Origin: Octopus vulgaris
Lineage: Eukaryota
DNA: 64,000 nucleotides
Direction: 5' to 3'
Assembly (NCBI GenBank): GCA_951406725.2
Contig: OX597827.1
Location: 59,830,001 to 59,894,000 of the forward strand
Below are positions 1 through 64,000 of this stretch, piece by piece. Each line of letters begins with the position of its first letter. The first letter of the stretch is position 1. The notes beneath the pieces were generated by a model. The model had not been told where the DNA came from. It worked only from the letters and a program-made list of their open reading frames with translations, and searched no databases. The position numbers and the translations under genes were made by a program.

Positions 1-117
1 ATATATACACACACACATATTTATATGAATGTACGTATATATGTGTGTGTAAAAACGTGACTATGAATGAGTGTGTGTGTGTACATGTGTTTGTGTGTGT
101 CTGTATCTGTGTGACTC

Positions 118-189
<72 letters not shown>

Positions 190-865
190 TGTGTGTTGTG
201 TGTTGCACGCGTTTGCTAATCTACGCGCGATTACGAACGAGGACTCGTAACGTGCGCATTTCTGAAGAGCCTGCGCATCTTCAGGAATAACTCAGAGGGT
301 TTGTTCCCTAGGTGTAGCAAGAAGCATTTCGCAGAAAAAGGAATGAAGGAAGGAAAGGCAAGCGTGGAGAGACAGCGTGTATGTGCCCTATACTACTAGT
401 TCAGTAACACAGCTGCCTATCTGCTCTATCAGTTTACAATTGCTTTTCAAGATGTCTTAATAGCCAAATGAAAATTCACTCTGGAATATCACCGCAAACG
501 CCAATGTTTCATGTACTCGCTACTCATTATCAGGACATTTTGAATTTTAGTCAATCGTAACATTTCTTTTTTTTTTTTTTTCGAGTATGCATTTTGGATC
601 AATTTCTTTGCTAAAACGGGACTCGCGTATATATTTTTTTGTTTGTTTGTTAGTTCGTTTCCTAAATTTCTTATTTGTTTAGCTGTCTATGTTCACGTAC
701 ATACATACATACATACATACATACATACATACATACATACATACATACATACACACACACATACATACATACATACATACATACATACACACATATATAC
801 ATACATACATACATATATACACACATACATACATACATACATACATACATACATACATACATACA

Positions 866-899
<34 letters not shown>

Positions 900-1032
900 C
901 ATACATACATACATACACACACACATACGCACACGCACACACATATGCTTAACGAGTTTCACGGAAGCATACTTTGTATAGAATCTGTATGTGCATCCGT
1001 TCCGTACGTGCATCTGAGTATGTGTGTGTGTG

Positions 1033-1079
<47 letters not shown>

Positions 1080-1092
1080 ATATACATGTATG

Positions 1093-1132
<40 letters not shown>

Positions 1133-1671
1133 TATGTATGTATATATATATATATGTATGTATATATATATGTATATATATATATGTATGTATATATATG
1201 TATATATATATGTATATATATATATGTATATATATATATATACATATATATATACATATATACCTACATATGCATATGAATATAACTATGTGTGTTTATG
1301 GATATGTATGAATGTATATATATACTTTTGTGTGTGTGTGTGCATATACATACATACACCATATTTACATACATACGTACGTACATACACGCACACACAT
1401 GTATACGTTTATGTTTGCGTCGCTGTGCTCCGTCGTGCTCTTTTTTCCTCTTAAACATTTTTCTTTAATGAAGAATGTGTATGCATATACATGTGCGTGC
1501 GTACATGCTATGCGTACAAATACATGCATCTGTGTAAGCATACATGTACGTATTTATATGTGCATGTATATGTAGGTCCTGGCGTTTATGCATTTGTGTG
1601 TCTATGGATGTTTACATGTATGTGTTTACACACACACTTTTGTTTATTTATCTGCATTTATAGACATATAT

Positions 1672-2063
1672 GTTTCTTGACTACCTACAAGGGGCTAAAC
1701 ATAGAGGGGACAGTCGATTAGATCCACCTCAGTACGCAACTGGTACCTAATTTTATCGACCCCGAAAGGATGAAAGGCAAAGTCGATCTCGGCGGAATTT
1801 GAATTCACAACGTAACGGCAGAGGAAATACCTATTTCTTTACTACCCACAAGGGGCTAAACACAGAGGGGGCAAACAAGGACAAACAAACGAATTAAGTC
1901 GATTACATCGACCCCAGTGCGTAACTGGTACTTAATTTATCGACCCCGAAAGGATGAAAGGCAAAGTCGACCTCGGCGGAATTTGAACTCAGAACGTAAC
2001 GGCAGATGAAATACGGCTACGCATTTCGCCCGGCGTGCTACCGTTTCTGCCAGCTCGCCGCCT
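1672..2063 (-). mobile_element. tRNA-derived SINE type B (one full plus one partial tandem copy)
   Basis: Reverse complement of AGGCGGCGAGCTGGCAGAA...GAGTTCAAATTCCGCCGAGGTCGACTTTGCCTTTCATCCTTTCGGGGTCGATAAATTAAGTACCAG. A/B-box-like head; many copies in the window. Confidence 0.85.
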
Positions 2064-2177
2064 TATTTATAGAAATATATATATGTACATGTATATATGT
2101 ATCTATGTATATATATACAACTGTCAGAAGGATGAAGTCAATTGTTTATACATAGTATGTTAACATGAGGACATATC

Positions 2178-2650
2178 AATGTAATCATTCACAATAACAG
2201 TCAAAATGATAAAATGACAGGGTAATTATTCCAAGATTGGCAGAAGAATGTAGAAAATATAAACGCTTTCCGAAGGACATATACAATGGGATTATTCTCA
2301 ATAACTGACTGATGGATATAGACAGAATAATCATTCCCAATAACTGACTGAAGACAATGTAATCCTTCTCATTAATTAACAAGATGTAGACAATGCAATC
2401 ATTACCATTATCAAACAGAAAAGTAGAGAGAATGTAATCTTTACCAATAAGTGAAAGGAAGATTAAGGCAGTGTAATCATTCCTCAAGACTTGCAGAAGA
2501 ATTTTGACAATGTAATTACTCCCGTTAACTAACAGAAGGTCATGGTGACTGCGATCGTTCTCAATAATTGACAGATGGCTACGCACAGTGTAACAGTTTC
2601 CAGTAAGTGAAAGAACGCTGTAGACAATGTTATCATTCTCATTAGAATAT
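2178..2650. repeat. degenerate ~39-bp minisatellite
   Basis: Recurring AATGTAATCATTCTCAATAACTGACAGAAG-like units; one further unit at ~3502 after the nested insertions. Confidence 0.7.
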
Positions 2651-2704
2651 AGACCCAATGTTTCTCAACCATCTTTTACCTATATGAAAAAAAAAAAAGC
2701 TACT

Positions 2705-2903
2705 GTCTCGAGTAATGCTGAATCATAAGGGCTGGTTTCCCGGTTTCAATGGCGCCATGTATTCCCCACCTGGATGGAACGCTAGTCCGTTGCAGGATTA
2801 CTCCTTTTTGTCAGCTGAGTGAACTGGAACAACCTGAACTGAAGTGTATTTTGCTCAAGAACACAACGCATCACCCAGTCCAGGATTCGAAACCACAATC
2901 TTT
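2705..2903 (-). mobile_element. tRNA-derived SINE type C fragment
   Basis: TTTTGCTCAAGAACACAACGC...GGATTCGAAACCACAATC is the reverse complement of a B-box head plus CORE-like segment. Confidence 0.65.
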
Positions 2904-2910
2904 TACCTAT

Positions 2911-3283
2911 AGGCAGAGAAGTGGCTGTGTGGTAAGTAGCTTGCTTACCAACCAAATGGTTCAGTCTCACAGCGTGGAAGCTTGGGCAAGTGTCTTCTAC
3001 TATAGCTTCGGGCCGACCAAAGCCTTGTGAGTGGCTTTGGTAGACAGAAACTGAAAGAAGCCCGTCGTATATACATGCATATATATATATATATATATAT
3101 GTATGTCTATGTATACGTTTGTGTGTCTGTGTTTGTCCTCCCAACATCGCTTGACAACCGATGCTGGTGTGTTTACGTCCCCGAAACTTAGCGGTTCGGC
3201 AAAATAGACCGATAGAATAAGTACTAGGCTTACAAAGAATAAATCCTGCATGGCCGCAGTCAAATGACTGATACAAGTAAAAA
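2911..3283 (+). mobile_element. tRNA-derived SINE type A (CORE-like, internal TA/TG linker)
   Basis: GTGGCTGTGTGGTAAGTAGCTTGC...TTGGGCAAGTGTCTTCTACTATAG...GAAACTGAAAGAAGCCCGTCG-(TA)n-...GTCAAATGACTG..ACAAGTAAAA; more than 12 copies in the window. Confidence 0.9.
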
Positions 3284-3526
3284 AGTATGGACCCATCCTG
3301 ATTCTTACTTAACTCAGATGGACCCTTCACGCCATCCGATGTTTGAAAAAGTTGTATTGTATTTTCATAATTAAATATCATTAGCAATTGTATAAAAGAT
3401 ATAATTAAAATATTTTGTGTAATTTAGACAGCAATTTATTGCAAGGTAAATTTTAACGACAGAACCTTATTTAGACCTCAAAAGTCATATGAACCCCAGT
3501 CTATGTAATCATTCCCAGTAACTGTA

Positions 3527-4125
3527 GTGGTGGTGGTGGTGGTGCAGATGATGGAGATAGAGTTGGTGATGAAGGTGATGGTGCTGGAGGGTGTTGTGCA
3601 GGTGGTGGTGGAGGTGGAGGTGGTGGTGATTGTGGCAGTAGTGGTGGTGGTGGTGATGGTGGTAGGGGAGGTCGTTGTGATTGTTATTGTGGTGATGTTG
3701 GTTATGGCGTTGGTGGTAGTGAGAAGGTGGTGCTGGTCGCTGTTGTGGTTATGCTGGTTGTGGTGAAGGCGGTAGTGATGGTGACGGCGGTGAAGGTGGT
3801 GGTGGTGGTGGTGACAGTGAGGCGGAAATGGTAGTGGTGATGGTGGTAGTGGTGGTGATGGTGGTGGTGGTGGTGGTTAAGCTGCTGTTGCTATTGGCTG
3901 TGTTCGTGACCGCTGTTATGGTGGTATTGGCTGTGGTGTTGGTGGTAGCGTGACAGTAGTATAGGTGTTAGTAGTGACGATGGCGGCGTTGTTATCAGCG
4001 TTTGTGATAGTCGTAGAAACAAAATCAGAGTGGCGGCGGCGGCGGCGGCGGCAGCCGCGGTGGAGGCGGTGGTTATAGTAATGTTGGACGCGGCATTATT
4101 GGTGTTGGTAGCGGTGGTAGTGTTC
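3527..4125. repeat. (GGT)n-rich low-complexity tract
   Basis: Imperfect GGT/GAT triplets; similar tracts at 5150-5440, 7490-7960, 21990-22730 and 54420-54810. Confidence 0.85.
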
Positions 4126-4698
4126 AGTGTATGTGAGCGTCAGGAGGGGTGGAGGTTGATTGTGGGGGAAGAAAGGATACGGGGGAATAGGGGCGGGTAC
4201 TCAATATATAGACATGGAGCTGGGTAATAAATAAATACTACAGCAGGCGGTACTGTAAAACTGACCAAAACGTGTTGTAAAACGGCCATAAAAATGCCGC
4301 AACCGATGTGCCATTAGAACTATATTTGGCGCTAACCAACGGATATAGTGTATACAGCAAGCATGGCCATATATATATAAAACATGTATATGATATGTGA
4401 CATATATATGATATGTCATATATATATATATATGTGATATACATACATATATGTATATATATGTGATATACATACATATATGTATATATATAGCGTATAT
4501 ATATACATGTATATATGTATACGTATATATATTTATGTATACACACACTCACACATACATACATACATATACGCATAGACACATACATACAAATATTGAT
4601 ATACGTGTGGAAATATGTTAAATGGATATACACATGTATACATCTGTATATATGTGTGTGTACACACACACATATTGATAGATAAATAAATATGTATG

Positions 4699-4768
<70 letters not shown>

Positions 4769-5997
4769 TAGATTGACAGATAGATAATTAGATACACGTA
4801 CTTATATATGTATATGTATAGATATACATACAGACAGATATATGCACACACACACACACACACATGCAGTATAGATGGACCCCGTGTACAAATATAACAT
4901 CAGAGCCACGATGTATGGCGAGATAAGTCGGTAGAACAAGACAGGAGAATAAAAGAACAGAAGGAAGATGAATAAAAAAAAAAGAATGTGGAGAGGGCTG
5001 GTCAGGGTTGATGAGGGCTGGTCAGGGTTGATGAGGGCTGGTGAGGGCTGGTGAGGGCTGGTGAGGGCTGGTGAGGCCCGGTGAGCAAGATCTGCAGTAG
5101 AGGTTTGTGGAATAGGGCTGTGGCAGCAGATGAGAAGGAGCAGTAGCAGTGGATGATGAGGTAGATGTGGAGGTGGTCACGGGGGTTAATGACGGTAGTA
5201 ATATTAGTGGCTTTAATGGTGGTCATTGCAATAATAATAATAGTAGTAGTGGTGGCGGTGGTAGTGGTTGTGATGGTGGTGGTGTTAGTGGTGTTTGTGG
5301 TGATGGTATTTGTGGTGCTGGGGTGGCGGTGACTGTGGTGGTGGTGGTAGTGGTGATGGTTGTGGTGGTTGTGGTGGTGTTGGTGGTGGGGGTTGTGAAT
5401 GTTGTTGTGATGGTGGTCACTGTGATGGTGGTGGTGGTTCAGAAATGGGCCCCGGCCCTATCGTTATATAGTGTAGATATGTCTGCGAGGTTTAGAAGCT
5501 CACTTTGCGTCCATGGAGTTTGGGATTCAGTCTCACGACGCGGCATCTTGGGCACGCGGAACTTTGGACACGCGGCACATTGGGCAAGGGCTTTCTACTA
5601 TAGCTCCGAGTCGATCAATGTCTTTGTGAATGAATTTAATGGACGGAAACTGTGTAAACTCGTCGTGACTGTGTAGTAAGATGCTTGGTTCCTAATACAT
5701 GGTTCCAGGTTCAGCCCTATTGCGTGGCACCTTGGGTGGCCGACCAAAGATTTGTGAGACTGAAACTGAAAGCAGTCTGCTTCGGCATCTCATCAGTTAT
5801 TAAGACAAACAAAAACGCTATGAAAAAATATCGTTGAATAAAGGAAAATTATTCCAATCAGCCCCGGCATCCGAAACTCTGAGTTTTATTATGACAACCA
5901 ACTAATTGTCACATATTATATTTATAGATAAATTCCTCTATTTACATAATATCGAGGTCTCATTCATTGTTTTGTTGTCATATTATTATTATTATTA

Positions 5998-6161
<164 letters not shown>

Positions 6162-6225
6162 CAGATAATTCACGAGAATGAAATTTTTTCCCGCAAATTA
6201 TTTGCTCTTGTATAGAGAGTATTTC

Positions 6226-6280
6226 TTTCACTGATGACTGTGATTTTATTTTGCCAGTACAGAAACCGGTTCACGTGAGA
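6226..6280 (+). ncRNA. candidate minimal hammerhead ribozyme
   Basis: tttca CTGATGA c tgt..17nt..aca GAAA CCGG TT cacgtgaga; palindromic helix III, in unique DNA abutting (TA)n; helix I imperfect. Confidence 0.5.
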
Positions 6281-6517
6281 TCTTATACTTAAATGTAAGT
6301 TAGATTTTATTAACTTGATCTGCTTTCGGTTGATTTCTGTAGTTATGATCAGTGTAATTTTGACGATTTAAATAATAGTTTTGACTGTTATTTCCAGCAC
6401 ACAACACACACACACACACACACACACTGTTTTCAAATACTGTTGAGACGGAAGCTGAATTTTTGGTGCCAGTGTTGGTGATAGTACATAATGATGATAT
6501 CGATAGTACTTTTAGAG

Positions 6518-6814
6518 TAGGGGTTCTCAAACATTTTTTAAATCTATGACACCCCTTTGATTACTATTTTATTCTGGTGGACCCTTGTAACCATTCCATG
6601 TTTAAAAACTAGTTTTACAGACTGTTATTTATTAATAGTTTCACACATTAATTGTGTATTACCTACCTGTTTCTTACCTTACCAATGCCTACGTCTAAAG
6701 CAGGGGCCTTTAAAATATCATTGTAGATCCCCAATTTTCTATTTTGTTGTAGGGGCCCCCAAATATCTGATGTGGACCCTCAGGGGCCAAATGGACCCCG
6801 GTTGAGAACCACTA
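6518..6814. mobile_element. hAT-superfamily MITE
   Basis: TIRs TAGGGGTTCTCAA / TTGAGAACCACTA; 8-bp TSD TTTTAGAG (6510-6517) / TTTTAGTG (6815-6822). Confidence 0.8.
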
Positions 6815-7059
6815 TTTTAGTGGAATTTGAATTCCGTACTGGCTTTCGGGATGTAGAGAAATGCTTTTATTCTTTTGTTTCAGCCCTGAGGTTGTGGCCA
6901 TGCTGGGGCACTGCTAGTTTTTATTGTTTTCTCTTTTTGGGTGAAACATAAAGTTGAATTGTGGAGTTAAAAGAATTTCGACCAGTGTTGTTTGTAGTGA
7001 TGGAGAGCTCATGCCCTCAGTGGTGCTGTTGATGGCGAGCAATCGTAGAAATGATAATT

Positions 7060-7410
7060 AATTCTACTATAGGCACAAGGTACGAAATTTTGGGGGAAGG
7101 GGCAGGTCGATTACATCGACCCCAGGCCTCAACGTCAACCCCGGCGGAATTTGAACTCAGAACGTAGCGGCAGACGAAATACTGCTAAGCATTTCGCCCG
7201 GCGTGCTAACGATTCTTTTCTACAATAGGCACAAGGTCATAAATTTTGGGGGAGGGGCCAGTCGATTACACTACATCAACCCCAGTACTCAACTGGTACT
7301 TAATTTATCGGCCCCTAAAGGATGAAAGGCAAAGTCGACCTCAGCGGAATTTGAACTCAGGACGTAGCGGCATTTCGCCCGGCATGCTAACGATTCTGCC
7401 AGCTCGCAGA
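7060..7410 (-). mobile_element. SINE type B, two partial copies
   Basis: Similar to 1672-2063 and 18001-18398. Confidence 0.8.
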
Positions 7411-8254
7411 CTTCGTAGGAATGGTAATGACGTCTGGGCGAGTTATAAAGGTACTAGTGTTTGAACATGTCGCTGTTATGAGGGTGGGTTGTGATAGAAG
7501 TGGTGGTTGTGGCGTTGGTGGAGTTGGTGACGGTGGTGGTGGTGTTGGTGAGCGGGGGTTGTGGTAGAAGTGGTGGTGGCTGTGGTGACGGTGGTGGTGG
7601 TGGCGTTGATGGTGTTGGTGGCTGAGTTAACCGTGGTGGCGGTGCTGGAACACGTGGCTGTAGTGAGCGGGGGTTGTGGTAGAAGTGGTGGTGGTTGTGG
7701 CGGTTGGTGGTGGTTGTGGTGTTTGTGGTGGTGTCGGTGTAGGTGGTGGTAGTAATGATGGTTGCGATGGCGGTGGTGTTGTCATGATGGTGGTTTTGGT
7801 TGTGATAGTGGTGGTGGTGGTGGTGGTGGTGGTGGTGGTGGTTGCGGTAGCAATGGCTCTGGTAGTCGAAGTTATGGTGGTAGCGGTGGTGGTGGCGGTA
7901 GTGGTAGTGCATGTGATGTTGGTGATGATGGTGGTGGTTGTGGTGGTTTGGGTGGTGTTGTGGTATTTGTGAAGCTATTGAGATGAACATAAGATAATAA
8001 ATATGGCGTTCACTTGATTGATCACAGCGATTGGTGAGTAATGGTAAAAACAGCAACAAGTGTGGGTGGGCGAGTGGGAGTGAGGCATCAGAAGGAGTTG
8101 GAGGGGGCGCAGGGACAGGGGCAGGCAACCCATGAAATAACAAAATCATCACAAAGAAGATTCTGGTCACGGTAATGAAAGTGATCGTCAACAACATTAC
8201 CATTGTCACCACTACCGTTATCACCACCACCACCACCATCACCACAACCACTAC

Positions 8255-8313
<59 letters not shown>

Positions 8314-8507
8314 CCATCGTCGTCGTCGTCGTCGTCATAATGATTTACAAATAGTTATTGCTATTCTCATCACCATCACCATCATTATCACAATCGTCAT
8401 ATATGTGTGACGGTATGCTTATGTGTGCGTGTGTATATATATATATATACATATATATATATGTATATATATATATACACTTATATATATCTATATCTAT
8501 ATATGTG

Positions 8508-8565
<58 letters not shown>

Positions 8566-8619
8566 CATACATATACATATATTTATATATGTACATATTC
8601 ATATATATATATATGTATG

Positions 8620-8672
<53 letters not shown>

Positions 8673-8717
8673 ACATATATGTATATATAAAATATGTGTG
8701 TGCGCGTGTGTGTATAG

Positions 8718-9025
8718 TGTAAGAATCCATAAGTTAGAAAAACAGGGAGTCGTATATTTGTCAAAATAGCGGGTATACAAATATTTATACAATACCATAT
8801 TATAGATCCTGTTCAGCCGTTTATACCAATCGGTTTCACACACAAGAAAATTTCAATATCGGCGTCCATTAGAAGGGCTTGAAGAAACAATAGGGCTAAA
8901 TTTTTCCTGCCAGCCCTTCTGACGAGTGCCTGGATTGGATTTTTCGAAAACTCACGTGTGCGAAAACGATTGGTTCAATCGGCTGAAATCGATCTATAAT
9001 TTTGTATTGTATGCATGTCCGTATA
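8718..9025. mobile_element. degenerate foldback element with tail (Penelope-like), decayed hammerhead
   Basis: Arms ~8775-8880 and ~8912-9022 are imperfect inverted repeats; CTGACGA at 8919 and GAAA-ACGATTGG-TT at 8962. Confidence 0.5.
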
Positions 9026-9037
9026 AACACTCACTTG

Positions 9038-9078
<41 letters not shown>

Positions 9079-9296
9079 TTTTATATAATAATACAAACGG
9101 GCTGCGGTTCATAACAGCTGTTTCAAACGTGTTTTTAGTGATGAACAAATCAATTACATCAAGTAAAAAAAAATAGGATTTTTCACACAAATAGTATAGA
9201 ATGCATATTGACCCACAATTGGCACCAAGATGGTGCAGTGGTTAAGAGCATAGGCTACTAACCCCAAGATACCGAGTTCGATTTCAGGCAGTGACC

Positions 9297-9329
<33 letters not shown>

Positions 9330-9330
<1 letters not shown>

Positions 9331-9792
9331 AGATGGGCTACAGCAAATATTCTGCTCAATACCACAGATTTGTTTGTCAGTTGTTTGACCTTAACCAGTT
9401 GGGCATGTTCCATAGTGGCTGACGATATGTGCATCTCTGATCAGGAGCAGAAGTAGTGGGGGAGCATCATAGCCATGTGTTGGGAGGAATTCTTTGGGGT
9501 CTGAATCATTCACCTCTGGAAACATGGGTGTTTCGTTCAACATCCTTAAACAACCCTTATTCAGGGACCTTTTGAGCGGGATGGGCTACTCGACCAGAAG
9601 AAAATTCTAACTGGGCCCCACATACAAGGTCATGCGCTGTTTATCTTGATATGAGATCACCATGTCACGCACATATGGTTGTGATGCATGTGCCTGGTGT
9701 ATCCTTATCAGACGGGTAGTCATGATGGGTATATTGGGCTTCGTATATTTTTCCCCAATTTCACTTTGATGGCATGCGCTGCTCTCTCGCTC

Positions 9793-9844
<52 letters not shown>

Positions 9845-10054
9845 GGGCTACTCAACCTGAAGAAATTTCTAACTGGGCCCCACCTGCAAGGTCATGTGCT
9901 GTTTATCTTGATATGAGATCACCATGTCGCGCACATATGGTTGTGATGCATGTGCCTGGTGTACCCTTATCAGACGGGTAGTCATGATGGGTATATTGGG
10001 CTTCGTATATTTTACCCCAGTGTCACTTTGATGGCATGAACTGCTCTCTCACTC
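9330..10054 (+). mobile_element. two tandem 5'-truncated copies of a (TAA)n-tailed retroposon 3' end
   Basis: 9845-10054 repeats 9583-9792 at high identity; each copy ends CTCTCTC.CTC-(AAT)n and sits in TAA arrays. Confidence 0.75.
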
Positions 10055-10119
<65 letters not shown>

Positions 10120-10129
10120 TAATAATTAA

Positions 10130-10600
10130 GCTGAGTCTTAACATTTTCAATCTCACCCAGTAGCCGACATGTCGCATTGAGATGACCTTCTTTGTGTAGC
10201 TTCCCTGAATCACCTCGATTTCCATCGTTAATTTTACAGTTTGATGACCACAGCTGTGAGCAGTAATCTAACCGTCTGAGGACTGATGTCCTCCAGAGAA
10301 CCATCATGGTTTCCTATTCTCTCGTTTTGAAAGTTATAAGGATCCATTCGGCCAATCGTCTGCATTTTAGTTGCCAACTTAATATATGCATCTGGAAAGA
10401 TGCATCTGTCTAGGTCGCCCACCGATTTTGATTCAGGGTTTGTAATCCCTCCTGGGCCAATGTTTCATGTCTGCTTTTCATTCAGCTTCGTGTTTTGGTA
10501 GCGCAGAGTTTGGAAGGAATTTTCTAACATCATACTATATATTACTTTCCTCTACCCACCTGTATATTGCATCCAACTCCTGTAATTTTATAAATATTTA
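10130..10600 (-). pseudogene. CR1/L2-group LINE reverse transcriptase C-terminal fragment
   Basis: Peptide MVLWRTSVLRRLDYCSQLWS resembles the post-RT motif L(Y/F)kslVrp.LeYCsqlWsP; frameshifted. Confidence 0.65.
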
Positions 10601-10602
10601 TA

Positions 10603-10898
10603 TCACCGTGATCACCGTGTCCAACCAGGCTATCAGATGTTGCTACACATCGCTGGTCACAATGCGCTGGCCACCCCCGCTGGCTAAGCGAGCAGGCCAA
10701 CGGAAGAAAGTGTGACAGAAAGTTGTGACGAAAGAGTACAGCAGGGATCGCCACCACCCTACCCACCCCTGCCGGAGCGTCGTGGAGCTTTTTTGAGTGT
10801 TTTCGCTTAATAAACACTCACAACGCCCGGTCTGGGAATCGAAACCGCGATCCTACGACCGCGAGTCCGCTGCCCTAAACACTGGGCCATTGCGCCTC
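10603..10898 (-). mobile_element. tRNA-derived SINE type C
   Basis: Minus-strand head GGAGGCGCAATGGCCCAGTGTTTAGGGCAGCGG...GGTTTCGATTCCC; homologous to 45771-46070. Confidence 0.85.
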
Positions 10899-10931
<33 letters not shown>

Positions 10932-11008
10932 ACACACACACACACGCACACGCACATATATATATATATATGCACTCACACACATATGTATGTATCTATG
11001 TATATGTA

Positions 11009-11041
<33 letters not shown>

Positions 11042-11600
11042 ATATATATATATATACACACATATATATATATACATATACATATATAATATATATTATA
11101 TGGCGATAAAGATGACTGTAATGATGGTAATGATGATGATGGTGATGACTATTTATTTACTTACTTACGTATTTGTTTGGTTTGCTTCTAATGTTACCGT
11201 TTCGTTAATATTAATTAAACGTCGCGTATCTGATATTCAAATATCAAATTCGTATGACAATGCCATTACAATCTCGAAATATATCGGTCCGTCCATAAAC
11301 ACACACTCACACGCACACACCTACACATACACAGGCGCACAAAATATGTGTGGGTATTCATTCCTGAGAATGTGTGTGCGTGAGTATTTGTGTGTGTGTG
11401 TATGTTTGTGCTTGTGAAAGAGAGAGATAGAGAAAGAAATATTGAGAGAAACAGAGAGAGAGAAAGAGAGAGAGAGAAAAAAAGAAACAGAGAAGCGAGC
11501 TGTACATAAATACACACACGCAAAACTTCTCAATAAACACTCAATATGTATATGTGTGTGTATATATATACATATATATATATATATATCTATATATATT

Positions 11601-11786
11601 TTCGCCATGTTGGACCACTGAACTCAACAGGTTTTTTTTCATTCCCTCTCTATTTATTCCCTCTTAATCCTTTCTGCTGAAGAGCGTAGGCTCGAAACGT
11701 GAAAGACTTTTCTATTTTTTCGAGCGTCGAACTTGCTTGTTTTTCCTACACCTATTTTCGTCTTTATTTTTCTATGAATTTGAGCT
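11601..11786 (+). mobile_element. compact hammerhead-like-motif element between microsatellites (family H1)
   Basis: ttt CTGCTGA a GAGC gtag GCTC GAAA CG TG aaag at 11671-11705; homologues at 15018, 15258, 31226 and 53553. Confidence 0.7.
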
Positions 11787-11859
11787 ATATGTGTGTGTGT
11801 GCGCGCGTGAGTTTGTGTGCATGTGTGTGTGTGTGCGTATATATATATATATATATATA

Positions 11860-12243
11860 AATACTATGTGCATTTAAACACAAAAAGGTATCCATCATAG
11901 GACTACCTGCTCGCTAGAAAGGACAGTTAAATTCCAAACCACTATTAGGGATAAAATGTCGAATGGAATGAAAAATAAAAACATTTACCCAATAACTCCT
12001 GGACCATTTATTTTTCATTCCATTCGAAATTTTATCCCTAATAGTGGTTTGGAATTTAACTCTCCTTTTTAGCGTGCAAGGAATCCTATAATGGATGCCT
12101 CTTATGTGTTTAAATGTACACTGTATTTATATGAATAATATATAGTCTATTGACTATATATTATTTTACACGCTAGGCCACTGGTAATGGAAATTTCTAA
12201 TATTTCAGATTATCCTTTGATATTATTAATTATTGATAAATTG
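11860..12243. mobile_element. foldback element with unpaired tail in (TA)n (family H2)
   Basis: Arms ~11860-11980 and ~12008-12130 are inverted; tail ~12130-12243; homologous to 45481-45734 and 48371-48745. Confidence 0.8.
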
Positions 12244-12303
<60 letters not shown>

Positions 12304-12337
12304 CAGACAGAGAGACAGACACAGATAGCTAGCTAGC

Positions 12338-12402
<65 letters not shown>

Positions 12403-12406
<4 letters not shown>

Positions 12407-12987
12407 TCAAATGAATATGGTACTTAAGTTGAGGCACCAGAATTTAGTACGGTATTATCCATAGAATTTCAACGTAAGATGATTAAAATCAAAATAAGCA
12501 ACAAGGATATCCAGAGGTAATGCAGTACGATCGTTTCATGCAATTCCATTTAATTGAACAATGCAATCATTACATCAATTTAAAATGCAGAGCAATCTTC
12601 AGCTGCACAAATACATAGAATTTAATTAAATTAGAACAAATGAACACATTAGTATAATTATACCTAAAATCTCCAAGAAGTTAAGGAGATAGATAAAGAA
12701 CATGCTGTCACACTCCAGTTTAGAAGTGACTGAATTTTCATGATATAAATAGTTACAGACTCTTCTTGTCACTGTTTTTTTTTTTTTTGTTTTTATGGGG
12801 TCAGTATTAATTTATAGACTAGTTTATCAAATCCCTTGTAAATGTAAGGCTGGGGGAATAGAGGTCAATATATGTTAGGAGTAGGGCTGAGAAATTAATG
12901 TAATGATTGCATTGTTCAATTAAACAGAGTTGCATGAAACGATCGTACTGCATTACCTCTGGTTATCATTGTTGCTTATTTTGATTT
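12403..12987 (-). mobile_element. hammerhead-bearing Penelope-like non-autonomous element (family H3)
   Basis: Inverted arms 12486-12581 / 12892-12987; tail 12403-12485; flanked by (GATA)n and (TA)n. Confidence 0.8.
12521..12607 (-). ncRNA. minimal type I hammerhead ribozyme
   Basis: Minus strand reads tgcag CTGAAGA ttgc...gcat GAAA CGATCG TA ctgca: perfect 5-bp helix I, palindromic helix III, GUA cleavage triplet. Confidence 0.8.
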
Positions 12988-12998
12988 ATATGTATGTA

Positions 12999-13084
<86 letters not shown>

Positions 13085-13087
<3 letters not shown>

Positions 13088-13185
13088 GTTGAGAAATTAG
13101 GCTTCTCAAAACCAGAAAGGAGAAAGCTAATTCGAAGACTACAGATCCAATCCATCACTGGAGCTGTAAAAATCTGTTTCAGGTA
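13085..13185 (+). pseudogene. possible 3' end of an RLE-type non-LTR retrotransposon ORF
   Basis: Translates [30 protein letters not shown], resembling the terminal LQ..aI.Gt.kI motif of R4/NeSL-like elements. Confidence 0.35.
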
Positions 13186-13209
13186 GAAGCTTAGCAATAT
13201 TTGTTCCAG

Positions 13210-13365
13210 CTTTCCGCCGAGGTCGACTTTGCCTTTCATCCTTTCGGGGTCGATTAAATAAGTACCAGTTACACACTGACGTTGATGTAATCAACTTAAT
13301 CCGTTTGTCTGTCCTTTTTGTCCCCTCTGTGTTTAGCCCCTTGTGGGTAGTAAAGAAATAGGTAT
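13210..13365 (+). mobile_element. SINE type B, 5'-truncated
   Basis: TTCCGCCGAGGTCGACTTTGCCTTTCATCC...GTAAAGAAATAGG. Confidence 0.85.
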
Positions 13366-13683
13366 TGGTTTGCTAACATGTCCGTAATTTAGCAGTGCAG
13401 TAAAGAAAAACTGAACCAGGCTTCAAAAGTAAGTACTGAGTTCGATCTTCGCGGCGGTGCACCAGTATGGCCACAATCCGATTACTGAAACAATTAAAAG
13501 ATAAAAGATAGTCACAAAGGCAGCAATAAACATGGAGAAAACGTTACGAATTACTCTCGTCGTCAGTTTGATGAAGGCCAGCCCGCCGAAACTTCGAAAT
13601 CACTATGAAGCTTTTCCTTGTTAATGCTTATATATACGTACACTCAGGTACATACACACGCAGGCACACACATCTGTGTCTAA

Positions 13684-13738
<55 letters not shown>

Positions 13739-14144
13739 GACAAACAGGCAGAGAGACAAAGAGAGGGACAGACAGATAACCAACGAGCTGACAGATAGCT
13801 ATGCGTACGACTGTGTTTATGCATAAATATTTAGAAATACACGAATGTGCATGCATATTAATGGCGAATATTCAAATTAAAACGCCGCCAAATTGTCTAT
13901 ATTCCCATATATATATATATATATATATATATATTACCTTTGTATTTTTCTCCGTGTGTGCGTGTGTGCATGTATGTGTTTACGTAAATGTTTGCGTGTT
14001 TGTATTCGCGTGGTTGTTTATGCGTGAGCATGCGTATTTGTCTGTGTACGTTTGTCTGTGTATGTCTGCGTTGATGTATGTATCTGAGTGAAATTTCAAG
14101 CTTTTGTTGAAGTGTTTGGATGTGTGTGCGCACACGCAATGTTT

Positions 14145-14182
<38 letters not shown>

Positions 14183-14332
14183 CTGTGCGAGTTTGTGCAT
14201 GTTTGTGCGTGTGTGTTTGACTAAGTGAGTGTAAGAGTGTGTGTTTGTATTTGTATCGTATTTTTTTCTGTTTTAGTGTGTATTTCTCAGTGTGAGTGTG
14301 CGCATGAGTGCATATCTGCTTGTATATATGTA

Positions 14333-14985
14333 TTACGTTGGCAATTAAGCTCCCGCGGTTTTTTTAAATTTCAATTTTTTTAAAAGGTTTAATAAAAAGT
14401 AACAACTAATTAATCAATAATGTATTCACTCTTGTTATTTACAACGTCTCCCCAACGTTTAACAAGATTTTCAATACCTCGTTGGTAAAATTCACTCGAT
14501 TTCGACTCGAACAATTGATCCAACCAAGCTCTCAATTCTGCATCAGTATTGAACGAAACTCCGCGCATAGCATTTGAAAGAGATCGAAAGAGGTGGAAAT
14601 CCGTTATTGCCAAATCAGGAGAGTACGGCAGGTGGAACAGCACTTCCCAGCCATGCTTTTGAATGGCTTCCTTGGTCATATTGGTGATATGAAGGCGGGC
14701 GTTGTCGTGCAGCAGAACTCCATGCTTCTGATTAGGTCTTTTCTCTTGAATAGCCGTGCTGAGTCGTTCCATCTGTTGAACATAGAGTTCCGCGTTGACA
14801 GTTTGGTTCCGTTCAAACAATTTGTAATTGGATAATCCCTTCCCAGTCCCACCACACACACAACATCGTTTTACGCAGATGAAGATCTTGTTTCATGCGC
14901 GGTGTCGGTTGTTTACCTGGGCTAAGCCATTCCTTATGCTGCTTCATATTGATGTACAGGCACCATTTTTCGTCGCCAGTAACGA
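14333..14985 (-). mobile_element. mariner transposon, 3' half (DD34D transposase pseudogene)
   Basis: TGDEKW, LLHDNAR and HLPYSPDLAITDFHLF motifs; TIR TTACGTTGGCAATTAAG after TA; same family as 41605-42857. Confidence 0.95.
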
Positions 14986-15017
14986 TATATATATATACAT
15001 ATATATATTTATATATA

Positions 15018-15177
15018 ATTGAAATTTACAAAAAACAAAAAAATGAAGGCAGGTGTATAAACAACAAACAGGTGTATTAGTTTAACTCTCAGGAAGTTAA
15101 GAAAGTCTTTTACGTTTTGAGCCTACGCTCTTCAACAGGAAGGAACACGAAGAAATGAACAGAGAGAATGAGAAACT
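15018..15177 (-). mobile_element. family H1 compact hammerhead-like element
   Basis: Minus strand ttc CTGTTGA a GAGC gtag GCTC AAAA CG TA aaag; flanked by TA repeats. Confidence 0.7.
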
Positions 15178-15257
15178 TATATATATAGAAATATATATAT
15201 ATATATTTATGGGAGGGCGTTAGTGTGTGCATGCGTGCGCACGTATATATATATATA

Positions 15258-15702
15258 TTGTTCAAATTTTCAGAAGACAAAAGACTACAGGCAGGTGAAG
15301 GGACAACAAAGAGGTGTATTAGTTTAACGCTCAGGGTGAATGGCAAAGTATCTGATGTTTAGAGCCTATGCTCTTCGGCAGAAGGGATTAAGAAGGAAAA
15401 GGCGGTGAGCTGGCAGAATCGTTTGCACGCCGGGCGAAATGCTAAACGGTATTTCGTCTGCTGTTACGTTCTGAGTTCAAATTCCGCCGAGGTCGACTTT
15501 GCCTTTCATCCTTTCGGGGTCGATAAATTTAGTATCAGATACGCACTGGGGTCGATCTAATCGACTTAATCCGTTTGTCTGTCCTTGTTTGTCCCCTCTG
15601 CGTTTAGCCCCTTGTGGGCAATAAAGAAATAAGACAGGATTAAGAGGAAAAAACGGAAAGAGGAAAAAAATGTATAGAGATTAATGGCCCAGCATGATGA
15701 AA
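15258..15702 (-). mobile_element. family H1 element interrupted by a SINE B
   Basis: Minus strand ctt CTGCCGA a GAGC atag GCTC TAAA CA TC; GGATTAAGA(A)GGAAAA is duplicated on either side of the SINE. Confidence 0.65.
15400..15632 (+). mobile_element. SINE type B, full length
   Basis: AGGCGGTGAGCTGGCAGAATC...AATAAAGAAATAA with flanking duplication. Confidence 0.9.
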
Positions 15703-15852
15703 TGTGTGTGCGTGCTCGCGCGTGTATGCATATAATGATGCCTGTATGTGAGCATGAGTACTATATACTCTAGTTCAAGTATATAATAGACTCACTGTGT
15801 TATACAATTGGTATATTTGTATGAAGGTAGACATAATTTTTAAAAGTATATA

Positions 15853-16262
15853 AAGGCGCAGGAGTGGCTGTGTGGTAAGTAGCTTGCTAATCAATCACAT
15901 GGTTCAGGGTTCAGTCCCACTGCGTGGCATCTTGGGCAAGTGTCTTCTACTATAGCCTCGGGCCGACCAAAGCCTTGTGAGTGGATTTGGTAGACGGAAA
16001 CTGAAAGAAGCCCGTCGTATATATGTATATGTATATATGTGCGTGTGTGTTTGTGTGTCTGTGTTTGTCCCCATAGTATTGCTTGACAACCGATGCTGGT
16101 GTCTTTATGTCCCCGTCACTTAGCGGTTCGGCAAAAAAGAACGATAGAATAAGTACTGGGCCTACAAAGAATAAGTTCCGGGGTCGATTTGCTCGACTAA
16201 AGGCGGTGCTCCAGCATGGCCGCAGTCAAATGACTGAAACAAGTAAAAAGAAAAAGAAAAAG
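15853..16262 (+). mobile_element. SINE type A, full length
   Basis: AGGCGCAGGAGTGGCTGTGTGGTAAG...GGGTTCAGTCCC...GAAACAAGTAAAAAG. Confidence 0.92.
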
Positions 16263-17387
16263 ATATAACGTTGATCAAGGGCGCATACAATCATCGTAAT
16301 ATAAATGACCACTCATGTATTTTTTTAAAAAAAAGAACTAAAGTATTTCATGATAGACCTATGTTAATTTACCCCTGAAGACATATTTTCAATCGAGGAA
16401 GTTCAACCAGTGCATTAGGAAAACAGGACACACAGACAAGCATACGCACACATACACACACACATAAATATAGAGAAAGTACTTAATCTGTTTTATATAG
16501 GTACATATGTGTATGTGTGTGATACGTATATATGTATACATATAAATATCTATGTATATGTGTATGCATGTATACATGCGTATTTATGTATATTTATAAA
16601 TATATATACATATGTGTGTGTGTATATATGTGTGTGTGTGTGTGTGTGTATACAGTTATGTGTGTATGTCTGCGTAGGTGTGTGTATGTGTGTAGTTATA
16701 TTTGTTCTAGTATTTATGCGCTGAGGTTTGGGTCACTAATTTTCGTTCTAGCTATTTTGACGTTACTGAGTCGACCACATTCAGCAGAGGTTAGAAATTA
16801 GGAAATATATATTAAGTGAATCAATTATTATTAATGTCGAGGGCGGTGGTGTCTTTATTCAATTATAACGACAGGATGATGAATTCAGTTATGGAACTTG
16901 AATCACGTACTAATAAATACCACAAATATAGATATAAATAGTAGAAAATTGCTGTTACAGGAAAAACTTATTAATATGTCACTTAGAATTTATTAACTAT
17001 TAATCATAAATCGCACGTTGTACAAATTACATATTGTACGTTGTTGAAGAAATATTACTTGGCGACAAGGAGCTGGATAAAAAAAAATATAGAAGCTATG
17101 CTGGAATTGTGAGGTGCTAGGAGGCATTTTGTAAGTACTAAGATGGCTGCATGGTAAAAACTAGTGGTGGCATGAATGGTGGAGGCCATTCTTGGTTCTT
17201 GTAGCATTGTAGTGTTGTGTTAAGTATTTTGATAGGTGTGAAATACCCGAAATGTATGATAGATGCCATTGTGAATACCTTGTATGTAGCGCCAAACTTT
17301 TTTATAAATACTTAGCTAAATCTTCGCGTCTTTAAATACAACATGTCTACGTATACATGTGAGCATGCGAGTGCGTGTGTGCGTGCG

Positions 17388-17513
17388 CAACCACATGGTT
17401 CCGGGTTCAGTCCCACTGCGTGGCTCCTTGGGTAGCCTCGGGCCGACCAAAGCCTTGTGAGTAGATTTGGTAGACGGAAAATGAAAGAAGCCCGTCGTAT
17501 ATATGTATATATG

Positions 17514-17586
<73 letters not shown>

Positions 17587-17820
17587 ATGTGTGTGCGTGT
17601 GTATATATGTTTATACAGATGTTAATACAGACATCGTTTGACAACCGATGCTGGCGTGTTTACGTCCCCGTAACTTAGCGGTTGGCAAAAGAAACCGATA
17701 GAATAAGTACTAGGCTTATAAAGAATGAGTCCTGGGGTCGATTTTCTCGACTACAGGCGGTGCTCCAGCATGGCCACAGTCAAATGACAGAAACAAGTAA
17801 AAGAGAGAATGTAAAGAGTA
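17388..17820 (+). mobile_element. SINE type A, 5'-truncated
   Basis: Homology to 15853-16262. Confidence 0.9.
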
Positions 17821-17875
17821 TATATATGCATGCATACACACATACATACAAACACATATGCACAAAATCACTTAC

Positions 17876-17955
<80 letters not shown>

Positions 17956-18000
17956 CACACATATTTCAGGCCTTGTGCCTTTAGTAGAAAGGATTATTTA

Positions 18001-18397
18001 AGGCGGCGTGCTGGCAGAATCGTTAGCACGCCGGGTGAATTGCTTAGCTGTATTTCGTCTGCCGTTACGTTCTGAGTTCAAATTCCGCCGAGGTCGACTT
18101 TGCCTTTCATTCTTTCGGGGTCGATAAATTAAGTACCAGTTACGCACTGGGGTTGATATAATCGACTTAATCCGTTTGTCTGTCCTTGTTTGTCCCTTCT
18201 GTGTTTAGCCTCTCGTGGGCAGTAAAGAAATAGGTATTTCGCCTGTCGCACCGTCCTGAGTGCTAATTCCGCTGATGCCGATTTTGCTTTTCATCCTTTC
18301 AAGGTCGATAACATAAGTACCAGTTACACACTGGGGTTGATGTAATCGAATCATTTCCTTCCCCAAAATTGCTGCCCTTGTGGCAAAATTTGAAACC

Positions 18398-18398
<1 letters not shown>
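18001..18398 (+). mobile_element. SINE type B, full copy plus tandem partial
   Basis: Homology to 15400-15632. Confidence 0.9.
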
Positions 18399-18450
<52 letters not shown>

Positions 18451-18959
18451 CATTATTATTGTTATTATTATTTTTTGACATGAAAATATAATGGAGATAT
18501 ATTGAAAGTGGGAAAGACATTCAGAACTGCTACCGAAAAATAAAAAGAGCGTTTGCGAGAGGGAGAGAGTAATTTGCTTGCTTTGAATGTCATGGCCTTT
18601 GCTCCATTTCACAGGGAAAACCTGGTGGGAGTATTGTGATGGGACCATCAAATTTGGACCTTACAGTTGACAAACACAACCAACATACACACACAAATAC
18701 ATACATAAATGCATACATACATAGACACATAGATAGACAGACAGATTGATAAATAAATAGACAGATAGATAGATGTATATATATATATGCCAAAAAAAAA
18801 AGAGATACATATGTACGTACACTTATTAATGCATACATATGAACATACACATATATATGTATACACACACACACACATACACATATGTAGGTGAGCATGC
18901 GTGTTTGTTGCATCATGCACATATATACCAACATGTAAAATATTATATTCCATATTTTA

Positions 18960-19165
<206 letters not shown>

Positions 19166-19199
19166 CAAGAGTTAAGGAATGGAGTAGATAAGATCAGGG

Positions 19200-19285
19200 T
19201 TATTATATATGTTTCCTAGCGAACGGAACCTCAGAAGTGGTAAATAACCAAGCGAGCTGTATACCGCTGGCTACTCTTCAGGCCA
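19200..19285 (-). ncRNA. degenerate hammerhead candidate
   Basis: Minus strand CTGAAGA gtagc...gctag GAAA CATATA TA next to a long (TA)n; helix I not evident. Confidence 0.35.
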
Positions 19286-20139
19286 AGGATATATTGATTA
19301 AAGGAAAGTTTACAATGTCGCAAGGAGGTTTTTATGCATGTGTGTATGTATGTATTTTTAAATATATAATAAATACATATTAATGTGCGTACATGTATGT
19401 ATATATGTATGTATGTGTGTATACACGTATATATGTGTATATGTCTGTGTGCGTATGTGTTTGTGTCGGTGTGTGTGTACAATATCTGTACTGAGAGTTA
19501 AGATTAAATGCTGATACGTACCATCAAATTTCTATTTTGTTTCTACGAATGTTTTTCCTTTTGCTTGTCTAGGGTAAATGGCGCCGAGGGCAAGCATCAA
19601 AATTGCGACCCTCAAAACCAAAAATGTTTTAATGGCTTAATTAGAAAATGATTATGGCCAAAATTGCGTTCACCCCTCAAAGTGGCACCCAGAGTATGTG
19701 CCCTACTTGCTCCACCTTAGCTACGCCCTTGCTCCCACCCCAGAGTCATGTGGACCCTATTTGAAAACCACAGTTCTAGATAATGATGAACCAACTTAAG
19801 AAATACATTGGCGCAGTGGTTTTTCAAACAGACAGATTCTAGGTTCGCATCGAAGGAATAAATAAGGAGATAAGAATAAACAATCAAAAAAATATAAAGA
19901 AACGAAAAGAAAAAAAGCAGGAAAGAAATTAGTGAAATTTTTGTCACAGTTTCCTCTCCATCAGAGAGCAGACAAGATGATATTCGCGTCACTGTAATTT
20001 CATTTTTACACCATGATGTAAGCGTAAATTGTTTGAAGCCTTCTTAATTTTACTAGATACAGTAAGTTCTTCGCCCTCTTTTCAATCGTCTCACTCATGA
20101 GAAGACACACCTCATTGCTCCGCCTGACACACCTCACTC

Positions 20140-20830
20140 GTAGACTCACTGCATTGGCGGATTCACTGCATCAGCAGACTCACTGCACTGGTACACTCAC
20201 TGTTCGAGAAGACTCACTGTATTGGCGGACTCACTGCACTAGCAGACTGATTGCACTGGCAGATTCACTGCATTAGCAGATTCATTGTACTAACAGACTC
20301 ACTGCACTGGTAGATTCACTGTTCCAGAAGAGCCACTGCACCGGCAGATTCACTGCACTGACAGACTCACTGCACTTACAGACTCATTGTTCCAGAAGAG
20401 TCACTGCACTAGCAGATTCATTGCACTAACAGATTCATTGCACTAACAGACTCACTACACTGGCAGACTTACTGCCCTGGCAGATTCACTGCACTGACTG
20501 ACTTATTGTTTCAGAAGAGTCACTGCACTAGTAGACTCACTGCACTGGCGGACTCACTGCACTAGCAGACTCATTGCACTGGTAGACTCACTATTCTAGA
20601 AGAGTCACTGCACTGGCAGACTCACAGCACTGGCAGACTCACTGCAGTAACACATATACTCACTGCACTTGCAGATCTGTTGCGACAAAGTCACTCCTCT
20701 AGTAGATATACTCCTCTGGTAATCACACTGATCTGGAAAAGTCATTGCTCTGCCAGACTCACTGTGCCGGCAGACACACTGCACTAGCAGGTCAGCTGTA
20801 GCAGAATCACTACTCCGGCAGTTACACTGT
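20140..20830. repeat. 17-bp minisatellite (GACTCACTGCACTGGCA)
   Basis: About 40 diverged units, with a recurring variant unit ...TGTTCCAGAA. Confidence 0.9.
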
Positions 20831-21594
20831 CCTTGTAAACACGCTCTCAAAATTGGTGCTGCTGTGTGTGCGAATTCCACAATAGTTACGGACCACATTG
20901 TAATGCTTACTGGAATCTCTTTGCATGTCTATTTTCATGGGTAATCTGATATCGTGACAGAAATGGAAGAATACTTGCCATAGTCTGAAAGTGAAAGAAA
21001 GCTCCGTTTTTATATTTATTTTCAAAATTCTTAATATGTAATCGCGTGTTGAAGTTCATATTACTGTATTCTGGAAGGGTCATACTGCCAATAAAGACAC
21101 AAACACTGGTTATGTTTTCCTTCAACTTTTTTAAATCAATTTGTTAATTAATGAGTTGATCAATTGGTTAATCTATTAGAATGTCAGAGTCCTTTTGTCA
21201 AAGCCTGGGACCTTATCAATGAATATCTTTAACAGTACGTGCTCTTTCTCCTCAGCACTTACTGTTCAACAGGGCCTCTCTATTTGGATATTAGAAAATC
21301 TAAAGTTTCTACAATTGCCAGCCATTACAAAAAACAACTACAACAAAACAAAAATGACAAATTAATTAAAATGTTAAAAAGGGAAGGGAACAAGTCGATT
21401 ACCTTGGTCCCAGTGCGTAACTGGTACTATTTTATCGACCCAGAGAAATATAAGATAAAGTCAACCTCAGCAGAATTTGAACTCAGAACGTAAAGATGGA
21501 CAAAATTCCGCCTCTCCTAAGAATAGTAATAATACTAACAACGGCAACAATAACAGCAACATAACGACTACTATGGTAACAATACGATATTTAC

Positions 21595-21985
21595 ACTTTA
21601 CTCTTTTACTTGTTTCAGTCATGTGACTGTGGCCATGTTGAAGCACCGCCTTTAGTTGAGCACATCGACCCCAGGACTTATTCTTCGTAAGCCAAGTACT
21701 TATTCTATAGGTCTCTTTTGCAGAAACGCTAAGTTACGGGGACGTAAACACCCCACCATCGGTTGTCAAGCGATGTTGGGGGGGACAAACACATACACAC
21801 ACACACACACACATACACATATATACGACGGGTTTCTTTCAGTTTCCGTCTACCAAATTCACTCACAAGGCTTTGGTCGGCTCGAAGCTATAGTAGAAAA
21901 CACTTGCCCAAAGTGCCACGCAGTGGGACTGAATCCGGAACCATGTGGTTGGTAAGCAAACTACTTACCACACAGCAACTCCTAC
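21595..21985 (-). mobile_element. SINE type A
   Basis: Reverse complement of the SINE A consensus. Confidence 0.9.
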
Positions 21986-23205
21986 TGCAAGATCTTAACA
22001 TTATTACAAGCAATAATACCAGCACCATCACTAGCCTTACCACCACCATCACCACCACCATCGCCACCACCACCACCACCACCACCAATACTACTAACAC
22101 TAGCACTACCGCCAACTATCGCCGTCATAACCATTACCGCCAACATTCCATTGCCATCAACACCCTCCCCACCCCATTCCCCCACTCTGTTCCCATCGTC
22201 TCCTCTACCACCAATACTAGAGGCACCAGAGTTATTAAGATCACTGCCGCCGCCATCATCACTAACATCAGCACCATCACAATATCATTATCACCAGTAC
22301 AACAACAGTTGTTTAACGCCTTCGGCGGCACACCACTACTAGCGCCACCATCACCACCATCACCACCACCACTACCACTACCACCACCACCACTACAAAC
22401 ACTACCACCACAATGCTCAAGACAACGATGATGACGACTATTACCACCACCACACTCGCTTTCACCACCATCATCACTACCATCACCACTCAACTACCAC
22501 CTCCACCATGACCACCATCGCAGTCACCGTCACCACAACCGCCTTCACCATCACCACCACCCTCACCAATACTACCACCACCCTCACCACAACTACCACT
22601 AGCACCACCACCGCCACCCACCACGACCACGTTCATCCTCACCGCCATCACCGCCGCCGCCACCACCACCACAATCTCCACCAACGTCAACATCGCCCCC
22701 ACTATCACCATCGCCACCACCACCACCAGCTACCCACCCCTCCCTACATCCCATCTAATATGTCAGAGCTAACTCTTCAGGTAAGGAGTGACATTAAACT
22801 ACAGCCTCATGATAGCTGCAACTGTCACAGACGGCATTGACGGATGTGTTATTACTGGCGGAGCGTAGTGGAGGTGGGCGAGAAGATGTGATGCAGGTTG
22901 ACAGTGTCGCTTAATAGTAATGGTGGTGGTGGTGGTGGTGTTGTGGTTGCGGTGGTTGATGGCAATGATTATAGTTATGGTTAGTTTGATAGTTGCTGAT
23001 GATGATAACAGTGGTCCTGGTAGGGGTGATGTTGGTGATGCTATGATGGTGATGCTGATGGTGGCAATGGTGGTGTTTGGCGGCAGTGATTAAAGTTATG
23101 GTTAGGTTGATGGTTGTTGTAATAGCTGAAGGAGGCAGAAGTGATGATGAAGGCGATGGTGGTGTGGGTGGTTGGCGCTATTGGTGTATGCGTGTGTATG
23201 TATGC

Positions 23206-23241
<36 letters not shown>

Positions 23242-23259
23242 ATACGTATATGTATGTAT

Positions 23260-23800
23260 ACAGGGTGCATTTCAGAAGTTTTGAGACTTTTTCAGGAGGG
23301 ACTTTTAATTATTTGAAAGAAGTACAAAACTCTAGTTTCCTTCAAAGTACGATCCTCTGACTTCAATGCATTTGTTGTAGCAATCCATCCACTTCGTGAA
23401 GGCCTAAGGAAAGTTCTCCAAAATGAAGGTCACCAGGATCTTCGTCACAACCTCCTTCATTTTTTTCAATGTCTTCAAAAACAACTACTCCCAAGATTCT
23501 GTTTCTGTTTGGAGAGACTACAGGGAGGATAAAGAATAGTTTTGATGACCATCACTATCAAGTAGCTGGTTACCAAGATATAATTGTGGACTGGAGCATT
23601 GTCACGGTGCAGATGCTCTGGACCTTTTCTGATAATATCTCTTCACGAACTCACTCAAAACCTCCACAAATTACCCTTTTATGGCCAGTGGGAAACCTTC
23701 TGGCCAGAGGGATCATCATGAGCTTCCGGTGGACTTGTCTCTTGTACCAGCGAAAAATGGATACTTGGCTCATACAAGTCTATCCCTAAAGCTCTAGAGA
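23260..23800 (-). mobile_element. decayed mariner-like transposon fragment
   Basis: TA-CAGGGTGCATTTCAGAAGTTTTGAGAC end; minus-strand AFTKWMDCYNKCIEVRGSYFE resembles the mariner C-terminus. Confidence 0.6.
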
Positions 23801-24394
23801 TTTGCGCTGTTTGATATAAAACTTCATTGCATAGCGAGCTTCCAAATTGTTTTTAAGTCCTGAATGCATTCTACAAACTAGTCAACCGTGACCAGCAGTG
23901 TTTAGTCAGGTGTGTTCAAAATACTTCTTCAATCTAGAGAAACAAAATTTGGCAGATTGGTTTATTAGATGATACATAGTAAAGATATCGTTTTTTTTTT
24001 TAAAGATCATTGGCAGAAGTGGACAACACTGTAATGTGCTGAAGTATAATTTATCAAATGATAAAAGTAGTTGTTTTTGCTGGTATGACAGTTTATTCCC
24101 CAGACTCCTGTGAGTCTTGGTCAAACTGATTTAAAACTGAGTTATGATCAAAGGCCTTTTAGCTTATGATCTTGCCCTGTTGCTTTTAAGGCAATGTATC
24201 TATTTACGACTACATTATCCATTATGTCCTTCCCTTTTCTGACGTCAACAATGATATGAGTTAATGTGTCCGTCCGTTGTTTAAGTCTTAAACTTTAAGA
24301 CACATGGTAGGTATGATATGAGGAAGGTTTTGTCACTATTTCTAGCAGGTCGAGAGATAATATATGGGTTTCCTCGTGGCTGGTAAAGTAAGCA

Positions 24395-24865
24395 TACTAA
24401 GACGTAACTAAGATGTGCACTTGTTACAAAGATGCACACTTCATTTAAAGCTTTGTAACACCAAAATCTAAGATGTGGGCTTGGTATTAAGAGAGAACTA
24501 AGATGTGTGATTGATACTATGATGTAACTAAAACGTATACTTGATGCTAAGACATAACTAAAATGTACACTTGATACTAAAACATAACCAAGATGTACAC
24601 TTAATACTAAGATGCATCTAAGATATAACTAAGACGTACTTTCATTACTACGATACTAAAATATAACTAAGGCGTGTACTTGACGCTAAGACGTATATTT
24701 GATAGTTAGACAACTAAAATGTACACTTCAGACAAAGACAAAACTAAAATACACACTTGATACGAAGATATAACGAAGGTTGTACACTTGATTCTAAGAT
24801 ATAACTAAGATGTACATCTGATACTAAAATCCCAAGATGTATACTTGCAACTAAGATATAACCAA
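24395..24865. repeat. ~30-bp minisatellite (ACTAAGATGTACACTTGATACTAAGATATA)
   Basis: About 14 diverged tandem units. Confidence 0.85.
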
Positions 24866-24938
24866 TATTTGAGGTTGATTACAGAAAGATATACTAAATA
24901 AATTATGACATATTAACTGTAAAACTAAAACATCTATC

Positions 24939-25260
24939 AGGCGTGGCTGTATGGTAAGAAGCTTGTTTCCCAACTACATGATTCTGCTTTCAGTCCCACT
25001 GCGTGGCACCTTGGGCACGTGTCTTCTACTATAGCCTTGTTAGTGGATTTGGTAGACAGAAAGAAACCCGTCGTATGGGTGGAAAAAAGAGAGTACTCAA
25101 ATACCAGAGGTAGAGTAATATGCTTTATTTAAAAGCAGCAGAAATATAATAAAACCTATTACTCAGAGTTTCACGTTCCCGTTCGTCGGACAGTTTTGTT
25201 AACAAAACTGTCCGATGAACGGGAACGTTAAACTCTGACTAACAGTTTTTGTTATATTTC

Positions 25261-25324
<64 letters not shown>

Positions 25325-25507
25325 TTGTGTGTCTGTGTTTGTCCCCCACCATCATCGCTTGACAACCAACTAATATTGGTGTATTTACAATAAGAGACCG
25401 ATACAATAAGTATTAGGCTTTCAAATAATATCCTGAGGTTGATTTGTTCAACTAAATGGCGGTACTCTAGCATGGCCGCAGTCAAATGACTCAAACAAGC
25501 AAAAGAA
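24939..25507 (+). mobile_element. SINE type A split by a hammerhead palindrome
   Basis: 5' half 24939-25076 and 3' half 25325-25507. Confidence 0.85.
25078..25265. ncRNA. head-to-head double hammerhead palindrome with tail (family H4)
   Basis: Palindrome centred at 25200/25201; consensus of the two arms is aacaaaactgt CCGAYGA acg ggaa cgt GAAA CTCTGAG TA acagttttgtt. Confidence 0.8.
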
Positions 25508-25864
25508 TGTACTAAATTTTAGCAAGATGTGCCCGCAGATTAAGACAAATATTGAAAACTAGAGCAAAAAACAAAACAAAATAAAATACAAAGTAAAAAC
25601 AAAAAAACAAAAACGGAATATTTTCTTGCGAAGCCATCAACATGTTGATTAGACAGATAAGTAGGTGAAAGGCATAATTTATTATTGAAATAGGCAGAAT
25701 GTATTTTAGGGTCTGTGGTGGAAGAAATAAGTCAAGAATGACAATTGTTGCGTTGAAGGACCAGAATTGACGCTAAAATGAATTTAGAAATTGGTCCTAA
25801 ACTCTCAGGAGAAACAAGGATTCCCACAAGTTTTGTGACATTAATTGGTCAGTATGAGACACCA

Positions 25865-25885
25865 TGCCGTGTGTGGATGTGTGTG

Positions 25886-25934
<49 letters not shown>

Positions 25935-26836
25935 TGAGAGAGAGAGGGAAAGTAGTGTGTGATGTATGTGTGGGTGTGTGTGAGAGAATGTAGTGTGTGT
26001 GTGTGAGAGAGAGAAAGAGGGAATGTAGTGAGTGATGTGTGTGTAGGTGTGTGAGAGAATGTAGTGTGTGTGTGAGAGAGAGAGAGAGAGAAAGAGGGAA
26101 TGTGGTGTGTGATGTGTGTGATGTGTGTGTGTATGTGTGTATGAGAGAGAAAGAAAGAGGGAATGTAGTGTGTGTGTGAGAGAGAGAGAGGGAATGTAGT
26201 GTGTGATGTGTGTGTGAGAGAGAGAGAGAGAGGAAGAGGGAATGTAGTGTGTGATGTGTGCGTGGGTGTGTGAGGGAGAGTATATGTGTTATGCGTGCTG
26301 TGTCTATGTGTATGTGTGTGTGGTGTGTGTGAGGAGGAGTGGTGTGTGTATATGTGTGTGGTGTGTTTATGTGTGTGTACGTGTATGTTGTGTGTGTGTA
26401 TGGTTGTATGGTGTTTGTGTGATGTGCGTGTGGTATGTATGTCTGTATGTATGAAAGACAGGTGTGAGTGTGAGAGAGAGTGGTGTATGATGAACTTGTG
26501 TGTGTGTGTAACTGTGTGTGTGTAATTGTGAGTGTTTGTGTATTTGTTTGTGTACTTGTCTGTGTGTGTGTAAGAGTGGAAGCGTGTGTGGGTGGGTGGG
26601 TGTAGATGGTGCATGTTATATCTTGGTGTGGATGTATGTGATATTTGTCCATGGGTGTGAATATATATATGTGAATATGTATGTGTGTGTGTGTATGTGC
26701 GTGCGAGAGAGAGAGAGTGGGGAGTGAGAAAAGGGGTGCAGGTGGGTGTGATTATATCTGGGTAATTGTGTGAACGTCTGCCTGTGTGTATGTGTGCGTG
26801 TGTGCGCAAGTGTGTCTGCGCGCGCATGTGTCTGCT

Positions 26837-26878
<42 letters not shown>

Positions 26879-27130
26879 AATGTGTGTGTGTGACTATGTA
26901 TCGGTGTGTATGTCTGTGTGTGAGAGACAAAGAGGAATGAGTGTACGAGTGTGTGTGAGTGTGTGTGAATGTGTGTATGTGATGCGTGTGTGTGCCTGTG
27001 TATGTATGCCAGTTTACCTGTGCTGATGAATGATAGTGCATGTGGAAATGTGTGTGTATGTGTGTGTGTGTGTACATGCGCTCGCGTGATTATATGTGCC
27101 AGTGTGTGTTTGCGTATACACCAATGTGTT
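25865..27130. repeat. (TG)n/(GA)n compound low-complexity tract
   Basis: Includes repeated GAGGGAATGTAGTGTGTG units. Confidence 0.85.
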
Positions 27131-27249
27131 TGCATCTATGGTATATTGTATGTCATGTTCTATGACTTTGTATGATAGTGAATGCAGACCGTCAGATAAA
27201 ATTCACTCATATTGCTTTATGAGCAAATATATATTATCAATATCACATA

Positions 27250-27770
27250 CCGTAAATCCTCGAGTATAATCCGCATTTTTTTCCTAAAATTTAAAGGTTA
27301 AAATCCCTAGTGCGTATTATAGACGAGGTTAAAAATGAAAATTATTTTCTAAGCAATGTCCGAGTCTCTATTTGCTGTCCGGCAATGTTTATTCAGACGC
27401 ATTTTGTGATGTCGGGCGCGAAAATACCTTAAGCTAAGCCTGAAAGCAATGAAGTCATAAAAGAATCATACATAGCATGCAGTAAGCAACATTTATTAAA
27501 TTTTATTACTGTTATTACTGTTATTTCTTTATTTTTTGCAAACAAAATGCACAAAAAAGCTACATGTTTGCATTATGGTATTTATGCAATAATAATAAAG
27601 GATGTTACCGTATACATTTTTACAAACCAGGGGCGTTATATAGACCGCCTTGACTCAAGTTAGAGAAGAGGTGCGTATTATACACAAGGTTTAGGTTTTT
27701 CAGAGGTACAGCCCCCTAAAAATCCCCTGCGCATTATACTCAAGGGCGGACTATACTCGAGGATTTACGG
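27250..27770. mobile_element. pogo/Tc2-like MITE
   Basis: TIRs CCGTAAATCCTCGAGTATAATCCGC / GCGGACTATACTCGAGGATTTACGG; TA TSD; subterminal GCGTATTATA repeats; no ORF. Confidence 0.9.
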
Positions 27771-28377
27771 TATGTAATGTATGTGTGCTGTTATATACTT
27801 TTTGGCTGCAGTATTTCATTCAGAGAAGGTTCCGTTAAAGCGGTAGGGTGATAAAACAAATGTACAAAAAAAAACACACTTAAAGCCAGGTGAAACAAAT
27901 CACCCCGGAAGTATAAGAGAATGATAGATATCGGTGTTTCGCTGTTATTTTAACTCATTGCTACTGCGTGCTCGATTCACCCTCGAGGCGAATTCAAACC
28001 GCAGGCCGGAAGCAAAGTATATGATTAAAAAAAAATTTTTTTGGTCGACTTTGATCATCTTTGCCTTTCGTCCTGTCGGGGTCGATAAGATAAATACCAG
28101 TAGAGCACTGGGATAGATTTAATCGACTTAGATATCTCCCAAAATTGATAGCCTTGTGCCAAAATTTGAAACCAATATTATGGTAATATATTTCAAGCAT
28201 GGGTGAGTGTGTATGTGTGTGGAAATGTGTGTATTTAGCTATCCACTGCAATAATAAATTAATTCCTAACTGCTTTGTTCTAAGTTATAAGGACGTTAAT
28301 CTCACCAACACTGGTTGTCAAGTAGTGGTAGGGAACAAAGGCAGACATAAAGAGACGGCCCCAACACACATATATAC

Positions 28378-28890
<513 letters not shown>

Positions 28891-29529
28891 CAATACGCAC
28901 ATACGACAGTCTTCTTTCAGTCTACCAAATCCACTGACAAGGCTAAGATTGGCCTGAGGCTATAGCAGAGAATACCCGCCCACAGTGCCGCGCAATGGGT
29001 AACATGTGGTTGCGATGCAAAGATTTTACCACAAAGCTACGCCTGCGCTTAATTTGTTCATATTTTATATGAACGGTAGGTGTTCCAATATGAATCCTGC
29101 GTACACCAGCAAAATTCCTTTTTATATGAGTTTTCATTGATCTACTATTTATATTTTTTAAAACTCATAATGATGTGCTATTTTTTTCTTAATCTATTAA
29201 TGATTTATTAGTGTTTAATAATTGCATAATTAAAATTACGAGAAAATTTCAATGACCCGCAAATGCCCGCATGAAAAGTGATACAAAAATTATCACCAAC
29301 ACAAATTCTCTGACGGCTTCGTATTCCATATACACGCGCGTGCGCACACATACATTCACACAAGCGCATGCACAACCATAGACATTCTCACACTAGCAAA
29401 CACACACACACACACATGTGCATATACACACACAAAAGCACAGACATACATGAACGCCCCATAACACAGAACACTGCTTCACGCATGCGTCACTCTATCC
29501 TTCTCGTTCTCTCTCTGTCACTCTCAAAA

Positions 29530-29928
29530 ATTTGTCCTATGAAGGAAGGCTGAGGACGCTCGACCTTTATTCTCTTGAAAAACGCCGCCGCCGTGGTGAT
29601 CTCATTCTCGCCCACAACATCATAAGCGAAAAGTGTAACCTCTCGAAAGAGCTGTTCTTCACTCCTGCTCCAGAGCGTCGGCTGCGGGGTCATTCCGGAA
29701 AGCTCTACCTGCGACGATTTCATCTCAATCGAAGGAGAGGAGCTTTCTCCGTCCGGGTTGCGGATCCGTGGAACAAGCTGCCAGACGAGATGGTGAAGAT
29801 GCCGACGACCGCTTTGTTCAAGTGGCCTGAACTCTTTACATGAACACCACCCTGTACTTAACTCTATGTCCCCCTACATGGCCTTGCTATTTGCTTTTGA
29901 GCCAAATTAACTAACTAACTAACTAACA
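29530..29928 (+). pseudogene. CR1-type LINE 3' end (ORF2 C-terminus and 3' UTR)
   Basis: SYEGRLRTLDLYSLEKRRRRGDLI...RGHSGKL...FSVRVADPWNKLP is the typical CR1 ORF2 tail; ends in (CTAA)n. Confidence 0.9.
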
Positions 29929-29968
29929 TACACATGCGCGCACACACGCGCATATATATGTATGTATG

Positions 29969-30002
<34 letters not shown>

Positions 30003-30060
30003 TGTATGTATGTATGTATGTATGTATGTATGTATGTTAGTATGCATGTATGTATGTATA

Positions 30061-30869
30061 TAAATGAAGAAAAAGAAAATGGAGATAATGAAATTAAATT
30101 GATCATTACGCCTTACAGCTGTTTCAGTTATACACAGAGAAATTAATCAAATATTAAACTCATATTTCTGAGCATAATCTCTTCAGAGGGAAAAAAAATG
30201 TACCCTTAGATATTCTGTGTTTGTTTGTAGACTCATCACTCTGAAGAGATTATGATCAGAAACATGATTTTAATATTTAATAAATTTCTTTGTGTATAAT
30301 TGAAACAGCTGTAGGAGATAATGAGTGAAGGCGAGTGGCTTAGTGTTTAGGGGAATTCAGCTCACGATTATAAGGTCGTGAGCTCAATTCCCGGCGACAC
30401 GTTGTGTCCGTGAGCAATTCACTTTATTTCACCTTGCTCCAGCCCACTCAGCTGGCAAAAATGAGTAGTACCTGTATTTCAAGGAACCAGACTTGTCACA
30501 CTCTTTGTCACGCTGAATCTCCCCGAGAACTACGTTAGGGGTACACGTGTCTGTGGATTGCTCAGTCACTTGCACGTTAATTTCACGAGCAAGCTGTTCC
30601 GTTGATTGTATCAGCTGGGACACTCGTCGTCGTAACCGACGGAGTGCTCCTATACTATACTAGGGGATAATGATCAATTTGTTGCTGATAATAAACTCTT
30701 AAATTCAATATCTCCATTTTCTTCTTCATTTACATGAATATAAACAATGGTTTATTTACAAACCTATTATTTTATGGATATCAATTTCCCCCAAAATATT
30801 AGGCATTGAACCAGTATTTTCTTGGATGACACCAGCCATTCATGAGACGAACATAACCTCTAACTGAAT

Positions 30870-30873
<4 letters not shown>
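30061..30873 (+). mobile_element. hammerhead-bearing foldback element (family H5) with nested SINE
   Basis: Left arm 30061-30188 is inverted against 30239-30735; CTGAAGA gattat...ataatt GAAA CAGCTG TA at 30241-30313; tail to 30873, then (TA)n. Confidence 0.8.
30325..30660 (+). mobile_element. tRNA-derived SINE type C
   Basis: Head GAAGGCGAGTGGCTTAGTG...GAGCTCAATTCCC; TSD TAGGAGATAATGA / TAGGGGATAATGA. Confidence 0.85.
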
Positions 30874-30963
<90 letters not shown>

Positions 30964-31022
30964 TGTATGTATGTTTGTATATATGTATGTATGTATATAT
31001 GTATGTATGTATATGTATATAT

Positions 31023-31730
<708 letters not shown>

Positions 31731-32245
31731 TATACATATATGTAAGTAAATACGCGTTTGTATATATACATACATACAGATATGTATATATTCATGTAAG
31801 CCTGTATGTGTGCGTGCTCGTGTCTGTGTGAGGGGGCGTGTGTGTGTGAAGGAACGTGTGTGTGTGAGGGGGCATGTGTGTATGAGGGGGGGGCGTGTCT
31901 GTGTGTGTGTGTGCGTGCGTGCGTAGTGTGTCTACCAAGGGCAATATCATATCTTCTCCATTCGGCTGTGTGCCTACTCGTATCGGATTGAGCTTAAACA
32001 TTTCCCGCCTAATTGACTTTCTATCAAGCCCAAACGCTTCTATGGAGTGTGAGATAGGGATCCTGTTTTCTTTAGCATGCTAAAAGCTCCCTATATTTCA
32101 AGACTGACATTATAGAAAGTGGTCCCAAAGGGGTAGATAAGATTACATTTGCCGTTTACTAAATCTAGGGCGTACTGTTATCATGCAGCCCAAGTACATA
32201 ACGACGATTCGCTTTTTAAGAGGAAAAGTTATAAATATGAGTATG

Positions 32246-32314
<69 letters not shown>

Positions 32315-32317
32315 ATA

Positions 32318-32350
<33 letters not shown>

Positions 32351-32686
32351 GCACAAATGTACATACAAGCACACAGAAAGACAGACATATATTTATACAG
32401 ATAAACGTGTGTGTCTCTGTATCCGAATGTGTGTATATGCAAGTATATTCCCTTCGTTTTGTATGTATTTCTGTAGGTATATTACCAACAGTAATACGTG
32501 CACACATATATATCTATATATAGATATACATATATATTCACACACATATATATATGTATGTATGTATGTATACACGTGGGAGTGTGTAAAACTATGCGAA
32601 TATTTTCGTATGAATTACAAAATCTCTTTTCATCTCTGTAAATCTATGAATGAATATTTGTATACATATGTGTATGTGTGTGTATG

Positions 32687-32739
<53 letters not shown>

Positions 32740-32800
32740 GTGTGTGCGTGAGATATGAAAGATTTGTATTTGTGGGTGTATATGCTTGTTTCTGTGGAGG

Positions 32801-32861
<61 letters not shown>

Positions 32862-33339
32862 ATATATTTATACATGCATGCATTTATATATATGTATGTA
32901 TGTGTGTGTATGTATAATACACTCTTACATACAAATACATATATGTATATATGTGTATGTATGTATGTATGTATGTATGTATGTATGTATGTATGTATGT
33001 ATATATGTAGAGACATATACGTGCACATAAAAGACTATGCATGAAGCACACATTGAAATGGAAATGTATGTGCATTAATTAGAATACATACAGGTGTATA
33101 TGATTTTATATAAATATAAGCATGTACATATGCCCAAATGGATATATATATATATGTATATGTATATATGTATAGGATAAATATATATACTTATGTAGAT
33201 TTACATATATACGTACAGACACAGACACACACACACACAAAGACAGACATAGAGAAAGAAAGAGAGAAAGAAACAATGAGATACAGAAATTGACAGATGT
33301 ATATGTATTTATACACACATAGTCACTATATATTATAAT

Positions 33340-33479
<140 letters not shown>

Positions 33480-34020
33480 CACATATACTAAAGTCTGAAG
33501 GAACACCGGTATATAAGGGGATAGAAAACTATAAAGGATACAGCGGTGTCACTAGAAAGATATCCGCTTCGATTCCCATCAATGGAGACGTCACTTTTAT
33601 TCTCTTCCGACATTTTATTGTTTACATGCGATTATAAAGTTGCGTTCCTTGCATGAGGAAATCACCGGTATTACCGTATCATGTGTGTAGTTATGTATGG
33701 AAATTGTAGTTAGTCACATACAGATAGTTATATGCACACACACACACACACATATATATACGTACATGAATACGTACTCATGTAATTACATACAGATACT
33801 GACATGTATATATGCATGTATATATTTGTATGGTGTGTCTACCTGTGTGTATGTGAGCACGTATGTCTATGTATGTATAAATATATATATATATACATAT
33901 ACACATATATACATATATATACATATACACATATATATATACATATATATATACGTATATATATATACATATATATAATATATATACATATATAAACATA
34001 CATACATATATATATGTAGT

Positions 34021-34069
<49 letters not shown>

Positions 34070-34247
34070 CATATATACATACATGACTTAAAGGCTCCTA
34101 TTTCTAGTACTGTCTGTATACAAATGCTTATATATATATTATTAATTGCTGTCAAGGACACAGTATTTCTTTTTGATTCAATGATATACTTCTAAGTGTT
34201 TTGATACAGGTTTACGAGTCAACATTTTGTCTTACCTTGTGTTAGCA

Positions 34248-34620
34248 GTATACACCCATCACCTATATTTTCTATCTTCGATTCAATGTTTACATATAGC
34301 AATAAACTTAAAGATTACAAATATCGCACTGTTAACACAAGACGTGACACAGTATTGACTTGTAAATCTTTAGCATACTCGGTGTTGTATTATGGTTGCC
34401 TGCATTTAATACGTTCGTACCAGTTGTCAGAAATATATTTAATATTCCACTTGGTCACCCTAGTTGCGTTATACTTCTAAACTTAGTGGGTATTAAGCAA
34501 TGCTTTCGTGGATTGTTGTTGGGTTGGATGTGGTGCTGATGAAATAACAATAACTCTCGAAATATGTATACACACCAATTACCTATTTTTCTACTTTTAA
34601 TCGCAACGTTTACATTCACG
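34248..34620 (+). mobile_element. old retrozyme-like unit with degenerate direct repeat and hammerhead
   Basis: GTATACAC..ACCTA.TTTTCTA repeated at 34248 and 34566; ggtg CTGATGA...GAAA TATGTA TA cacacc at 34532-34576; helix II poor. Confidence 0.4.
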
Positions 34621-34799
34621 TATTTGTTTACGAAACGTCGTAACTCCTGAATTCAATAGCAAATCTAGAAAGACAAACTTAAAAAGTGATATATATATAT
34701 ATATATATGTATATGTAAATATGTTTATATATATATGTGTATATATATATGTGTATATATATATATATATGTGTGTGTGTGTATGTGTGTATAAACTGT

Positions 34800-35122
34800 G
34801 TGAAGGCGCATGGCTCAGTGGTTAGAGCGTCGAGCTTACGATCGTTAAGTTGCGAGTTCGATTCCTGGATCGGGCTGCGTGTTGTGCTCTTGAGCAAGAC
34901 ACTTTATTTCACTCAGCTGAGTTGCGACATCACTGGTGCAAAGCTGAATCGGCTTTTGCCTTTCCCTCGGATGACATCAGTGGTGTGGAGAAGGGGAGGC
35001 TGGTATGCATGGGCGACTGCTGGCTTTCCACAAACAACTTTGCCCGGACTTGTGTCTCGGTGGGGTAACGTTTTAGGTGCAATCCCATGGTCATTCGTGA
35101 CCGAAGGGGGGTCTCTTCCTCA
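34800..35122 (+). mobile_element. tRNA-derived SINE type C
   Basis: A box TGGCTCAGTGG and B box GAGTTCGATTCC; TSD TATAAACTGT at 34790-34799 and 35123-35132. Confidence 0.9.
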
Positions 35123-35696
35123 TATAAACTGTAGTTACCCGTTACTGCTGCAGGTTTCCCTTTGTCCAATACGATACTTCGCTTTTCTTACCCGCTTTTA
35201 CATTCTCAGTTTCTTTCTGGTGTATTTGTAGTCATCGTTATTAATCATATTGATTGCGCGCCTATCACACTGATATGCTCTCAATGTCCTTCCCCCATAA
35301 CCGCATATTAGTTGCATATGTATTAACTTCAATTTATCCAACATACTGAAATTTGGCCTATCCTTGTCATATTTAATTCCCGTTGCTTTTGAAGTATTAC
35401 AGTGAAAAATAACATAAATTTTCAAGTTTGCATATATCATATTTATTTCTACCATTTTTCATATTTATTAAATCCTGTTCGTTTATTTTTGTATAAAAAC
35501 TCACGGATTTTTATTATTTTCTTAATTCCTCATCGGACTTCTGTTTGTTTTTGCTTTTGACTAGTATTTCATATCGCTTTTTCTTACTCGCTTCTTGGCT
35601 TTCTTTGTGTCTATTATGTTTTGTCAATGTGGTAATTGAAAACGGGTTGGTCTGGCGTTCGTATTATAATCACACACACACCGTACGTACGTACAC

Positions 35697-35762
<66 letters not shown>

Positions 35763-36296
35763 TTCCAAAACAATATTATAGTACATTAAAAAGCAGTTAA
35801 GGTAACGGGGAAAACGAGAAAATAAAGTAATAATTAAGACACAAAATAAAAGCGAAATGTTGAAGAGATTTACACATGTGTCAACATTTAGCGAGACTAA
35901 ACCAAACTGAAAGTCAGATGAACTTACTAAATAAGTTATAAATATAATTGAAATACTCTGTTTATGATGAAGAAACCTACGTTGAATAATCGCTTTTCAG
36001 TTACAATGCTGATAAAATAATATAAGTAGGGCGGACAGACAAGCATATACACTCATAAACACATACAAAGGTATATATGTACAGTATGTACAAAAATAAC
36101 GACTTCCTCTTTAAGAGCACGTGTGTTTGAAAAGGTTTAACGAAAGCGCTCACACACTAGAAAAAAAAACTTCTTCCCCATCCCCAAAGGTTTGTAACAT
36201 CCTTATCAAAGATTTCATAACACATTTATAAAAAAATAATTCTTTTTTTTAATCACCTTTACACTTCAAAAACTGTATTAAGTACTTCCCATAGAC

Positions 36297-36397
<101 letters not shown>

Positions 36398-36480
36398 TAC
36401 ATACGTACATACACATACCCTCGTATAACAAGAAAGAGAGAGGGAGAATTCTTATAGATATGTGTGTATATATATATATA

Positions 36481-36810
36481 TAAGGAAAAATAAGAAAATG
36501 GAGATAAACTTGATAGTTGATAATATCAATTATTATTTGTTGATTATAAAAAGACAATATCTCATCTTACAGCTGTTTCTGTTCGCGCTATTTTGAGCGT
36601 AATGAAGCTTAATTATTAAAATAATAATAATTATCGTTGTAAATAATTATACCAACTTAAATAGAGGAACTTCATCAAAGCGGAAAAATAAAGAAAAAGA
36701 AAAGTGAAAGCAAGAGAAAAAGAGAAAATAAGGATATTCCATTTGATGTTACATGTTAACCCTCACAAAACCATTCGACCGACTGAAAAATGTTGTTGTA
36801 CAGTTAAAAT
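36481..36810 (-). mobile_element. family H5 element with degenerate hammerhead
   Basis: Starts AAGAAAATGGAGATAA like 30061; minus strand TTGATGA agttc...gaaca GAAA CAGCTG TA agatgag (36561-36678). Confidence 0.6.
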
Positions 36811-36813
36811 AAT

Positions 36814-37230
36814 TGGTCCCGCTTATATTACAGAGCAGTTACTGTTTATACCTCGCTTAGAGATTTATTATTGTTATCGAACAGATTTTCGACGCCAGTG
36901 ACTGTGTTTACAGTGAAAATCTATATATTTCTAGCCTGTGGAGGAAGTCCCTCAACGAAGAACGGTGTTTGCCATGCGCTGACGAGAGGCAATACCTCGA
37001 AACCGGTCCGTGTGTAACATCCGTTTCTTCGGGGAGGCTGATCTCCCTTTACAGGCTAGCAAGGACACCGTGATGGTGTCGGCTCTCCTGGTGACGTCTA
37101 TAGTCGCCTGGGGCTAAATGCATCAGTAACACCCCCACCACTCCGCCCTGTCCCTAGCCACATTCAGATGGCTGGTCCCGCTTATATTACAGAGCAGTTA
37201 CTGTTTATACCTCGCTTAGAGATTTATTAT

Positions 37231-37231
<1 letters not shown>
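36814..37231 (+). mobile_element. retrozyme-like element: 359-bp unit with 59-bp terminal direct repeat
   Basis: 36814-36872 is identical to 37173-37231; central hammerhead; ends in (TA)n; no ORF. Confidence 0.85.
36973..37014 (+). ncRNA. type I hammerhead ribozyme, intact core
   Basis: catgcg CTGACGA GAGG caata CCTC GAAA CCGG TC cgtgtg; GUC cleavage predicted after 37008; helix I extends to about 36931/37059. Confidence 0.9.
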
Positions 37232-37267
<36 letters not shown>

Positions 37268-37389
37268 TGTGTATATTATGTATTTAATAAGAGTTTAGTT
37301 CAGTCTGGTATAATTTAAAGCTTCGTAGATGCTGGTGATGTCCGCTCAGCAGAAGTTTGCAAATATCTGATGAGGTGGACACCTCGTAT

Positions 37390-37434
<45 letters not shown>

Positions 37435-37496
37435 GCAAACAGGCAGACAGACAGACAGACAGACATATAGATAGATAGATAGACAAACAGGCAGAC

Positions 37497-37563
<67 letters not shown>

Positions 37564-37916
37564 CATCTGTCTGTCTCTATGTTACTTTATGAGATGTAAG
37601 AGTTTGTTGGCGAGCTTGTATGCGCGCTCGCGCGCGCGTGTGAGTGTTTGTGTTCCTGTGAGCGTGCGTATGTGTATATACGTAACAGTCGGTGTATGTC
37701 CTTGTTCTTGGTTAATCCCAAGGAAACCCTGATCGAACACACCTATGATTAAAGACCTTCCTCCGTGACCGTGATCATTCCTCTTCCTATTGAAACAGTC
37801 TATCTAGGAATACATTATTCACGGTGCACTTCCCTTTTTTTTCCAAGACCATAGTGTGTGTGTGTATGAGTGTGTGTGTTTGTGTGAGTGTATGTGTATT
37901 TGGTTACTATTTATAG

Positions 37917-38383
37917 CAAGTTCAGTAACCATATCTAAGGCCCCTTCATCAGCTCGAAGGTGCTTCTACGTTGGGGTAGGGCTTCCAAACGCAGCCGCCA
38001 AAAGGTCAGGGAGTGCATTTACCACGTATCACGGAAGCAATGAGCTGGAAAATCATCAGTTTGGTTCGCAACACCACTCCCCAACAGCAACAAGAAGAAC
38101 TATATTAATAACAAGAACAACAACGATGACGATGCCGACAACAGGAACAGAAACAACAACCACAACAACAATATCAACCATATCAACGACAAAAACAACA
38201 ACAACAACAAGCAATAACAACGACAACAGGAACATCTCGTGCAACAGCAACAGCAATACTAAAAACAGCAGTTACAACAACAACATCAACAACAACAACA
38301 CGCGCAACAACTGCAACAGAAAAAACCCAGCGTTAATGAAAACAATAAATCCAGGAACAATCTCAGTAATAGCAACAACAATA

Positions 38384-38414
<31 letters not shown>

Positions 38415-38572
38415 ATAATAATAATAATAATAATAATAATGCTACTACTACTACTACTACTACTACTACTAGCAACAATGGCGAGAAGAATGTCTTTAAC
38501 AACTGCAATAATCAACAGCCTTCAAGCAAAATTTCACACTGCAACAATGGAAAGTTCTGGAAAGATTTTTGA
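37917..38572 (+). CDS. possible low-complexity (Thr/Asn-rich) terminal coding exon, product unknown
   Basis: TTTATAG acceptor at 37916; stop-free frame with non-repetitive ends (SSVTISKAPSSARRCFYVG... and ...HCNNGKFWKDF*); no recognisable domain. Confidence 0.3.
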
Positions 38573-38974
38573 GCGCCATTCTTGAACCGGTTTATTGTTG
38601 TTTCGGGGGTTCAATGAAGGGAAGAGCTGAGAAAAAAAACATCATAATAATGATAATAATGACAATAATAATAATAATAATGATGATGATGATGATGATG
38701 ATAATAAGTGATTGGACCAAAGCCGGTCCCACTAATTTAGGGACCGGTTCTCGTTCCTTTTACAGATTTTTATGGTGGCGGCATTTATAACTTGAAGAGC
38801 GGAGATAAACAGGAAGGGAAAACAGGAAGAAAGAGAAAAACGAACGAAAGAATAAAGGAATGAAGGAAGGAAAGGATCAATGAAAAAGAGGATATGGAGG
38901 ATGAGGAGTGAGAAATTAAGAAATGATGATGATGATGACGATGATGATGAGGACGATGATGATGATGATTAGCG

Positions 38975-39173
38975 TTAGGCTACCAATTTCGGGATAGGCG
39001 GGTAAGTCGATTCCATCGACCTCAGTGCTCAACTGGTACAAAATTTTTCGACCCTGAAAGGATGAAAAGGCAAAGTCGACCTCGGCACAATTTGAAACCA
39101 GAACATAAGGACAGACGAAAATGCCGCCAAGCATTTTTCCCAGCGCTGTAACGAATCGGCCAGCTCGCCGCCT
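38975..39173 (-). mobile_element. SINE type B
   Basis: GGATGAAAAGGCAAAGTCGACCTCGGC...GCCAGCTCGCCGCCT. Confidence 0.8.
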
Positions 39174-39187
39174 AAGCATTAATAATG

Positions 39188-39259
<72 letters not shown>

Positions 39260-39400
39260 TAGTACAACACCAAAAAAACCCCCAAATATATGGCACACTA
39301 GGCATAACAACAACATGGAACTTCCAACCTGTTGTCTCTTGAGTTCCCTGGGTGAGACTTGGAGCCAACTTGTACAAATATAAAGCAAAAGTCAAACATA

Positions 39401-39463
<63 letters not shown>

Positions 39464-39500
39464 TAACAATAACAATAATAACAATAATAATAATAATAAT

Positions 39501-39597
<97 letters not shown>

Positions 39598-39900
39598 TGT
39601 AACAATGAAGATTGTCACAATTGACCTAAACACCTACCTGAAAAACTCTGAGGACTGGATGTTAAAACTTGTCTCAAAGCATGAAAACAAGAAAGCATCA
39701 TACTCAGTATCAAAACAGGCAAAGGAATTTCTAAGTGAATTCCAAATACCAGAAATTCCAGAATTAGACGAACTGGAAAAAATGCACAGAAAAAGCTTAG
39801 CGTATGAAAACCCGTGCTAAAACTGTGCAAATACTCAAAGAGAGCTAATAATGGCGATGTTGACAAAGCCCTTGCTCATCAATGGTTAGTGTTTTCTGGA
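39260..39900 (+). pseudogene. Dong/R4-clade non-LTR retrotransposon fragments in (TAA)n arrays
   Basis: LNTYLKNSEDWMLKLV...KQAKEFL and RANNGDVDKALAHQWL resemble the post-RT region of R4/Dong; 39260-39402 is a TAA-tailed 3' end; Dong elements are known to target TAA. Confidence 0.6.
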
Positions 39901-39934
39901 TAGGTTTGAAAAGGGCGCATAAAAATTTTTTTTA

Positions 39935-40480
39935 ATAATTACCAACACAGGGACATGTATCATACATAAAAATGAAGTTGGTCCTCTGTGGATCAAATCC
40001 CTACTTCTCAAGATAATCACCGTCTCCCTCTGTAGCAATGTTCCACCTTCGAATGAGAGCATGTATCCCTGCCCCGTAAAATACTGTTGACTGTTCTTTG
40101 AGCCACTTTTTCACTACAGTTTACACTTCCTCGTCACTGGACTATCATCGTCACTGGACTATCATCGTCACTGGACTATCATCGTCACTGGACTATCATC
40201 TCGTCGGCCGCATAAAAGAGGGTTCGAGAGGCAAACATTATTCCAGTGAAAACTGTAGTGAAGAAGTGGCTCAAAGAACAGTCAACAGAATTTTACGGGG
40301 CAGGGATACATGCTCTCATTCAAAGGTGGAACATTGCTATTGATAGAAATGGTGACTATGTTGAGAAGTCGGGATGTGATCCGCAGAGGACCAGCTTCCT
40401 TTTGATGTATGATACATGTTCCTGTGTTGGTAATTATACCTGTCCTAAACAAAATGGCATTACTTTTTGACTCACCCTCG
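39935..40480. mobile_element. foldback of a mariner 3' end with central 17-bp tandem repeat
   Basis: KTVVKKWLKEQSTEFYGAGIHALIQRWNIAIDRNGDYVEK present on both strands; terminal GGCATTACTTTTTGACTCACCCTCG-TA. Confidence 0.8.
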
Positions 40481-40646
40481 TATTTAAGTATTGCTTGTAT
40501 TTAATTATCCAGGAAATACACAGATCTGAGCAGAATGTCTTACCTGTGCTAATATCTATAGGCAACAGTTTTAGGGTGTCATAACTTCATGGAAGGGTTT
40601 AGTGAACCCCCAGATTTCTTCCTCCCTCTCTCTGTATATATACAGT

Positions 40647-40935
40647 GGGCAAGTGTCTTCTGCTATAGACTCCGGCCGACCAAAGCCTTGTCAGTGGATT
40701 TGATAGACGGAAACTGAAAGAAGCCCGATGTATAGATGTATATATATGTATATGTTTGTGTGTGTGTGTTTGACAACCGATGTTGGTGTGTTCACGTCCC
40801 CGTAACTTACCAGTTCGGCAAAAGAGACCGATAGAATAAGTACTAGGCTTATAAAGAATAAATCCTGGGGTCGATTTGCTCGACTTAAAGCGGTGCTCCA
40901 GCATGACTGTAGTCATATGATTAAAACAAGTAAAA

Positions 40936-41002
<67 letters not shown>

Positions 41003-41026
41003 AAATTAATATATATATATATATTA

Positions 41027-41062
<36 letters not shown>

Positions 41063-41432
41063 TTTTACTTGTTTTAATCATATGACTACAGTCATGCTGG
41101 AGCACCGCTTTAAGTCGAGCAAATCGACCCCAGGATTTATTCTTTATAAGCCTAGTACTTATTCTATCGGTCTCTTTTTGCCGAACTGGTAAGTTACGGG
41201 GACGTGAACACACCAACATCGGTTGTCAAACACACACACACAAACATATACATATATATACATCTATACATCGGGCTTCTTTCAGTTTCCGTCTATCAAA
41301 TCCACTGACAAGGCTTTGGTCGGCCGGAGTCTATAGCAGAAGACACTTGCCCAAGGTGCCACGCAGTAGGATTGAACCCGGGACCATGTGGATGGGAAGC
41401 AAGCTTCTTTTCACACAGCCACGCCTGCGCCT
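40647..41432. mobile_element. inverted near-identical pair of SINE type A
   Basis: 40647-40938 (+) is the reverse complement of 41061-41352 (-); the minus copy continues to the SINE head at 41432. Confidence 0.9.
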
Positions 41433-41455
41433 ATATATATATATATATTTATATT

Positions 41456-41556
<101 letters not shown>

Positions 41557-41604
41557 TGTATGTATGTATGTATGTATGCATGCATGCATGTATGTGTCTA
41601 TATA

Positions 41605-42857
41605 TTCGGTTGGCAACTAAGTTCCTGCCATCTTTTTAAATTTTGGAATTTTTTTTTTTCGACAATTCTATTTTTGTAACATTTTGGAATCTATTTTGTT
41701 GGGTTTTTTTCCAGTTAATTTTAGTTAATTTTTGTTTATTTTCGGATCATTAAGTTAAGAAAAACGAGCATTTTCGACACCTCCTTCTTTTTGCTTTTAA
41801 TCAAGGTTCTAAGGCCGCAAAAGCTGCTCGCGACATTTGTCTTGTATATGGAGAAGGTGCCATAGCTGAAAGAACCGCTCGTGATTGGTATGCCAAGTTC
41901 AAAAATGGAAATTTTGACCTCAAAGACGCACCTCGTTCTGGCCGTCCAGTTGAGTTCGATGAAGAGCGATTAAACAAACATTTGCGCGAAAATTCTCGAC
42001 AAACGACAAGAGAACTGGCAGAGAAAATGGAATGCTCTCACACTGCTATAGAGAAGCTTCTTCACTCGATGGGAAAGGTTCAGAAGTATGGAGCATGGGT
42101 CCGCATGCTTTAAGTGACAACGACAAAAATCAACGAGCCACAATCTCTGCTAGTATGGTTGATCGTCAGCGCTCAACTCATCGACACAAGCAACGATTTC
42201 TTTACCGAATCCTTACTGGCGACGAAAAATGGTGCCTGTACACCAATATGAAGCAGCGTAAGGAATGGCTTAGCTCCGGTAAACAAGCGACACCGCGCGT
42301 GAAACAAGATCTTCATCCGCGTAAAACGATGCTGTGCGTATGGTGGGACTGGGAAGGGATTATCCATTACGAATTGCTTGAACGGAACCAAACGGTCCAC
42401 GCGGAACTCTATGTTCAACAGATGGAACGACTCAGCACGGCTATTCAAGAGAAAAGACCTAATCGGCAGCATGGATCTGCTGCACGACAATGCCCGCCCT
42501 CAGATCACCAATATGATCAAGGAAGCCAATCAAACGTATGGCTGGTAAGTGCTGTCACACCCGCCGTACTCTCCTGATTTGGCACCAACAGATTTCCACC
42601 TTTTTCGATCTCTTTCAAATGCTATGCGCGGACTTTCGTTCAATATTGAAGCAGAATTGAGAGCTTGGTTGGATCAATTGTTCGAGTCGAAAGCGGGTGA
42701 TTTCTAACAATGAGGTATTGAAAATCTTGAACGTTGGAAAGAAGTTGTAAACAACAAGGGTGAATACATTAATGATTAATTAGTTGTTATTTTTTTTATT
42801 AAACTTTCTAAACTATTTTAATTTTAAAAAACGGCGGGAACTTAGTTGCCAACCCAA
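41605..42857 (+). mobile_element. full-length mariner (DD34D) with disrupted transposase
   Basis: TIRs TTCGGTTGGCAACTAAGTTCC / GGAACTTAGTTGCCAACCCAA; TA TSD; about 1.25 kb; motifs RSGRP, WV(P)HAL, TGDEKW, HDNARP, HPPYSPDLAPTDFHLF; frameshifts and stops. Confidence 0.97.
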
Positions 42858-42865
42858 TATATATA

Positions 42866-42946
<81 letters not shown>

Positions 42947-43089
42947 GTATATGTGTAATTGTATGTGTATATATATACATATATGTATATATGTGTGTAT
43001 GTATATATATATATATATACATACATATATACATATATACATATATATATACATACATATATGTATATATATGTATATATATATACATA

Positions 43090-43136
<47 letters not shown>

Positions 43137-43471
43137 ATATACATACATGCTTATACACACACACCTGTGTGTGTGTGTGTGAATGTATGTATATATATGG
43201 ATATGTATATATACAAATATGTATACTTTTTCTTTTCGAAATCTTCCTCCTCAACTTTTCTCTCTTCATTCTCTCCTTTCTCTCTACCTGATGTCACAGT
43301 CTTCCCCCTTCCATTCCCCAATCCCTTCTTCCAACACTCCCTATATCCCATTCAATTTTTTCCTCCCACACTCTTCCCGCCCACTATTCATACCTGTCTC
43401 TTCCAGACATCTCCTCACCCCCCCACCCGTTCACCTTATACTTTCTCTTTTCTTGCTCAGTTCACAGCCTT

Positions 43472-43525
<54 letters not shown>

Positions 43526-43664
43526 TGTGTGTAATATGTATGTATACATGTATGTATATGTCTGAAAACACGCCTTACGCAGTAAACACACCTTACACTA
43601 ATCTTATCCAAAACCACACCCAACCATATTCAAGTTTTCACCTTGTTACCATTATCATTACGGG

Positions 43665-43840
43665 GAGGGTATATGGCATAGTGGTTAGGGTGCTAGACTC
43701 ATGATCGTAAGATTGTGGTTTCCATTCCTAGACCCGGCGATGTGTGGTATTCTTGAACAAAGCACATCATTTCATGCTGGTCCAGTTCCCGCAGCTGATA
43801 AAAACGAGTACTCCTGCGATGGACCAACGTTCCAGTTGAG
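43665..43840 (+). mobile_element. SINE type C, degenerate
   Basis: TGGCATAGTGGTTAGGGTGCTAGACTCATGATCGTAAG..GGTTTCCATTCC head. Confidence 0.7.
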
Positions 43841-43890
<50 letters not shown>

Positions 43891-43894
<4 letters not shown>

Positions 43895-44340
43895 AAAATA
43901 AGCAACAAGAATGAATCCGGTAATTTAGTACAATTGTTTCATACTACAACATTTTATTAAAAGCTGTAAATATTACAGCAGATTTGAGATGTCGAGTAAT
44001 CTTCAGCTAATTTTATATAGGTTTTCCAATAATTTAAAGTTCTCAGATCAATTAATAACATCTTAGGGAAGGTAAATATACAGATAAAGATGTAGATATG
44101 AATCTTAGGAACATGAGGTAGTGTAGTTTAGATGCCAACTGGCCAAAACCTTGTTTAATATTTACAGTTTTTAATAAAATGTTGTAGTATGAAACAATTG
44201 TACTAAATTACCGGATTCATTCTTGTTGCTTATTTTTGATTATAATCACCCCGCATATTTTTATGGGTAACACCATAAAAAATTCTGGTGCATCTAAATT
44301 AAGTGCCATATTCATTTGAATCTAAATTGTTGCTGAACTT
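43891..44340. mobile_element. family H3 hammerhead foldback element
   Basis: Arms 43891-43975 / 44156-44240; tail to 44340; minus strand ttag CTGAAGA ttac...gtat GAAA CAATTG TA ctaa (43925-44010). Confidence 0.8.
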
Positions 44341-44371
44341 ATATATATATATATCTTTCTCTCTCTTTTTT

Positions 44372-44594
44372 TCTCTTTACATGTTTCAGTCATGTGACTG
44401 TGGCCATGCTGGAGCACCACCTTTAGTCGAACAGATCGAGCCCAGGACTTATTCCTTGCAAGCCTAGTACTTATTCTATCGGTCTCTTTTGCCGAACCGC
44501 AAGGTTACGGGAACGTAAACACACCAGCATCGGTTGTCAAGCGATGTTGGGATGACAAACACAGACACACAAACATACACACACACACACACAT

Positions 44595-44631
<37 letters not shown>

Positions 44632-44795
44632 CATATATACGACGGGCCTCTTTCAGTTTCCGTCTACGAAATCCACTCACAAAGCTTTTGTCGGCCTGAG
44701 GTTATAGTAGAAGACACTTGCCCAAGGTGCCACGCAGTGGGACTGAAACCGGTGGTTCGTAAGCAAGCTACTTGCCACACAGCCACTTCTACACC

Positions 44796-44797
<2 letters not shown>
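44372..44797 (-). mobile_element. SINE type A
   Basis: Reverse complement of the SINE A consensus. Confidence 0.9.
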
Positions 44798-44827
<30 letters not shown>

Positions 44828-44847
44828 TATATACACACACATATATA

Positions 44848-45240
<393 letters not shown>

Positions 45241-45265
45241 ATATATATATTTGTATGTATGTATG

Positions 45266-45297
<32 letters not shown>

Positions 45298-45480
45298 AAG
45301 GTGGTTGACTATGGTAAATATTTAGCGTGAATGCACCAATACATTTAAGAACAGCAGTTGCTGAAGGTTTGTGCTTTTGGGGCTAGGCTAATCCTGGAAC
45401 TGGGGGCTGGGGGGTCTTTGATTGGCCCTAGTTTATATATATGTCTGTGTGTCTGTATATATATATATATATATATACAA

Positions 45481-45729
45481 ACATAGTAAATAGGGTAATA
45501 AAATAAATTATTATTACCAGTGACCTAGCACAAAAGACGAATTAGTCATTAGACTATATGTTATTCATATATAAATACGTTAAAAGGCTTCCAAATAAAG
45601 AAGCGAGTGCTAGATACACAAAAAGGGGATAAATTCATGAAATGGAATGAAAATCAAAAACGTTTACCAACTTTATCCAAATGTATCCCCTTTTTGTGTA
45701 TCTAGCACTCGCTTCTTTATTTAGAAGCC

Positions 45730-45734
<5 letters not shown>
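45481..45734. mobile_element. family H2 foldback element
   Basis: Arms 45582-45635 / 45680-45734; left tail has TACCAGTGACCTAGC and TAGACTATAT.TTATTCATAT as in the other H2 copies. Confidence 0.75.
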
Positions 45735-45770
<36 letters not shown>

Positions 45771-45772
<2 letters not shown>

Positions 45773-46070
45773 TGGTTAGGGCAGCGAATTCGCGGTCGGA
45801 GGATCGTGGTTTCGATTCTCAGACCGGGCGTTGTGTGTATTTATTGAGCGAAAACGCCTAAAAGCTCCAGGAGGCTCCGGCAGGGGGTGGGGGTGGCGAC
45901 TCCTGTTGTACTCTTTCGCCCCAACTTTCTCTCACTCTTTCTTCCTGTTTCTTGAGTAACGCTGCGATGGACTGGCATCCCGTTCAGCTGGGGAGAACAC
46001 ATACGCCACAGAAACCGGGAAACCGGGCTCATGAGCATGGCAAGGCTTGGAAAGGGGCGAAAAAGAGAAA
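45771..46070 (+). mobile_element. SINE type C
   Basis: Homologous to 10603-10898. Confidence 0.85.
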
Positions 46071-46073
46071 AGA

Positions 46074-46106
<33 letters not shown>

Positions 46107-46120
46107 CAAACAAACATACA

Positions 46121-46152
<32 letters not shown>

Positions 46153-46161
46153 CATATACAT

Positions 46162-46242
<81 letters not shown>

Positions 46243-46337
46243 TTTGAGAATTGAAAAATACTTGAGGGTCACAAAGATATAAAAAAACCCTCTAGCAAAC
46301 GGCATCTTAGACTCATTCTTTCCCTTCTTTACATTAA

Positions 46338-46370
<33 letters not shown>

Positions 46371-46610
46371 ACACACACACACACACACATTCTCGCACAC
46401 ACGCACGCGCACGCACACACTCACACACACACGCCCGCACGCACACACACACCGCTACACACATGCACACACCGTTTCCTTTTCTATTGACAGACACCAC
46501 CAAAACGGAACGGAAAAGACTTAAGAGATATTTCAGGAATGTCTTCATTTGTTGCTGTCGTTGCCGCGCTTGTAGTTGTTGTTGTTGTCGTCGTAATGGT
46601 ATATTATAAT

Positions 46611-46740
<130 letters not shown>

Positions 46741-47239
46741 ACGTCGTCTCCTCCCATTTCTTCTTCATCTCCTCTTCCTCCTCCTCCCCTCCGATTTATT
46801 TTTCGTTTTGCCTCTTTTTCTTATTCTTTTCGCTTCTCTTTTTTTCCTTCACATTCTTCCTTCTCATTCTTCTCCGTTCTCTTCTTTCTTCTCTTCTCTC
46901 CTTCTTTCTCCTCCTCTTCTCCCCCTCATTCTTCTTCCCATTTGTACATTCGACTCAATCAGATGTGAACTGAAATAATGAATGAATGAATGAATTGGAA
47001 ACCTTTTGTACATTCAACAGGAGTGTTTTCAATGTACAAGGTGTATGTCGAAATGCGCATGCGCAAACACACACGCATACATACATACATACATACATAC
47101 ATACATACATACATACATAATACATACATAAATACATACTTTAGTGTAATGGACATACGCCCGTGCTATTATATAAAGATGTGCTCTCAGATGCACACGC
47201 ACACGCATATATGTATGCGTATGCATAATCATATATATC

Positions 47240-47329
<90 letters not shown>

Positions 47330-47366
47330 GGGAAGAAGAGAGCGATACATATACGAACATATATGC

Positions 47367-47464
<98 letters not shown>

Positions 47465-47465
47465 C

Positions 47466-48347
47466 ATTTATAAAGGGCTTAGTAAAATAAATTACTTTGC
47501 CACATACTGAACTCATTAGAAATAGCAACCAAAAAAATTTTTTTAGCCAAATTCTAATACTTAAAGAAAATTTCTCTCAGATAGTGCTTACTCAAAATAG
47601 CCAACGAAGGTATGGGGGTAAAAACATTAAAAAATCACAAGTGCAAAGGTTATTTGAGAACGTACGTTTCTAGATCAGCCAAATACAATTCGACATTTCT
47701 TTCGTCAAATGGTCCCTTTACATACTGAATACTTGGTGAAATTGATTAATAATTAATTAATTTTACCCTCAATTGTTGAAATTATAATTCATTTCTCTCT
47801 GTTTAATGCTTCGGTTTTCACCGATAAAATTATGGTGTTTGCTAGGTTAGCCCACGTGGGTGGAAAGGGGAGGGCAGAAATTCTTCGCTTGCATATTTTG
47901 AATTTGTTGGCACTGTTAGTCTGAACGGATCTTCGGAGGTGAAAAGTCGCCAAAAGGGTATGCTCCTACTTTCAGTGTTTACAAATCCGAATTAAGGAAT
48001 TTTGGGCTGACGAAAGAAATGTCGAATTGTATTTGGCTGATCTAGAAACGTACGTTCTCAAATAACCTTTGCACTTGTGATTTTTTAATGTTTTTACCCC
48101 CATACCTTCGTGGGCTATTTTGAGTAAGCACTATCTGAGAGAAATTTTCTTTAAGTATTAGAATTTGGCTAAAAAAATTTTTTTGGCTGCTATTTCTAAT
48201 GAGTTCAGTATGTGGCAAAGTAATTTATTTTACTAAGCCCTTTATAAAATGTAATATTTTGAATTCGCCTTAAATGGTCCCTTTACATACTGAATACTTG
48301 GTGAAATTGATTAATAATTAATTAATTTTACCGTCAATTGTTGAAAT
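47466..48347 (+). mobile_element. young hammerhead element: inverted arm, direct repeat and 565-bp unit
   Basis: 47466-47707 is the reverse complement of 48008-48250; 47707-47782 matches 48272-48347; (TA)n on both sides. Confidence 0.88.
48001..48062 (+). ncRNA. minimal type I hammerhead ribozyme
   Basis: tttggg CTGACGA aaga...tcta GAAA CGTACG TT ctcaaa. Confidence 0.8.
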
Positions 48348-48370
48348 ATATATATATATATATATATATA

Positions 48371-48480
48371 ATCATATCAGGGTAAGAAAAGTTTTAGAAA
48401 TTTTTACTACCAGTGGCCTAGTGTGTAGAAAAATAAGTCAATAGACTATATATTATTCATATAAATAGTATATATATACA

Positions 48481-48540
<60 letters not shown>

Positions 48541-48745
48541 GTGTGTATGTGTGTGTAAACTCATAAGAGGTATCAATCATACGATTCCTGGTACGCTAGA
48601 AGGAATAGCCAAAAGCAAATGTTTTTATTTTTCATTCTTTTCGAAATTTATCCCTAATAGTGGTTTGGAATTTGGCTATTCCTTCTAGCGTGCCAGGTAT
48701 CCAATGATTGATACCTCTTATGTGTTTAAATGTACACTGTATTTA
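48371..48745. mobile_element. family H2 foldback element interrupted by microsatellite
   Basis: Arms 48557-48613 / 48671-48727; strong similarity to 11860-12243. Confidence 0.75.
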
Positions 48746-48763
48746 TATATATACATAAATATA

Positions 48764-48820
<57 letters not shown>

Positions 48821-48865
48821 GAGCAACGACGATGATGATATGATGCCTATTTCTGTGATGATCAT

Positions 48866-48896
<31 letters not shown>

Positions 48897-48914
48897 ACAC
48901 ACACTCACACATAT

Positions 48915-49080
48915 GCGAAGGCCTTCTTTCAGTTTCCGTCTACCAAATCTACTCACAAGGCTTTGATCGGCCCGACCCTATGTTGGAAAACACATGCCTA
49001 AGGTGTCACACAGTGGTACTGAACCTGGAACCCTGTGGATGAGAAACAAATTCACTATCACACTGCCAGGCCTGCGCCTA
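48915..49080 (-). mobile_element. SINE type A 5' half
   Basis: Reverse complement of the SINE A head. Confidence 0.8.
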
Positions 49081-49129
49081 TAAGCCAAAATGATATATAA
49101 TGATATAACATATTATGTAACATACATAT

Positions 49130-50101
49130 GTATGTTAGGTGGCCAAATGTTAGGGGTGATGTAGTCGCAGAAATTGCCTGGCAGCCATGACTGGGTTCTC
49201 ATACTTGTGTGGCATAGTGCAGAGTTCTGTTGCCAGACATAGGATCTTCCAGCAGCCACCCCCTTGACCCAGGACAGCACTACTTCCTCCAGGCATTTGG
49301 TGTAGGCCTCTGTGCTGAGTCTGAGACTGTGTGGGAAGATGAATGGAAACATAACACCATCACTAGTGATCGCTCCAAACACCATGATGTTGACTGGATA
49401 TTTGATTTTTATCACTTTCGGCACATGTTTTGGGGACACAGCAACCCAATGGTTGTTCTGTGTGTTCACCACCTGATCCTTGCAGAAATTTTTATCGTCC
49501 GAGAAACACCAAAGCATGTTCGGTTGGAGGGGATGTTTGAATTTGTTCAAAAACTTCGTAGAGTGGTCTTTCCTCTTGTCCTTGATGGCTTGGGATAAAA
49601 AAATTGGCCCTTTCTCATTTCGTATGAGGAATACCGAATGTTTTCCTGCACTACATGCCTGATAAGAAACTCTGGCACATCCATATCCTTGGCGTTGGTC
49701 CCGACTGTCTTGGAGAGATCGTTGCAAATCCTGGCCTGGATCTCACCGACAAATTCAGGAGTTCTTTTCTCATCAGAACGATGAGAGTGAGTTTGCCAAG
49801 CTGCCCTACCTTCATAATCACCATTAGATTCATTCAACTCTTTCCGAATACTCTGCATTGTCCTCAGATTGGCACCCGAACATTCTGAAATGTTCGTATT
49901 GGAGCTTCCAGCGCGAATGTCAAGTAGTACAGCGTGTCGTTTCCAAATTTCGGTTAGCGTGAATTGCGTCATGGTGCTGTTTTCCTCACAGACAGTGCCC
50001 AACGGACCCTACTATACTGTGCAGTCGACAAAATCAAAACCAAACAATGCTCATGCACGAAATTGAAAATACAAAATGGCGACAATTTACCCATCGCACT
50101 C

Positions 50102-50103
<2 letters not shown>
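49130..50103 (-). mobile_element. Tc1/mariner maT-like (DD37D) transposon, decayed and 3'-truncated
   Basis: WCFSDDKNF, IMVFGAITSDG, WQQNSALCHTS and IWPPN motifs; end CAGAGTGCGATGGGTAAATTGTCGCCATTT. Confidence 0.85.
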
Positions 50104-50144
<41 letters not shown>

Positions 50145-50254
50145 GTGTGTATGTGTCAACATTTATATATAAAAAGCAATAAAAGGAATTAAAGGTAATT
50201 CTGTGCCACTTCGTAATAATCTTTATTATTATTATTTTTGTTGATATATATATG

Positions 50255-50286
<32 letters not shown>

Positions 50287-50356
50287 CTTTGATACTTTGA
50301 TAGGTTTCGGCCATTATTGGCCCAGGCCATGTCTAACTTAATAGCACCACCTGGTG

Positions 50357-50444
<88 letters not shown>

Positions 50445-50929
50445 ACATATATACATTTTGTGCACACACACACATTCCATCTCTCTCTCTCACTGTTTTC
50501 CTCTCTCTCTCTTTCTCTCCCACACAGGTACACACTCAAAGCTAAGCAAATAATAATTTAAAGAAACAAAACAGACAGGCGTGACACGCAGAGACCACCA
50601 CGACAAAGACACGCCACCACACGCGTCTATAATACAATCTGGCCTATTAGCACGGGTCAGATGTATACGGGTATGTATCTATGCTTGTGTCTTTTTATAT
50701 GTATACGTGTGTATTTGTGTGTGTGTGTGTCTGTGTGTGTCTGTGTGTGTGTTTGTGTTCTTGGGTGGGCTGGTGTAGTGGAAAGGAATGGCATTCGTTT
50801 ATTCCACTCTATAACTCTTCACCCATCACCCAGAGGTTTTGCCAGTTTGACCGTCCGTGACGACCTATCATTCAATCAGTTGCTAACCACATCACACCAA
50901 CATAAACACGAACAAGACGAACGAACCAG

Positions 50930-51650
50930 CACAAGTCCGTATACAGCAGTCGATAAGTCAACGAAGGAAACATGATTCCATGTGGTTGGCAAATCAATGA
51001 TGAAGACATAACGAGGTCGACGAGAACCATTTACGGCAGTCGGAAAGCCAGCGAGGAAAACATGATTCTATGTGTTTGGTAAATCAATGATGGAGGTATA
51101 AATAGGTCGGTTAGAACCATTTACGGCAGTCGGAAAGCCAGCGAGGAAAACACTCCATGTGGTTGCGAGTCAATGATGGAGATATAAATAGGTCGACGAG
51201 GACCATCTACAGAGTCGGGAAGCCAGTGAGAGAGGATCAACTCCATGTAGTTGGTGAGTCAATTATGGAGTCATAACGAGGTCGATGAGTACCATCTACC
51301 GCTGTCAGAAAACCAGCGAGGAAAACACGACTCCATATGGTTGGCGAGTCAATGATAGAGATATAAATTCGTCGACGAGGACCATCTACAAAGTCGGGAA
51401 GCCAGTGAGGGAAGATCAACTCCATGTAGTTGGCGAGTCAATTATGGAGTCATAACGAGGTCGATAAGGATCATCTACAGCTGTCGGAAAGCCAACGTGG
51501 AAAACCCGACTCTATGTGTTTGGTGAGTCAATGATGGAGACATAACGCAATCGACGAGGATCATCTACGGCTGTCGGGAAGCCAGCGACGAAAGCTCAAC
51601 TCCTTGTGAATGGGGTGTCAGTAATGGAGACACAATGAAGCTGACGACTA
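50930..51650. repeat. ~90-bp tandem repeat, about 8 units
   Basis: AGTCGGAAAGCCAGCGAGGAAAACACGACTCCATGTGGTTGGCGAGTCAATGATGGAG... recurring at about 51038, 51128, 51213, 51303, 51393, 51482 and 51572. Confidence 0.9.
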
Positions 51651-52006
51651 ACGAAGTTTTCAGATGAGTGGAGGGTTAACGAGGGCGTCTGTCCGTAGTT
51701 GGTGAACCAGTGAGAGAACTACTTGGTCGGTGAACCAACGATGAACAGACTGAGGCAATTGGCACGACTCTTTAGACGCTGTTTTGGCGCTTGTGGCGCT
51801 GAGTGCACTGGTCACACTGGAGGCACTGGAGGCAAACGCACACATATGCACTCATAAATACACCAGACATACGTACGGACACCAAAAATATTGACGTACA
51901 GATAGAGTGAGAGGGATAAGGTGACAGAGGGGGAGAAAGTGGAAGTAGACATTACGTATACATAGAAGCATAACTAGTTGTTCACTAACATAAACACACA
52001 CACACT

Positions 52007-52063
<57 letters not shown>

Positions 52064-52164
52064 GTAATATTTTGGGTTAATGGGTGTATATCAATTAGTC
52101 TGTTGATGTGTTAAGTAAAGCACCGGCACGGTTTGGGCTACTTTACGTATGAATGTACCAGATA

Positions 52165-53194
52165 TGTGTGTGTGTTCGTGTGTCTGTGTTTGCCCCACCC
52201 GCAACATCGCTTGGCAACCGATGCTGGTATGTTTACGTCGTCGTAACTTAGCAGTTCGGTGAAAGAGACTGATAGAATAAGTACTAGGCTTACAAAACGT
52301 AAGTCCTGGGATCGATTTGCTCGACTAAAGGCGGTGCTACAGCATGGCCAGTCAAAATTTATGCAACATGGTCACAGACTGCAAAATTTATGCAACACAA
52401 TATGATTCACAGTATCCCACCTTTAAGGGACAATCACAGGATGGGTCAAAACGATCGTCGTAGAAAATAAAGGGTTATACCAAATCTATCTTCTGTTTCC
52501 TATTTTGCATATTTGGATTATGTTTTCTGGCCCCTTTATCATTATTTCTTTAAAGATAATAACTTATTTGAATTTTGAATTTATACTTGCTTGCTTAATG
52601 TTCGTTTGGCAGTCAAGGGGCCTTCAGCTGAACAGACACACATGGAGAGGTAAATATATATTTTTTTAAATAGTTTACATAGTAAATCTAGCTGATGAGA
52701 TTTAAGTGTCAATTCAGCACAGAAAGCGAAATCAATTGATACTGCGATGTCTGCCCTCCTATTTGTAGTTTTACAAATTCGGACGATCGTTTTTCTAAAT
52801 GTATTTGCTACATTCTCCGTGCGTGTTTACATATAGTGAGAGATGCGCGGTTTTGGAGAGTTTTAACTCTTCTTTCTAGCCAACAGGTCGGCTAGAGTCC
52901 TGTTTTCCTCGCTGGTTTTCCGAGTGCAAATGAGATATTGTACCCTGACTTTTGATATATATATATTCTTTTCTTTTTTTTCTTTTACTTGTTTCAGTCA
53001 TTTGACTGTGGCCATGCTGTAGCACCGCCTTTAGTCGAGCAAATCGATCCCAGGACTTACTTTTTGTAAGCCTAGTACTTATTCTATCAGTCTCTTTCAC
53101 CGAACTGCTAAGTTACGACGACGTAAACATACCAGCATCGGTTGCCAAGCGATGTTGCGGGTGGGGCAAACACAGACACACGAACACACACACA

Positions 53195-53274
<80 letters not shown>

Positions 53275-53365
53275 CATACGACAGGCTTTCAGTTTCCGTT
53301 TACCAAATCCACTCACATGGCTTTGATCAGCCCGAAGCTATAATAGAAGACACTTGTCCAAGGTG

Positions 53366-53367
<2 letters not shown>
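52165..53367. mobile_element. hammerhead element (52350-52960) bracketed by an inverted duplicated SINE A
   Basis: 52165-52350 is the reverse complement of ~53009-53195; ag CTGATGA gattt...aaagc GAAA TCAATTGA TA ct at 52690-52743. Confidence 0.75.
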
Positions 53368-53438
<71 letters not shown>

Positions 53439-53477
53439 CATACATACATACATACATACATACATACATACGTACGT

Positions 53478-53516
<39 letters not shown>

Positions 53517-53552
53517 TACATATATATATACATACATACATACATACATATA

Positions 53553-53703
53553 TAGTTAATCCAAACATGAAAGCACAAAAAAACACAACACGAGGACGTG
53601 GAACAATTATAGCATTATTGGACGCTCAGGAAAGAAGGAAAGAAGGAGGGTTTAACGTTTCGAGCGGAGCTCTTCGTCGGAAACATAGGAGAAGGAAAGA
53701 TCA
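53553..53703 (-). mobile_element. family H1-related element with intact minimal hammerhead core
   Basis: Minus strand ttt CCGACGA a GAGC tcc GCTC GAAA CG TT aaa (53651-53683). Confidence 0.7.
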
Positions 53704-53714
53704 TATATATACAT

Positions 53715-53932
53715 AGTGGGGGCACTGAAAAGTTTCTACTCTGGGCAAATGAAAATACTAGAGAATTAGTTAATTAGGATTTTATGCAACACGTTCCCCT
53801 CTCAGATTCATACACTTATTGTAACGGCTCTTCAGCTTCTCTAAGCCTTGTAAAAGGGCTCCGAAGGTTAGGCGTCCAACCAGACCTTTCTTAATGCCCT
53901 TTAAGCTAGGACGTTTTCAGCTCCTCCCTCGT
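53715..53932. mobile_element. mariner-derived MITE, degenerate
   Basis: Imperfect TIRs GTGGGGGCACTGAAAAGTTTCTA / TAGGACGTTTTCAGCTCCTCCCTCG. Confidence 0.55.
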
Positions 53933-55905
53933 GTATGTGTGTGTGTGTGTGCATGTGTGTGTATGTGTGTATGTAATTTTTGCACTAGCGCGTGTGCGGA
54001 CACACAAACCCGCACATATATATGTATGCAGTTTTGTGTGTGTGTGTGTATGAGCGCGCGCTGACGCGTGCATGTGTCTCACGCACGGTTACACATAGAT
54101 AAACAACAGACAGACAAAAGTCAAACTGACAGAAGCCTTGCGTTAGACACCATATTGGTGTACAGTTATACCTACACACTCCGGGCGTTGCGAGGGAAGG
54201 TGACACTCGATACCCATGCTATGATATTTATTTAACTATCAATTTGATCATCCTTCAGTTACCGTTGCGTGTGGATCGATGTGTTATGTCGTCGTGGTGG
54301 TGGTGGTGGGAGAATTTTGAGTGGAGATGGGTGGAGGAAGTGACCTCGTGTCTCAAAATATACTTCGAAGGTCATCAGGTTTGATCTCGGATTATTTTCT
54401 TATGAATTCCACATCCTATTACCACCACCAGCACCACCATCACTACCACCACCATCACCACTACCACCAACACCACTTCCATTACCACCACCACCAACAC
54501 CACTACCATCATCACCATCACCACTACCACCACCATCACCACTACCACTAACACCACTACCATCATCACCATCACCACCACCACCATCACCACCATCACC
54601 ACCACCACTACCACCATCACTACTACCACCAATACCACCATCATCACTACCATCACCATTACCACCACCTCTACCACCATCACCACTACTACCACCACCA
54701 CCACCATCACCACCATCACCACCACCATCACTACCACCACCACCACCACCATCACCACTACCACCATCACCACCACCACTACCACCATCACCACTACCAC
54801 CAACACCACCATCCAGACGCACAAACGAATAACTGAATAAATAAATGAATACATAAATAAATAAATAAATAAAAGATAAAAAAACATAAAAAAGTGCAAG
54901 GTTCACTGAAAAGGTCCCGGTTTACTTAGTGCTGCTATAAAATACGAGTCTTTCAGGTGAGTGCTTTGTATCATCAGGTTAAAGAGGTTTTCACCTGTGC
55001 TTACCTAAATTAGGGTTCTTATTGTCTATTATTCATGTTCACCTCACATTAAGGATCTTTCAAACAATCTGTCAAGAACCTTAAATTGAATCTCTACTTT
55101 TCTCTTTCTCCTTTTGTCTTTTCACAAAACTATGCGTTAACAAAATAAGGAGCATCCCCAACCATTTTTTAATTGTTTTGTTTTGATTTTTGATTTTTTT
55201 TGTACTTCTATTTATTTGCTTTACATTGAGTTTCTTCTTTTTTTAAAAAACAAAAGCGTGTTACGATTACATTTATATAATTTTTTTGACCTACTTTTTT
55301 GCTGGGTAGAGGTGAAATTCCTTGGGTATGTTTAGGTTTCAGACTACTGATTTGTGATTCGTGATTCATGAGCCGTGAGTCGTGTGTCGTGAGTCACGGT
55401 CAAGCGTAGCGTTATCTTGTGTTTCAAGTCAGGAAAGTTGATCTGTCGTTGCTTCTGTTTCAAAAGCTTTGAGGAATGTGGAACCGTCTCTTAGCCACTA
55501 GTGTTCTTGGGTTTCCTCTGATTCAGGGCAGTAGCACTTGTCTGGGCCCCAGTTTTGGTGAAAAAGCATTTACAAATCCGAGCCAAGGTACGTTGAAATC
55601 ATGGTGGATGTGAACTATTTTAACAAATCAATCTTATTGAATCAATGCCAAATATCACTAGATGCTGAGCAGATGAACAGACAACAAACTGTCAATGGCT
55701 ACAATCAACCACTTCCCCTAGCGAAGTACTTCTATCATCTACAGTCGTAGCGGGCGCAGATGAGATTTCATTTTGCGAAAGACCAATGTAACTAAAATTC
55801 AGGCCAGACGTTCATGCAGCGAATGAATCTTACTAAATCAACGGTGAATATCACAAGATGCCGAGTGGATGAACATACATAATGTCAAAAGCCTGGATCA
55901 ACCAG

Positions 55906-56458
55906 TTCAGTTAGCGAACTACCGCGACTATCTGTAGTCGTAGCGTGCGCAAATGAGATTTCAGTTAGCGAACTACCGTTACCATCTGTAGTCGTAGCGT
56001 GCGCAAATGAGATTTCAGTTAGCGAACTACCGCGACCATCTGTAGTCGTAGCGTGCGCAAATGAGATTTCAGTTAGCGAACTACCGTTACCATCTGTAGT
56101 CGTAGCGTGCGCAAATGAGATTTCAGTTAGCGAACTACCGCGACCATCTGTAGTCGTAGCGTGCGCAAATCAGATTTCAGTTAGCGAACTACCGTGACCA
56201 TCTGTAGTCGTAGCGTGCGCAAATCAGATTTCAGTTAGCGAACTACCGCGACCATCTGTAGTCGTAGCGCGCGCAAATGAGATTTCAGTTAACGAACTAC
56301 CGCGACCATCTGTAGTCGTAGCGCGCGCAAATGAGAATTCAGTTAGCGAACTACCGCGACCATCTGTAGTCGTAGCGTGCGCAAATGAGATTTCAATTAA
56401 CGAACTACCGCGACCATCTGTAGTCGTAGCGCGCGCAAATGAGATTTCAGTTAGCGAA
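55906..56458. repeat. 54-bp CpG-rich minisatellite, about 10 near-identical units
   Basis: GAGATTTCAGTTAGCGAACTACCGCGACCATCTGTAGTCGTAGCGTGCGCAAAT in tandem, with no spacers. Confidence 0.95.
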
Positions 56459-56819
56459 AGCCCACTGTGACTAAAAAAAGCCATACGAGCCGTTCTTGTC
56501 TCAACGATGGCGTGGAAGAGTTACATAGCTCTGGGCAAGTCACCCAACCTGATTGATGCATATGTCTGTGTTTTGTTAGAGTAAGAGTGGGGTATGAATT
56601 TATATATGTGTGTTTGTGCATATAAGTGTGTGTGCATGCATATATGTATGTATATGTACATTTTGTGTTCGGGAGTATGCGACATACGAGAGATTTTTAG
56701 TTAGTGAATGTGAAAAACTGTGTTCGGGCTAAATTAGACAGATTGCATAAGAGGTCTAGAAAACACTTTATCCCATACTCTCTTTGCTCTTTTACTCTTT
56801 TACTTGTTTCAGTCATCTA

Positions 56820-56882
<63 letters not shown>

Positions 56883-56887
<5 letters not shown>

Positions 56888-57726
56888 ATATTGGCAGGGC
56901 TGGCCTGCTAGGTAGCCGGCCAGAATGCTAGAAATAGATCATAAACGATCAAACTACAAGGGAAATTCTCTAGAGGAAGAATTCAGCAAACACCAGAACC
57001 GAATTTCGTTTATGATCTATTTCTAGCATTCTGGCCGGCTACCTAGCAGGCCAGCCCTGCCAATATACACATATATTTGAATTTTCTCTGACTCCTCAGA
57101 TTTTTTGAATGCTGGACTACTGGTTTTAAATTGATATTAAAATTAATATTAATTTATCTCCCTCAATTTTTAAATATTTAAATAAATACGTTCCCTAGCA
57201 GTAAGCTTTACCCGCAGTGAATTATTCACTGCAGCCCTTCGCTTCAGGAGTCTCTTAGCGCGCCGGAACCAAGACATTTGAAATTTTATTCCCGATGTAA
57301 TCAGTAAGACTAAGCACGTGTCTGTCTTGACACAGAGAGCTGGGGTTAGTCTTGTGGTTTGCATCTCGAGGACCGAATGTACTGAAGAAGTCACGGACAC
57401 TTGAATTATGCAAGTAATTCTTTTGTTAAGACCGAAAACGAGGTATGCATTTAAGTCTGTTTTTTATTTAATTTTTCATATGTCCTGCCCGCCAAATTCG
57501 GTTCTGGTGTTCGCTGAATTCTTCCTCTAGAGAATTTCCCTTGTAGTTTGATCGTTTATGATCTATTTCTAGCATTCTGGCCGACTACCTAGCAGGCCAG
57601 CCCTGCCAATATACACATATATTTGAATTTTCTCTGACTCCTCAGATTTTTTGAATGCTGGACTACTGGTTTTAAATTGATATTAAAATTAATATTAATT
57701 TATCTCCCTCAATTTTTAAATATTTA
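56883..57726 (+). mobile_element. young hammerhead element: inverted arm, 174-bp direct repeat and 546-bp unit
   Basis: 56883-57006 is the reverse complement of 57494-57617; 57007-57180 matches 57553-57726; aatgta CTGAAGA agtc...gacc GAAA ACGAGG TA tgcatt at 57376-57451. Confidence 0.85.
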
Positions 57727-57751
57727 TATATATATATATATATACACACAC

Positions 57752-57783
<32 letters not shown>

Positions 57784-57793
57784 GTATATATAG

Positions 57794-57826
<33 letters not shown>

Positions 57827-58297
57827 TGTATGTATGTATGTATGTATGTATGTATAGAGCGTTAGGTGTGGCGTACAGATATTGAATATTGGGAAAAAAA
57901 GGTCGCCAGAATTTTGGTAAAATATCTTTTTATTTATTCATTATTCTTTCGTTTGTTTCTCGAACTTGTCAAATAGAATTTTGTGAATGTACAAACAGCT
58001 TCTTCGTTTATATAAAACGGATGTTTTTTGGGGGGTGCGGGTTGTTTCGAAGAGGGGAACATTGTTTTTGTTTTTTTGGGGTGTGGGGTGCGGTTCCATG
58101 ACAATGGAGATAGATAAATACAAAGATATGTAGTAGTTAGGTTGATAGAGAGAGAGGGGGAGAGGGGATGAGGGGGGAAAAGGGGATTCCCCCTTCTTAT
58201 TCCCCATTCATTCATTTAGTCATTTACCATTGTATTGAAATGGTTTTAAGGATGGTGATCTCTTCAAGAAAGAAAAAAACAGGTATGGTGTGGTCAT

Positions 58298-58472
58298 CAC
58301 TTGACGACCGATGTTGGTGTGTTTACGTCCCAGTAACCTCGCGGTTCGGTAAAAGAAACCAATAAAAGTACTAACTTTTCGATTTCTTCGTCTAAAAAAC
58401 ATTTTGAGGTGCTCCAGCATGGCCGCAGTCAAAAAATGATTGAAACCAGCAAAAGAATAAAAGGATAAAAGA
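58298..58472 (+). mobile_element. SINE type A 3' half, degenerate
   Basis: CTTGACGACCGATGTTGGTGTGTTTACGTCCC...GCTCCAGCATGGCCGCAGTC. Confidence 0.8.
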
Positions 58473-58477
58473 ATAGA

Positions 58478-58543
<66 letters not shown>

Positions 58544-58549
58544 TATATT

Positions 58550-58972
58550 TAATTAGAGGATATGTCAACCTCGTAAACGGATGGTTACATCCAAGGAAAT
58601 AATAGTTCCAATACCTAGTATTATTAGGGAGTGAAATTGCCTTAAAACAATAGGTATATATTTAGCATATAATTTATATCCAGTTGAATGAAGAAAAGAA
58701 AACGGAGAGTAGTAAGTTTATAATTATTTATTATTAACAAACATCAGACTGTCTGCTGAAATGGACTGATAGGTCCGCATATAAAATTTCAAGGTTTATC
58801 TTTTCATCTGCAGAAATTATGTTCATGTCACATAAATTAAAATTTAATATACAAATTTGTAATTAAATTATTAAGTGTTAATTGAAACGGCTGTAAGAAG
58901 TAAAGAAGACCAATTTGTTAATAAGAAATTATTATAAACTTCCTACTCTCCATTTTCTTTTCTTCATTTAAC
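58550..58972. mobile_element. family H5 foldback element
   Basis: Arms 58683-58741 / 58914-58972; tail 58550-58682 is homologous (reverse complement) to 30740-30870; CTGCAGA aatt...aatt GAAA CGGCTG TA. Confidence 0.7.
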
Positions 58973-58977
58973 TATAT

Positions 58978-59844
58978 AGGTAGGTACGTACATATATGTA
59001 TGTATATATGCATATGCTTTATTTATTTATTAATTGATTATATGACGGAACGCACGCATCCATTTCTAAGTAAGATTGTTCTTAATATTAATAATGATGC
59101 GCACTCTTAACCTTTCTCTCCCCCTCCCTTTCTCAGCCGTCATTCTTTTGGCTTTCCTTTTCTTCTACCTTACTGTCTCTCCCTCCTTCTCTCTCTCTCT
59201 CTCTCTCATTCTTTTCTCAACAACCATTCCCTTTTTTTCTCTCCCTTTTCCTTACTCCTCCTCCTCCCTCCTGTCGTTGACCTGTGACGAGAGCTCTGCT
59301 ACTGCCTTTCTGTCCCGGCTGCCTTCAAGTAGAGACGGCCCTTTCTGTTGTTCCTTTGCCGTTCTCAAACAATAGCGTTCGTAAAAAATTTTATCTCGTT
59401 CGGCTTAACAGCCCTTCTTGTTTGTGTTACTGTTATTCTCCTTGTCCTGTCTTTTACTGTTTATATTTTGTACTGTCGTTACTGTCCTGTTTTTGTTACC
59501 ATTTTTACCCCTCCGGAAAAAAATCTAAATTTTATTTAATTTGATTTTCGCGGGAAGGATTGTTTCATTAAAGTCATGTATCGCCTTGACCTTAGAAACG
59601 TGGAGTAGATGAAACAAAGGCGACTGAAGAAGGGGAATTTTCCTTGTTTTGTATGTCCTGTACTCTATTTTTTCGTTGTTTAAGAAAAATGTCCATTTCC
59701 TTGGTTTTGTGTTTATGTTTTCGTTTCTCATAGTGTTCGACGTATGTTTGGTGTCCTGTACCCATATATGCATGTATATATACATGTAGAGGTAGGTACG
59801 TACATATATGTATGTATATATGCATATGTTTTATTTATTTATTA

Positions 59845-59847
<3 letters not shown>
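58978..59847 (+). mobile_element. 812-bp unit bounded by a 58-bp direct repeat
   Basis: 58978-59035 matches 59790-59847; ends in (TA)n; hammerhead-like remnant at 59560-59630. Confidence 0.6.
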
Positions 59848-59897
<50 letters not shown>

Positions 59898-59903
<6 letters not shown>

Positions 59904-60550
59904 AGAGGAATGACCACTAATAGTGGACAGCCTGTATGCTAGATATAGACGTCAAACTCGCCAATTATCACGAAGAATGTGTTCACAAGAAAAAATTCAG
60001 CAAAGACAAAAGTTTAAAAATAAGACAAATGAAAATATACGAAAATAAAAAACGATTACCTACGTACTTGTTAATATTTACGTATATGGATACGTAAACA
60101 TCTGCAAGATCATCAGCGTAGTGTGTCGTTTACGAAATACAATTTCTAGAACTAGATACAGGGCACTCGACCGAAATGAAGCATGTATAAAGCACCACAA
60201 ATTATATCTATGTGTATCTTTCAAATGCCTTCACTTTGGCGCGCTGAGATCGGAAATTACTCCGCAGTTAATAAACTGATTAGTTTCGTTTTTTTCTGTC
60301 AAATCTCTTTCGTTGCAGCTTGCAAATTTTTCCATGAGTAATAATCTAGAATAAGATCTGACAAACAAAAGTAAAACAAATTAACTAGTTGGATATTTAA
60401 CCAATTGACTGATAATAAAGAAAAGGAGTGGAATTGAACCAGTGTGTGTGCTAATTATATTGGCATAATGACTCTTCATAGACACAACAAAATTTGTTTC
60501 AACACACGAATTCACATAAAGAATCTTTCAAGCCGGACACAAAAACGAAA
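59898..60550 (-). mobile_element. TA-flanked element with decayed hammerhead
   Basis: Minus strand ctacg CTGATGA tcttg...caag TA cgtag (GAAA and helix III missing); CTATATCTAGC subterminal motif. Confidence 0.45.
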
Positions 60551-60730
60551 AAAAAAAAAATATATATATATATAGATATAGTTATACTTGGTGATACCCT
60601 TATTGTTCCAATTAAACCCACATACTATATAGTGCGTGTGTTAATTGGCAAAAGATGAATATCCAGAAGTATAACAATATGTTTCAATAAACGATTTCAC
60701 ATCAGGAATCTTTTAAAACAAATACATACA

Positions 60731-60784
<54 letters not shown>

Positions 60785-60966
60785 TGCATATATATGTGTG
60801 TGTATGCATATATATATATATATATAACATACATGTATATGTACTATAAAAATATATATATAATATTATATAATACATAGTTGTATATAATATATAAAGA
60901 CGCGTATATACATGTAAATATACACACACATACACACGCTTATATACATATCGGCATATATAAATC

Positions 60967-61009
<43 letters not shown>

Positions 61010-61213
61010 CATATATATGTATATGTATATATGTATATATGCGTACATATGCATATATATATATATGTATATACATACATATATATATATATACATACAT
61101 ATATATATATATATACATATGTTCCATTCTAGCAAAAACTATATATACGCAACAAAACCATAGTACGATTTTGTTGAATTTCGTGCTAAATAAAGTAATA
61201 AATATATATATAT

Positions 61214-61294
<81 letters not shown>

Positions 61295-61336
61295 ATATAT
61301 ATATATATATACATATATATACATATATATATATAC

Positions 61337-61370
<34 letters not shown>

Positions 61371-61390
61371 GTTATATATATATATGTATG

Positions 61391-61421
<31 letters not shown>

Positions 61422-61496
61422 GTATATATATATATGCATATATATATATATGTATATATATATATATGTATATGTATGTATATATATATATGCATG

Positions 61497-61647
<151 letters not shown>

Positions 61648-61689
61648 TGTATGTGTGTGAATGTTCATGTATGTATCCACTTTATCTCA

Positions 61690-61935
61690 TGTGACATTTC
61701 GGTGCCTTCCAGGCTGGTTCTTTTGGCTTCTCGTTCTCCGCTCGTTGATCGTGTGATAATGGATATCATAACTAATGCCAGAGTATCATATTGCCTGGCA
61801 TGAGACCTCCTGCCTTCCATGGAATAACTCTTGGACGGAAGAACTGGGTATCTTTCTGCTGGATGCGGTGAGGTGGGGAAGGAGTGACGAATGGAATGAG
61901 TACATCCGGCGCACATGGTTCACGCGCCATCTTTA
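61690..61935 (-). pseudogene. possible RTE-like LINE remnant
   Basis: Minus-strand RWRVNHVRRM weakly recalls the RTE RW.GHV.RM motif. Confidence 0.25.
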
Positions 61936-62029
61936 TTAGATTCGGAGACAGAGTTAGAGAATAAGGGACTAAGCGTCAAGGGTGTGAAAAAGAGAGAAGA
62001 GGTGAGAGTGACAGAGAGAGGGGCGAGTG

Positions 62030-62600
<571 letters not shown>

Positions 62601-62705
62601 AAAAGGGTAAAAGATGTGTGTGTATGTGTGTGTGTGTTTGTGCGTGTGTGTGCGCGAGCGTGTGTGTGTGCATGTATCAATGTAAGTAGGTTTGCATCTC
62701 GATAG

Positions 62706-62737
<32 letters not shown>

Positions 62738-62811
62738 AGTGTGAGAGAGATAGAGTCAGAGAGAGAAAGTGAGAGAGAGGAGAGACAGAGAGTGAAACGT
62801 AGAGAGAGAGA

Positions 62812-62848
<37 letters not shown>

Positions 62849-62854
62849 TCAGAG

Positions 62855-62885
<31 letters not shown>

Positions 62886-63110
62886 CAGGGTGAAAGAGAG
62901 TGAAAGACTATTGCAAGAATTGTTATTCTGGTTTTGGTCTTGACGGCAGGAATGTTAAATACTGATTAGAAGAACATTTGTCGACATATTGGCGGGACAG
63001 AGAGGCAGGAAGAAGAATTAAAAAATTTGCGTCTGTCTCCCCCTCTCTCTCTCTCCTTCTCCTTCTTCCTCCATCTTTCTTATTCACTCTCTCTCTCCTT
63101 CTCGCTCTTC

Positions 63111-63153
<43 letters not shown>

Positions 63154-63314
63154 TCTTGCTCTTTCTTCATCTTTCTCACTCTTTCTATCTCTCTGTCTCC
63201 ATCTTTCTAACTCTCTCACTTTCTCTCTCTTTCTCTCACTCACTCTCTCTCTCTTTCTCTCTATCTTTCTCTCTCTATCTATCTCTCTATCTATCTATCT
63301 TTCTCGCTCTCTCA

Positions 63315-63351
<37 letters not shown>

Positions 63352-63536
63352 ACTCTCGCACACTCACGCGAGCATCCATCCTCTGTTTCTCACACACATA
63401 CACTCTATCATTCTCTTTATCGTTCTCCCTTGCATTGCATCAAACACACCACACACACACACACTTATACACAAACACTCACTCACACACCTTCATATTC
63501 TCACCATGGGTGAAATCGCTCATGTGTATATATATC

Positions 63537-63575
<39 letters not shown>

Positions 63576-63744
63576 ACAAACGAATTTCTGCGTGCGTGTC
63601 CGTGCGTGTTTTTGCATGAAATAGTGGAGACCTCTATAAGACTGTGTGAATGTGTGTGTGCGCGCGCGCATGTGTGTAAGGTGTGGATGTTTGTATACTC
63701 GCACAAAAACGCTTGCGCACGCACGCACACACATACACACACTC

Positions 63745-63802
<58 letters not shown>

Positions 63803-64000
63803 GTAGTCGTCCTAAAATATATAAGGCAGAAAATATATTTGTCAATACTAATCAATTATACAGTATGATAAAATCGGTTGAAATGGATATATGGGGATAT
63901 ACGTATAATAATATAGATACATACATGCATGCATACATACATACATACATACATACATACATACATACATACATACATACATACATACATACATACATAC

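Follow-up and report, generated by a model that had tools for sequence, protein, structure and literature searches.

Insertion anatomy of a young non-LTR retrozyme family in Octopus vulgaris points to mobilisation by PLE machinery

Metazoan non-LTR retrozymes are described in PMC7229834 as non-coding tandem units of 150–450 bp with a GC content just below 50%. Each carries one type I hammerhead with a weak, palindromic helix III, and the elements have no LTR, PBS or PPT and are flanked by long target duplications. The same paper named PLEs as the likely carriers of retrozymes, with circles as the templates. In the canonical metazoan type I hammerhead, helix III has 1–2 bp and a small palindromic loop, so that the ribozyme cleaves poorly by itself but is functional in dimeric form (Cervera and de la Pena 2014, PMC4209133). 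PLE insertions contain partial tandems, an inverted 5'-truncated copy and a one-sided tail of 30–40 bp, and are targeted to microsatellites (Craig 2021, PMC8557442; Arkhipova 2013, PMC3846280). The tail, the inversion and the two start sites have been described as unique to PLEs (PMC11167929; PMC8557442; PMC3846280). The PLE protein, a predicted dimer, cuts and extends both strands (Frangieh 2024, PMC11167929). Its reverse transcriptase (RT) begins at two adjacent internal RNA sites, which define the tail, and hammerhead cleavage is unneeded (PMC11167929).

Two further systems are close. A preprint on vertebrate retrozymes as PLE derivatives (Li, Clavereau and Pollet, bioRxiv 10.64898/2026.07.22.740005) reached the conclusion that we reach here, that PLEs mobilise animal retrozymes; one of nine Xenopus retrozyme dimers was cleaved in that study. 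That study argued from co-occurrence and pLTR homology. We argue from the anatomy of insertions and found no homologous pLTR. Non-autonomous elements of Chlamys such as MRC1 (Craig 2021, PMC8557442) are likewise non-coding PLE passengers with multicopy head-to-tail insertions, but they match the 3' end of their autonomous partner and have no canonical hammerhead.

The repeat reported here agrees with the retrozymes of PMC7229834 in all the features listed above, and is closest to the mussel elements (350–390 bp) and to axolotl HHR_Amex1. It departs from them, as described there, in its twin fixed 3' ends, its head-to-head arms and a mobile subfamily with a cleavage-defective core. The strings "inverted" and "truncat" have 0 occurrences in the main text of PMC7229834, and a literature search outside subscription journals, passages of PMC11722881 included, yielded no tail, inversion or chimera evidence in retrozymes. 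With PLE insertions (PMC3846280, PMC8557442, PMC11167929) it shares the two start sites, the one-sided tail, the head-to-head 5'-truncated copy and the AT-rich or (TA)n target; the PLE duplications measure 8–13 bp, and the PLE hammerhead is unneeded for insertion in vitro. Unlike PLEs, it has no ORF, its tail measures 45 nt rather than 30–40, and its hammerhead is canonical rather than of the minimal PLE type. One insertion with arms from two different elements also sets it apart from the PLE insertions described in these sources. The family is real and belongs, without being exceptional, to a class described before; what is uncommon is the clarity of the evidence that its copies give on the movement of such elements.

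The window copy and its hammerhead

The 64-kb stretch of DNA that we analysed (the window) contains an exact 59-bp direct repeat (36814–36872 and 37173–37231) with a period of 359, extendable on neither side. When it was stretched to 36877/37236, 63 of 64 positions matched. The GC content was 49.6%, against 26.3% and 39.4% in the adjoining kilobases. Read as a circle, the unit had a longest ATG ORF of 30 aa on the plus strand and 24 aa on the minus strand, and so lacks the RT and GIY-YIG frame of an autonomous PLE. A tblastn search with both autonomous PLE proteins described below gave no match within the window. An earlier sequence-only reading of this DNA had reported the identical repeat with its period, the GC enrichment and the missing ORF, all of which were borne out. 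The features are collected in Table 1. No target duplication was visible at this single-arm copy.

Table 1. Features of the retrozyme copy in the window
Feature	Positions	Strand	Support
One 359-bp retrozyme unit of the youngest subfamily; position 36814 marks a 5' truncation rather than a genuine start	36814–37172	+	
Long hairpin prolonging helix I; 5' truncations of the copies concentrate at or just 3' of its base (unit 231–302)	36931–37059	+	Fold; 42/96 arms
Type I hammerhead with helices I, II and III of 6, 4 and 2 bp, the last palindromic; predicted cut after C37008	36973–37014	+	
Additional hairpins of the unit	37063–37172	+	
Beginning of the next unit, to the fixed "long" 3' end of the family (unit 58–64)	37173–37236	+	57/104 arms stop there
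Alternative "short" 3' end site (unit 13–19); read through and unused in this copy	37185–37191	+	39/104 arms stop there
Core (37 nt) of the PLE-type tail, a candidate element for recognition by the RT/endonuclease; present again at 36835–36871	37194–37230	+	About 95% identity to the sister family
(TA)n run at the 3' junction; usual target of the family	37235–37264		

The hammerhead has the proportions of the canonical metazoan type I ribozyme of PMC4209133 in helix I (36973–78 with 37009–14) and helix II (36986–89 with 36995–98), with the core at 36979–85 and GAAA at 36999–37002. Its elements lie where the sequence-only reading had placed them. The word "intact" used there holds in a restricted sense: helix III has no more than 2 bp, closing a loop of 2 nt in the palindrome ACCGGU, and the motif is therefore intact as a dimer-type hammerhead. 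In the monomer fold helix III did not form, and in a duplex fold the motif paired with itself at -9.7 kcal/mol. The ribozyme probably cuts only as a dimer. Since the window contains a single such motif, the RNA of this copy would need a partner RNA for cutting. The extension of helix I into a long hairpin, also proposed earlier, agreed with the fold, in which 36931–39 paired with 37051–59 (z = -4.82; 0 of 100 shuffles folded equally well). Rfam gave no hammerhead match at the gathering score, nor at E values up to 10. The core was intact in 76 of 99 units of the family, the window copy included, and was kept in a sister family with a different palindrome; this conservation indicates that the hammerhead is under selection for something.

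Other hammerhead-like motifs lie in the window at 6231–6272 (+), 11677–11718 (+), 248–284 (-), 30152–30186 (-) and 30241–30275 (+), the last two forming an inverted pair (30152–30275). Several adjoin (TA)n, and they are probably the ends of other PLE families. A fragment of a mariner-type transposase (PF01359, E 9.5e-26) occupies 41963–42577 (+).

The family and the anatomy of its insertions

The host assembly is 2.8 Gb long and rich in microsatellites. A 418-bp query found at least 125 matches with 40 of 2414 candidates scored, the best at 93–99% identity. Exact-pattern searches returned 97 hammerhead cores and 332 tail cores, the latter including the sister family, with 0 hits for the reversed controls. 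Similarity and pattern searches together yielded 59 distinct mapped loci, a set biased towards good or tail-bearing copies rather than a random sample; each locus was counted once, and loci of the sister family and alignments shorter than 44 nt were excluded. The repeat is therefore a young, dispersed non-LTR retrozyme family of a class already known: a non-coding 359-bp unit in arms of up to 5.7 units, a type I hammerhead with a conserved core, and loci on many contigs with duplications longer than 4 bp. The sequence-only reading had called it a retrozyme; the abundant paralogues, the tandem arrays, the size and the hammerhead type all support that call. Plant LTR retrozymes differ in having a type III hammerhead within LTRs and a 4-bp duplication, against type I and 11–13 bp here.

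Contigs from three runs guessed to be RNA, and from one unclassified run, covered the unit and included no telling joint; they are given no weight here. Among the sequence sets containing near-identical sequence, none with the retrozyme was recorded as RNA. The near-identical sequences came from runs under five organism labels, so the family is not limited to one sample. We also noted a copy of 86% identity that is peppered with TA letters and is probably an assembly artefact (L036:2487–2808). L013 and L223 appear to record the insertion of two elements, one retrozyme and one copy of the sister family, into a shared AT-rich position of one repeat; their target duplications are nearly identical.

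The 59 loci comprised 104 arms, of which 57 stopped at unit positions 58–64 (the long end) and 39 at 13–19 (the short end); the other eight were mostly short internal switch fragments. Ninety-six of 104 arm ends thus fell on 14 of the 359 positions, at two sites about 45 nt apart. Two arms lay head-to-head at 36 of the 59 loci, and all 36 paired a long with a short end (probability about 5e-7 by chance, with an expectation of two in three). The remaining loci comprised 19 with a lone long arm, three with a lone short arm and one with two long pieces in one direction. Most ends (82/96) ran into (TA)n. At 30 of the 36 inverted loci (TA)n was present on at least one side, where a duplication is unreadable; the other six, with unique flanks, all showed a duplication of 11–13 bp, which identifies each inverted pair as one insertion. 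Junctions between the arms had 0–6 nt of microhomology at 24 of 36 loci. More than half of the arms (52/96) exceeded one unit. The 5' starts of the 96 arms were concentrated at unit 231–302, in the hairpins 3' of the long stem (42 of 96 arms; 20% expected, p ~1e-7). A further cluster of 5' ends near unit position 1 was attributed to the 418-nt query and set aside.

A one-sided tail with two adjacent RT start sites, head-to-head inverted and 5'-truncated copies with partial tandems, and (TA)n targets make up the PLE "tail" signature, which is common to two autonomous PLE families of this genome. The window copy is a lone long-end arm of 1.18 units, and its 59-bp overlap is the distance between a random 5' stop and the fixed long end. 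The sequence-only reading had explained the overlap by reverse transcription running past the origin of a circular or tandem RNA. The tandem part of this proposal fits the arrays, but an overlap set by the origin does not; a fixed 3' site with random 5' truncation was found instead. The circularly permuted copies that it anticipated were not seen, the 3' ends being fixed in 96 of 104 arms. Likewise, 5' ends had been predicted at the cut site, and 0 of 96 genomic arms began at the 5' end of the cleavage product.

The sister family has a 352-bp unit and gave 398 exact matches to one 23-nt pattern. It forms the same two-end inverted copies, and its hammerhead has a different helix II and a longer palindrome. 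Identity to the retrozyme was 66% over 309 nt and about 95% in the last 37 nt of the tail, a comparison that is partly circular because the sister loci were found by a tail pattern. Both the tail and the dimer-type ribozyme look selected. One sister array of nine cores on C2 (L229, G000:C2:14086000–14089900) has U4 changed to C in every core, and its units differ at 11 columns, some of them shared.

Autonomous PLE families and a chimeric locus

At least two young autonomous PLE families, encoding RT with a C-terminal GIY-YIG domain, have the same two-end, (TA)n anatomy in this genome. Family A (L066–L076, e.g. L069:744–5960) is very abundant and young, with ends about 40 nt apart and two overlapping frames, one of 479 aa without a Pfam match and then one of 781 aa for RT/GIY-YIG. 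Its long 3' region contains repeats and a degenerate hammerhead-like motif (U for C3, A for G8) with a palindromic helix III. Family B (L119–L145) is also young, with copies of 99% identity and ends about 55 nt apart. Its RT and GIY-YIG frame was recognised in a 483-aa piece that fell under the Pfam cut-offs (E ~1e-3) and matched family A at E 2e-12; a PDB search with this protein gave nothing significant. No target duplication could be read for family B. Its coding region begins with an Asn/Ser-rich stretch, its 3' UTR has an internal (TA)n tract followed directly by a low-complexity stretch resembling the long end of the retrozyme, and its hammerhead-like motif has C at position 9. Short, diverged relatives (75–80%) of the family B 3' end, each followed by (TA)n, are present in the window at 60461–60530 and 60626–60724.

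We found no autonomous PLE carrying the retrozyme tail among 62 PLE loci (35 from the GIY-YIG search with extensions, 27 of family B). The strong tail matches in these loci were all retrozyme or sister copies lying there. The GIY-YIG search scored 150 of 6136 candidates, so the partner PLE may be unsampled. The retrozyme tail showed a partial resemblance, judged by eye, to that of family A.

One locus joins the two kinds of element. A two-unit retrozyme arm of the youngest subfamily, to which the window copy also belongs, ends at the short site and stands head-to-head with a 2.2-kb family B arm that ends at the long site. The junction has 4 nt of microhomology, and (TA)n lies on both outer sides, so a target duplication cannot confirm one insertion. 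The family B tail in this chimera, about 55 nt, differs in sequence from the retrozyme tail. Four copies exist, three on C28 and one on C2, and their common junction and flank indicate a single event; the C2 copy was rejected as a second event or a retrotransposed daughter, since its junction and 1.5 kb of its left flank are those of the other copies. Inspection by eye of the 5' flanks of 17 single-arm loci revealed no further chimeras. The chimera obeys the rule of one long and one short end, and suggests that a single insertion can combine cDNAs made from different RNAs. The two arms of L011 carry different haplotypes. That family B is the partner PLE seems to us plausible, a little short of an even call.

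Template, mechanism and rival explanations

The cut site was crossed uncut by 70 of 96 arms, by 20 of these twice or more. Together with the absence of arms starting there, this indicates that cleaved linear monomers are not the main template; uncleaved multimers and circles are both compatible with the arm starts. Among 151 units, those of one arm diverged by 1.2%, those in the two arms of a locus by 1.4% and those from different loci by 3.6%. Three L010 units were identical. Units within arrays also had variants in common: a period of 3 in L011, a double change shared by units 2 and 4 of L010, and in L024 a variant in register across both arms. Such sharing is not expected from one monomer circle unless DNA exchange followed.

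One subfamily (C3-A8) keeps C3 but has A in place of G8. Of 27 matches to its loop variant, 26 belong to it, and they lie at 19 loci. In a tree restricted to the 71 units that reach 330 nt, the subfamily came out as a single branch (98/97), and inverted as well as three-unit insertions are among its members. The only copy of this loop variant with G8 (G000:C26:32930813–32930838) may be an ancestor, a revertant or a product of A-to-I editing before reverse transcription. The C3-A8 hammerhead would be expected to be inactive. C3 and G8 pair in the hammerhead and natural changes covary to U3-A8 (PMC3088659), and G8C is inactive (PMC11167929). A literature search found no published G8A measurement. 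C3-A8 RNA may possibly be cut in trans by intact copies. Nevertheless, the spread of this subfamily to 19 loci and the lack of arms starting at the cleavage site imply that cleavage and circles are apparently dispensable for spreading. We regard the multimer route as the likelier of the two.

Mobilisation of the retrozyme by a PLE is, in our judgement, very probable, and the mechanism as a whole, a non-autonomous non-LTR retrozyme mobilised in trans by a PLE RT/GIY-YIG protein, is probable in the following form. Arrays of the unit would be transcribed, and the PLE protein may bind the conserved tail region of the RNA, as tail conservation suggests. Both strands of AT-rich DNA, mostly (TA)n, would be nicked 11–13 nt apart, judging from the target duplications and flanks. 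Reverse transcription would then begin within the RNA at two sites separated by about 45 nt, each serving one DNA strand; the ends are observed, and the mechanism is modelled on the anole PLE in vitro. Each cDNA would cover a variable stretch of the tandem RNA, often stalling at hairpins, and the two would be joined head-to-head or one retained alone as in the window, the outcomes seen as insertion anatomy. Multimeric RNA that has not been cleaved is most likely the template as a rule. A round of transposition would not require the hammerhead, which may nevertheless yield linear or circular RNAs of 359 nt by a side route.

The nearest alternative keeps the PLE as mobiliser and makes the template a monomeric 359-nt circle, which would be produced by hammerhead cleavage and ligation and reverse-transcribed as a rolling circle, in line with the model of Cervera and de la Pena and with the sequence-only reading. 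Arms of up to 5.7 units, the low divergence within arms and the identical L010 units suit it, as do the conserved core and the circles demonstrated for coral, mussel and axolotl retrozymes (PMC7229834), and it likewise predicts that no 5' ends lie at the cut site. A circle should give identical units with private later mutations, however, and L011, L010 and L024 show shared variants instead; the C3-A8 subfamily also speaks against it, though trans cutting or multimeric circles could serve that subfamily. We consider the circular template unlikely. Improbable to a greater degree is the proposal that the unit is a detached pseudo-LTR of an unsampled autonomous PLE, with copies that are stubs and arrays grown by unequal exchange. 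Its layout (hammerhead, 180–220 nt, two ends) does resemble the pLTRs of both autonomous families, pLTR homology is reported for Xenopus retrozymes (Li et al., bioRxiv 10.64898/2026.07.22.740005), and DNA-level duplication after insertion could produce the non-random variants inside arrays. But arms longer than one unit always continue into another unit and never into an ORF of the same orientation, multi-unit arms lie within single insertions bounded by target duplications (L019, L029), and the subfamilies succeed one another. An ancient pLTR origin of the retrozyme is possible.

Inversion and chimera can also be explained separately, by two insertions in one (TA)n tract joined through a later deletion and by fold-back self-priming on one template (Arkhipova et al. 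2013). Both families use (TA)n and were found adjacent tail-to-tail at L037, one such chimera was observed, and the arms of a locus fell in the same subfamily wherever the tree included both. On the other hand, the chimera has the head-to-head geometry, complementary ends and microhomology of the other junctions, its retrozyme arm has no PLE sequence beyond it, arm length and break point vary freely, and the L011 arms differ in haplotype. We therefore doubt this explanation, about as much as we doubt the circle. LINEs too give 5' truncation, inversions and microsatellite ends, and the chimeric locus is flanked by LINE-like DNA, so that mobilisation by a LINE (RTE/CR1-type) in the manner of a SINE, or spread as a satellite through DNA recombination, was also weighed. 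In LINE twin priming, unlike here, the arms do not both end in the 3' region of the element at two fixed sites. The retrozyme itself carries neither a poly(A) nor a repeat tail, the 36 of 36 long and short pairs largely refute a LINE, and dispersed loci with target duplications exclude recombination as the sole route. This last explanation is very improbable.

Returning to mobilisation by a PLE, a bolder and more tentative version, which we rate somewhat below the partnership with family B itself, is that the PLE dimer starts one cDNA per strand, from two RNAs if need be, and that the retrozyme RNA rides half of an autonomous PLE complex. The chimera would be a fossil of this process and family B the current carrier; with initiation inside the RNA and directed by the tail, uncleaved multimers would suffice, retrozymes with a dead ribozyme could spread, and the circle would not be an obligatory intermediate.

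The enzyme that moves retrozymes, and circular RNA as the transposition intermediate, are called open questions in PMC7229834 and in the preprint of Li et al. The octopus family offers natural reagents for tests, namely a putative recognition element of 37 nt, a candidate for the partner PLE that has ORFs, a subfamily whose core is broken and a chimera of two elements. The chimera distinguishes two-template priming from fold-back explanations of inversion in PLEs, and this young family as a whole gives insertion-level evidence for PLE machinery moving animal retrozymes.
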